DNA from: Phallusia mammillata
Taxonomy: Eukaryota
Assembly: GCA_965637545.1 (NCBI GenBank)
Contig: OZ281495.1
Location: 31,868,001-31,932,000, forward strand
Length of the DNA: 64,000 nucleotides
Direction of reading: 5' to 3'
The translations under genes were made by a program, and so were the position numbers. Each line of letters starts with the position of its first letter. Position 1 is the stretch's first letter. The notes beneath the pieces were generated by a model. That model was not told the DNA's origin. It made no database searches and saw only the letters and a list, made by a program, of their open reading frames with translations. Below, piece after piece: positions 1-64,000 of this stretch.

Positions 1-697
1 TGATTTCTGTGTAGCAGTGGGTCGCCACGATGCAGAGAATGAAGAACACACCAATGGAGACGAGGCAAATTCCGACTAAGCGATCGTCGACAGTTTTCTG
101 TGGTAGATCTCCGTAATTGTTTGCGATAAAAGCGATTCCCAGCAATATGAAAGAAGTCCCGGAGATTCCGAGGAGCATGATGCAGACACCTCCCGGTTTA
201 AACCACCTCCGAACTTCCCGGATGCGAGAAAGATGAAAAGGAGGAGCACTAGGAATCGGGGTAGGTGTGGGAATTCGTCCTCCTGTTTCTTCTGCATCCG
301 CGTCGTAGTCAAGAAGCCATGTCTGATATTCCACAGTTACTATTTCGTCGTCATGGTTACCATCAAGGAAGCTCCTCACCGATGTAGGTAGGTCCTCCGT
401 CCTAACGCGCTCCCTCATCCTCCTCCTGGCAGGAAAACCGAAACTGCTCCTCCGCGGAAGATTCTGGATCCCGAAATCCCGATCATCATAGAGATCTTCA
501 GGAAGACTTGAAGATGTAGCTCGGTTGGGATCATATCCTGTCCTCCTGCGGTGCACTGGAGCCGGAGGAGGATTAAATCTTCTGGAAGGAAAGGAGTTGA
601 AATCTTCCGGTGGAGCTCTTGGTTGTCTGATTACGTACTGATGAGCTGAAGAGGTAGATGAAGATGCAGCTTGTTCTTCGGGTAAACTGGTTGACAT
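1..697 (-). CDS. Uncharacterised membrane protein, 3'-partial (Pro/Ser/Arg-rich N-terminus followed by two TM helices)
   Basis: ATG at 697 with an in-frame TAA 9 nt upstream; open for 232 codons to the window edge (MSTSLPEEQAASSS...GGVCIMLLGISGTSFILLGIAFIANNY...RLVGICLVSIGVFFILCIVATHCYTEI). It is absent from the ORF track because no stop lies in the window. Family not recognised. Confidence 0.8.
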   Translation of the reverse strand, partial: MSTSLPEEQAASSSTSSAHQYVIRQPRAPPEDFNSFPSRRFNPPPAPVHRRRTGYDPNRATSSSLPEDLYDDRDFGIQNLPRRSSFGFPARRRMRERVRTEDLPTSVRSFLDGNHDDEIVTVEYQTWLLDYDADAEETGGRIPTPTPIPSAPPFHLSRIREVRRWFKPGGVCIMLLGISGTSFILLGIAFIANNYGDLPQKTVDDRLVGICLVSIGVFFILCIVATHCYTEI

Positions 698-3281
698 GGT
701 TACTTATGAACATGGCACATCAAAAGGTTACAACTTGGCTCCGTGGGTGAATTTAATATTTGTCAGCTGAACACATTCCCGGAAAGCTTTACTTGACACT
801 GTGATTAAACAGAAGCCTAAAACCGTAAGATATGCACATAGCAACACCAACTAGATGTCATGAAAGCCAAAGATCAATGTCGACAGAGTTATGCAATTGG
901 CTGTAAAATAGCATATCAAATTCACAAAACTAAACATATCAGGTTCACAAACCTAAACTATCAAGTCGTATCAAGTCACAAACTATCAACATATTAAGTC
1001 GTGTTGGTATAAAAATTGGACATTTTTACATATTTGTTCCACACAAGCAGTTGTTAGACGCTTACAACTTTAAAGCCTTATCTACAAAACGGTACAAATA
1101 CATAACAATATCTTACGTGCCACGCTGACGTAAGATAACGGTGCTAAACATATAACTCCGTCTCTGAGCTTGATTAGAATGCTAACTACTGGTGAGCTTA
1201 TGTAGATTTAATACATTTTATTGCAAACTGTTTGAAGGCGCTCGTACTAAGCGGCACCTGAAGTTACTTTTTGTACTAACACTACCCACTGTAGTATATG
1301 TAATTAACATGCAATAAAATGTAGGCTATTCACCTTACACTCTCTCAAGTAGTAGAATTTAACTATAAGACTGCTAGTCGTATTTAAAATGCACTAGCTC
1401 TTTTATGGAGGGGATGTCACATAAACATACACTGTACGGTCGCTATTTCCGCTTTTCAGTTTCAATATGCGCAACTGTATTGTTGCGGGAAATGGTATAA
1501 ACACGTCACTAATCGAACTACATCACAGAAAAAATTTCAGTGTATTATGAGTAAGAAGCTGTTTGACCAATCTTATATATTTTGAACCAACGCGGTTTAA
1601 TGGGAATATTTTGAAAAAAAAGTCCTTCAAACGATCAGTATTTGTAAATCAAACGACTTTTACGTTACAATTTTGCCACAGCAACGTCCAAACCTACAAT
1701 GAACCATATTTAAAGCCGTATTAGTCTAATGTAATAAAAAATACAAGAAAAATATAAGCAGTTTCGAAGAATTATTGACGAAGTAATAGATATTTCACCC
1801 TTTTGAGCAATCTCATATTCAAATAAAGTTTAGAATTGGAGACAATACGCGTAGACGTGTTGTGTGGAGATGTAACACAAAACAAACAAAGACAACACAG
1901 ATTTGTTTTAAATACATAATCGATATATTTTCGGAAACTCTCAAACAATTCACCCCAGGATAACCTATACGCAACGACAGGTTGTAATTATGTTCCAATA
2001 TTTAACAGACGAAGAACAAAAGATGGTCACGACTACGACTATATTGTGTGCTTATCTCCAAATTCGGGTAAACTGAATGCAATGCCAGGCTCGGCACGCG
2101 AGTTTAGGGACACGAACGAAGCGCGTAGAATCAATTAATCGTCGAATAGAACGAGGGATTTCGGCGCTAAACAACGACCTGGTTATACAACGCCTGCCAG
2201 CAAATATTTGGGAAACGCCGTTGCCGATAGCACACAGTTCAGTTGCAACCTATCTCACCCATCTGATGATAGTCAATAATTAAACCCTCGTACCCAGTGT
2301 GCGTTATAATGTACGCTAGTCACAGGGAAATGGAATTTAGCTTCAGAATTCAGTCGTTTTACAACCCTGGAGTTTGGAAAGCGGTAAAGTTTATGAGACA
2401 AGTAAAGTAGGGACGTGTTCGTGTTAAGGTCAACAGCGCTAGTTTCACATTCAACGTTCCTGACGGAAAGTCTTTTGTCCTGTTGAGCGCTAGAGAGAGA
2501 GGCTGCAGCCAAACAAAGTGTTGGGCGTGCGGGTTTTAACATTATCAGGACGTTTGAAAATTCAAACAATACAGATATTGCAAAGTGTGATAAATGTTTT
2601 TGTAAATCTGTTGTTGTATAGTGAAGGTATTAAAATGGTTAGGACAACAAACGTAAGTTTTGCAGACAGACGGCAGCAAAGTGGTATAAAGTAAAAAGTC
2701 TTAGGTACCTATTTGGACTGTATGGTAGTTTATAAATGCAATGTTCTAGTTAAACATCAGGTCAAAACCCACAGTTTTAGAACCTGGCGATATTACAAAG
2801 TGCGAATTTTTCTGTGAATCTGTTGTTGTACGATTAAAATGCGTTTAATTGGTTTCGATAAGAATTGCAGGTTTTCACAGTGTTGTGACCGTTCATGTAC
2901 CAAATCTTTATAATAGTGTTCATTATTCAATTAGCAGGGCTGAGACTGAACATAACTACTTTTGGTTGGACTTCCAGTGAATACAATTGTACTTTTTAAA
3001 ACCCTGACAAAGAAGTAAGCAGTTTGAAATAAGTCAAGACAGCAAACCATGGCAGAACCAGGTACGGTTTATTCCAATGTTTAAAACACATAAAATAATA
3101 AAAAAGAATAAAGGAAGTAAGTTTGTATGTGAAGTATATGCAAGTTTCAATATTACTTTAGAATTTGTTGTCAAAACAAGAGAATGCCATAATACAGTAC
3201 ACGTTAGCTTTCTTGTTTAATGCCAGGCTTTCCAAAACAGTGGAATATTGTCCTGATATGCAATATGTTTTCATGTAAAAC

Positions 3282-3479
3282 CAAAGTTGGGCAGCGTTTT
3301 TTCGGGTTGAATTTGGGCTAAGCTTGAAAAAACGGGCTTGATTCGGGCCTGACTTCATACGCGGCCACATTCTTGTCGTAATTTCACCTTAGGGAATCTA
3401 TTTAACCATTATTAGAGTGTTTTGAAATACTTTGCCTGGTAGGGTTCGGCCTCAAATTTTGGGACCACTTAGAACTCTG
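3282..3479. mobile_element. hAT-type MITE (CAGAGTTG.. TIR family with CGGGCT-rich interior)
   Basis: Imperfect TIRs caaagttgg...gaactctg flanked by tgtaaaac/cgtaaaac (7/8 TSD). Related sequence occurs at 54857-55191 and as fragments near 35400-35570, 61760-61830 and 62815-62960. Confidence 0.6.
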
Positions 3480-4208
3480 CGTAAAACCACTGATATGGCC
3501 AACTAGCCTGTTAAAAGTTTCATGGTTCAGCATGTTAAGACAAAACATACATCATGATCTTTAATAATAAAGTTTCTTTAATAACAGATTTGATTGACAG
3601 CACGACGACCGCTTATCAAAGTTCATTTCTTGGATCTTACAACGATGCCGTCAGTACGTAGAACGTTTTATGTTTGAACATAGCACAGCGTATATTTACT
3701 TTGGATCCAGCATTTAAACAGAATGCTTTGTTGGAAAGGCGGAGCACAAATTCTAGTTGTTGTTTTTTCAAATTCTATTTTTTGATCAAGTCTCTGCGCA
3801 GCCGTGTTGGAAACTCCCTAGCGCTTTAAAAAAAAAAAACTATAGTCCACAGTTCAATTGGTTTGTCGCTTCTGGCAATAAATAAGTAAAGTGTTTACGA
3901 AAGTTTTTGTTGGTCTTTTAACCACTTTATGTAAAGAAAGCCTGTGTTTTTATCTTCTTTACACATTAATTTGACGACCTCCAATAAGCCGCTTAACTAG
4001 ACAAAGCAATGTTTAAGTGTTACGAAATTTGCTATTGTTAACGTAAGGTAAAAATCCTTAACACTTCTTTAACGTTGAACTTGAAACAGTTTACATATCC
4101 TGTATCTTCGGGATTCTCGGCGCCGTCATGGTCGTAGCGCTTATATTCTTTATTCTCGAACACTGCGGCTTTCTGACGTCACAAGCAGACGCTCGAGCGC
4201 GTTCCATT

Positions 4209-7200
4209 ATGACGAAACACGACAAACTGATTCGAGAAGCGGAATCGCGAACTTATCCGGTCATGTACGGGCAAGAAATTAAACCGGTTCGATCAGCAGC
4301 GCCATCCTATGGTAAGTTAGCGCTTAAGAAAATCGGTGTTGACACAATTGCACAAAACCATTTTAATAGTTGAAAAAAGTGAAGGCGCAAATTGTAAACG
4401 GAAGATAAACGCTGTACAACCGCTTCATAATACGGAGTAGTTTCAGCGCGTTGAGTCGTTATCCACCAATTGTGCCATCCACTATTTTGAGCTCCCTGAA
4501 CGTTTTAACGTTGCGCAGCTATTTCAGACTTGATGATTATTCAGTGCAATTGTGTATCTATTTGTTCTTTCACCAAGCAAAATAAATTTAACTTAATAGT
4601 TGTGTGGTGCAATCTGATTCCATTGAACGTAAACGGTGATTATCGAAATAAAGCCCAAGTTGGAGTCAACTCTGCAACTGTGTTTTAGCCTTTCCTAGTT
4701 TTAGGTACTTTGATTTGGTCTATGTCCAAGTTCGTTTCGCTAACCTAATTTTACAAGTTACAGCTCAGGTTAAGAAGCCTCGTAGCCAATTAGATCAGTG
4801 CAACTACATATGTATGGGTACAGTGCATTTTCAGGCGGTGTTTCGACAATCAAGCACCAAAACAAAGCAACACTAACACAGTCCAAATCCAAGTGCTTAA
4901 AAATTCTAGGGCTAGGTCAAACAGAATCAACCGTTTGTTAAATATTGTGTATATACCGGTCGATTCTGTTTGGCCTAGGGGTTTTCTACACTGGGTTTTG
5001 GAGTATGTTAAAGTAGAAAACATTAATCACCGGAAATTGCGAATTGTAAGGGTTGATTTCACTTTAAACTCCATCTTATTTTCTTAAGTTTAACACAACT
5101 CATATTCTCCAACAGCCACCGACAGAACTCCGGAACTGAACCAAGAAGCGGCTTTAAACTACATCAACCACGTTTTCGCGGACATAGACGACGATTTCGC
5201 CCATACAGCTGAGAATGGTGACTTGAAACGGATTGCTTATGACCCCAACGAAGTTTTCATGCCTGATAAAATCAACAAACCCGCTGTGACCGTGGCTTAT
5301 GAGAGATACAGAAAAGAAGTAGATGGACCAGATGTGAAGAAGCCAAATGGAACAAAGGTTGGTTTGCAAGTGATTGGTCAAATACCATTTTATCAATTGC
5401 AAGTTGGAACTATTTTGACTGCATCAGTGGTGTTTCATTTTATGAAGTGGAGAACTGTTTAGATCAAGAAAAACGACTTGACTTAATGAATGATCAAAAA
5501 TTGATACTTTTTTGAACTTATTAAGGTTATAATTTTTGATCGGTTTTAATCATTTGATTGGTCACAATAACACAAACAGTGCCAACACCTTACAAAATGA
5601 TTTCATCTACAAATAAGTTACCAAAAATGCACCAAGAGTGTCACAACGAGACAGACAACTCAGTGCGAGTTCAATATATTCGGGTGGTTTTCCGCCAAAC
5701 CAAAGTACACACAGTCACTAACAAATCCAAAAACAAGCTCAGTGAGTTCTTTCAACGTAGGAGCAACAACACACACGTAGTCATATGACGCGATGTCACG
5801 TGCTTTAAACTAAACGTTCAAGGGTTGTTTTAAAAGGTTGGCGGTCCGTGTTTTGTTCAGCGAGATATTATTAAACATACCAGTATGTTGCAAATCATTA
5901 ACTAGTACGGATAAAGCCTAATGCTCAAAGTACGTTGTTGGTGTCGAAAAGAATATCGGCGTGCAGATACGTTTATAAATAACACCTGCTTATTGTGCGT
6001 TATCAAATATCATTTTCGTTGTGTTTTTGCAGTTTTGTAGACTGCAATAAAACAAAATGGCACACAAATTTCCGTGTGTAACAAATGATCAACGTATAAG
6101 CCACACACGATAGCCTGTGCACAGCATAGATTTTCATGTACATGGACATGCACAAAAGCTCCCTGACTACACTGAGGGCCATTGTAAGCTAAGCAGTTTA
6201 TATGCAGCATAGATTTTCATGTGTATGGACATATACACAAGATCCCTGGAAACATCACATGGACCATCGTGAGCAAAAATAAACATACACGCTGTGATCA
6301 CACATCATTTTAAACGCATGATATATTTCCATACAAAACAATAAGTGCAACATTTTGGCTCAGGTTCCCATGGCCGGGGAGCAGATCGATTACAGCGAAC
6401 CCGAACGTCAACACCCAATTTTATCAGTTGCCATGGACGACTACGACCCCAGAGCGGAGAGAGAGGAGGAGAGGAGGAAAGAAGAAGATAGAACAGACAA
6501 AGTAAAGGTTAAAGTTCAAATGGAGGAGACCGTCGTCCCAGATAAACCAGTGTATAAGAGTCAATCGATCATGTACGAAGATCCAAAGGTTTGTGGCGCA
6601 TTTTTTAACCTACCTACATTAATTCTATTGTCTTTTATCCCGGGGTTCGAACCCAGAACGCTCTCTAGGATGAATTTTGAGGCTTTTGTAATGTCTGTAT
6701 ATAAGTCAGGCGCCTCGGGACCATTGGTGTAGTTAGGGTAGAGCTACTAACACAAGAACTCACAACAGAAAAGTTTGCTAAATACCGATAGATGGCGTAA
6801 AGAGCGCGTTTAATTAAACTAACACTGAGACTGGGATTGGATTAGGAACCAAATTTAACATTAGTAACTAAGATTTTAGGTTAATTGTATGGTAATTGTT
6901 ATGAAACCTCACCCGAAACCCGAATAGCCCTAACCCAAATAATGCATTTGAAATATTCGCGAATGTTCTTTTCGCCACCAAACAGTATTCAGCAAAAAAG
7001 TTCTTGTGTTGAAAGGAGACTATTGTACTTGCAAAATTCAACCACAGCATAGCGTCGCTCATTTTGACAAGCACAATTTTAAACACTGATAAGTTTGTGT
7101 ACATTGTGGCGTTGGTGTCTCGTTTCTCAAGTGGAAAAACAAACATGATCGAATTAGCTAGGTAAGACACATGCCGATAAGTCATACTGTGTACAAATAC

Positions 7201-8149
7201 ACGCCGATAAACAATATTAATCATAAAACGCAACAGCCTTGGTGCTATGCAGGTGACACAATTTAATATTATATGAAGGGAAGGTATGACATGGCTTCCA
7301 TGCAAGTTGCTTAGGTTTATGAACACTTTTGTATTGTTAAATTTACTACCAAACTATATTGCACGGTTGTTGGTATTAATGCTCAAAGTAATAAGTGTAT
7401 GTGAGAGTTTAGTTCACAAAAAATGCCGCAAATAAACACTGGAGGTTAACTCTTCATTCCAAGATACGTGCTGAAATTGAATTGCAAACGAAATTCTTGT
7501 GTGAAATTCAGGCCAACTGGTCCAAGTTTAACCGACCTGGTGCGGCTGATATACCCGTATTGTATCACTGATAATATGATTGGCATTTGCCGAAACGTTT
7601 ACTAACAAAGCATGCCGCTTTCCATTTAACCATTATACTTCTCTCAAAACTTACAAACGGATTCGCGAAACTGGTTTAAAAATTAAATTGTGATGTAAGT
7701 GATCGTGCCCGCGTAGTGTTTGTAGAATGTTTTGCATTACCTTAACAATTGTAAGCTTCTGTTTTGACGGTGGTTGCTTGTTATTTATCAACCGTTACGT
7801 TACAATTTTATTTTTGTAGATTGCCAAGCGAGAAAGAGCGGAGGAGTTGCGTCGAAAAGAGGAACTAAAGAAACAAGAGGAGAAAAAACGGCAAAGCAAA
7901 CGGATCGTGGTGGAAAGTCCGACTTCTGTCAAAGAAGATACAGTCCCAGTTAAACTTGTGCAACCTCAGAGAAAGATCCCGATCCAAAGAAAAACCAACC
8001 AATCAACGAAGAGTTCATCTTCAACCAGCCAATCACCGACAAGCAAATCTCCAAGCAGCCAATCACCGACGAGAAAAGTTCCAATCAACCAATCACCGAT
8101 AACTCCCGACAGCAAACCATCAACTGAATTTACATACTTTGGTTATTGA
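4209..8149 (+). CDS. Uncharacterised 299-aa hydrophilic protein with a charged coiled-coil and Ser/Pro/Thr-rich tail; 4 exons
   Basis: Exons 4209-4311, 5116-5357, 6364-6588 and 7820-8149. All GT-AG with phases 1,0,0 joining in frame (900 nt). The C-terminus has QSPT-type repeats from agccaatcaccgac units and ends TEFTYFGY*. An upstream in-frame ATG at 4128 is possible. Confidence 0.8.
6639..6730 (-). mobile_element. tRNA-derived SINE family 1 fragment
   Basis: The minus strand carries a B-box (GGGTTCGAACCCC) and an A-box-like segment. It aligns by eye with 62042-62138 (A-box GGCCGAATGGTC), with fragments at ~37283-37320 and ~45925-46000. Confidence 0.55.
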
Positions 8150-10040
8150 TCAATACCACTTGTGTTTTCGACATTGAATTTTTGTCCATCTTTGATTAAC
8201 CTTATATAGTTTTCCGTATACGCATTTACAGAAAAAACTCGTTATTATACTTATTTACGCATACTGTTTTCATTTGTTTTTACGAATCTTTCTGCTTGTT
8301 CGTAGATACTGACGATGCTGTAAACGCGAAATATATATTTAAAACCAAAGGATGTACGACTAAGTGTTTTTACTGAACTTAGACCCATTGCTATAAGGCT
8401 CATTAGTCTTCATCCACCAAGCAACGAACTGGGTGATTCCAGCTTTAAGTTTCAATTACGAGTGTTGTGTTATACTTTATTTACCCTTTAACTTCGCCAG
8501 TCTAACTGAAGTTTATGAGTTCAATAAGAAACAGATATGGCAATGCACTTGATCAAAGCATGCTTACACAAATATACTGGCTCGTTTGTTTCTTTGTGAG
8601 TTTTTCAAACGTGAATTGCGTAACTTATAATTCATCAGCGTGTCAATTGTTTTGAGCTATTCTTCAGGGGCAAATGCAAATGTGGTCATTTTTACTGTTC
8701 AAAAAGGTCTTTTGTGCCTTTGTCCAACTAAGGTGTGCATGAGAAGGACTTTTGAATGTTTAAAAGCGACACAAAACAAGTCGAGAAGTTAGTTTAAGTT
8801 GTGTAATTGCTTACAAATTGTTGTTTATCCTTTTCTCGTTTTGTTAAATGCATGTAAACATTTGTAAACTAAACATATTTTATTACATTTTCTGATAGTA
8901 TGTGTGTGTTTTTACAGCTTTATAGAATGACTTACAGCAGTGTCACACCAATCACAATCAACATCTAGTAAGAATTGGATTATCTTGAGCTAAAAATGAT
9001 GTCTCACCACACACAGAGGATGACGTAGCAAAATAAATCACACCTATTTCTTGCCGTAGTGCTGCCCCTGTTTAGAGCGTGCAGTGATATCACCTGGGCA
9101 TTGTGCAGCTCGTCATAGAGCATATCCTGTGGCTTGGTAATGTGAGCTTAAAAGGAAGTGAAGTAGCATGACTACCCTAGCCAGGCTAAAGTGTCACTGT
9201 GTATTACGCATTGCACGTATATCTCTCATTTCCTGAAACGCATCTTAAGTTTTGTTCTTTAGAAATCCACAGTAGTTCCTTATCCCGCAAAGCATGCAGC
9301 TGGTTTAAAGAGAGATTGTGTATAATTACTAGGCAGAATGTAAGTTGGAAATTGCATGTTGTGCCACGTTCTGCAGGCTGTATTTAAATTCGGGCAATCA
9401 AGGATATGCGATTAGCATTGGAGAGGCAAATTACGGACGTAACATATAGCGGAGTAGGCTACACAGGTTCTATCGCAACGTTGTGTAGCTCGCAGAATAT
9501 GGAAAGTAAAATTGATTAAAATATGAGGCTAACACTACTTGGTTCAAAAATAAATGAAATAAGTTTAACGTGGAAAAATTGGGATTCGGAAAAAAATCTA
9601 TGAGGGTCGTTGAATTTTAGCGTGTTAGTATTAAAGACCACTGGATCAAGGCTATAGGGCAGAATATACAACACCAAGAACCGAAACAGTAAGATTAGTA
9701 GAAAGATTGACAATAAATTCGAGAAGATTGGTCAAAAATAAAAGTTTTTAAGTTTGTGTTTAGGATTTTCGAATCGCAAAGCGTTTAGTTGTGATGGCAA
9801 TTTAAAACTGAGAAACTATTGCATTTAGAGTATGTAATTGAAGGCATATGTAAGTAAATGACTGGCAAACTGGACCTTCGCAAAAAGTGTTGAATATTTA
9901 AATAATAAACCAAATACCCTATAGAAAAGTGCAAGCAACCTAAAGATAATAGTATGACATGATTTTTTTCAGCTAATACAAGGTGTATACGTGTAAATTA
10001 AACATATTCTCCTGATATTCATATCTTTACTCCTGCCAAA

Positions 10041-13000
10041 ATGAAGGCAGCTTCCATATTGCTGCTAGCCCTTTGTGCAATTGGAACACGAGGACAAGAC
10101 GTCGTTTGTCCTGCTCCCAATGTCCATTGTGACTGTGGTGACGTCATAGACGGAGTTGTTAGTTGTAGAGACATTAATGAAGTGCCGGAACAATTGCCCA
10201 CCAATACTGTGTGGTTGGACTTGGGGCAGGGAGTGATTGGGCCAGTGCTATTGAAAATCCAGGTATGTAAGCAGCCCTTGTTTCCAGTTCGATATGTTAA
10301 ATCTTGTCGCTTTGTAATTAATCGAAAGTTTCCGTTTTATAAACATACACATGAATCGTATTTTTATGGTTTTTGAAACCTTTTCACTATTTCTAACTAT
10401 TGGAAATTTTTTGACAAAAACGGTTTGGAAAAATAGTAATAAACCGAATACGTCAAACAAAAACCGACAAAATAGTTTGTTATTACAAAAATCCATTCAA
10501 AATAAGCCGACATGCTTCAAAATTAAATGTTTCTGTTTTAAATAGAAAGATTAAATTTATTTCGACAAGTGAATGATATTTTAGACTTTACCAAACAAAC
10601 GCTCAAAATTGACATTGAGTAACAGCTGACGTCACTTAACTGTTTAAACCACCACAAACCAAGTTTATTTGAGTTATAACATGAAATATTACAAATGCCA
10701 TGTTAAACCTTATACGGTCAAAACTGTGATCTAAACATCCGGAAAACATAAAAATAGCAACAAGACTGACTTTGTTGCGACTAAAGCAACGAATTTTGAA
10801 GGAAACAAACGCTGGTATTTCCATATTCAGCTGTTGGTCGCATACCAACAATGTCACAAGATAAACGAACGCGCAAGCCACGTTTATCTGCACAAGCTCT
10901 GTGACGTAACATGGCAGAATGTGATGTGACAAACAGCACTGTGACGTAATATTCAACAGTTGATGTAGAGGTCTGTCGGTTTAGCTGGAAATGTGCCATG
11001 TAGTGTTGTGAGATTTCTTCTAAGTCTAATCAAAACAGTTACTCCAAATCGTGTTGTACTTTGGATGTAGATTCTCCCACGGTGGAGGCCTATGAACTTT
11101 GTGTGAGTACTCACCACAAGTTATTCATAAGGTTTAGAAATAGTAAGAAAAGTTTGGGAAATGATTTCATAAGTTTTCGATACACTGGAATAACCCAACA
11201 ATCACGTATTTTCCTACAAGGGTTACAAGTCAAGCAAGATCCCCAACAACATTCAATACATTTCTGTTTTACAAATATGAACGTTTCTGTTTCAGATGTA
11301 CCGTCTCAACTCGCTCAAGATAACCAACCTGTACCTGTCAGACAACAAGATCGAGGCCATAGAAGACAACGCGTTCGACATGATGTATCTTGTCGTTGAA
11401 CTTGATCTCTCCGGAAACAAAATCCAGGGTAAGGAACGAACTTAAAACTCCGAAATAGGCAAATCGCAGCTACGCAAGTTAAGAAGAAACCTAAGTTTGA
11501 GTTTATAAGCAAATAAACTGGTTGGTACGATCTATCATTCCCTATCATTTATCCAATATCACGTTTTGGAAGGTTGCTAAACAATGTCAAAATAAGGTTT
11601 AAGTTCGTTAAAAAGCGCATCTGGACCGCTCAGTCAAATGCCCACAGCTTTGCCGACGTATGCCCTAATTCAAAAAACGCCAGCCCCCCAAATAATACGT
11701 TAATGATTCCTTTAAACCGGAAAAAAAGGCAAACGAGTTCTAACTTTAAATGTTGTCAAGAACTTCAAAGAAAAGCATGGAACAAGGGAAATGTATATAT
11801 AAGCTATTGCTGCCATGCATAATATCAAATACATTTGCCAGAAGAGCTGTATAAACTTGAAGGGATATGTATCTGACTTATAAAATACTACAGCATAAAA
11901 AAACGCAACACCATGGGTGTATTATAACATCTTGGACAATTGCAACTGTTTTTGAAGTTGACGAATCCCTTTGTGGACAAACGCACACAATCATTCTGTT
12001 TTGTAGACTTACTGCAAAGTTTAGTTGTCAGCAATGGTAAAACTTTTAAGCTTTTTCACAAGACCCCTAAATGAAATTACTACGTTGCAACGTGAACCTA
12101 AATAACCCCATTAAAAAGACGCTTTCATAATAACAAGTCGCAGCCAACCGATACGTAACAATCCCCTGCGGTCATAGGTAATCACTTCTGTCTGCGTAAT
12201 CGCAATGTAATGCGGTGAGCTTACGCGTGTAGTTGAATCATCAAACTGCTTACGGTCTGACAGTGATCTAAATAACATTGTAAGACCTACATATCTGCGA
12301 CACAGTGCAATGAATACAAATTAAACGACACTTGTTAAGTCGGAGCTGTCGAAAATGTTGGTATTCAATATTCTATGTTTAAAATGTTATTGGTAACAGT
12401 GAGATTCAAACCCGTAACTGAAAATTTACAGCGCAAGCTATTTCAACGTCATGGATACAAAACCCACTGATATCTGATATGCTGCATTTACTATACAGTT
12501 GATCTTTTAACACCGAAAGAGCAAACTATTCATACACAAGACAAAAAATCGACAAATTTTTATCAAGTTTAATTAAATGATTGATGTTTTTGGCCCCAAG
12601 GTGTGTAGATTTTAAGTGATTGATTTAATTTTATATATTTTTACCCTTAGTTATAAAAGGTAAATACGCTTGTGTTACTGTAAGCCGTTATGTAACAACT
12701 AATAACACGACTTTGGACTAACAGACGATCGAAAACGCGTTTCAAAAGCTGCTACAAAACTATACAGCAAAAAGACACACAAACTTTGCCACGTAGCTTT
12801 ATCAATTCTTCATTGGATTGAATGAAAACAAACAAAATCCAAATCTAATCTTAAATCCAATAAATAACAACATTTTTTTAGCTTTGACCGACAACACTTT
12901 GGTGGGGCTAAAGAGCTTGAAAACCCTGTACCTCGCCAACAACGAGTTAAAGGTTCTGCCATCACGCATATTCGAAAATGTTCCAACCCTGCAGTATCTG

Positions 13001-15831
13001 GATCTTGAAAACAACAAACTCACATCGATTGGGAGAGAGTTCACCACACTCTACGACCTCGGATGGCTTTACCTCGCATCAAACCAGGTGAGAATAAGCA
13101 TGGTCAGCAGAAACATATTTTCAGTTTAATTTATAGTTGGAAATTCTTGCACGATGTTATGTTAAAGCTTCACAAATAAGTTTGCTTTTGCTATAACAAT
13201 AAGTCGTGTGTTAGCCTACTTTATATACACTTAAGCCCACATAATCGGTGTAAATAAATGTAACGCCGGTTTCAAAGCTGATTCGTACTTCGTCAAAAAG
13301 CGCAAATGTTGTCCAAAAAGCAAAAGCCAATCACTCGAAGATAGGAAGAGAAAGAACGTTGCTTATTGCAGCGAAGGAAAGATCGCTTTAGTTTGTTTTA
13401 TTTCAAATTGTGATCCAATGATGGCCTTGGCAATTGCCGTAGTGTTTATGAAAAAAAAAACGTTTCGTTTTTACAAATATCTGGGCCACTAAGAAATAAA
13501 CGAATCGTTTATGACATTATACATTCCAAATACAATAAAAAATATTCACGACAATTACATAGCTAACCAACTTTTTGCATTGATTTTTAGATAAGCGAAA
13601 TTGCTCGGGAATCATTTTCAGGCCTATCGGCTCTGAACCATCTCTCGCTGTTCGGTAACCAACTTACACTCCCCGAATCGGCCTGGTTCAGGGATATCGA
13701 GAACAACAACGGGACGGCTGAGATCGACAGACGCATAAAAACCACTACAGTCTACCCTAACCCGTGGTTGTGCTGCTCAGGAACAATCCTCTACTACCAG
13801 CATTTGTTGACTGTTTCGCGCACCGAGAAAAGTTATAATCAACTCAACCTCGTGTGCTCGTGGCCTGTCGCGCTGTCTGGCCGCTTGATGGCATCGCTGA
13901 GTCTGGAGGAGATGGGAGCAGCGGATTGTGACGATTACACCAAGGTTACGACTTTCCCACCACTGACCACAACAACAGGTAAATGTTTACTGTCAATATA
14001 TTACATTTCAATAAAGCCATCATATATATATATGTTTGTCTTTTCGGGCTAATGTCTTCTTGGTTTCCAGGTTATTTCGTGTTTCTTTGGCAATGTTGCA
14101 TAACAAATCTTGATGTTTTATCTTAAAAAATAATCTTAAAAAAAGCTGTAGTTTAGCATATATTATCCACAACTTGAATCGTCTGTTATAAGAACGCATT
14201 GGTTCACGACGATTTCTGTACAAGCACAGTTTTTATCTCACAATTGTGAGATTTAAACTACATAAGTGTAGCGCCAGTGAAACAATGACTCTTTTACACG
14301 GTTAAAAATATTTGAATACTCATTTTACGAAGCTATTTTAGTAAAGAATATGTTTTAATTACTTCACATCGAATGAATCTGTTTCCTGGAAATGTTTTTC
14401 GTATTGAACATTAGCAGGTTGTTTGTGCTTTGGTTTGTAACTTTGGTATTTTGTCATTGTGCAGTTGTAAGCCTTCCGCCTCCTGAGTCCGAAGGCTACG
14501 TTAACTTCATGGGAGGGATGAACGATGCTGGAGCTTTCTTCCTTCTTATTTTCTTCGCTGTGATTGGTGGATTGATTGTGGGCGGGGCTTGCTACTTCCA
14601 CCGCAACAAGAGGGCAAGGGTTGCTGTACGCGAGTTTATGATGAGTGTACGAGTGGATAAAGCAAAGCCCCATACCAACGCAGAGAGCGCGGTAAGGATA
14701 GTGATCAATGATTGGTGTACAGCAGTGGTTCTCAAACTTTTTTTTGTTGCGACGCCTCTGGAAAAGTTTTCTGGTCTTGCGACGCACCAGCAAATAAAAG
14801 TTAATGAGGAAACTTGTTATTAAAGTTGTGTTTATTGATACAACAACCAAAATCCACGAAACGGGACTATTCTGCGACGCCTTTGGAAAATTGAAACGAC
14901 GCACCAGGGCGTCGCGACGCATAGTTTGAGAACTACTGGTGTACAGTATTGCGGCTGTAAATTGAATAGCTTTGCTACATTTACAATAAGCACAATGGTG
15001 TAACTTACATTCGGAAGTGTAGAGTTGTAAGTGCGCATGAAAAATGAGGCAGAATCCGAAAGTACAAGCCCTTAACCAAGGTTAAATTAAGACATAAATA
15101 CAACCAAGTGTGAACTCAGATCTAAATCAAGCCAATTTTGTTAAAACTTAAGCATGAAGCAAGAGGCCCGGTCCGACTTACAACTTACATACAAGGTTAT
15201 AAAAAGGAGGCACGTTTATTCAGAGGAATTTACATTCCCAGATTTGCGCCTTTGGTATTAGGCCACAAACAGACATCTTTCCCGGTTTAGCGTTACCGTA
15301 ATTTAAAGTAATGACAAACCAGGATAAATAAAACTCAAAAACCTTAAGCATACTATTTCGTCTGGTAAAACAATTTGTAACTTCATTTTTTCATACATAC
15401 CAAACTAAAGCGTTCTGTACACTTAAATCAGTCTGTGTTTTCCGTTATACAATGTAATATAAAAAAAAACACAATTTCGCCGATGAATTGCATCCTCAGT
15501 TCTAAACAAGAAATAAAAAAATAGTTATCAGAAAATATATTTTATACGTAACTGGAATCGCCTGTAATTAGCGCGCGTTGGTTTAGAACGATTTCTTTAC
15601 AATTTTTTATTAATTTATTTTTGCATCTTACAGCCGACCCGACCTTACAAACAGGAACGCACCACCTACGGGGCGAACAACGAGAGTATGGGGCACCACG
15701 CAGCGGACAACGAGGCGGTTCCGACCGATCTACGAATCAGCAACAAGAGATTTAATCACGTGGTTGGGGAAAGCACCGACTACAGTGAAGATGAAGTTTG
15801 GAACGCAAGACAGAAACGTCGGCCATTTTAA
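10041..15831 (+). CDS. Type I single-pass leucine-rich-repeat transmembrane protein (signal peptide, LRRNT, ~5-6 LRRs, LRRCT, TM, Tyr-containing tail); 457 aa, 6 exons
   Basis: Exons 10041-10262, 11296-11428, 12882-13087, 13591-13978, 14465-14691 and 15634-15831; phases 0,1,0,1,0 are consistent. Motifs: MKAASILLLALCAIG signal, CPAPNVHCDC cap, LxxLxLxxNxL repeats, NPWLCC LRRCT, TM AGAFFLLIFFAVIGGLIVGGACYF. No TIR domain. Confidence 0.9.
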
Positions 15832-17395
15832 ATTGTGTTTCAAAGATGACAAAAGTTGTTCTGTGTTTGTAAATCCTAATAAGTTTTGACGCCCAACTAA
15901 CGAACGTGTCTAATACAGCAAAATTGTTTGCTTCTTTGTTTGTTTTTTACTCCTAATGTAAATTGTCGGTCGCTTCATGACCCATTCGAATATCTTCCAT
16001 GTAAGTTTCAAGTGTAATAGTTTGTCACTTGAGAAGGTTTTTTAGAAAAAAGCAAATGTATGTCAACATCTTGCTTAATAAGAATGCTTGAAAAAATCTT
16101 TTGGTTTCAATGAAGAGAATTTCCCAAATACGCGATTAACTGCTGAATTTTTCATCAATATTTGTTTTTCTCTTCCCACAAAACAATTCTCGAATGATAA
16201 TTGCTTTAATTTCGCCCTTTTAATCGACCCACACTCCTCATATCTTTGTACATCCAACATTTTACGAAGTTTGAATAGTTTTTAGTACATGTGTCAATCA
16301 TATGTTTGTATTTTAATAAAACGAGTGTAAAAAGAAGCAAAAAATCTGCAAATAGCAATCCATAGAATTAAATGATCAGTTTAAAACGTGCTTCACACTT
16401 TTCTGTGGAGCAAGTTACATATGATACCAGTATTCGGTTTGCTCAAGCGTGCATATCAGCAACCGAAAGCTGACATGAGTTTCGGGGTTTCATGGTTTAC
16501 TTGACAAAGATGTTTAAAAAGCTATAAAATGAAACCACTAGTATTTACCCACAAAATACAGGATGGTCGCTAGCACATCATAAAGCACTTTTCCAAGGGT
16601 TGTGTTGGCAATACAAAAGGGAAAAAACTGAACCAAACGTGCAGCGTTTATCAGACACATCATTGCCGTAAAATCAAACATAGCTTTGTCGAATAATGAT
16701 TTTTTTTCTAAACCATGGAGTAAAACTCAACGGTAAAACGTCACGTTTTTTCTTAGTTGCTGAGCTCTTTTTGTGTTATGACGCCTAATTTGAAATTAAT
16801 GAGCAAATTCAGGGGCTTGGCTTGTCTAGCTATGAAAGAGGAACGTCTGGAACACACGTAGTTGGCTGGAAACTTAAGGGAGTTACCAAGTATAAACTTA
16901 AATTCCTTTGTGGTTCAAGTTCGAGGTGTGGTGGGGAGCACCTACACGGTTGAGCGCAGAACAAAAGACAAAAACGCACAATTAGTGACCGAACTATCGA
17001 CTCACAATAAAACCTTCAGCACGTAAAATAATAGATAGAGATTTTTGGTTCGCGAGACAGAAAACAGAGCGGGGAATACCCTCAAGGGGAACGCTGCATT
17101 GTGATCGGACAGACCCGACTTGTTGGAGAGCAACTCCAGTCGCCAATTGTATCAGACTGACGGCGAGCCGAGCACGTTTGGTGTTTTTACACAGAGTTTC
17201 TCGGTTGCAAAGACATAAATAGAATTCGGTATGTTACTATTTGCAGGTTTTGCTTGTACATAATATCGCTATAGTTTAGTTTATACACATCAAGGACTTA
17301 AGTACTGGAAAAGTATCGGAGTACAAAAGACTGATCTGTTGAGATTTGAACTTTCAACCACGCCTAATCAGTATAGGAGGATTTTAAAAGACTGA

Positions 17396-18520
17396 ATGCT
17401 GGATCTTCAAGCTGACAAGCAAGATTTTGGCTTCAGCAGTCAAGAAACTAACATGAACCAGTCTTCAGTCAATAGTATCAACACTTCCACAGGCAACAAC
17501 TCCAGTGACTTTATACAGTGGGATGACCAGCAAATCGGTTTAACAGTGTTTCTCGCCCTGCTAACATTAGTTAGTTTTTATGTAACAGCATCTTTGATCT
17601 TGCACGAGTATCGCGTATTTACTCACGTGAACCACAACGGGAGGTTACACGAGGACATCGCGAAGCGAAAGAAACAAGTTCTTGTGAATGTGTTGTGCTT
17701 GGGAGCCGCTATCACTGTAACGGGAAGGTGTTGTGCCGAAATCTCCTACCTCTACCTCGCGACTGCCACAGACTTCAGTTGTACATTGATCCTGCGTGCT
17801 CACATCTGCCTCTTCGCATTGGCCATGACCTTCATCTACGTTTACCTGTGGCATAGGCAGAGATTTCTGTACGAGCAACCGTGTATGAGGATATACAACT
17901 GCAAATTCACAAGGGCGCTTAGTGTGTTTGTACTGGCAACAATGGTGGCCTCCCTCGTGGCTGTGATCGCTCTTTTCATGTCAACTCGATCGTACAGAAC
18001 CCGCCGTGGACGTTGCGAGGTGGTCTCGACCATCTCAGTGCGTTTACCGTGGATCATTTTATCAGCGTTCTCATTAACCTGGCAAGTTGTGCTGTTGTAT
18101 CTATTCGTTGCACCGCTGACAAAACATGCAGCTGGGCGACGAGCTTCCTTCGGTAAAAACGCCAGCGTTCGAAACCACAATAACTTTCAAGTAAAACCAA
18201 CGGTTGTGCGAGTCCTTACCACTGTTAGTTTTTGTGTGGTTTCGGACATTGCAGCAATGGTTGTCACTTTTGTAAGTGGATACTTCGCAAAACCAGTACT
18301 TGTGTCAAATGTTGCCTATGATGTAAGTTTGGTGGTGAATCTAATCAGTATTGTGTGTTCGTTCAAGAACTGGAATCAGCGCTTATTTCCATGGTGTGAG
18401 AAACGTGACAATATAAGACGATTGTCATCTCTAAGAGCAATTTCACCAATAGCCGCAGTAAGTAACCGCTTCTTTCCTGCTGTGGCGCATGGCGGGCACA
18501 CAAACAATATACAAGCGTGA
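17396..18520 (+). CDS. Intronless orphan 7TM (GPCR-like) protein A, 374 aa
   Basis: Seven hydrophobic segments and N-terminal N-glycosylation sequons (NQS, NTS, NNS). Cys at the top of TM3 and in ECL2. YLWHRQRFLY sits where class A receptors have DRY. Confidence 0.85.
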   Translation: MLDLQADKQDFGFSSQETNMNQSSVNSINTSTGNNSSDFIQWDDQQIGLTVFLALLTLVSFYVTASLILHEYRVFTHVNHNGRLHEDIAKRKKQVLVNVLCLGAAITVTGRCCAEISYLYLATATDFSCTLILRAHICLFALAMTFIYVYLWHRQRFLYEQPCMRIYNCKFTRALSVFVLATMVASLVAVIALFMSTRSYRTRRGRCEVVSTISVRLPWIILSAFSLTWQVVLLYLFVAPLTKHAAGRRASFGKNASVRNHNNFQVKPTVVRVLTTVSFCVVSDIAAMVVTFVSGYFAKPVLVSNVAYDVSLVVNLISIVCSFKNWNQRLFPWCEKRDNIRRLSSLRAISPIAAVSNRFFPAVAHGGHTNNIQA

Positions 18521-20017
18521 AGAATTGTAAACAAATATATTTCATTGTTTTCCTTGGCATTTTTGTGGTATTTTTTTACATGTAATATCAAATTACGCGA
18601 CTGCTTACGAGTTTAACATGGTACTTTGTATGTTTTAACTCAACAATAAATGACAGTGTTGTGTTATATTTCCCATTTGATCCTTATAAACGCTTAAATC
18701 ATCAAACAAAATATTGCGTTTATGTTAGTTTGTGTTGTCCCAATGCGTTCAAAACGAAGTGCCTGATATACGGAGCATGTTCTTGATGCTCGATTTGATT
18801 GAGGTTCACTTAACATTTTTGTAACATTAGAGTTTCTGAAACCGGTTCTAATTCTGTATAACGCCGCAAAATTGAGCATTAGAAACAAAGTAAAATGTTT
18901 CATTATGGCGTGGTAAGCGTAAAATCAAATTAAGCCTAACTTAGCAACTGTATGTCATCAAACTCCCCCGAAAAGTCCCCGCATTACGTGGGTAAAAGGC
19001 ATGTTTCGATTGAAATGTTTGCAAACCAAACTTCCCATTATGTGGCCTCGTTCCGTGCTGCTGACAATGAACCACGGTAAGATTGTGGTCGACACAATTC
19101 CAACTCTGCGCTAAAAGAGGGTTTAACCCGGGGTAAAAGATAACAGAAAAAATGCGGAATGAAACGTAATGGTTCCTTGTAACAAGTTCAAAAGAGGTCA
19201 ATGTTAGGTAATGGGAAAACTAACCACGCGTTTTGACTAATTTGAATTTGGAAGTTTAGTATGGTTTTGAAAATAACTTGTAATTAAAAAAAAAATAACT
19301 AAAAAAACTAAATTATACAATCACAAGTAAACAATGTCCCGATATGAAGGATGGTGACATCGGTGGCATATTAGAAGAACGGCACAGTTAAGTACGAAAT
19401 TGTTTTGTCTGAGATGTATCAGTTACATAGACATCTTCAGTATCTTATTCCAATAGAATGTTAAATAACATTAAAAAGTTTCTTCCACAGAATAAACCAA
19501 TTTTGCTTAGTGATACATATACAGGGTTTCAGAAATCACTTAATGTAGATTCCTATAACATTGCATTTTAAATACAATTTTCATGACCTGCTCTAAACGC
19601 CGAATATCGTGACGAAACGAATTTTGATTTCATACAAACAAGTTAGGTAATTGGAGCAGGTCGACGTGTTGTGAGATGATATGAGTAATATCACAAACGC
19701 ACTAAGTATTGCCGCGACGTTAAAAGTTTCACAAAATGTCCCGGTATTCGACGAAAGTGACCCGAACCTAACTATTTTTCCACGGTTTCTTGTAAACCTC
19801 ACAAACGCCAAACTACGTATTCCAGCCGTTTCTGCTGGCTCGTCAACTGACGCAAATTGTTCCGAAAATTTGACAGATTTCTTATTGCTCTGACGATAAA
19901 ACTGTTTAATATTTTCACTTTTGATATTTGTATGATTATACTGCCCACAAATATGATGCTAGCATACGTGAAAGTATTGTATTTCGTGTCTAAAAAGTGT
20001 TTTTTTATCGTTTAGAT

Positions 20018-20336
20018 CAGGGGTGTGCAACCTTTGTTACTGTGGGGCCAAATACAATTGCCAAAATTTGATCGCGGGCCGCACCTGTGTATAACACAAG
20101 GTGATTTTACTTTGTTGCTTACCAAATATGCTTATCTACAAGTAAAATTCGCATTTAATTCCAGCCACATATTCCCTAGTCGCAGGAAACTAGCATCGGG
20201 CGTAATAATCTGCTCAAAAATATAAAATAGTTGGTCTCGTGTGTAAATACATTTAAAATACAAGCGTCTCTACAGGCCGCACAAGCTTTAATCAAGGGCC
20301 GCATTTGGCCCGCGGGCCGCAGGTTGCCCACCCCTG
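20018..20336. mobile_element. hAT (Charlie-like) MITE, 319 bp
   Basis: TIRs caggggtgtgcaacc / ggttgcccacccctg with a perfect 8-bp TSD gtttagat (20010-20017 and 20337-20344) and GGGCCGC subterminal motifs. Confidence 0.9.
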
Positions 20337-21706
20337 GTTTAGATGCATTTTTTTCTACTAACCTCTAGGAATAAATCGAACAAAATCATAATTTTGAAAA
20401 CAAAACTTTGTAAAGTGAACATCTAAGCAGACAGTTCACACATCTACGCGCCAGGATATCCTCCATCATAACCAGCAGCAGTTAATTAGATCGACAAACC
20501 TTGGTTTGCATGTATGTCTAGGTTTGTTTAAATTAGGTTGAGGAATAATGTTACTAAACAAGTCCTGAATATATTTTTTGCATTGCCAAAAATCCCTAGC
20601 CATGCCAGAATTTGACGTTTGTCATGAAATAATCCATAAAATGAAAACAAGTTTAAGCCAACCTTAGATTCAGCGTGGGTTCAAATACAGGACGGCAAAC
20701 AAAACACAGTAAAATGCGTCACTACTGCCAGAAGTTGCTCGAGGCCACCACCTTGCGGTTTAAGAAACAGAATTATTTGTCCACAAAAACATGCTTGCCC
20801 AATATTTAAAAAATATTGGAAAGTCAGCAATACAAATCAAAGATAAAATGAAATTAACACCACAAATAACAGGTGCAAGGGCAAGTTGATGTTATGTAGG
20901 CAAACAAACAAAATAGTTAAAAAGCATGACAGTCTAAAATAAACATTCGATTTTTTATGCTTGCAAATAAAAACAACAACTGTAATTTCTATCGTTGCAT
21001 ATATTACCCATTTTGTCAATATTATTTACAGGCAATCGAATGTTTTTTGGTTAAAGAAGAGTGATTTTATTTCTGCATATTTTCGCATTTTCTATCCTAG
21101 GAAGGCAAAAGCTTCCAAACAAAATACCCACAAAATGAGTTCGCTGACTTGCTGTACGTTTATTAAAGATTATTTTACAATTGATATTTTATTCCGATTA
21201 GAAGTCCGATAGAACCACCAACCTAATGTGTAAAAGCGCGGTGTTGGTTTACTTTTACGAGTTAAGTATTGGGTCTGAACCCCAGGGTCTGTGACATGGC
21301 AACACTTGGGTTTAAAAAAACATTGTGTGAAAAATTGGGTGGTCACGGGAATGCTATTAATTTACGATTCATTTTATAAATTTGGAATCGCTGCAAAATA
21401 GTTTATTCGAACCAATGTAAAATTGCGTTGCTAGTTCTGATTGAATTTGCCCTTTCTTGTTTATGAACCAGTAATGTAAGTGATAATTACTACAACCTCT
21501 ATATCAGTTACGGCATCACGGCGAGTCACGGCGCCCTGGGAATTAAAATGCATGTTATTATCAATGATATCAAAACTGCTGAAGGTTATTCGTCCTTTGC
21601 TGTAATGGTGTCAAATGAAGATAACAAACCTGCATTATTACTCAACAACAAGTGGTACAAAATTTTCAAACCGTGATCCCTAAGCAAATAAGCCGGATCC
21701 CACCTC

Positions 21707-21730
21707 GGGGGGGGGGGGGGGGGGGGGGGG
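21707..21730 (+). repeat. G24 homopolymer
   Basis: 24 consecutive G in an otherwise AT-rich intergenic region. Confidence 0.9.
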
Positions 21731-24700
21731 TTGACCTTGTTTCAGGAAAACTACTTTCCATTCAACCTTGACAGCGAACCCCAGGAGTCCCGGAGTCTGC
21801 GGTTATAGCAGGCGTCGCGCATGGACGAACGGCTATTGTTCTAAATTCTAGAATGCACGACAAACGACAAAGAATCCCCCAAGCGCGTCTACTCTAAGAG
21901 TAATTTGCAACCGTCACTGAATTGATTCAAACAAAGCGTATTTCACAACGATTGGCGTATTATGCAATTAGCAATAAAATCTTTCGACATGGTAGATGAT
22001 CAACATAAATTAGTTAAAACACAAATTAATGTTATAGTTTTATTAAATTTATATTATATTTGAGTAATATTGATTTTGTCCATCGACATGTTAAACATAA
22101 CCGTGTGTAGTGACACTAAATCATGAGCTTAAATATCGGTGATAAAGACATTTCCACTAAAAACCTAATCGCCAAAGGTCTTAGTTTTCGCAAAGGCATT
22201 AAAAATTAAGGTTATGGTTGGGTTTGGTAGTTTCAATGCAAAATGACGTATGTACACTGAATTTTCTTTCATATGCCAATAATTGTTTCCATTCCTTAGG
22301 AAGATAATTATCGAATAAAACGCCAAAGAGCGGGTGATTTATGACAAAGATCACAAAGCCAAGATCGCCGACGAAAGCAACTCTATTAAAACTAGAAGCA
22401 AGACAAAAGAAATTAACATTTTTCTACTGATACAGGCGCCTAAAATAACAGCTTTCGAGCAGGGGCCGAATCTTCGGCGGTTTTTTGTTTCTCGATTGTT
22501 TTCTCTGTTACCACAGTAATGTCGGGGAACGAAGCACAAACAGCGACATGCATGACAGCACACCGGCAAACCTGTGGCGTGCCTAATGAACCATGAAACA
22601 TCATCGCTTTCACCAACCAATTTTTTTCGTTTCTGACTTTCTGCCACAAATTTTGCCGCCGATTCATCAACACTTACACGAATCGATCACAAACGGATTA
22701 TGGGACAATGAAAATGTTTGAATTTGTTTCTTTTTAAATCTCTGCCATGGCAGAAACGTTTTAAAAAATAACATTTAAAAAAAAGTCAAAATAATTTTAT
22801 TTTTATTTTTTTACAAAATCGTAAAAAATAATAAACCAAAACATGAAAGTAAGAAAATATCGATTACTATAGTAATCTAAACAGCTGAAAAAATAAGTCA
22901 AATATGTCACTAATTCGTCAGATGGTTACGGCCGCAGCAAGACTTCTCAATCGCTTCTAATTGACCCTGACGTGTTTGATCAGCTGTGACACATTTTTGG
23001 CGACATCACGCGGTTGCTATAGCAACAAAAAACGGTCGGTGATTAGCCGCAAAACCACACACGCAATGACAGCTGATGCTAGTCCAGGTAAAAAAGTTTG
23101 CACGATATAAATCCTTCAGAATTTATAGTTATCGTTACACTTCGGCATTTCAATCCGATTTCAAATCCAAAATCAACATTTCAATTTCAAAATCAACATG
23201 ACTCAAACAAACGTGTGATATTATATTTTGAAGCAACACTACAAACCTATCACAGCTTATAGCAAAACACGCAACAAATACCAAGGCAAAGTCTAATATA
23301 TTGCTGATCAATTCTGATAACCAAAAGAGCTTTTGGTTCTTCCGTACAAAACAACCGCACATGTCACGACTTTCGCGTCACCGAAACTGAAACAAAAGAT
23401 GGAACCATACACTTTCGTGTCAAGCTCACATTTCAGTTTATCCCTAAATTCGTTTGCGACATCTTTTAGAACCGGAAGTGAAAGTATTTGACTGTGAGTA
23501 AAACGGATAAAAAAACTTCACTTGCGTCAAATGCTTTTAGTTAAGTAACTTTCATGTCCAAGTGCAAATACTCCAAACAAGGTAAGTAGTGGCAGTTATT
23601 CCCTTGAACATATGAAATAACAAATTTTCAGCTTTCACAGTAAACAATCAGTTAAGTCTTCCTTGTACTCGGTGTTTCACCTGCAATACACTTCTGTTGT
23701 CTTAAGATTTAGAGGAGCTACCTTGCACAAATACAAGTACTCCAAACAAGTCAAGTTGTAGTAAGGAACAAAACAAGCCATCCAGCATATGAAGTGCCGA
23801 CATATCAGCTTTAATTTTATGTATAAGTTAAGCTAATCATCAGTTCAGCCTTGCTGGTACTCCGTATTCAATCTTAAACACACTTTTGTTCTTAATATTT
23901 CATCCCAACACGAAATAGACGTCACATCAAACCGCACAGATTGCCAAGACATATCAGACGGGGAAAACCCTACTACGTCATCTCTTCACGTGACGTTGTG
24001 TGCAAGGGGAGTAGGCAAAGTCGGTGATGCGTGTCATGCAGAAACAGCTCGAACAATGGGCTGCTCGGTGAGGCGGAATAGAAACGAGACTAGTTTGTGT
24101 TCGCAAGGATTTAATTTAGAAAACACATTTTCAACAAAACGAGTGTTTACAACAGGTATGGATTAAGTACAAGTTTCAAACGGTGGTTACAAATGTAGTG
24201 AGATGTAAGATTAGTGTTATCAGAGTGAAGAATTGCTGGAATTTCGCCACTTTTAAATCGCCCGTGCAGGCGTAAACAATTTCGCTGCGAAGACAATATG
24301 GAGCCGTGGTGTGCAGTGAGAGTGCACAACAGTTTTTTTTAGCAACACCCTGGATAGGAGTTTGTAAAGCTGCCATAATTAGTCCGAAATGTATCATGTG
24401 TTTGTTTTATGTTTATTACGCAGAGAGAAGCTAAATATACTTTGTAATCTGACCTCATTCGGTCGGCCCTTTTGGTGTATTTTGAAACATAGAACAGTTT
24501 CACAGTCAGGTTTAATGTTTACATAAAGTGTCGACAACGTACACTTCTTTGCTAATACATCGACTTTTGCGCAAATAAATGCCATTTTTTTATTAGCTCA
24601 ATCGCAACAAACTGCCAGAGAGCTTGTTAATAGTGACTAAACTTTATTATAAACCTTTTAACAATCGCTAGTTGGTCGTCCCTGCGAGAAAAGGTTTAAC

Positions 24701-25017
24701 TAAATATAAAAAAATAAAAAACGTAAGGACCAAGCTACGATAATTCCATGTGCAGTAAAGTTTTCAAATAATTTGGTTAATGGAAACAAATGCAAAAATA
24801 CTTTGGTATTTTACGTGCGAGGCTGAGATGTTTCGTTGGCACTTACGTTCCCAATAAGGATTTCTTGAAATAACAATCCAGCTCGAACGGGTGAAGGTTT
24901 TAACCGCGGCAATACATTTCGGCATCGTAATTGACCGACTTTCTTAACCTCAGCTTGTGTTTCCATCTAGAGTTTTCACTTTACACAAGACACGCTGCAT
25001 GTTTGAATAGCTTTATA

Positions 25018-26547
25018 ATGGATACCAAGTTGCTGATTCTGGAGGCGTGCGTTGGCGTCTGTTCCCTGGTTGGAATTTACATAGCACTGGTGCTCTCGTG
25101 GTTTCAGTGCAAAAAACGGAAACCGCCAACTCCACTCGAGGTTCCCAACATACTTACGCCAGAGACATCGTTCCACAGTGAAAAGAAAGAGCGTCATGGC
25201 GAGAATGGAAACGGCACAAATGGGCGAAATACTGTTCAAAACGGCTCCAACGGACGTCGTAGGCTTCCCACCGGACAACAGGACTTGCAGACCCTCCGAC
25301 ATGGAAGAACTGTACAAAATGGTTCTAACGGACGTCGTACGCATGCAAATGGACAACGTGACTTACAGAGCCTCCAAAATAGAAGTAACTCTCTCCGCAA
25401 CAGCTCAAACGGACGTGGTACTCTTCCTAATGGACAACATGACTTGCAGACCCTCCAAAATGGGAGTAACTCTCTCCGCAATGGAACAAATGGGCAACAA
25501 ACTGTTCAATATGGTTCCAATGGCCGTCGTAGCCTTCCCAACGGACACCGTGGACAACCACCACAACAAGGGGATTACACTAGAGGGCCGCATCCCTCAG
25601 AGCATCGTCAGGATCATGTTCTAAGGCGTCCGACAACACGCCAAGCAATCCCAGTCACAACTAACCACGTCGTCGCTCTGCAGCGCTTATGTCTTTGCGC
25701 GTCGTGGCTTGTGCTGGTGAGATACGGTATGGAGCACGCAGTCCTCATCTTAGCAACCACCGAATCCTTCTCCTCCATCAGCTGTGAGATCATCCTCCGG
25801 GTCCACATCGTCTTTTACGTGGTCCCTCTCACTCTGCAGTACATCTTCCTCTGGATGAAACAACGCGTGCTGTATCTCAACCCAGTGTTGCGTCACAATA
25901 GCTGGGGATGCACCAGTTGCGTTAGTTGGCTGGTGATCATTATTTTCATCGTCAGCGAAGCCGGATCGGTCGCCATGTTCATGATCAGTGAGAAGTACGA
26001 AAGAAATCTGACAGCGAATGCAACAGCAAACTTCACATGGGCGCCATGTGTTCCAATGCAAACAGGAGTGCTTCAAGACTTTGCACCGTGGCTAGTGCTT
26101 GGTCTACTGGCTTTGTTTTTTCAAGCTCTGTTCTTTGCTTTGTTTATCCAACCTCTTGTGTGCAAGGCAAGAGCAATCAACGTGGTAGAGATGGCAATAC
26201 GACGCCACCAAACGAAAAGCGTCTTCCCAAGAATTAAACGAGTCTTTCTGGTGTCAAGCACGAGTGCGATTACAGATCTGATCGCTATTGTAGGCTCAAT
26301 GGCTGCCGGTGACCTTTACATCTCACTTGTAATCCTGGATTTCAACCTCCTCATCAATCAGATATGCCTCGTTCTCTCCTACCAGTCGTGGAAGATTAGA
26401 TTCTTCCCTATGTGCTGTGAGGAGCCTCCGGAAGAGTCCCTTTTTTCGATGGGATTTCATAAAGATTCCTCCACGAGCAACGGAGCAGGATCTTCTAGGA
26501 GTCCGACATCTTCAACATCCACAGGAGTGGAGGAAGTCTTCGGATAA
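25018..26547 (+). CDS. Intronless orphan 7TM (GPCR-like) protein B, 509 aa, paralog of 17396-18520, with a repeat-expanded ICL1
   Basis: First ATG at 25018 (the track ORF starts at a TTG). Shares LCLxA..R...E (TM2), C.. ILRxHI and YxxLWxxQRxLY (TM3), and WxxRxFP (after TM7) with protein A. The loop between TM1 and TM2 is about 185 aa of NGSNGRR/DLQTLQ repeats. Confidence 0.88.
   Translation: MDTKLLILEACVGVCSLVGIYIALVLSWFQCKKRKPPTPLEVPNILTPETSFHSEKKERHGENGNGTNGRNTVQNGSNGRRRLPTGQQDLQTLRHGRTVQNGSNGRRTHANGQRDLQSLQNRSNSLRNSSNGRGTLPNGQHDLQTLQNGSNSLRNGTNGQQTVQYGSNGRRSLPNGHRGQPPQQGDYTRGPHPSEHRQDHVLRRPTTRQAIPVTTNHVVALQRLCLCASWLVLVRYGMEHAVLILATTESFSSISCEIILRVHIVFYVVPLTLQYIFLWMKQRVLYLNPVLRHNSWGCTSCVSWLVIIIFIVSEAGSVAMFMISEKYERNLTANATANFTWAPCVPMQTGVLQDFAPWLVLGLLALFFQALFFALFIQPLVCKARAINVVEMAIRRHQTKSVFPRIKRVFLVSSTSAITDLIAIVGSMAAGDLYISLVILDFNLLINQICLVLSYQSWKIRFFPMCCEEPPEESLFSMGFHKDSSTSNGAGSSRSPTSSTSTGVEEVFG
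25200..25560 (+). repeat. Degenerate coding tandem repeat (NGSNGRRxLPNGQxDLQxLQ) within 7TM-B ICL1
   Basis: Recurring caaaacggctccaacggacgtcgt and ggacaaca(t/g)gacttgcagaccctcc units. Confidence 0.85.
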
Positions 26548-29206
26548 CTAACACGTGGTGTGACCTTTATTTGACCTTGTTGTGCGGGAGAACACGTGGC
26601 AGGAATTGATAAGGCAGCAAAGATGCGAGAGGTCCAATTAAGCTGTGACACGCTTGAAGTCCGAATGAGGCGTTGCAGGACTAGGTCACGATTTAAACTC
26701 GCTGGAGTTTCGGTTCAGTAAATGCGGAGGGAGAGAAATTTAAAACGGTTTAAACGCATTTTTACTGTCACGTTTGGATTCGAATCAATTGTTTTCGGCT
26801 TGAAATGAACTGTAACAGGTAAAATCGGTTGCGCCCTACACGTTGTCTCATCGCTGAAATGCAGAAGTACATGATTTTGTTTCGCTGACACACTGCTTTA
26901 AAAATTCACCAACAAAATATGAGAAGGCATAATCTTATCTAAATCACCGACCGAAATAAATGATATATGATAAAATCAAAAGAGCATTACGACTCCAGTT
27001 TTTGTTTCTTTATATTTGTTTAATTGCGTATTTGTTATGCCCGTTTTGTATAGTTCCGATTATTACTGAGTTTTGTTGTACTTTGAGAAGTAGAATGTAT
27101 GTTTTCGTGTAAAACAAAAAACGTCTCAAAAACGTAGCCATATTGTTTTTCATTTTAGATGTTTCTTAGAGCTTCACTCGGTAACAACATTGCGTGTAGT
27201 TATTTAGTAAACATGAAGGTTTCTACTATGGAAAGACCAATAAGTTACATTTCGTTTCTCGTTTTTTTTTCAGTGTTTGTTTTGTTATACATACCGTTAC
27301 TCGTACTTTTGATATATGCGCTGTAATAAATGTCGCTTTGTTTTTTCCTGCTGTGGTTGACATGGGGATGATATGCACGACCAGTTTACACGCGAGGTTT
27401 TTGGCCTGTTTATGTTGTACATAGCACATGATATAGACAAATTGACGGTTTAATGTCTGTCTATTGTCAAGCAAAAATTCAACACATTTGCGGGAGTTTA
27501 AGCTGTTAATTGACATGCGCTATCAATCAACAGTTTCGAAGGCCTATTTTTAGACACACATTGCTATTCTTCTATTTTGCAAAATGTTGACTGGTACTGT
27601 GTTAAAATCCTTTTTATTGAGCTTCATGAAGCAAAAATTTTGGCAAACTTGTTTGTGAAACATGATACAGAACGGGTTTTGTGTTGTCCAGCAAAATTTG
27701 TTTGAATACAGCTGCTTGCAATTAAATTGTGTTAAAGCTAAAATAGTTTACTGGTATATGAAGGGCTTAATGGTATTTATGCTTCAAAATGTCAGTGGTC
27801 AAGCAGAAGTCATAACGTTTCAGACATAGGAAGATAAATCCTAAACACATGTTTATCAGACCTAGCAATTTATTCGCGCAGCTTGTCAAAATTACTTCGA
27901 GGAAATGAAGGATTGAAGTTGTAGTGAAACAAATCTTGTGTGTCAATCACATAGATCCAACATCGGTAGATTCATTGAAGGAAACATTTAGCGGTTCGTT
28001 GCACGTGAGGGAAACAATTCAACTTAAATTACATCCCAAAATTCAACTTTATCCGCATAGGTTTTCTCCTTTTTAACAATGTTTGTCGTTTTGCTCATGG
28101 ACGAGCTGTTAGTGGGTATTGTTGCGTGAATACTATGTGCAGAAGTTGAAATATTTTACCGTTGTTTTGAAATCAAGTAAGATAAAATACCGTTTTGTGT
28201 AGGATAACAAGTAACAAGTTTTAGTAAAATCCTAGAGATGGACAAAAAAATTGACAGATTGTTACAAACCCTAGTAATTATTTCTTTCCGAAGTCCTTCA
28301 AAATTTTGAAGGTTTGGTGGATGTGTTTACATCGGTAAACGACGATTAGTGATTAGCGCTTGGCTATCGCTTGCCCTGGTAATAAATAAACCAAACACAT
28401 GATTAAATCTATTAAACCAAGTCCAAAAACGGCCAAACGGACTTGGCAAATCACAAGAAACGGAGTTTGTTTTATTTTACAATCGTCACGTCCCGGTAAG
28501 CACAGCAATGGAGGGAGTAACAATTATTTGCCGCAAACCATCCAGCAGCAGTTTCTCGTCGTGCGATGAAGTTGTTTACGTTCAAAATGCTCGTCACGCA
28601 TCACTGAGCAGGTTTGTGACGTCAGTGATCATTTTTTCTTTGCCACCTCGACGGGCGACGATTGTTGGGGGCAGGCTTCTTGAAACGGGAAGTGAGTGAA
28701 GGCGGTGTGTTGTCGGGTTTAAGGGTTTCCTGGAAATATAAGAGACATTCTGAAACACTATATACCATAATCTGATCTTGAGTTGAATGACGAATATAAC
28801 GACTCAAATAAACGTAAAAAGCGACAGGTTTTATTATTCAGACGCAAATGTTTATGTCGTCATCATTGATATGGCGGGCTACATCAGTCACTCCCGTTTA
28901 TGAACACTCGAGTCACATAAAAGGTTGATAAAAAGGTCCGAAACAAGCGTCGAATAATAAATGATTCGTGCGTAAAACTTATGAATTCGGTTATATTGAA
29001 GTTGATTTGTAAAAACACATGGCTTTACACACTTTTTAGGGAATACACAAAATGGATCTTAAAATCCGTTTAAGACATAACCTAATTAAACTTTTAAATA
29101 TGCAAAATTTAAACGGGTTGAGAAAAAAAGTGTATAAATGCTACATGTAAAATTTTGTCACAACATTTTTTTGTAAACGTACTTTTCCCATTTAATGATT
29201 ATGTAG

Positions 29207-32200
29207 TTATACTTTACTCACCTCTGACAATTCTCGCATGCTTTTGGCTCGACCAATTGTAGCCGGCGAACTGCTATCCCAGAAATCGCCCATTCCTTTC
29301 ATTAAATCTTCATCAAAATCAGCTTCGTCTTCTTCATCACTTCTTCTCGTGGACCCAATAGGTTGTGTCTCTGATCTCTTGTACCTCCTGCTCCTGGGAT
29401 TCTTAGGACCTTCAGAGAGGATCTTCTCCAGGTTGAGCTTCTTCTTCATCATGTCTTCACTCATCATCCGTCTTCCTGGAGGATTTCCCAGAGCCGACTT
29501 TCCGGGAGTTTGATCCTCTTCCTTCGCGATCACCTTCTCTCTCCACGTGACTGGAGGATAATCCCCTTCTCTTGTTCCTGACACCCACGAGAGTCGTTTC
29601 TTTGGCTCCGCGGTCTTCTGTCGGGAAAAGGTCGGACCACCTGAGCCTTCTGCATTGTTCCTGAACTTCCGAATTTGTTCCTGTTTGAGGGAAAACCTTC
29701 CTGGTACCCCACGAATAAAATTCTCCTCACTTTTTTTAACGTTAAACTTTCCGACAAGAGCAGACACTGACTGATTCTCCTCACTGGTGGGAGTTGAAAC
29801 TTGCTCTTCTGATTTCTTTCTCGTGTTCATTTTTACATCCGGGGATCCGGTTGATTCCTCCGGGATCTGGTCATGTGACCATCTCAGATCCACCATGCTT
29901 GTGTGATAGCGTGGCTTTGGCATCACACAGGGCATTGTCCTTCTCCGTGTGTCGCTTTGTGAGGAAGTTGTCGGTGAGGCTTTGGATAAAGTGAGCGACG
30001 CTGTCGTGGTAACTGTATTAGGAGACTTACTTTCATCCTTGATACTAGGACTTGTTTCTCGTTCCAATTCATCCTCGCCACTGTAACCATCTTCAACCTC
30101 TTTGCCTTCTCGAACCTTCGGACTTCCACGGGAACTTTTTCCTTCCGATATTGGACTCGCGGTTTCTGTCGTGTTCTTATCTTCCAAAGCCTTAATCTCG
30201 TTCTCAAGCAACTTTCGTTCGAAATGTTTCACAATCGACGGTTTCTTCTGACTGAATTGCGATTGTCGAAACCGAGAAAACAAATTCTTCATCTCCAGGG
30301 AGTTATCCGTTTTGCTTCGTGTGTATCTCCTCATTCTTGACTTCGGCTCCTTCTTTACTTCCTCATTGGGGGAGCTTCCTTTCTTTCCTTTCCGTTTGTT
30401 CCGTGATTTGGTTTTATCCCCTTTTTCCTCCATATTATCTTCAGATGATGAGCTCAACCTTAAATCCTTGTCTCCTCTTCTTAAAGATGAAGACCTCGTT
30501 CTTTCGCCCCTCGACTTAGATCCATTCTTTCTTTCAGGACTTTTTCCATCTTCCTTTTCCGCGTGATCCTTTGGGGTGTCGAGGAAGGAAAGCTTCTTTT
30601 TGATCCAGTTTTTCCCACTTTTATCTTTGCTCACCTTCTCCCGTTGATAAGACACCGAACTCTCATTCGGTTTTACAGAGGCCAAAGCCTCTACGTCACG
30701 CCCTAAAGGTAAGTGACAGGCTGTTGCATCTTTGATATTCCCACTAGATCTTCTTCTTCTTGATGTAGATGTCACAGGAGCAACGCTAGAGTCCAACTCC
30801 GAGCCTCCGGATGCAAGAGGAGAACCTTGCCTCTGGAATCGAGGATCAGTGATCACTCGGAGGACATTTCCGCTCGCATCCTTCTCAATAGTGATGCTGG
30901 GTTTCGGTCTGACAGGAGGAGGAGGAACTTCTTCCACATTTATTGAAGGAAAATCTTCTTTTCCCGGAGGCGTTTCCACCACAAAGTCATCGGGAACATC
31001 CTGGCTGCTTGATCTACTGATGTTGTTTTCCGGAAGATTTCTTGGCGCGCCGAGTTTTTCGTCGCTAGGCGATTTAGTTGATGACGTAGCCTGTCTATGA
31101 CGCATACGTGGGGATGAGGGGAATTTTGAGGAATTTTTGACGTAGCCTTTTTCGGGGTCAAAATAGGGAGTGTGCAAGAAACCCTTCTTGTCTTGTTGCT
31201 GATCATCATCTTGGCTCTGTTTTCGAGGTAAAGCCGCAGCAGCAGGTTGAGCTTCGTGGGATGATTTTTCAGTGTTGTGGAACAAAAGCTTTTGGTGAAG
31301 ATTGGGAAGTTTTTTTGTCGAAGGTTTATCGGAACTTGATGACCCCGGTTTGTAATCGCGGGGAGTCGAGTATCGTTTTTCAACTTTAACAAAATCAGTC
31401 GGAGAATTATTCGGTCGCCTTTTGACTTCACTTCTGGTTGGTAACTCAAACTTCTTCACCCTCGCAAGTTGCGTGTTCTCCCGTTTTAAAGGTGAACCGG
31501 CGGTCACAGAATCCGTGCCGCTTTCCGTGAAGGCGGGAATGCTGCAACTTGTGGTGGGGGTGGATATAAGTGGGCTGTCAACGTCACTGGTCACGTGATG
31601 AGCGGATTGGTTGAGCGAAGTTCGGCGCTGCGGCAAATTGGACGAGTCCTTCGTTCCTGGCACTTTGCACGAGTTCGACCGACCTCTCATCTGGTCTACA
31701 GCGTCTTGTGACGTCACTATTTTCGCGCCCCTCGCATCCGATTGTCTGCTACATCCTGCCACGTCATCGTCGCCTTGTGATGTCACAGACACTTTTCGCA
31801 GATTTCCTTGGGGCGACACCTGGTGGCGGTCACGACTCGAAGCACGCGGTGAGGAGTATGACGTCACAGTCGATTTTGTGACGTTGCCGCTTCTGGGCGT
31901 TGACCGAGCGCCTTCCTTTGATCCTCGGCCTTCTGCGTCCGCATCCATTGTATTGAGGTCATGGCTGATCTTTTCAATCTGCTTTAGCGCCTGAAACATG
32001 AGATGATGATTAATTTGTGATTTACAAGCAGAGTTGTAAACGAGTCTGAAATGGCGACCTGAACCCAAACATACACAAGTCAATAGGCCGACTCAAACAC
32101 GATTTTTTTTTCACCCTGTCCGAGTTCAGTGCGAAATTATAGGTTGACAATAGTGAAATTGCCAGAAAAAAAGGTGTGAAGTCATGTCCGAATCAAGTCC

Positions 32201-35200
32201 GTTTTGTTTAAACTGAAGTCCTTTCATTCGTCCTGAAAAGCCCGGCCCGAAACGTAGAAGTAAAAAGTCTTCCGTTCTTTTTGTGCGGTTTAGTCACTTT
32301 AACTCAGGGGTGTCCAATACGTGGCACGCGTGCCAAAAGTGGCACGCAGAGCATTTGAAATGGCACACAAGCTTTTGCACATTCAAATGGTAAACATTAG
32401 GATTTGTCACGCAATTAAATTTGTTTCTATTGATTCTTCTTGGCCTTTATTCTAACTTCTGTAAAGATTACCAGTAGTAAAGTTACATAACCCAACATAT
32501 AAATTGTTCGTTTTTTGACAAAACTTAAGCCCCGTTGCAAACTGTTTGTATCTTGTGTCGCATAAACATAATAAAAGGTCTTTGGAGTATCATAAATTGA
32601 GCCCGTCACGTTAGGACGTTTACGAAACGGTTTGGAAAAAGCACCAAACATTGCCGCGCCAGTATATATTGTTAAAACTAATTTTGACACGACGGTGTGT
32701 TCGAGTTGGACACCCCTGGTTTTTTACGACCCCAAACAGAGAATAAAAAACTTCTTAGGGGAAAGCATTTTGAAATCTAAATAAAAATGCTAAAAGGGGT
32801 GCCAAATTGCGGTGTAAACAGGAAAAGTCTCAAAATCACTGTGAACGAGGTCAAAAACCTAATAATATGCTTCACATGAAGTAATTTAAATAATGTCGTT
32901 AAACTAAAAAAATGTTTTGAACGAGAACAGTCGCAACTGCAAACCCGACAAATAAAATAACTGAAAAGTAATTGTCATTAGAGTTAAACCCAGCTTAGCT
33001 CGTTGCGAAATGTTTCCATGCACCGTATCAAGGAACAAGTACAGTTTCACCGCAAAGCATGGAAAGCTGCGAAAACAAGCCGTGCTCGCCGCTGCGTGAC
33101 GCGAAAGCATTGTTTTGACGCGTAATTGACCTAAAGGGGAAAAACGTGCCCTCGGTTTGGAGTTGGGCTTGTTTCTCAAACCAACGCGGCGCAAATAACA
33201 TGAGCAGTGGAGCGGATATTTAGGTAAATGCTACAGCGGTTGTTTATTCGAGTCATCGGGGTCGGGAATGTCCATGAATTCGTTCCGACTCGATGCGTGT
33301 TGCGCCTTGTTACAGCTTTATGAGTTTATTTATCGCATTGCGCTAAGTTTATTGGCGCGAATCATTAAACAAAAAATTCGTTGCGATTCAATTCCAAATG
33401 TATTGTTTTGTCGAAAAAAGATAAATCGATCATATATTTTACAACTGATTCTAAAGTTTGGGGCAGGTCTGTATGCTAACTTTAAGCAGTATCGGTATGA
33501 CGTAGTTGTTGATATTCTAGATAAAAAAGCTCTAAAATAATAGTCTCATGGCCATACAATTGCAAAATTCATTTTTTTCACACGCTGTGTAGACATTAAT
33601 TTTTGAAATAACGGTTGTTGTTATTATTTTTTTCTAATTATTGACATTCAACTTTTCCCAAATTACGGACTTCGTTTTGTCAAGCTCCGAAGCGCTTAGA
33701 ATGACGAATAAACTGATGAAAACTTTTTGCAAAACACCGTTTTAAAGCGTAAGGTTGAAGCCTAGACGCTGTAACAGTTATTCTTAGCAATGTTTAGTTA
33801 CAAAACAATTTTATTCCCTACCTCGTCCACTGTTTTTTGGAAGTGATTGTATTTCGTCTCTCCTGGACTTTTCGTGTCTGACTCGGCACTGCACTGCTGG
33901 TGTTGGTCGGGACTTTTACGCGTCTGCAAAACAAGGCAAGATTTGAAACAAAGTGTAACAGAGCGACTGCGTGAAACCTAGAATGCAAAACATAATAGCT
34001 AAAAATGCGTTCCAGTAAAAAGTAAACTAATTTGTCAAACTTAAATTGTTTTTATTGGCCATCAAGCGACAGTTAAAAGACAATGAGGGTTGTCCACAGA
34101 CAGCTGGACTAGTTAACGTGCTTTGTTTATGTCGTCATAAACGTGATGCGGTTTATCACATGGAAAGGTGCGAATCTATTCCTGTGTACGTGACCAACGC
34201 ACGAACGATCCACTCTGGAAACACGGAAACGCTACAAATCCCAAGTGGGTTTAGAATGTTGTTGTTGTAGTGGTGGCTGGGCGAAGTCGTACACCAACAA
34301 GTTTCTAGTATTGGGACAGGGAAAACTTTGAACTAAAAGTGGTTCAATCAACTGTTTTTCGTATTACCATGTCTAATTTCTAAGATCAATTTAGTGGTAA
34401 CATTACATGATATTTTCAATTCTTTACGTCTGTCTTATAATCACTCAACACCAAAGATCCACTGTTATATGTTGCATTGGGAACAGACACGGAGTGTAGC
34501 TTGATTAAAAGTAAAACTGCAAAAAGTTTTAAATTTCAGGAATTCATATGATAACAGCGATTGTTGAAATGACTTCAATACGATTGTATTCTTTATTTAC
34601 AAGTTTCCGGGCAGTTTTGTACTAGAAGTTCGCACAATAGCACATATTGCATTCTCAAAAATAAATATGATTGGCACGTTTTAAAGCTAACCGTTGCAGT
34701 AACTAGTATCAGGTTTTTTTTTAAGGTTTGGTTTGGGTGACCGCTAAGTAGTTTTAAGCATAGCGAGAAACAACCATTACTTTTCTACTGTAGTTGCAAG
34801 CCTAAATTTTGGGAAACCGCTGGAGAAATTTGGGGGACCGTTTCGGTCCCCCAAAACACCTTAAAAAAACACTGACTAGTATAAATTTACTATATTTGAG
34901 ATGGCCATTAGCTCCACAGCTATACGCAATGCAGGCAAAATTCAATGTTAAATATCAATTTGACATTACCATAAATTACAGTTACAGCTGTTTGCATATC
35001 GTATGTTTTGTTTAAGAAATCTCAAACTCACAAATTGTCCCGTTGTTTTTTCTTCATTTGCAGATGATCGCTCTTCCGAAACAGGTGACGTCAAATAAAC
35101 TTGGTCATCAGTGACGGGCGACACCACGTGACTTCCGTGAAGAGGGAAAGCCCCGGATTGAAGTTGACGACTTTGTTCTTGGAGCTGAAAACAAAGTTGA

Positions 35201-38200
35201 ATATCAAAAAAGTTTAGACCTCTTTCATTTTTTGTTTAAAGATTTGATATTGTAAATTTTTGCTTCGTTTATTTAACGTTCTTCGGACTAAATGTCAGTT
35301 TAAAAAAAGTTGTGACTGTCTAAAATCTTGAAAAAGTGTTTTATGAAAACTGATCAGTAACTTAGTCCGAATATTTTACACGACTTTGCATTGCACATGG
35401 GCATGCCACAGAACTGTGGGTTGGGCCTTAAGGTTGAATAAAACGAGCTTCAGTTTACACTGGCTCATATATTTTACCGTAAAAAATGAATCAAAAATTC
35501 GATTTTCGCATCTAAATCTGGTTTTATTTAAAACAAATTAAGTTCGGGCCCGCTTATAACTCTGGAGTGCTGAAATTGTTGGCCAGCATGAATACTAATT
35601 TAATAGAAGCCACAAATCCTACAGCTATTATATTTTTCCAGCAGAACTTGTAAACTTAACTCAAACACGGGTCCGCTCTTGAGTGGCGTTATTATCGGTA
35701 AGCATGAACACCTAACCACTGTTTCCATCTAATATTTGTTAAAACAAAAGAGAAACCTCACCGCTTCGATCTTTTCCAGCATCACTTGTCTCGTCTTATC
35801 CCAGTTCCTCCTCTCGCCGTCGAGGGACTCCACGACTTTTTTCTTCTCCTCCTCGAAGAATCGCTGCTGTTCCCGCATTTTTATCCGGAGCTCGGTGTTC
35901 GACAGTTCCATGGTCGTCAGGTGACGCTCGTGAGCGGCTAGTTGCTGTTTGAGCGAGTCGATTTCGTGGCTCGATGATTGGCGTTGATGCTGATTGTGAC
36001 TGGTGTGAGACTCAAGCTGTAAAGGTCGGTGGGTTAAAAGCGGTTTGATCATTTGTTCTTGCGATAATACCTATAACTTACTTCTATATGTAGGGACAGC
36101 TTATTATATATATAATACATAAACCCAATAATGTTCTTCTGGCAAATGTATTATTTTAACCAACGTTTCAACGTCCTATTCTGGTCGACTTCATCAGGTT
36201 AATAACACTCCGATCGTCAAGTTAAACCAAAATTAAACCAAACCAAAATGGGACCAAAACCTTTTGGAGGTAAAAAATAGATTTGCCAGAAGAGTATTAT
36301 TTAGATGAAATATTTATTAACGATTTGAAGTAAAGGAGTAGTATTAGGTCATTTAGTGACAGTGCATTCAGGAAAGATTGCGTAAAAGTGTTTTTAAAAC
36401 CTGACACTTATTTATATGACAACCACCCAACTTAATTACAAACCAAAAACAAACAACGGCCACAAAAATTCATGTTTGTACATTAACGATGAGCAGAACA
36501 TCTCCATAAAAAGAAAAAAAAACATAACTTAGCTAGACAAACGGCACAAGGAAATCAAGTGCTCAACGTTTTGAAGAATTCCCCTATTAACTGAGGCTGT
36601 ATATATACATTACGTATATGCAAGTCTCTGTGACGAAATTAATTCCCTAGTGGATTTTTCACTATCTGTCCCATAGGAGGTCACATGTTGAATGGGTACA
36701 AGATGTCGGGACAACTTGAGACAATTTATTCTAAGCCCAATTTAGATAAAGTATATATATGCTGACGTGACGTTGGTTGTTGTTTACGAAGTGAAATGAG
36801 GTAAACCAGCGTCGAAAATAGTTTTTTTTTTTTTGAAAGAATAGTTTCTTAGCTTTATACATGTAGATCCGTAGACAAATAAGACAGTGTGTAATTAATA
36901 TTTTGTGAATTTTACTGCATCTGTGTTTTCGGGGCACGGAATATCAGGTTGAACTTAGATGTAAAACCCAAATTACTAAGGCCATGAAGAATGTGAAAAC
37001 CCATTTACAATTTAAACCAAGTTTTTTTTTTTTTTTTAAACCTAGCAATATCGGCCTACTGTAATCCATAATTATTTTAAATTACGTTCCCTCAGATCAT
37101 AGCATCGTATTTTATTTTTACACATGATACGTTGAACTCGGGACCGATTCTGTAATTGCCAATATACAAAAGCTTTTACTAAGTTGGTGCTTGGTTGATT
37201 TGACTTTGTTTCTATGCCAACATGTTTCATGCTAATGTTTAAAAGTAAATCGTTTTTATTAGACCTAAATAGACAGCTTTTTCCCCGCTTCGAACCCAGG
37301 ACGCTCCCGAAGACAAATCCAGATGAAGATTCTGCAGACAGTGCACACTGTTTTGACTTAAATGGTCTCATCAGTGCATCTGGTGACAAGAGCTTGGTTG
37401 CGCAATAAAGCCACTTTACAGCACCCTGTATGTTGGGTGCACTGTCTGCAGGTTTTATCATATATTGGCACGATGCACTAAAATACGGATAATATAGTTT
37501 TTTGAGCAATAGGTTTAGGAAAATGTTGATGTAAACAACAATTACCACCAGAAACCCTGCGGCTGCATATTTTGATACAATCGGTACTTCATAACAAGTT
37601 TAAAGAGCTTTTCCGGCAAATGTGATTTTATTCCGACGTTTCAACGTCCTATACAGGTCGTCTTCTGTGTTATTTACCCTGATGAAGGCGACCTGTATAG
37701 GACGTCGAAATGTCGGAATGAAATCACATTTGCCAGAAGAGCTATTTAAACTTGATTCTATGCCTGGTAGCAATAGCTTATATAAACGGTACTTCATAGG
37801 TTTACTTATTTACGTTTCTTATGATCCGCAGCAATTCATCTTTCTCTGCATCCCAGATCTCTCTCATCCTCTCATGGTCGGATTGCGCATCCGCTCTCTT
37901 CTTTTCTTCACTCCTCAACTCAACCCGGAGCTCCTCAAGGATTTTCTTCAGGTCAACCAAAATCCTTTTGCTCTCGTCAGCCTTAAAAATATATATTGCA
38001 TTGCTTAGATGAAATGTGATTTACTTTTATCATATTTGACAAAAGATTAAAATAATAAACAGGGGATAACAGTTTCCAGAATGGATTTAAAGTAAGTAAT
38101 AAAGTCAAGAAAAAGAACCAATAGAGTAGTTTCTGTCAAAACTGTTTGCAGTGGCCCAAACAAACAGCTGTTTAAACTACTATGTTTATTGAAAAAGCTG

Positions 38201-39520
38201 ACATAGTGCCAAGGTTATGAAGGCTCGTAAAATTGGTAGCAAGTAATGGATTGTGACTATATATTTGAGTCATGGAATAAAAAATTGGGGATTACTTTTC
38301 TTGCTGCTTCTATAGATTAACCGTTTTAAACATCATAACATACAACCGAAGTTTACTTCGAAGCAAAACAGCCATGAAAGTACATATGACGACTATCCAT
38401 ATGTCGATGGGAATTTTGATCCTAAATGAACTAAAGGATTATGTTTCTATTTCTCGTCTTAACGTTGCCATTAGCAACAGTGGATACAATTTCTTTTATT
38501 TGCGTTGGCCATGTGGAAAACAATTCATTCGCTGATTTTCAAGTTGACAACCACGATACTAAATCGATCAACCAGTTAAAGTATTTAGACTTATTTACCA
38601 CAAAGGTTTGTAAATTCTTTGACTTGGCGCTGACATAAATTCACCGCTTGAGAAATAACACACGTAAAGTTTACTTAGGAGCAAAACTGCCATATGAAAG
38701 TAGATATGACGACTATGCTTTATGTCAATGGAAATTTGGCTCCAAGTTAAACTTTAAAGAATGCCGTTTATATTTCTTGCCATTTAACGTTGTTCGTAGC
38801 TACAGTAGTAACGTTGCTGCTGTTAGCGGCAGTGGATAAAATTCCTATTATTTGCGTTGACCATATGGAAAATAATTCATTCGCTGTTTTTCAACAAAAC
38901 ACTGTTTGGTATTTTAGCAACTTGTTTTACCAGCGCAGCTTGCTTAAGTAGTTCCTCTTTCTCCATCTGCCACTCCTTCTTTCTGGCGATGTGTCTCTGT
39001 TTCAGTTGCTCGAACATTTGCGCTATTTCCTTCGCAGTTCGTCGCCGTCCTCTGGACCTGGGAAACCAACACAACCCGTCGGAATGGGAACTATCATCTT
39101 CAGTGCAGTTACCTTTGGTCATGAAGACATACTTCAAGGAATGAAGAGATAATGAACTTTGCTGATTTAATGGAAAATAAAAAATGCTACCAAGCAATGA
39201 CTTGTGGCGATGTTTTAACTAATATTCAGAAGTTTTCTTTTATCATTACATCATTTTTTTGAAAAGGCCCTTGTTTGAACAAGAAAAACAAGGGATCCCG
39301 TTTATGTGTTGTCCATGTTTTTTTTTATCCATAAATGACTTGGCGCTTTTCTTGTTTTTGGGTTTAGCCAAATGCCAGCTTCCAGAAACGGTCATCGTAT
39401 AACTCATTTATTTGCGCAAAAATCACGAACAAACCTTCCACGTGCTTCCTCATCCGCAATTTCATCGTGTTCCATAATTTCCGACGTTTGCACAGGACTC
39501 CGTTCTTCTCGATCTTTCAT
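29207..39520 (-). CDS. Coiled-coil plus long disordered protein, ~1224 aa, 7 coding exons; KIAA0408/SOGA(MTCL)-like DUF4482 similarity
   Basis: Exons 39520-39435, 39057-38931, 37981-37814, 36016-35762, 35184-35032, 33923-33822 and 31990-29207; phases 2,0,0,0,0,0 are consistent, with an in-frame TAA upstream of the ATG. EEEKKKVVESLDGERRNWDKTRQVMLEKIEAL resembles, from memory, the KIAA0408/SOGA motif EKxELLDxxDxERxxWxxxxxxxxxKIEEL. The gene structure is well supported; the family call is moderate. Confidence 0.75.
32305..32718. mobile_element. hAT-type MITE, ~414 bp
   Basis: TIRs caggggtgtccaatac / gagttggacacccctg with GTGGCACGC subterminal repeats. No clean TSD. Confidence 0.7.
34710..34874. 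mobile_element. hAT-type MITE, 165 bp
   Basis: TIRs caggttttttttaaggt / accttaaaaaaacactg with a perfect 8-bp TSD actagtat (34702-34709 and 34875-34882). Internal palindrome gggggaccgtttcggtccccc. Confidence 0.85.
36135..36205 (-). ncRNA. Decayed Penelope-type minimal hammerhead motif (family B)
   Basis: Minus strand reads CTGATGA-AGTCGACCAGAATAGGACGTT-GAAA-CGTT-ggttaaaataatacatttgccagaag. It is homologous to 37679-37740; stem II and the cleavage triplet are mutated. Confidence 0.55.
37332..37392 (-). repeat. Hammerhead repeat family A, mutated copy
   Basis: Minus strand reads ctcttgtcaccagatgca-CTGATGA-GACCATTTAAGTC-AAAA-CAGTGTGCACTG-TC-tgcag. The core GAAA is changed to AAAA. Confidence 0.75.
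37594..37786 (+). mobile_element. Non-autonomous Penelope-like element: inverted pLTR-type palindrome with a hammerhead motif and 12-bp TSD
   Basis: Arms of ~70 bp (37595-37665 and 37684-37755). CTGATGA-A-GGCG.CCT-GTAT-AGG.CGTC-GAAA-TGTC starts at 37679. The direct repeat cggtacttcata lies at 37582-37593 and 37787-37798. Confidence 0.75.
38372..38895. repeat. Diverged direct duplication (~190 bp x2) in intron 2 of the KIAA0408-like gene
   Basis: The block atgaaagta.atatgacgactat ... cagtggata.aatt..t.ttatttgcgttg.ccat.tggaaaa.aattcattcgctg occurs at ~38372-38550 and ~38692-38892. Confidence 0.7.
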
Positions 39521-40263
39521 TCCGCATTCCAACGCAATTCCGCTTTTCCGGTTGTTCCGCACTTACTGCAACCTATCTTTCCTTCTTTAGTTTAAATACA
39601 CAAGCCAAAACCACCTAGCTTACTGATCAAAACGTTGTTACTGAAAGTAATCAATCTTACAGTAAAATAATATCGCAATTCTCTAAAAGAACAGGTTTTT
39701 CTCCTGCACTAATTTCAGCGAGTGTTGACACGGCTACCTAACATATATATTACTATGTGAAGTTGAAAAAGTAAATTAGAAAGAAAGTTTTTTATCAATT
39801 TTTGAAGCGTCTACAAAGTATTCACCATGCATAAGGTCTAATAAAGTCGTGTTTGAGAGCAATACACTTGCACAATTGCTATTTTTCACTGCTCTAAAAT
39901 TGACCACAGCAATCACTGAAACGTAAGTAACTCGCATTATCGATTCGCAAGCTCTCTAAAAGTTATATTTTTGATTAAAATATTTTGCAATGTCTACAAT
40001 TATTTACCATACAAAAGCTCGTTATAGTTGTGCCTTCAATCAATTTACTTTAGAACTTGCTGCTTTCCACTGATCTACAATTTATCATAGGGACTTGCAT
40101 TGCCGATGCACAGTTCTCTGGTAGTTATGCTTTTGACCAATATACTTTAAATCGCAACTTTGAACACATCCGAGCACCGTAAGCCTGCAAGTAACATGTT
40201 GTCGTCAACACGACAAGCAGTTTCCTTACTCCAGTAAATGGCAATCACATTGGGGTCATCTGT

Positions 40264-40277
40264 CTATGACGTCATAG
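40264..40277. promoter_or_regulatory. CRE/ATF palindrome (CTATGACGTCATAG) upstream of the minus-strand gene
   Basis: Perfect 14-bp palindrome containing TGACGTCA in a GC-richer patch. Function is inferred only. Confidence 0.35.
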
Positions 40278-40439
40278 CGCGTGTGTCCCAGGAGAGAAGG
40301 CAGCTGCAAGTTTTTCCATCGCAACTTCGCCCCTTCTGCTTATCGGGAGAGAAAGTGATGCAAAGCAGGCCTTATGTCACTCCATGGCCTCGCTTACGGA
40401 CTTGTGTTTTTGAAACAGCAAATACACCCAAGTAAATAA

Positions 40440-40800
40440 CACAACCATTTCCGTATCATGTACGATGGTCTACCTCATTTTTTTGTGTTTAAATAATATT
40501 CAAATAATATTTGACAAATAAGTCGGTTGCGGGACTTGCAGACTGTTTGTAAAAAACACAACTTATCCAAGCAACAAAATAACAACCAATTTTCATATCA
40601 TGTACGTTGGTCTGCAAAGGCTCCATTTTTTGCGCCTAAATACTAAAAGATAATATTTGACAAATACGTCGGCGGCGACAAATACGTACAAATAAGGCAA
40701 CACAAGTTTAATATTTGACAAATATGGATTTTCAGACTGATAAACACAACTTGTCTAAGCAACAATACAACAATTAATTTCGATATCATTATACATTGAT
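40440..40800. repeat. Degenerate tandem repeat, ~150-bp period, about 2.5 copies
   Basis: Recurring tatcatgtacg, taatatttgacaaata and aaacacaactt.t..aagcaacaa blocks. Confidence 0.65.
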
Positions 40801-41896
40801 ATGCACAGACCTTAGCTTTCCTAAAAATTGCGTTGCCTTATTTGTAGTGTGTCGTTTAATGTTCAGAAAAGACGATCAATCGCATCGACTAACCACAATA
40901 AGATCACTGTACTATTATCTGTGCAGTTACATTTTTTGGAGTTCTGTACAATAAAAGTAACCAATATCACACATTTTTCCAGGTTTATGCAAACTTACAA
41001 CACTTGTCGCGGTTTTTAATATTACAAAGATTTTAAAAAAAACTTGACCACGATAAAAAAGGGCTGACGCAAATCTTTGACTGTAGTTAAAATAAAAAAC
41101 CCAAAACCAATGATTATGTTTGTTTATTTCGATGACACTGAAAGAAGGGACCAGTTTTCTTCACTATTACAATGAGTTTTATGACAATTTCTCAGTGAAG
41201 ACTTCGCTACATCCTGGCTATTTTTCTGTTGAAAGGTCGTCATAAGATTTTATTCATGTTTTTGTATTGCTTTATTACACTTAATCTACGCATTTGCTTT
41301 TGGGCAATTAGACGGCAAACCAATTTAAAAAAGCAAGCTATCGACAAGTACTGCATGAGGAAAGAAACCCCCAGAAAACGCCAGATATTGATTAACCAAC
41401 TTGGATAACGATTTAGCAAACACAGCTAAGGAGAAAAGAGGTTTCTAGATGAACAAGTATCTACGGAGAAAGAAATAGTCTGAACCAGTAACTAAATTTT
41501 ACAAGATAACGTTACATCACACATTCGGTTTGCAGATCATAATCTTCTGGAAAAGCAGACAAAAACATTTCACACCTTCGAAAAACACGTGGAAGGTCAA
41601 TGAAGAGAAATAATGACATTTAAAGGAAACACATACATCACAGAGCTTGACATAACTTCAATTTCCTCTGACATTTACAACCCGAAATACTTCAAAACAA
41701 AAGCACGAATGACAGCCAAATGTAAGTTCACGGAAGGGACATTAAACAAACCGACCGCGTTCGATAATAATTTATGTTAAAAATTGCAACGTTCAGATTA
41801 AAACGGTTTTTATATACCTATACAAAACGGTAGAGTTCCCTTTCACAACTGGCTACGTAATGCAGTTGTTTATAGAAATCATATTAATTGCTCACA

Positions 41897-41906
41897 ATGA
41901 CGTCAT
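41897..41906. promoter_or_regulatory. CRE/ATF palindrome (ATGACGTCAT) ~175 bp upstream of the CAP-TSP1 gene 1 start
   Basis: TGACGTCA at 41898-41905. Function is inferred only. Confidence 0.35.
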
Positions 41907-42078
41907 AATAGGACACTCGATTTGGCGTGCGATATAGGAAGACAGCAATTAGACACGAACTAAGCTGTCGAGACTCGTATTTTGTCTGGAAAAGCGAACC
42001 TCTGCACCAAACGAAAGATATAAACCGGAAGCATAAGAGATTCGAATTGCATTGTGTGTTGCTTGTGACGGAACAAGC

Positions 42079-45000
42079 ATGGTTTGCGCGAAGATTCTGT
42101 GCATTTGTTTCAGGTGAGTTTATTTTTATGTTTTGTTTTGTGTACTGAAAATGTTAAGTAATCATTGTCACGCGTTGCAAGACCTTTGTACAAAAAAGGT
42201 GGCTAAACATAGAATTGAAAGCAGAATTTTATGTTTGTTTGATAAATTATCCAGCTAACTTTTTCAAGCTTACCATTTCATTTCAAGAACAACTTTTCCA
42301 AGTTTACAATTGGAAAGACCATTTAATTTTTAGATAATCGTATAATAGATTTTAAGAAAGCCATTCATGTGTAAACCATGTAGTTAATATCACAATAACT
42401 AATATTCTACAAGATTGGAAAAGATGTGCTGGCTTTTTTGACCTGCGTAATTATATTAACATGATGCCACTTTGTTTGTCAGCATTCTGTGTGCAGTTTC
42501 GCGAAGCGCGGCTACTGGCCTCGTCAACGGAGAAATTCAGAATGCAATTACTTTGACAGGTAAGGTAACATTGCCGTAGTCTATACCCAAGATACCCAAT
42601 GCACCAATATGGTAAAAAAACTGTATAAATTTCACAAAAATAAATGGTAACATAGTAAAGAATTCATTAATAATGAACATAAAACACACCTACCTTTAGG
42701 GCAACTCGTAAATTTGTTTAAATTAGTATACATCCAACATGCACAAGAAACTATTGAAAATTAGGTCTAACTTAAGAGTTGTTCAGACTTTAGACACACA
42801 GGTTGGCGTACAAATGTTTACACATTATATCAGCACATTGTGTTAAAAATTAAGTGTAAATTTATGCATCACTACAAACTACCATGTGTTAAAACTAATA
42901 CAACTTACAAATAACAGAGATGTTCACAATGTGTTAAGCAAAGCAATAGTTAACCATATTCTCCAATCTTATTTAAAACTCAAGCGATTTAATAAAACAA
43001 ACTTAATATTATTGTCGTTACACAAAATCATTTAGGAAATTAAAGAAAGCAACCACCATTCGTAGAACTTTAAACCATTTTAATAACAATTTGGTCCAGC
43101 TATTACAAAACTGACTTACTGCTGCCACCGAGTGTTGTAAAATTTATTATTTTCCATCCGCTTTTTGCTTACAGCGTTTCCGACTGTTTGTGTCTGCAAC
43201 AAATAAAACTAAGTTATAAAACTAAAATTAATATACATTAAATACTGGGATCACCCTAAAGTGTTTCATAGAATAATGATATGCCATGCCTATAGAAGGC
43301 GCAATATTGAAGGCGGACTTTCTGTATGCCTTCTTTAATAGGTCTGGTGCACTTGGCTGTCCGATTAAAGCTTTGAAACTTTTGTAACAATCGTCAGTCT
43401 AATGTTACAACAGAAACAAACCGAATAGTGGAAGATGTGCAACATTTAGTAATTAACAATCTTTGTTGCATCAATTTTTTCACTTCAACCAAAACCAGTT
43501 TACCACAAAACTTCCACATATTAAACATTTTCTACATTGACCTGGTTTTTATCTCAAGTCAAGTGTTCATGACTTTATCGGAACTTTTCAACTTTCAATT
43601 TAACAAAACTAAGTAACATATTACCGTGCTGTACTTTAACACATCATATCAATGTTGTATTTGTGTTTATTCGATCTGACAGACAACAACATTGCCGAGT
43701 TTCTCGATCTCCACAACAACATACGTCGTCACGTGACCCCAGCTGCTTCGAACATGCGCAAGATGACGTGGGACAATGAACTGGCGAACCTGGCACTCGG
43801 TCACACCAGAAAGTGCTTGTTCGAAAACAATGCGGTAAGGAGATGCAGTAACCCCAAATGTATGTAGAAAATTTAGCGTAAAAAACACTAAATCTGTCGC
43901 TGTATTTTTTTTACGAAAAACAAATGCATTTCGCTTTTATAAGCATTATCAGTGTCGAAAAACATCAGTATCCCGTTTTTTATATTGTTTTCAAACACTG
44001 ATTATGCTTACAAAAGCGAAATGCATTTGTTTTTCGTAAAACAAAAACAATACAGTGACAGATTTAGTGATTTTTACGCCGAATTTTCTTGATCTGATTT
44101 TAATGACCCTGAGTCGCGCAATTACTTTACTTGAAAGGAGATTTCATTAACAAGAAAAGGTTTACCAAATGTATGTTTTAACTGTTTCTGTAAGTCATAG
44201 TATGTAAACCCAATAATAGAATTCTGGCAAATGATTTGTTTGTAACGACAATCTCACATTATTATCAGGCCGTTTTTTATGGGAGTAACACTTAAACAAA
44301 ACATGACAATATACGTGGTTGAAAATCTGTGGATGTAAGCTCTGATCCCATTCGTTGCACACTTATTCTTTCACCAAGCAAAAACATCCAACTTGTACAT
44401 ACAAGTTTATGTTCACGAAGCGTAGTTCAAATTCACACTTACAATAGTCAATTACAATAAACTTCACTCACATAACAAAGTTTGTATCCTATGTTTACTA
44501 AACTGCTCTGCAACAAATTTAAATTTATCAACCATGTAGAACCTTTCAATGTACATGTGACAGCTATTTTGAGCATCTAATGTCACCAAACAATACTTCT
44601 CAAGAAACGAAAGTTAAACCACAATAGTCGACAGTGTTGGGTGTTTGATTATAAAATAATATTTTTAAAATAGAACACAACACATACTCGATTTCAATCC
44701 ATCGGTGAGATTCTCTACCTCTCGCAAAATTCCGCATTCGACGACAATTACATCGGAAGTGTGGTACGCTCCTTTGCAAGGGGAAGTACCCAGTACAACG
44801 TCACAACACAGCAATGCAGCGAGGATAATGGTGATTGCTCGAAATACGCCCAGGTAAAAAAATAGTATGGCATAAACATGTTTTTAGTAACATTGTTTTT
44901 AGATTTACAACAATTTGTTCCCGATAAAAAACGATCTTAAGTTGTATCGCGTCGCAAACGGTATCACCAGTTTTCAAGCTAATATTTGTTGTACTGGCAT

Positions 45001-48000
45001 TTGCTGCAGGCCTCTTGTAATGTTGTATAAACAGCAATGTTGTCTCGTGCACAAAAATTGAAATAATTAAGTAGTGCTAAGCAGCAGATAATGCACTCTG
45101 TCTTTTTTGACCTATAAGGTCTCATCAGTGTAGCTGGTGACAAGAGATCTAAGCAGTGCTTCTGTTTAAAAACCATACAGCACTCATAACTTTAAAGTGC
45201 ATGGGAGTCGCTAATCTTCTTTAAATACACCTTTTACTGTTTTTCACATGTATGTGTTTTCATTTTTTGAATCACTGGGTGTGTTTTTACGTTGGCGAGT
45301 TTGGTATTTTCACGAACTGTGTTGCTTGCAGCTTGTGCGAGCCGAAACATTCAAGATCGGTTGCGGAATAACGCACTGCTCCACTGCAAACTCACTAGAG
45401 GAAGTTCTGCAGAACGCTATTATTGTGGTTTGCAATTACGCCCCTAGCGGAAACTGGAAAAGCGGGTGAGAATTTATTTCATGAAGTAAAATAGTTGCAA
45501 GTCAAGGAGTATTTCAAAATACAAATATTTAAGTACAACTTAGGATAGGCAATTAGGAATACTATTCTATTCTTAAATTGTTCTGGAACAGTTGAATCGA
45601 TCCCTCCGGATTCCCTAGTGCGTATCCCAAAGTACAACAATCGCAATAATTCATGGAATTGGATTCGTAAGGAAAATAAATACCTTATTGTTAACATTGG
45701 CAGATCAGTTTTTACAATTCATTCACCAAAATCGGTTGTTTTGTAGTTTTGTGTACGTAGTATTTCGAAATATATTATCATTTTTTACAAATTAGAAGCA
45801 AATACTTCTGACCCAAAATCATCTAACAACGAAATTACGAATGTTCCTGAAACAGTTTGACTCAGTGATCGTTGACACTAACGTGTCTTGTGTTGTGGGG
45901 GAGGGATCCTGTGAAAAGCATTTATAGGACGCCCCGAGTACGGAACCCTATCGGTTTCAAATGTCTGTATAAGGGTCAACCGCCACCCGTCAGTCCGCTA
46001 AGTACCTTAAATTAAAACTTATCATATGTCTCCAAACCAGACATTCATTCATTTGTGTGTCGCGCCACTAATAAGTTTAACTTCATTAAGCCAATCACCA
46101 TGAGCTATAAATACTTTGCAGACCGGCGTACGAGGTAGGCAAAGCTTGTAGCGGATGTCACGATACAGACTCATGCGAGAAGAAGTTATGCATCAACGCA
46201 GCACGTGATGTCGATCCACCGCCGGGTACGTAAAAATGTCGGTAACACTCAGTTTTAATCAACATCTTTAAAGGATTTTCCTAAATCAAAGTTTTTTGGG
46301 GGCCTGGCTATTTTTGACTTTGTGAAGTTTCTTTTGATCTGGCTGTTGCCCACATGTTCGCCAAAATCAAAATACTGCATGAAGCGCGTTTTGTAATCAT
46401 TATAAATTTGACTGAACTAACCTAATAAAATAGAAACGATTCAATTGCTTGTGTTTAAATTTATAGGCCCGCCGCCGTTAAAGAGTTAAATAGTTTAATG
46501 GACTAACAACAACATGATATGCTGCAGACAGTGTACACCGTTTGGACCTATAAGGTTTCATCAGTGCAGCTGCAACATGGTTGTTAAAACGCGAATAAGT
46601 TTACATGTGGCCCTAAAACAGATTCCTATGTGTCAAGCAGCAAATTATTCGGCCAAATAGTCCTTATCAATGCAGGGTTTTCAAACACTTACAAACATGA
46701 CAAAAACTATTTGAATGTTCTTTGTTTGTAGCTGGCGTTTGGGAGCCCTGGGGAGAATGGACGCCCTGCAGCGTCTCTTGTGGCATTGGTACAAAGCGGA
46801 GACATCGATTGTGCAGCACGTTTGTGTCAACTGACTGCCAGGGTTCACCCTCACAACTGAGTCTATTCTGTGCCCCGACACGTGTCTGCCCAAAACCGCA
46901 ACAAACCACAGCGCCTCCAGTGGCTGGAGGTAAGTTACATTTTGTATCAAAGTCTTGTGCTTCGCGTTTGAAGTACTGATCCCAAAAAGTAACATAACCA
47001 AAATTCTTCTCATCTCTTTCACGGCTTTATAACTTTCATAAGCTTTTCAATTAGTGGAGTTGAAATCATGGCATGTTATTTTTGAAAGGTTGAATATTAT
47101 GAAATGTAAAGTGTATGTTTTTATTTTTCAATTAAAAAAACTGTTTTGGTAGCCAACACATAAATTTTCGTTTGCGACGCCTAATTATTACTTCGCTTTA
47201 ATCCTGTTTCCATGGCCGTTGGTCCGAGCGCACTTTTTGGCTTATTTCGTCTGATCGGACCCAAAACAGCAATTCTTTTAGCGTTTTAGCGAATTTCCTC
47301 GAAAGGAGGTCCGATCGGAACTTTTTGTTTGTTTCGAAAGTGGTTGCCGATGTCTACTTTTAAACAGTCTGGTGAAAAGATAGTTATTATCAATACCTTT
47401 AAAACGAATTCTAGAATGAAGTTACTGCAGGTAATTATTGTTTTAGTCAAAAGTAACGTATTTGCTGCTGGTCCGATCGGACCACAATTTGTAAGATAAC
47501 AGGATATTTGTTGTTCTATAACCAACATTTTGTATGTCCCATAAAAAATGTAAAATCCTTTGTAACCAACATGCAAAAACGCATATCGAGACACAAACCT
47601 TTAAAAACGACGTGTAATTGCAACTTATTTCCTTCAAACTTAACACAGAGTGGTTGGCTTGGGGCACGTGGTCGACTTGCAGTAAGAGTTGTGGGGGCGG
47701 GAAAAGAACCAGATCACGTGACTGCGACACCGGCGACAACCGAGATTGTGTGGTACCTGCGAGTCAACTCTCAATCTGCAACGCCCAGCGATGTCCGTCA
47801 AGAACCAGAGGCAAGTTGACGCACAACTTATTGTTGTTTGTTTTGAATTTTACGATTTAACTTGTTCACGAACGTTATTACAGCGCTTTTGGTAGAATAC
47901 CTGTTACATTATTAACCGGTATAGTTAGAACCATATTTTTAACATCCGAACGAAAAACAAAACAAAACAATCTTTGGTCGATTTATGACTGAATTCTATC

Positions 48001-49882
48001 CTATGCTAAACCTCTTAAAGTAATGAATCAAGTCTTTTACATTTAATGTTGCTTTTTGAATATAAAACTATTTTAAAATTGTAAGATGCAACTTCATAAT
48101 GACGATAAACTTATACCAAGTCTAAAAGAAATAAACCAACAGACACGTTCAAAGAAAAAAGGAAATAACATTTTTGATATTCGAATCAACTGTTAAAGTT
48201 TGTCTGCATTGCATTCTGAGATCTCCCTGACCCCATATATAGATAATGCAAAATGTCCGAACCTACGACACTAATTATGGATCGAAAAACCCCTTTCTTA
48301 CACACATTGTCCTGACTGGTGTTACGGCATTCACTAGCCGCTTTAATGCAGACCACAGACAATAAAAACAAGCTAAGCAATGTAACAATTAAATGTGAGA
48401 AACAAGCACTTGACTAAACCATTTTTACAATAACATTTTAACATCATGTTAGAACCTCGTTCATAATAGTCACAAAACAAATTAGCAAAATTTCATGGTA
48501 CAAATTAATCAGACACCATAAAAAAAACTATCATCACTAACAGCCACACTGTTTGCAACATTATTGCAATTTCCAAACGCAATAAACCAATGTTCTTGTC
48601 ATGTCAAAATGGCAATGACTAAACGTGCAAAACTTTTTGTGTGAAAAGTCGTTTTTATCAGCTGATTCAGTAATTAATAACCGACTGATTCGTGCGTGTA
48701 ATTGAAACAAACTCAAAACGGGCATTGTAATATAGAAAATGTTTCCTTTTTTATTGAAATCTCCTTTCAATTAAACCAAAAGGACTGCGACGATTCAGGG
48801 TCATTAATTCATGACTGCTGGTTTTATCCTGTTACTAATCTTACTTGTTTTTTAGACATTGATGATGCTTATAAAACGAAATGCATTTGTTTTGTAAAAG
48901 AATAAAAATATAGCGACCGATTAATCGTTTCAATTTGAATTTTGCGGGCATTGCAATAATTTGAATTATGTCAATAAGTATTTAAATATGAACCCTTGCA
49001 CTAAATTAGAGAACATTGTTGCACACAAAAACATTATTAAACTCTATCATTATCTACAGTTCCCTACGCAATTTGGGATGAATGGAGTGAATGCACGCGC
49101 TCATGCGGAGGAGGTGTACGGTATCGAACAAGGGGGTGTCCCTCGTCTAACCCGAACGAGTGTTGCGGAAATTCCCACATAAGGAGGGAATGCAATACCA
49201 GACCTTGCCCACGCGCAGGTAAGTTTCGAGTTGCGGTGTTTTGCCTATAGCAAATCTCAGGTTTGACCGTGTAGTTATTAAGGTAACCTCGTTGAATACA
49301 AGTAGTTCATGGAAGTCAGTTGACTAGCAAAATCATTGATGTTTAAAAGATCTCAATGTTGTATAAGAACAAAATCTAAAAGCTATAGACGCCTACTGGT
49401 GTCATTATTTAGAAACAAATTGAAACTGTGTGAACAACAAGTAAAGATAACGTTAGTGGAAAAATTTCATACAAAAAAACAAACAATTTGAAGCTTTGTG
49501 TGATTGCTGTCAGTTTGTGTTTTGTTTTTGGTACACGATTCATTGTTTATCCTAATAAGCACCAGCTCTGCCACAAAAAAAGGCAAACTGACACACGCAA
49601 ATCAAGTCATAGTGAACGATAGAATTCACATTCCAACTTGTAAGTAAACTCTTGTATCTGTTGTAACTCGTTAAACATAAAAAACACCACAAAACTCCCC
49701 CGAAAAAACAAACTTTTTTTAAAGACAGCTTAACCTACAGTCTAATTTACATCGAATGTTTAGTTTGGAGCAAATGGGGAAGGTGGTATGACGCGGGGGA
49801 CGCTTGTACTTCCGACACCCAAATCCGCACAAGAAAATGCAGCACAGGAAAATCGGAAGACTGCTGTGTTGCAGAACCATAA
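42079..49882 (+). CDS. Secreted CAP/SCP-domain + thrombospondin type-1 repeat protein 1 (439 aa; degenerate CAP, 3 TSP1 plus a truncated TSP1); 10 exons
   Basis: Exons 42079-42113, 42483-42559, 43683-43834, 44674-44853, 45332-45465, 46122-46225, 46732-46929, 47649-47810 (GC donor), 49060-49218 and 49764-49882 (1320 nt). Signal MVCAKILCICFSILCAVSRSAATG; HNNIRR..PAASNMRKMTWD; CNYAPSGN; WxxWxxWxxCSxSCG repeats. Confidence 0.88.
43866..44089. mobile_element. Fold-back/MITE-like inverted repeat in intron 3 of CAP-TSP1 gene 1
   Basis: Arms of ~90 bp (43866-43955 and 43993-44089). A partial related copy lies at ~48860-48920. Confidence 0.7.
45081..45146 (-). repeat. Hammerhead repeat family A, mutated copy
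   Basis: Minus strand reads ctcttgtcaccagctaca-CTGATGA-GACCTTATAGGTC-AAAA... with stem III degraded. Confidence 0.7.
46521..46572 (-). repeat. Hammerhead repeat family A, mutated copy
   Basis: Minus strand reads agctgca-CTGATGA-AACCTTATAGGTC-CAAA-CGGTGTACACTG-TC-tgcagc. Confidence 0.7.
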
Positions 49883-50041
49883 CTTTCAACCATGGACAGG
49901 GCCGGAACAATTAAAGGAGGCTAGGGGGTGGCCGAAACCCCCGAGGGATTGACATTGTCACTTTTATTTTTCCCTATATAACGTTGTTAGTACAGTTTGC
50001 GGTTTTCGTCTTGTTTATTTCGGGTCTCACTGGTCGTAGTG

Positions 50042-50092
50042 TTATTACCCTGATGAAGGCTACCTTAATAGGGAGTTGAAACGTCGGTATAA
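50042..50092 (+). ncRNA. Penelope-type minimal hammerhead motif (family B) 160 nt downstream of the CAP-TSP1 gene 1 stop
   Basis: ttattacc-CTGATGA-A-GGCT.CCT-TAAT-AGG.AGTT-GAAA-C-GTC-ggtataa. The core, GUC triplet and stem I are intact. It is followed by the family tail tatgcctgg..aca..ttatata. Confidence 0.65.
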
Positions 50093-51952
50093 AAATATTT
50101 TTACCGGAAGTAAAGCATTTAGCTTATTTTTTATGCCTGGCAACAACAGTTTATATATTGTGAGTGCATTTTAGTTAAATCACATTTATTGCTCGTCTCT
50201 TATAGTATTCCACAAATATGGAAGCTATATGTGTTGCCTTATGTTCCATTTTTTTAAAGCATCTTTCATCAAAAGACTTTTTCCAAATACATAACTGCGC
50301 CATTTACAACCAATTCCCAAAGCAAGGAACCTTTCACTTTAAACCTCTCCAAGTCTCCATTTTAGAAGTAGCACAAAAATAGGAAACTTTGTGCATCTAT
50401 TTCCAATGTACAAATTGCATGCTTTTTTTGCGTCAATACATTTGCATGTCGTGATCAGTAAGCTTGGTTTGAATTTTGGCGGCTGGTGAAATTAATTTAA
50501 ATGTAAGGTTATCGGGCAGGTGTCCCACGAAACAAAAAGGTTACAAAGCTAGACTGGTGGAAAAGTATGTAGTAAGGCAGAAGGTAATTAGCAGACTGTA
50601 AACATTAAAAAGTCTGAAGTCTTAAGATATATATATATGTCAGCTAAGTAATAGGCCTCTTTGGTATTTAATCCAATCTTTTTCAAGAATCAAGGTAGTT
50701 AGAGGGGATTAAGATTGTAAAAACTAATAGAAACGTTTAAACAGTTGATTTTGACTATTTTAATAAGTTCTACAGAATATTTGGAAAGGTCTTTTGTCAG
50801 TAATAAAAGGTATACCGTACAAAAATCAGCGAAAGGGTAATTTTGAAGTGTAAAACACTAAACCGTTTACTAAAATCATATAAACGTCGAATACAAGCTA
50901 TGCTTTGAAACAGACTAACTTTGTGATGCTTGAAACAGCAACAGAAAAATAACTTGTTGTTATTGTTACTGCGTGAAGTATAGCATTGTTGGTACAGATT
51001 TTATACAAAATGTGTTGTTTAGTTACAGGTTTATACTTCTACAGCAACATTGCTGTTACAAATATATTGTAAATGCTCTAAAGTCCACAAATTCTGCTTT
51101 GGGGGTCAAAGAGAATGACGCAAGGCCGCGTGAGAATTGAATTGGTTTCGGTATTTCCGAATTAAAAGCGTGACACAGCAAATTGGCAAGGCCTCGATAT
51201 TGCTAATACATGACGGCTTGATATTATATCATGGGACCCCAGATATTAAATCTCGTTTAAACTCCATATATGGTTTGTTAGAAACCCACGCATAAAACGA
51301 TGTGACAACATTTTTAGAAATTATATCATTTCCTCAAGCCGCTTTGCAAAGTAACGAAGTTCTGAAGGGAAAAAATGTTGATGTCAAAGGCATGTGTTGC
51401 GTCATAGGAGCGTTTGTTGCGAATAAATAAATGAGCGAATGACCACTTCCGTTCTTTATTGTCAGGTGCAGTTAGCTGGTGGTACGTCACAGCTGTTGTA
51501 AACAACTAATGCGTTAGCAATATATTTGTGTGACTGCAAAGTGATTGTATTAGTTACAGTAACAAAAAAATGGCAGAAGCAGGCGAATTCTTGGATCTAA
51601 ATTACAAAAAAACAACGCCAGAACAGGGCAATACGATAACAGATAAAAGCTTTAATGCACGTGGTGTAAACGTAACTTCAACAGTTTAGATCCCTACAAT
51701 TGAGTAAAAATGCAGACACAATAAGTTAGTTTTTAATTTTTGTGTCATAGTGTATGACTTGTAAAAGCTTATTATATGTTTACATATGTTATAATTAGTC
51801 TAGATGTGGATATAATACCGAAGGAGTGTTTAGATTTAAGGGAAAGCTGATACAAATCTTCTAATCATTATTGTGTTTTGTTCACAGAACTTTTTTTACA
51901 GTACCTGGTTTAATAACATAAGTTTAGCAGCAAAAAAAACGAATGCTTAGCT

Positions 51953-54900
51953 ATGATTTGCACCACATACACACGCGTTTGTTTGCTAACAATGCTTGCT
52001 ATGACGTACAGGATGCGCGCCACGCAAGGGCAGGAAACTGGTGACGTAGCGAGGTAAGGTTGGTGTGCAACAGTAACGAGCAATTTAATTTACAATTTTC
52101 ATCAAGTTTTAATCAAAATGTGGCTAGAAAATAAGTAAGAGCATGTCTATGTAAAGTCATAACACGGTATAAGGCCTATGGAGGGATCAACATAACACAC
52201 GCTGTCACGAATATCTGCTATAGCCCAAACCGTACATTCTGGTCCCCATAAACATGTCCAAAAAATAAAATGTAACAAGGATTAAGCTGCTGTCTATTGC
52301 TTCCAGTATTTTTTCACTGTCCATGACTTATTCTTCCATAGAAAATAATGTGGTGATACCAAATACCGCATGATACCGGATGGGAAACCGCATGAAAAGC
52401 CCTACGGTATACCGCATAATAAGCCGCATGGTATGTGGAATGTAAGAGTACAAGCCCCAACAAGCGTAAATAAGACTAGATTGTAGTGTTGTTGTTTTTT
52501 CAATTACAAACCCTCGCCCAACTCGAATAGCTCAAACAGGAAAGCGATTTCAGAAGTCCGCCAAATTAAAATTTTACATGAAGTGTATTCATGTCCACCT
52601 AAACTGCGTACTACGCGGTAACACGCAGCATCATGTGGTAGTTAGTACCACCGGAAAATGATACATCGGTGTTACTTCGAAGCGGTTGTTTTAATTAAAC
52701 TCAGGCTAACAACGTTTCAACTTTTCACCGGAACTGTGGTTTATATTAGTGCAAACCTGGCCCAGTAAGAGCACGGAGCTTTGACTGATACGTGAATTTA
52801 AAGAAACATGCTTTAAACCCACAACGCACTTCTTTATTTGGCATCAAACTGGGCATAAATAAATATTGGTAAAATAAATCGTTTGACCTGATATTGTTTA
52901 CCATATGTTTCTTACACTAAAAGACCATATTTTGTTAAACACTATTTTTGAAAAATGTTATCAGTGTTTGTATAAAAGTAAAGAGCCAATACATGATAAG
53001 CTACAGAGAATGCGCACTTGTTCGGCTTGAGTATCGCAAGGGGCTACATTAGCTCTTACGGCCGATCTCCTGTCACCAGCTGCACTGATGAGACCTTATG
53101 GGTCGAAACAGTGTGGACTGTCTTCAGCTTAAAAGTGTTTATCTGCTGCTTTAACAGCCAAGTCATTGCCATTTTTACCATTTAGCCAGCAACATGATGA
53201 ACCACTAAACATTACGAGCAACTCCGGAGCACCAGCTGCACTGCAGTCCAGCAATCTTATTCGAACTTACGCCATAACAGGTGAAAAACTATTATTGTGT
53301 AGTTAGGTAAACTCTTATGTTGTGTCCGAATTAGCTAAGTCTGTTGAAATTTCCCCACTATTTGAGACAGGTGTTCTTATTACATGCCCAGGCCACATTC
53401 TGTTATCTTCAAGCAAAGGAAATTTTCATTTAAGGTGTCCGCGCAACGCATTTCCTAGCATGTCAAGTGTTAAATGTTCAAAGTTTTAACGGCAGACTCA
53501 TTTCCTTGCACGCCTACCACCAAAATTGTTGACAGTAGTCCCATATACAAGCCGGAAGCCCCAAGACAACGCCAACATGTACTTCCTTAATGGCAAGGTA
53601 ATCCAAAACTTGGGAAGTGCCGCTCCAAGAACGTTCCTTGTTTGTTAACCGGGGCATATTTTCAGTACACAATGTCTGAAGATTCAACGGTAGAAATATA
53701 TCAACCCAACATTCTAGGGCCTCGTGAACTATGGTTTATAAATGATCGCCGTTGGTCTGCATGAACGCTTCAGGGCTGATCCCAGTACGTGTGTATGTTC
53801 ACCTTAGTTGATAAATGGTCGAACTGGTGATCACCTACTAAGAGGCTGACATGTGCAGCATACGAGACAGGCAACGGTTAATGTGATTCCACTTTCGGCG
53901 GGTTCACCACTGAGCCTGTGTAGCTCAGATGGGAGAGCAAAAGTACGAGAAAAACTTTTGTCGTGGGTTCAAATCTCACCGTAAGCTAGATTTGTCTGGC
54001 CTGTGCCTTGCCTCAGGGAATGCTAGGGAGAGCGGCTTGATTCGGCACAGCGCCTTCATGGGCCTGGCTAACTGTGAAAGATTCTAGAAGCGACAACTAG
54101 GAAATTACATTTGATAATTTTACAGCCGCACTCAAGACAACGTTTCTGAAAGCGCACAACGATGGACGGTCAATCGTATCGCCCTCAGCCAGCAATATGA
54201 GAAAGCTAACCTGGGATGATGCATTGGAGAAGCTGGCCACTGGTTATTCAAAGCAGTGCACGTTTGCACATAACCCGGTAAGTTAATTGCAGTAAATTGT
54301 AAATTGCAAGTTGTGTGGAAGCGAAAAACGAAACCAAACAGTGTCAAAGGGTTTTGGTTCCAGCTTCAATCTGGTTGTGCTTTCCAATTCATTCCACGGG
54401 AAATTTATAGATGCCAGCAAAAACTTCGCGCAACCGGTGGCGTACCTCCCCACCCCAAAAGTAAACAAAAAAATTAAAATGAACTGTACATTTTCGAGTT
54501 TTATGAAGTAGTGTTTTGGTACAAAGCAAACAAGTTTTTGCGTCGTCCTTTCTAACCGCCAAAAAGTTTGTTGCCTCAAAAAATACTATTACGCCTCGGG
54601 ACACAAACATGCCGTCATCTTATTACGTTTGTGACATGACGAGCTATTGGTCAAAGCTAAGTGCATTAATAGCGAGAAAGTCATCAGGCGAAATTTCCAT
54701 CCGGAATTTCTTTAAACGTTGACTCATTTTTCTTTCCATTGTTATTGGCACTGAATTGATGCTGTGATCTTAGTTACAATGGATAGCATAGCCAGACCGA
54801 AAAATCTGCCAGAGGGCCTTTATGCAGTAATTAATAGGTGCTCTTATAATAGCAACCAGAGTTGCAAGCCGGGCTGCGCTTTTCGGGCCGGGTTCGGTTT

Positions 54901-57900
54901 CGGGTTTCTTAAAAAACGGGTTCGATTCGGGCCTAACTTTGTGTCAGTATTTTATAAAATAAATAAAACTTGCTATTAAAAGTAGCCAGTTGCAGGTCCT
55001 CGCCTAATGTCAAACAGCCCTAACACGCCTTGTTTAAGACCAATTGTCTATTGTTTTAGTTGTCTTGGTCTTTTCCGAGGCTTTAATGTATACGCCTGTC
55101 AATCAAACTCTCCGGCCTAAACGGGCTTCCCAAAAACGAATCGGGTTTGGCTCAGATTCTGGATAAAATTTCGAGCCCACTTACTACTCTGGATCAAGTT
55201 ACGTTGACCCAACAATAAACCACAAATACTTTAAGCCAACGTTTACATTCCTTTGGCAGAATCGAGCTCACTCCAGATTCTACGTTGGCGAAAACATTTT
55301 CCTTTCTACTCGCCGACCTTTCAACTTACGCTACGCCAACGGTTCGGTTTGGGCGTGGGAAGGCGAGAAGAAGGACTACACCTTCTCAAATGGAGCCTGC
55401 ACTCCGGGAAAAATGTGCGGCCATTACACACAGGTAGGGTTGAGAAAGTAAGGTCTGGATACAAATGTTGGTAGCACAAGTGTTATAACATTACAAGCAG
55501 ACTTAAAAGGCAAGAAATGAATGTGTGGCCATTATACACAGGTAAGGTTGAGAAAGTAGGGACAGGATATATATGTTGGTAGCTTTCAACTGTCATTTCC
55601 ATAAAATATGTGTTTATTAAGGAAACAACGGCCCAAATAGACAAAGCGACACGCTTTATTATTCAAACGTTTCATCAAATGCTCATTTCAGTGATATGAG
55701 GGGCTACATTCGTTTATAATCACTTGAGTCACATAAAAGATATGTGTTTATTTATTATTTTAAAACAGATTAAAAAAGCCACTTCATGGCAAACTTGACA
55801 GCCAACCGTAACTCAGTTTCTTTAAACCGGTGGTTTTTAAAGTGGGCGCTACCTGAGACGTGTGCAAATAAGGGTGCGCTGAAGATTAAAAAAGCGAATG
55901 AAATAAGTGTGGGCACTTTGGCTACTTTTAGGGTTCTAAATTCTAATACTAAATTCAAAGTTTATAAACTGGTGTTAGGAATATAATACCATTATCAAGA
56001 CTTTCTACTTTCAGAAAAAGTTAAAATAAAAAGCAAAGGGGCGTTTTGAAATCAACAAGCCTTTGAGAAGGTGGCATAAACGCCACTAACCTAAATACTG
56101 GTCTAGGCCGCCTTTGCTTCTTTTAAACAACATTGTGAATCTGTTTCGCAGAACGTGTGGGCCGACACATTCAAAGTTGGATGCGGGGCGAGTTTGTGTT
56201 CCCAAATCAAAGTTGAGAAGAAAATATACAGAGATGCGACGATATTGATCTGCAACTACGGGCCGGGAGGCAACATTCGTGGAAGGTGGGACTATACAGT
56301 TCATTCACACTCCGAAAGTACAGACTTGCTACTGCACTAAAATCCATTACAATTTGTTTTCTCTTGTTTAACCTTTTTTCAAGCTTAAATTTGCCTTAAT
56401 TTTATTTTACGCATTGCCGAGATTTCATGCAGTTTTATGTTTCGAAGTGACAATACTGTTTTTATAGTCACAATTCTTTTAAAACAGATTTGCTTCTTAG
56501 TTTCACAAATGATTCGAACCAAGGATATACAATAATGTATTTGCAAGAAATATACTACTGCTACCATTAAACAAAGCTAGTTATCAACAATTTAACCGTG
56601 ACAGATGTAATTAACATTACAAAAAAATCCGTAAATAAACATGTTTGTTTTACAGGCAGCCGTATAAAGTGGGGCCTGCTTGCAGTCAATGTGCGAAAGG
56701 CGACACTTGCCAGAAAAAACTTTGCACAAATCCTATTAGAAGCGCCGCGAAGCCAGCAAGTAAGTAGACGCAGATAATTGAAAATTGAAAAACGTTACTT
56801 CAGTCGCATTAATTGAAATCCAATTTACATTAATTAGCCCAGGGAAACTGGGAAACTTTAATAAATAATTATCAAGAAACGTTACTGTGTTGGAGCAAAA
56901 TAGCACAGTGACAATAAATCAATACAACTCGCACATGATCGAAGTCAATAAATAACCAACAAGGTTTATATTTATAAAAAGATAATCACCAAGTAAAGAT
57001 AAGTCCGGTTTTTCACGATAAAACCAATGTAAAAAAACCCATCACTTTAGACCAGGGGTTCTTAAACTGGGGGGCGCGCCCCCCTAGGGGGGCGTGAAGG
57101 GTTCGCAAGGGGGGCGCAGCACAAATCGCAAGGGGGGCGCAGCACAATCGTCCAATTGTATTAACCAAACTTTTCCCACTGCGGGCCGCCGCATAGTTTA
57201 CATGCCCTTGTGCCGTCTTCTCAAACTTAGCCCATGAGGCGATTTTTATATGTGCGCCAAGATATGGTCTTTTTAAAACCCCATTTAAAATCTGTTAAAT
57301 TATATAGTTAGTCTCATCTTACAAGGAATGCTTGTATATTATGTCATAAGTGACACAATAAGGCAATTGTTTGCGCACAATTAACACTTTTTGTTTTGTC
57401 TGTGACGTAATAAACTGGGTTTGGATCAATCCTGGGCGTTGCAATCCTTTGAGAGTCGGTAATATTAATTTTACATGTCGTAACAGTAAACTTTCGTAAG
57501 GAGTAGATTAAGTTTTGACAGTAACAAAGTTATCAATACGATTTGGCAAACCAAAAATTGGGTCGCGAGCCGGATGAAATGACCTCGCGGGCCGTAGTTT
57601 GGTGACCCCTGTACTATATAGTCGGCTGTACATTCTTTATTTGTGCGCAATTTCGCATTAGAGATTGCCCTGACTTTGAGTGAATCAACAATTTCTGGGC
57701 AACATATGCGTAGTTTAAAAGAATACTGGCAACGTGTCTCTGTGTTCGCAAAAGCCTACTTTTTCGCAACTTATCAGTGTTGAAGTGGCTTTTTCCAACG
57801 TTCGGAACTAACTTGACAGTAGCTTAAAGCGGACCTACCATGTATGTTGTTTCCAAAAAACAAGACAAGCATCATTAGTGCTAACGTTTTTTAGGGGGGG

Positions 57901-60900
57901 CGTGAGAATAAATAATTAGTGTAAAGTGGGGCGCGACCGAAAAAGTTTAAGAACCCCTGCTTTAGACGACCTCACAACCAATAACACGTTTGCAACTGTA
58001 TATACAAGTTTTACAGACTGAAAGAGTTGAATCGCCTTAACACACCTCTAATACAACAAAACTTACCAGCAAACCACATTTTAAGGCGACCAATACAACA
58101 GTTTAGTGATTGATCAAGACCACCAAAAGCAGGGCTACAATTCATCTGAAAGACTCTGTGTTAGCAAGGGATTTTGTCGTCCATTGGTTTTACTGTTAAA
58201 AGAATGGCTAACATTTACACAGATGGATGTTTTTACAGATCCCCAATGGTCGCAATGGGTTGAAACTGCGCCATGTTCTGGTTCATGTGGGCTACGCGGC
58301 TGGGCAAAATGGGAAAGAAGCTGCAACACTTTTGTACGTAAAGACTGCGGAGACGGAGCTTCAGGGCAATTTAGACAGTGCGTTGGGTCTTGCGGAACAA
58401 CGGAAGCTCCAGCCAGTAAGTTTCAATCAAACAATGAAACAATGTCATTTAGTGTACAACTGTGACCACAGAGTTGTTTTCAAGTATTTTTCACTTTGAC
58501 GCTTGAAAGTGCTTGGAAGACCGAATGTAATACCAATTTAGCCCGTAATAAATATTGCATACAATGAAATTGATTAACAAGCAAGACGTTGCACAAACAA
58601 ATTAGACATAAATCAAGAATCACTAAGTTATCAGTAAACATGCTAATCAATTATAAATAATGTTACCCAAAGCTTAACATTTATTTTCAATGAAATTACA
58701 CCAAAACACCGTGAAGTGTTTACATTTGTGGAAAAAACTACTGTCAATAAACGGTGTAAAAACGACAAAAACTGGATCACTGATAATATGGCAATGATCT
58801 TTTCTGAAAGGTTGGATAAAACAAAGCATATAAATTTTACGACTCAATAGTTAAGTAGGTTTCTCAAACAAGGCCGTGTTCAATGTTTTCATCTGAAAGT
58901 GTCGGAACCATAACGACAATTTTTTTCAGCATGGAGACCTTGGCAAGCATGGGGAACTTGCTCGCGCCTTTGCGGTGGAGGTCAAAGGTCAAGAACACGA
59001 GTTTGCAGCACTGAAAAATCGAGCGACTGCACTGGAGGGTCGACATCTCAGTCAGCATGCAACGAACAAGCGTGTCCTGGTGAGTGCAATGTTTTGTTGT
59101 AGACATTTGTACAGTCAGGAATTCGGCGCAGAATTTTTGTTCACGAAAACTAACTTACAATCGTTGCACACTGTATATTAAGAAATCGATTTTCAACGCA
59201 AGTCCCGGAAAGACTCCAGTCGCGGTTTCGAATCCCAGCGCAAACGATTTCTTTCTGTGCCTTGTCATACGGGAATGCTTGGGAAACTGACTTAAATCAG
59301 TATTACACCTTTCATGGGCCTGGCGTACCATGATTTATTAATGAGTATGCCCTGATCGCTGGTACGCACTTCAAGGCTGATCTCAGTATGTATTAATTCA
59401 CGTTAGCAAATCTTACACTGCGACAGTAATGACCTTGAGGCCGCCCAATGTTACATATCCTGTACGCACACGGCCCCTCAGGCTAAGTGGCATTAATACT
59501 GAATAAACCCTTATTAAAATTTAGCACGAGTACGTGTGTGTAAGTTTTTATCATGAACGCTTTATTCCAGCTTGGAACACGTGGCAAAGCTGGGGTCAGT
59601 GCACACTGACGTGTGGAAGAGGACGACGCACTAGAGGTCGCACTTGCAACACGGGAAATAACCGAGATTGCACCGGATTGTCTACGTCATCATCAGCTTG
59701 CAACACACCAGCTTGTCCAAGTAAGGCTTTTGTGGTCTGTATCAGAGATGTTGACTGATAAAAATAATACAGGCTCAACCATGAAACGTGAATGGGTTTA
59801 ATTATTTAAACACTTTTGGGAAAAGTATAGAGATCACTTCAAAGTTTCAAATCTATACAACGTCGCTCACGGACCGGCTGTTAGATACCAACAGTGAAAG
59901 AACACATCTACAAAATGTAAAAGAAATGTTTGTTTGATGTTAAAGCCGTTTGATCCCGCATTTAATTCTCACGGATGTATTAACACCTACCTATCGTATA
60001 GCGGTAATTTTTTGTTTTAACTGCTGGCTGATTTTGTATTTAGTACATTTTACACTTTTTAACCACATTCCACACAAAAATCGTTTCGAGATTCATCCGT
60101 TGAATCAGCCGGCCCCAAACATTCCCCACCATATGGCAAGGCGTAGGCTAGAAAAATCTAGCCTGCGGTGGGATTCAAACCCAAGACAAGAGTATTTTCT
60201 TCGTATGCTTCACATGTCAGCTTTGTAAAAGGGGATCGCCAGTTTGATTAAAGCAAAAGATTTTACCCAGGTTTAAGTCAAGTTCACGGCATTTGTCAAC
60301 AAAACCCGTGCCCGACAACACACCCATTATTGTTGTTTCTCTCAAGAACTGTTTAACACCAAATTTTGTTTTGTTTTCAGCATGGGAACAATGGCAAACC
60401 TGGGGTCAATGTTCGAAACTGTGCGGAGGAGGAGAACGGACGAGGAATCGGCTCTGCAGCTCAGGAAAAACTGCGCAATGTACCGGAAGGGATACTATGA
60501 CGTCACAATGCAACACGCGCGCTTGTGCTGTGCCAAGTAAGAAACGAATTTTTCTTGAAGTGACGCTTGAAGTACAGCATTGCTGCGTATCATGACTACT
60601 CCATGAATAAGAACTATATTTTCAGGAATAACAGATCAGTGTTAGAAAATCCAAGCCCGTAGGTTTTTTAAACATCAAAGCATATCTTACTGTTCAAACG
60701 CATTTTCAATCGTTTTGGAAGAATGACATATGCTACCTTAATGTAAAACGTTCACCATGCAGGTCCTGCGAAGTTTGAACAGTAACGATTTATTGTTACA
60801 ACTTATACAGTGTAATAGGTTCCGCTCATGCAGAATAATATAAACGTGATTCGGAAATCAGGTCCAACGAAAACATGTACCTCTCTGCATTAGCATATTT

Positions 60901-63482
60901 TATACAGCAGTACAATACATAATCATGCCAGAAAAGGGGCAGCAATATAGCAAGTTAGGGCTTATGGCGACTACAACATTTTGTTTGGCTGTTTACTTAC
61001 AAATTAAATAAAGAAAATTGTCGTTTCAGCGTGGCAACCCTGGCAGAGTTGGGGAGTTTGCTCCAAAGATTGCGGAGTTGGAAGAAGAATAAGGAATAGA
61101 ATCTGCAGCACAGGAAAAGATGAGGACTGTACCGGTCTTCCCACTTCATTAGAACCATGTAGAACCAACACCCAATTATGTAAGTTGGTGGGAAAAGTGG
61201 GAAAAAACAGATGCATCAAGTAACTACGTAGAAGGTTGTGTTTTATTTCTGTATTTTCATCATTGACACCGTTTTTCATCATTGACAAGTCTGTTAACGT
61301 TTGGTTACGGAGTAAATACCTCTAACTTAGGTGCCACAAAAACCGTTCAAGATAAAATATGTTCATGGATTTGGTTTCCCCATAACGAGTAATAATAAGA
61401 TCCGACTGACAAAACTAAATCTTTCAATACACTTTCAATACAAAATTTCCTATTTCCTGCTAAAGAGAGTGTTTAACGCATCGTATTGTAATTGAAATCC
61501 TAAACTTTTTTGGTCACGAAACACTGGTCTAATCATGAACACTTAAAGGCGCTCCAGTGACGCCTAAAGCTGGAAGTTACTCGCCATGGAGCCAGTGGAG
61601 CAGTTGCAGTAAAACGTGTGGAATCGGAACGTGGTCGAGAAGAAGAATCTGTATCGGTGGAAACTGTCAGGGACCGAACCTAATGTCCGGACCGTGCAGT
61701 TTGGCAACCTGCACCACGTCAGGTTAGTGCCAGTTGATTGCTTTAAACAACGCTAAAGGTTGTGCCGGGCTTTTCAGGTTCGGCTCAAACTTAAAATAAA
61801 ATCGGGTTCGGTCTTAATTTCGAAGAAAATTTTACTTTAACTTTGGAAAAATTCATTTTTTTGCTCATGGTTTCGTTTCAACAAGCGTATGTAAAAATAA
61901 AATAATCCCAGAGTTCCAAAACTGCCCTGTGTTTTATAAAAAAAGATGCATCAAGTAACTCAAAAGATGGAAAACATGGTTGTGTTTTATCTGTATTTGT
62001 ATCAATGAAACCATTTGCACAAGTTTGTTGACTTTTTTTCACGGGGTTTGAACCCAGGACACTCCCGGGGACGAATCCCGATAAGGTTTTTTATGTTTGT
62101 ATATGGGTCAGGAGCGCCGGACCATTCGGCCAAGTTCCGTTGCTCAGGAGAGAATACATGTGACTTGGGCGCCACCAAACCTAAAAGTAACTATCGGGTC
62201 TCGTGGCCCCCCATAAGTTAACCCGTAGGATCTGTGGCCCCTACCAAAAAATATATGTAGCAAACTCACTAAACTGTAAAGTATATGATCAATCTGAACA
62301 TTTTTTTGTCAAAAATAAACCTCATTATGGACAAATAGTGTGGGAAATAGTCGATTAAATTAGAGAATTAAACAATTTGCAACAGACTCTTAATTCCGAG
62401 CATTATAAAAGAAAATGACTCACTGACTTTTGGTGGGTGTTTATAGTGGGCTTACACCTGTGCCCCCCTCCGGAATACAGCTCGTGGGCCACCTGGAGGG
62501 CAATGGGTCCTGGTTAAGAACCACTGCTATAGAGGGTTTTTAACGCATCATATAATTTTTGGTTACTCACGAAACACTTGACTAATTATGAACACTTAAA
62601 GGCGCCCCAGTGACACCGAAAGCTGGGAGTTACACGTCTTGGAGCCAGTGGAGCAGTTGCAGTAAAACGTGTGGAATCGGAACGCGTTTAAGGAGAAGAA
62701 TATGTATCGGTGGAAACTGCCAGGGACCAAATGAGATGAGGGGGTCGTGCAATTTGGCAACTTGCACCGTGTCAGGTTAGTGCCAGTTAGTTGTTTTAGA
62801 ACTATGGTAAAGAACAGGTCGGGCTTTTCGAGCTCGGGATTAAGTTTGAATAAAACGGGCTTTAAGTTAAAAAAAATATTTTACTAGAGTTAACATTGGT
62901 GCTTAACTCGTTGTTTATTTAAAATAAAACGGGTTCGGGCTTAATTTCAAAGAAAATCTTACTTCAATATGTCATAAGTTTAGATGTTACACGGAGAGAA
63001 TAAGTAGATGTTAAACAACATCCTTTCTCAGGCAATATTTTGAGAACAACATTGGATTGTGAGACATTTACATTCACATCAATAATCAAGTTGTTTATAA
63101 TATTCGCCTGAATTTGTCCCGTTTATCCGGAATAATTTTCTTCGCAAATAATAGGCAACCGTTTGAAAACCGCCCGATTAAGCGGATTGATTTACCCGAC
63201 TTTTTCTTCACAGATGATAGGCAAAGGTTTGGGCTTTGCATAACCGTCCCGGTTAACTGCTTTTCCCGGCTAACCGACTTGCAATTAACCGGTGTTCTTG
63301 TGCTTTCACTTACAGAATGGACAGCATGGGGACCTTGGTCAACTTGTTCAAAAACATGCGGCGGTGGAATTAGAAGAAGGTTCAAGATGTGCAGTCTAGG
63401 AAATAGTGGACCGACTTGCTTTGGATCTAGCGACTTTGAATTTTGCAATCCGGTTGATTGTCCACGTAAGCAAAAACAATAA
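51953..63482 (+). CDS. Secreted CAP/SCP-domain + thrombospondin type-1 repeat protein 2 (~685 aa; canonical CAP, 8 TSP1); at least 14 exons, 3' end uncertain
   Basis: Exons 51953-52053, 53186-53280, 54126-54277, 55260-55433, 56152-56285, 56656-56759, 58239-58415, 58930-59079, 59571-59720, 60381-60536, 61030-61179, 61549-61722, 62602-62775 and 63316-63465(+). Own signal-like N-terminus MICTTYTRVCLLTMLAM; GENIF, WEGE and CGHYTQ motifs. CAP exon sizes 152/134/104 are identical to gene 1. It ends by read-through (stop 63482), via 63554-63585, or beyond the window. Confidence 0.85.
53078..53129 (+). ncRNA. Type I hammerhead ribozyme with intact catalytic core (family A)
   Basis: agctgca-CTGATGA(53085-91)-GACC-TTATG-GGTC-GAAA(53105-08)-CAGT-GTGG-ACTG-TC(cleavage after 53122)-ttcagct. 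Stem II has 4 bp, stem III has 4 bp plus A15.1-U16.1, and stem I pairs 6 of 7. Confidence 0.85.
53716..54070 (+). mobile_element. tRNA-derived SINE family 2 (tail of one unit followed by head of the next)
   Basis: A-box TAGCTCAGATGG at 53921-53932 and B-box GGTTCAAATC at 53966-53975. The body gggaatgct...gccttcatgggcctggc is shared with 59222-59450 (+), 60095-60235 (-) and 63545-63630 (+). Confidence 0.7.
54857..55191. mobile_element. MITE of the CAGAGTTG/CGGGCT family
   Basis: Imperfect TIRs cagagttgcaagccgggc / gagcccacttactactctg. Interior motifs are shared with 3282-3479; no clean TSD. Confidence 0.55.
57053..57959 (+). mobile_element. Non-autonomous hAT-Charlie/Buster deletion derivative (907 bp) with a transposase C-terminal remnant and a nested MITE end
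   Basis: TIRs caggggttcttaaact / agtttaagaacccctg with a perfect TSD ctttagac (57045-57052 and 57960-57967). 57745-57880 translates to decayed ATYQC*SGFS...VVSKKQ..ASH*, matching the hAT dimerisation and C-terminal motifs. A second TIR gtagtttggtgacccctg ends near 57611. Confidence 0.85.
59222..59450 (+). mobile_element. tRNA-derived SINE family 2 copy
   Basis: B-box-like ggtttcgaatccc followed by the family body gggaatgcttgg...catgggcctggc...ggctgatctcagta. Confidence 0.6.
62042..62138 (-). mobile_element. tRNA-derived SINE family 1 copy
   Basis: Minus strand reads GGCCGAATGGTC (A-box) ... GGGTTCAAACCCC (B-box). Homologous to 6639-6730. Confidence 0.55.
62195..62526. mobile_element. 5'-truncated hAT-Charlie MITE
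   Basis: 3' TIR cctggttaagaaccactg followed by ctatagag, with GTGGCCCC subterminal motifs. The 5' TIR was not found. Confidence 0.5.
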
Positions 63483-64000
63483 CACTGTAACTGACTAACT
63501 TAGTCAATTTTTTAAATAAAAGCTGAAATTCTGCCTTACTTTTTTTTTTTTAGCCCACGCCTTGGTATATGGGAATGCTTGGTGACACGCTGGTTCGGTA
63601 TAACGCCTTCAATGGGCCTGGTGCACTGTGATAGCTGTATATAAACTACTGCTTAGTTGCGAAAGAAAAGTATTTTTACCTCCATTAACTTTCTCTCCGA
63701 ACTAAACACTAAATAGTTAGGCCATTGTTCCACAATAAGCTCAATGAGAAAGCGTAACAAGTTGTTTTGGCGGGCCTGTGGAAAAAGACACAAAAGTAAA
63801 GATATCAGATAAAGGCTCAGTGATGTTTGTAGCCAGTGAAAAAATCTTTTACGCAATATTTAAGAAGCCTGATAAAGGTTCAGTGATGTTTGTAGATTTT
63901 GTGTTGGTCCATGAAAAGGCTATATGCTTAATAGGCAAATTTAAAATAGGAGCAGTACTTTTAACAATTTGTTTTATCGGGCATGTGGAAAACAACTTTT

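What the first reader, a model, noticed from the sequence alone, without database searches (positions are those of the whole stretch)
53078..53129. Intact-core hammerhead ribozyme on the sense strand, 63 nt upstream of a 3' splice site
Seen: all conserved core nucleotides (CUGAUGA, GAAA, A15.1-U16.1, GUC cleavage triplet) and stems II and III closed by loops, i.e. type I topology. Stem I has a single C-U mismatch at its second pair. It lies in intron 1 (52054-53185) of CAP-TSP1 gene 2, on the transcribed strand, and the scissile bond (53122/53123) is close to the expected branch-point region. It is the only one of four family-A copies in the window with an unmutated core. Inference: co-transcriptional self-cleavage could compete with or modulate splicing of the exon that follows the signal peptide, giving a ribozyme-based expression control. 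Alternatively it is simply the youngest insertion.
Basis: partly seen in the sequence, partly recalled or inferred. Interest (0 to 1): 0.85.

Follow-up and report, generated by a model that had tools for sequence, protein, structure and literature searches.

The report
Hammerhead ribozyme retroelement copy in intron
The sequence really is a complete hammerhead self-cleaving RNA motif, but it is one ordinary, slightly decayed copy of a retroelement present in thousands of copies in this genome, and nothing indicates that it controls the gene it sits in.

Summary
The type I hammerhead motif at 53078-53129 (+) is real. All core nucleotides are present, helices II and III are closed, helix I is open, there is one C-U mismatch, and the scissile bond is at 53122/53123. 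My descriptor expects 0.02 such motifs per random 64-kb window. No Rfam hammerhead model reaches its gathering score.

It is not a dedicated regulatory device. It is the 3' end of a repeat with an inverted 5'-truncated twin just upstream (52979-53024). Two other copies in the window are 5'-truncated solo copies. In two DNA runs, depth over the motif is more than 1000 times the single-copy depth. This is the insertion pattern of Penelope-like elements and their non-autonomous derivatives. The scan has already noted many sense-strand intronic hammerheads elsewhere in this genome.

This copy is about 6% diverged, so an intact core is expected by chance. Its helix I mismatch shifts the predicted fold to an inactive hairpin, leaving about 1e-5 of molecules in the active fold, against 0.16 for the majority sequence.

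The gene lies on the + strand, but proposed exons 1 and 2 have no RNA support. An alternative in-frame model places the ribozyme about 1 kb from the acceptor. Proposed exon 2 itself contains a fragment of the same repeat.

Verdict: a neutral retroelement relic. The splicing-control idea is not supported.

The parts
53078..53129 (+). Complete type I hammerhead motif: helix I open, helices II and III closed, full core.
   Evidence: Read directly. Only hit of my descriptor in the window. Chance expectation 0.02 per window.
53085..53091 (+). Core box CUGAUGA (C3-A9).
53092..53104 (+). Helix II hairpin: 5 pairs including one U-G, loop UAU. The other three copies have A instead of G at 53100, which gives 4 pairs and a 5-nt loop.
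53105..53108 (+). G12 A13 A14 A15.1. G12 (53105) is kept only in this copy.
53108..53121 (+). Helix III hairpin: 5 pairs, loop GUGG. The other copies have C at 53116.
53122..53123 (+). C17 and the predicted scissile bond (53122/53123).
53124..53124 (+). Private substitution: U here, G in the three other copies. It gives the C-U mismatch at pair 1.2/2.2 and is the main reason the active fold is disfavoured.
53056..53077 (+). Leader conserved in the family, just 5' of helix I. It contains the upstream GUC (53072-53074) that the Rfam type III model used.
52979..53024 (-). Inverted, 5'-truncated and more decayed twin of the ribozyme's 3' half plus tail (head-to-head arrangement).
   Evidence: nhmmer hit at 53026-52994 on the minus strand. 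Arm alignment score 14 against 9.5 +/- 1.6 for shuffles.
53025..53055 (+). Spacer between the two arms, homologous to the spacer of the copy at 37326-37461.
   Evidence: upstream-only score 27 against 11 +/- 1.8 for shuffles
53130..53153 (+). 3' tail of the element. It mirrors the outer end of the inverted twin and reaches to within about 30 nt of the proposed acceptor.
53208..53243 (+). Fragment resembling the family's leader plus the 5' strand of helix I, with a 14-nt exact match at 53230-53243. It lies inside proposed exon 2.
37326..37397 (-). Second copy of the family, G12 to A. Its own inverted twin is at 37437-37461 (+).
45076..45151 (-). Third copy: 5'-truncated, G12 to A plus a 4-nt insertion in the core. 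Antisense in an intron of CAP-TSP1 gene 1.
46515..46587 (-). Fourth copy: 5'-truncated at about -8, G12 to C, G10.1 to A. Antisense in an intron of gene 1.
51953..52053 (+). Proposed exon 1 (signal-peptide-like, donor GAG|GTAAGG). Alternative donor at 52040/52041.
   Evidence: No RNA coverage.
53186..53280 (+). Proposed exon 2 (95 nt, open in one frame, restores the reading frame). Unverified.
   Evidence: No RNA coverage.
54126..54278 (+). First CAP-domain exon of gene 2, phase 1, supported by its paralogue in gene 1 and by homologues.

Best explanation
The motif is the ribozyme carried near the 3' end of a short non-coding retroelement of the Penelope-like kind: either a PLE pseudo-LTR fragment or a PLE-dependent non-autonomous derivative. 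The element inserted on the + strand into the 5' region of CAP-TSP1 gene 2, most likely into an intron. It did so in the usual way for such elements, as a 5'-truncated copy with an inverted 5'-truncated twin at its upstream side.

The copy has since drifted by about 6%. Its catalytic core is intact by chance. One of its private substitutions (U at 53124) breaks the second pair of helix I. As a result the RNA is predicted to fold into an inactive extended hairpin, and in element context its helix I 3' strand pairs with the inverted twin.

It is therefore a neutral relic with little or no self-cleavage and no dedicated role in splicing of the host gene.

Shown: the motif, the family, the architecture, the high copy number and the fold energetics.
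Inferred: the mobilising machinery, the neutrality and the low activity.
For: - Four copies in the window share only about 70 nt around the ribozyme.
- The copies at 53 kb and 37 kb share about 100-180 nt more upstream. The copies at 45 kb and 46 kb stop at -21 and -8 from the CUGAUGA box. This means variable 5' truncation with a common 3' end just after helix I.
- The 53-kb and 37-kb copies both have inverted truncated twins.
- One RNA contig from another copy shows the reverse-complemented ribozyme joined head to head to the ribozyme (loose end at 53078 in X3).
- PMC8557442 describes exactly these features for PLEs: HHR near the 3' end, strong 5' truncation, an adjacent inverted 5'-truncated copy, and a tail.
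- DNA depth in the bin holding the motif is 614,792 against about 400-475 single-copy in X1, and 262,271 against about 131-151 in X2.
- Fold of the motif alone: HHR fold -11.8 against MFE -18.3 kcal/mol. The fraction in the HHR fold is 1e-5, against 0.16 for the majority sequence. With G at 53124 it would be 0.28.
- The same inactive hairpin is the MFE in every context folded.
- Earlier notes of this scan list many sense-strand intronic hammerheads in this genome, and one followed-up case was resolved as a PLE-type head-to-head insertion.
Against: - No RT/GIY-YIG ORF is linked to the family in this window, so the link to PLEs rests on architecture alone.
- Helix III (5 bp plus tetraloop) is longer than in the canonical metazoan or minimal PLE hammerheads described in PMC4209133.
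- Nearest-neighbour energies ignore tertiary contacts and proteins, so some cleavage cannot be excluded.
- Loss of G12 in all three other copies is not explained: CpG observed/expected is 0.99 in the window.
- This copy is the least decayed of the four and keeps G12, which is also what purifying selection would produce.
Confidence: 0.8

Rival explanations
1. The copy is catalytically active. By cutting the nascent intron on the sense strand, it lowers or tunes production of spliced CAP-TSP1 mRNA.
For: - Complete core on the transcribed strand of the gene.
- Least diverged of the four copies, and the only one with G12.
- The concept has a precedent: the CPEB3 intronic ribozyme modulates maturation of its mRNA (PMC10919898).
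Against: - Member of a family of the order of 1000 or more copies, and one of many sense intronic hammerheads in this genome.
- The active fold is predicted for about 1e-5 of molecules.
- The inactive hairpin uses segments that are transcribed before the 3' strands of helices III and I.
- A slow hammerhead placed in an intron did not impair splicing in vivo; only a fast ribozyme did (Dye 2006 and Fong 2009, as summarised in PMC2995048).
- Only 63 nt separate the site from the proposed acceptor, which leaves almost no time window under the CPEB3 timing logic.
- The exon downstream is unverified.
Confidence: 0.06
2. The copy cleaves slowly, but without consequence for the host. The intron is cut after commitment to splicing or after excision, as for any other transcribed copy of the family.
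For: - Intact core.
- Family RNA is present in both RNA runs, at depth 628 and 886 in the motif bin, against 3.4 or less on the host gene's exons.
- One family RNA contig from another locus ends exactly at the position equivalent to C17 (X3 record 18).
- Exon-tethering results.
Against: - The same fold predictions as above.
- Contigs are not reads, and a contig end is weak evidence for an RNA end.
Confidence: 0.12
3. The motif is a chance match or an artefact.
For: No Rfam hammerhead model reaches its gathering score.
Against: - 0.02 expected per window under the descriptor.
- The motif is the conserved heart of a repeat family whose majority sequence folds as a hammerhead at minimum free energy.
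- DNA contigs of two runs carry the locus without any difference (records 1, 2, 9, 10).
Confidence: 0.01

Closest known systems
Hammerheads of Penelope-like elements and their non-autonomous derivatives (Cervera & de la Pena 2014, PMC4209133; Craig et al. 2021, PMC8557442; Li et al. 2026 preprint, 10.64898/2026.07.22.740005)
   Same: Type I hammerhead near the 3' end of a retroelement repeat. Strong and variable 5' truncation. An inverted 5'-truncated twin at the upstream side. A short tail. Very high copy number. Dispersed copies in introns.
   Different: Helix III here is a stable 5-bp hairpin, and helix II has 4-5 bp. The minimal metazoan PLE motif has no or a 1-2 bp helix III and a 7-8 bp helix II. 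No RT/endonuclease ORF was linked to the family in this window.
Metazoan non-LTR retrozymes (Cervera & de la Pena 2020, PMC7229834)
   Same: Non-coding repeat with a type I hammerhead, expressed as RNA. Invertebrate versions have a stable helix III and cleave as monomers.
   Different: Retrozymes are tandem arrays of 170-400-bp monomers, each with a ribozyme. Here there is one intact motif and only a degenerate fragment 156 nt downstream. Circular RNA could not be tested.
Conserved intronic ribozymes with a proposed role in mRNA biogenesis (amniote intronic hammerheads, de la Pena & Garcia-Robles 2010; CPEB3 HDV-like ribozyme, PMC10919898)
   Same: A self-cleaving motif on the sense strand of an intron.
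   Different: Those ribozymes are single-copy, conserved at orthologous positions across many species, and demonstrably active. This one is a drifting copy of a high-copy repeat with a destabilised helix I, and conservation could not be tested.

Membership tests
Hammerhead ribozyme, type I | Conserved core: C3-A9, G12-A14, A15.1-U16.1, and H17 not G | tested here: met
Hammerhead ribozyme, type I | Three helices around the core, helices II and III closed by loops, helix I open | tested here: met
   Helix I has a C-U mismatch at pair 1.2/2.2.
Hammerhead ribozyme, type I | Score at or above the Rfam gathering threshold of a hammerhead model | tested here: not met
   Best is Hammerhead_3 at 26.2 bits against 48.5. 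The type I model is below 24.4 bits. RAGATH-1 hammerhead scores 16.5 against 56.3.
Hammerhead ribozyme, type I | Catalytic secondary structure is thermodynamically accessible | tested here: not met
   HHR fold -11.8 against MFE -18.3 kcal/mol, fraction about 1e-5. It is met by the majority sequence of the four copies (0.16). This is a model prediction only.
Hammerhead ribozyme, type I | Helix I / loop II tertiary contacts needed for activity at physiological Mg2+ | tested here: inconclusive
   No internal loop plus closing stem beyond the 7 positions of helix I could be recognised by eye. The conserved 5' leader might play this part.
Hammerhead ribozyme, type I | Site-specific self-cleavage | not testable with these tools
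   Only assembled contigs were available.
Penelope-like element (pseudo-LTR) or PLE-dependent non-autonomous element | Hammerhead near the 3' end, with variable 5' truncation of copies | tested here: met
Penelope-like element (pseudo-LTR) or PLE-dependent non-autonomous element | Inverted 5'-truncated copy adjacent upstream | tested here: met
   (copies at 53 kb and 37 kb). (head-to-head junction in an RNA contig of another copy).
Penelope-like element (pseudo-LTR) or PLE-dependent non-autonomous element | Repeats flank, or are related to, an ORF with a telomerase-like RT and a GIY-YIG endonuclease | tested here: not met
   No such ORF next to any copy, and no Pfam hit in the long ORFs of the window. 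The rest of the genome could not be searched.
Non-LTR retrozyme | Tandem array of 150-450-bp monomers, each with a type I hammerhead | tested here: not met
   One motif only, plus a degenerate fragment 156 nt downstream.
Non-LTR retrozyme | Linear and circular monomer RNAs | not testable with these tools
   Contigs only.
Regulatory intronic ribozyme (CPEB3-type or amniote intronic HHR) | Single-copy, conserved at the orthologous position across species | tested here: not met
   High-copy family. Orthologous loci could not be fetched.
Regulatory intronic ribozyme (CPEB3-type or amniote intronic HHR) | Lies in an intron on the sense strand of an expressed gene | tested here: inconclusive
   Gene strand confirmed. 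Exons 1 and 2 are frame-consistent but have no RNA coverage. An alternative model exists.

The most novel reading that the evidence does not exclude
Proposed exon 2 (53186-53280) would be an exonised piece of the same hammerhead retroelement complex: it carries a 36-nt fragment of the element, with a 14-nt exact match. The intact ribozyme 63 nt upstream of the exon's acceptor would retain enough activity to influence whether that young exon is included. That would be a retroelement supplying both a new coding exon and a self-cleaving switch for it.
Probability: 0.04. Interest if true: 0.55.

Novelty: new member of a known kind. Interest (0 to 1): 0.15.

Why it matters
Little, as it stands. It is one more dispersed copy of a hammerhead-bearing retroelement in an animal genome that holds thousands of them.

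It is useful as a worked example in two ways. An intact core in such a copy is expected by chance. A single helix I mismatch can decide the predicted fold.

A regulatory role would matter only if locus-specific cleavage and an effect on the host mRNA were shown. Even then the principle is already known from CPEB3 and the amniote intronic hammerheads.

A genome-wide question that the scan's many notes raise could be of real interest, but it cannot be answered from one window: are sense-strand, fold-competent copies depleted from introns, and why is G12 hit so often?

Tried and rejected
1. CpG decay as the cause of G12 loss. Rejected: the C11.1-G12 step is a CpG and two copies read CA, but CpG observed/expected in the window is 0.99. 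The third copy has G to C.
2. Type III reading suggested by Rfam, using the upstream GUC at 53072-53074. Rejected: the 10 nt between that GUC and the CUGAUGA box cannot form a helix I hairpin.
3. RNA evidence for exons 1 and 2 and for ends at 53122/53123. The two RNA runs are assembled contigs and give zero coverage on both exons. Only exon 56149-56283 is covered (depth 3.4), and the table of molecule starts and ends was empty.
4. Search for the annotated protein of this gene, to read its N-terminus. The exon 3 peptide against 1.84 billion representatives gave at best 60-62% identity, so the gene's own product is not there. Related CAP-TSP1 proteins (P0017, P0028) do have roughly 100-residue linkers between signal peptide and CAP domain. 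A linker exon is therefore plausible, but nothing more.
5. Paralogue comparison for the 5' exons. Gene 1 shares only the CAP and TSP1 exons and the phase-1 intron before the first CAP exon.
6. Scan of metagenome contigs for the family pattern: 0 matches.
7. Target-site duplication around 52979-53153: none convincing by eye.
8. DNA joints from the ribozyme to 53753-53767: each is a single contig with sides of 20-24 nt between two high-copy repeats, so I did not interpret them.

Full report
**The observation**

Reading 53078-53129 on the + strand gives every element of a type I hammerhead:
- helix I 5' strand 53078-53084
- CUGAUGA 53085-53091
- helix II 53092-53096 / 53100-53104, closed by UAU
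- G12-A13-A14-A15.1 at 53105-53108
- helix III 53108-53112 / 53117-53121, closed by GUGG
- C17 at 53122
- helix I 3' strand 53123-53129

The only flaw is C53083 opposite U53124, the second pair of helix I. The scissile bond is 53122/53123, which is 63 nt before the AG at 53184-53185.

A descriptor that asks for these features finds this one site in the window, on either strand. It finds 6 sites in 300 random 64-kb sequences of the same dinucleotide make-up, i.e. 0.02 per window.

- Nothing but a tRNA reaches gathering score in the window.
- With permissive thresholds the best hammerhead match is the type III model at 26.2 bits (gathering 48.5). It uses an upstream GUC at 53072-53074.
- When that GUC is cut off, the type I model still scores below 24.4 bits, and the RAGATH-1 hammerhead model gives 16.5 bits.
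- The type III reading is not viable, because the 10 nt between that GUC and the core cannot form helix I.

**The family**

Three more copies lie on the minus strand at 37326-37397, 45076-45151 and 46515-46587. G12 reads A, A and C in them. The copy at 45 kb also has a 4-nt insertion in the core, and the copy at 46 kb has G10.1 changed.

I first thought the G12 losses were CpG decay, since C11.1-G12 is a CpG. The window has CpG observed/expected of 0.99, so that explanation is not supported. The recurrent loss remains unexplained with three copies.

The majority sequence of the four copies has a perfect 7-bp helix I and folds as a hammerhead at minimum free energy.

**What the element is**

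Anchoring the copies at the CUGAUGA box shows the following:
- The copies at 53 kb and 37 kb share homology for a further 100-180 nt upstream. The upstream-only alignment score is 27, against 11 +/- 1.8 for shuffles.
- The copies at 45 kb and 46 kb stop at about -21 and -8.
- All four end shortly after helix I.

So the ribozyme sits at the 3' end of the unit, and copies are 5'-truncated to different extents.

A profile of the four copies also picks up weak hits on the opposite strand directly upstream of two copies: 52994-53026 next to this copy and 37435-37454 next to the copy at 37 kb. Arm-against-arm alignment confirms inverted, 5'-truncated twins at 52979-53024 and 37437-37461. One RNA contig from another copy shows the reverse-complemented ribozyme joined head to head to the ribozyme (loose end before 53078 in X3).

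Strong 5' truncation, an inverted 5'-truncated copy at the upstream side, a short tail and a hammerhead near the 3' end are the published structural hallmarks of Penelope-like elements (PMC8557442). PLE hammerheads and their huge numbers in metazoan genomes were described in PMC4209133. A 2026 preprint argues that animal retrozymes derive from PLE pseudo-LTRs.

The motif here differs from the canonical and minimal metazoan versions in having a stable 5-bp helix III. I found no RT/endonuclease ORF in the window. I therefore file it by architecture only.

**Copy number and expression**

In two DNA runs that hold the locus, the 174-nt bin containing the motif has these summed contig depths:

| Run | Depth in motif bin | Flanking single-copy depth |
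|---|---|---|
| X1 | 614,792 | about 400-475 |
| X2 | 262,271 | about 131-151 |

The tool warns that this is not a copy number, but it indicates a family of the order of a thousand copies or more at 90% identity or better.

Both RNA runs contain family contigs, at depth 628 and 886 in that bin. They carry 3-5 differences from this copy, so they come from other loci. One of them ends exactly at the position equivalent to C17. This is a weak hint that some members cleave.

Earlier notes of this scan list many sense-strand intronic hammerheads in this genome. One was followed up and resolved as a head-to-head PLE-type insertion present in thousands of copies. The same kind of thing has therefore been found before on other DNA of this genome.

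**Is this copy likely to work?**

It differs from the majority of the four at 53070, 53100, 53116 and 53124, about 6%. The others differ at about 7-10 of 70 positions. At 6% divergence about 40% of copies would keep 15 core positions untouched, so the intact core needs no selection.

The helix I substitution is not harmless in the nearest-neighbour model:
- The hammerhead structure scores -11.8 kcal/mol, against -18.3 for an extended hairpin. In that hairpin the 5' strand of helix I plus C3-G5 pairs with the 5' strand and loop of helix III.
- With flanks the gap is 9-10 kcal/mol.
- The constrained partition function puts about 1e-5 of molecules in the hammerhead fold, against 0.16 for the majority sequence. 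With G at 53124 it would be 0.28.
- The competing hairpin is made of segments transcribed before the 3' strands of helices III and I, so it should also form first.
- In the context of the whole element, the 3' strand of helix I pairs with the inverted twin.

These are model predictions without tertiary contacts or proteins. They lower the odds of efficient cleavage but do not exclude it.

**The gene context**

CAP-domain and TSP1 exons on the + strand downstream are clear, and they are shared with a paralogue upstream in the window. The first supported exon is 54126-54278, entered in phase 1, as in gene 1.

However, they have no coverage in the two RNA runs, where the gene is barely expressed.

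A second in-frame model uses a weaker donor at 52040/52041 and splices straight to 54126. In both models the ribozyme is intronic and sense. Only in the first is it 63 nt from an acceptor.

Homologous CAP-TSP1 proteins have long linkers between signal peptide and CAP domain, so a linker exon is plausible.

One oddity concerns proposed exon 2. It contains a 36-nt stretch resembling the element's leader and helix I 5' strand, with a 14-nt exact match at 53230-53243. A weaker collinear similarity continues beyond it (local score 44, reached by 4 of 500 shuffles). In addition, the element's tail reaches to within about 30 nt of the proposed acceptor. So either the exon lies in, or was recruited from, the same insertion complex, or it is not an exon.

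**Mechanism and comparison**

Published experiments argue that a slow hammerhead in an intron does not prevent splicing, while a fast ribozyme does (summarised in PMC2995048).

With a destabilised helix I, a very short distance to the proposed acceptor and membership of a high-copy family, I rate a regulatory role at about 6%. I rate harmless slow cleavage at about 12% and a neutral, essentially inactive relic at about 80%.

**Verdict**

It is a new member of a known kind and of low interest on its own.

Noticed in passing
window 53208-53243 (inside proposed exon 2, 53186-53280): A fragment of the hammerhead element's leader and helix I 5' strand, with a 14-nt exact match at 53230-53243 to 53074-53087. 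It lies in the proposed coding exon, 156 nt downstream of the intact copy. It may be a partial tandem copy or an exonised repeat.
   Followed up: partly
window 53845-54061 (tRNA-like at 53913-53988, +): A tRNA-Ser(AGA)-like sequence (Rfam tRNA 40.5 bits; ARAGORN) embedded in a repeat. Its DNA depth is several hundred times single-copy depth, and it is present in the RNA runs. Probably a tRNA-derived SINE in the next intron.
   Followed up: partly
window 53753-53787, 54932-55279 and 55628-55801: Three further high-copy repeats in the introns of gene 2, by DNA depth (tens to hundreds of thousands against about 400). 55627-55739 resembles 28798-28923 in the window.
   Followed up: no
window 37582-37798 and 50039-50157: A second, unrelated hammerhead family: a palindromic element with a CUGAUGA...GAAA core, a long helix II and almost no helix III (the minimal PLE type). 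One full fold-back copy lies next to the 37-kb copy, and a 74%-identical copy lies at 50 kb.
   Followed up: no
window 37374, 45128, 46564 region (G12 of the three minus-strand copies): G12 is substituted in all three other copies (A, A, C), although the window shows no CpG depletion (observed/expected 0.99). This may point to an A12 subfamily or a mutational or selective bias, and needs a genome-wide count.
   Followed up: partly
window 29207-32083 (-) and 24931-26547 (+): Uninterrupted ORFs of 958 and 538 aa with no Pfam and no PDB sequence match. The protein-atlas neighbours of the 958-aa ORF are uncharacterised, probably disordered eukaryotic proteins, with scores of 0.87 or less.
   Followed up: partly
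window 43681 and 54126: The first CAP exons of the two tandem CAP-TSP1 paralogues are both entered in phase 1. The 5' exons upstream of them share no detectable similarity.
   Followed up: partly
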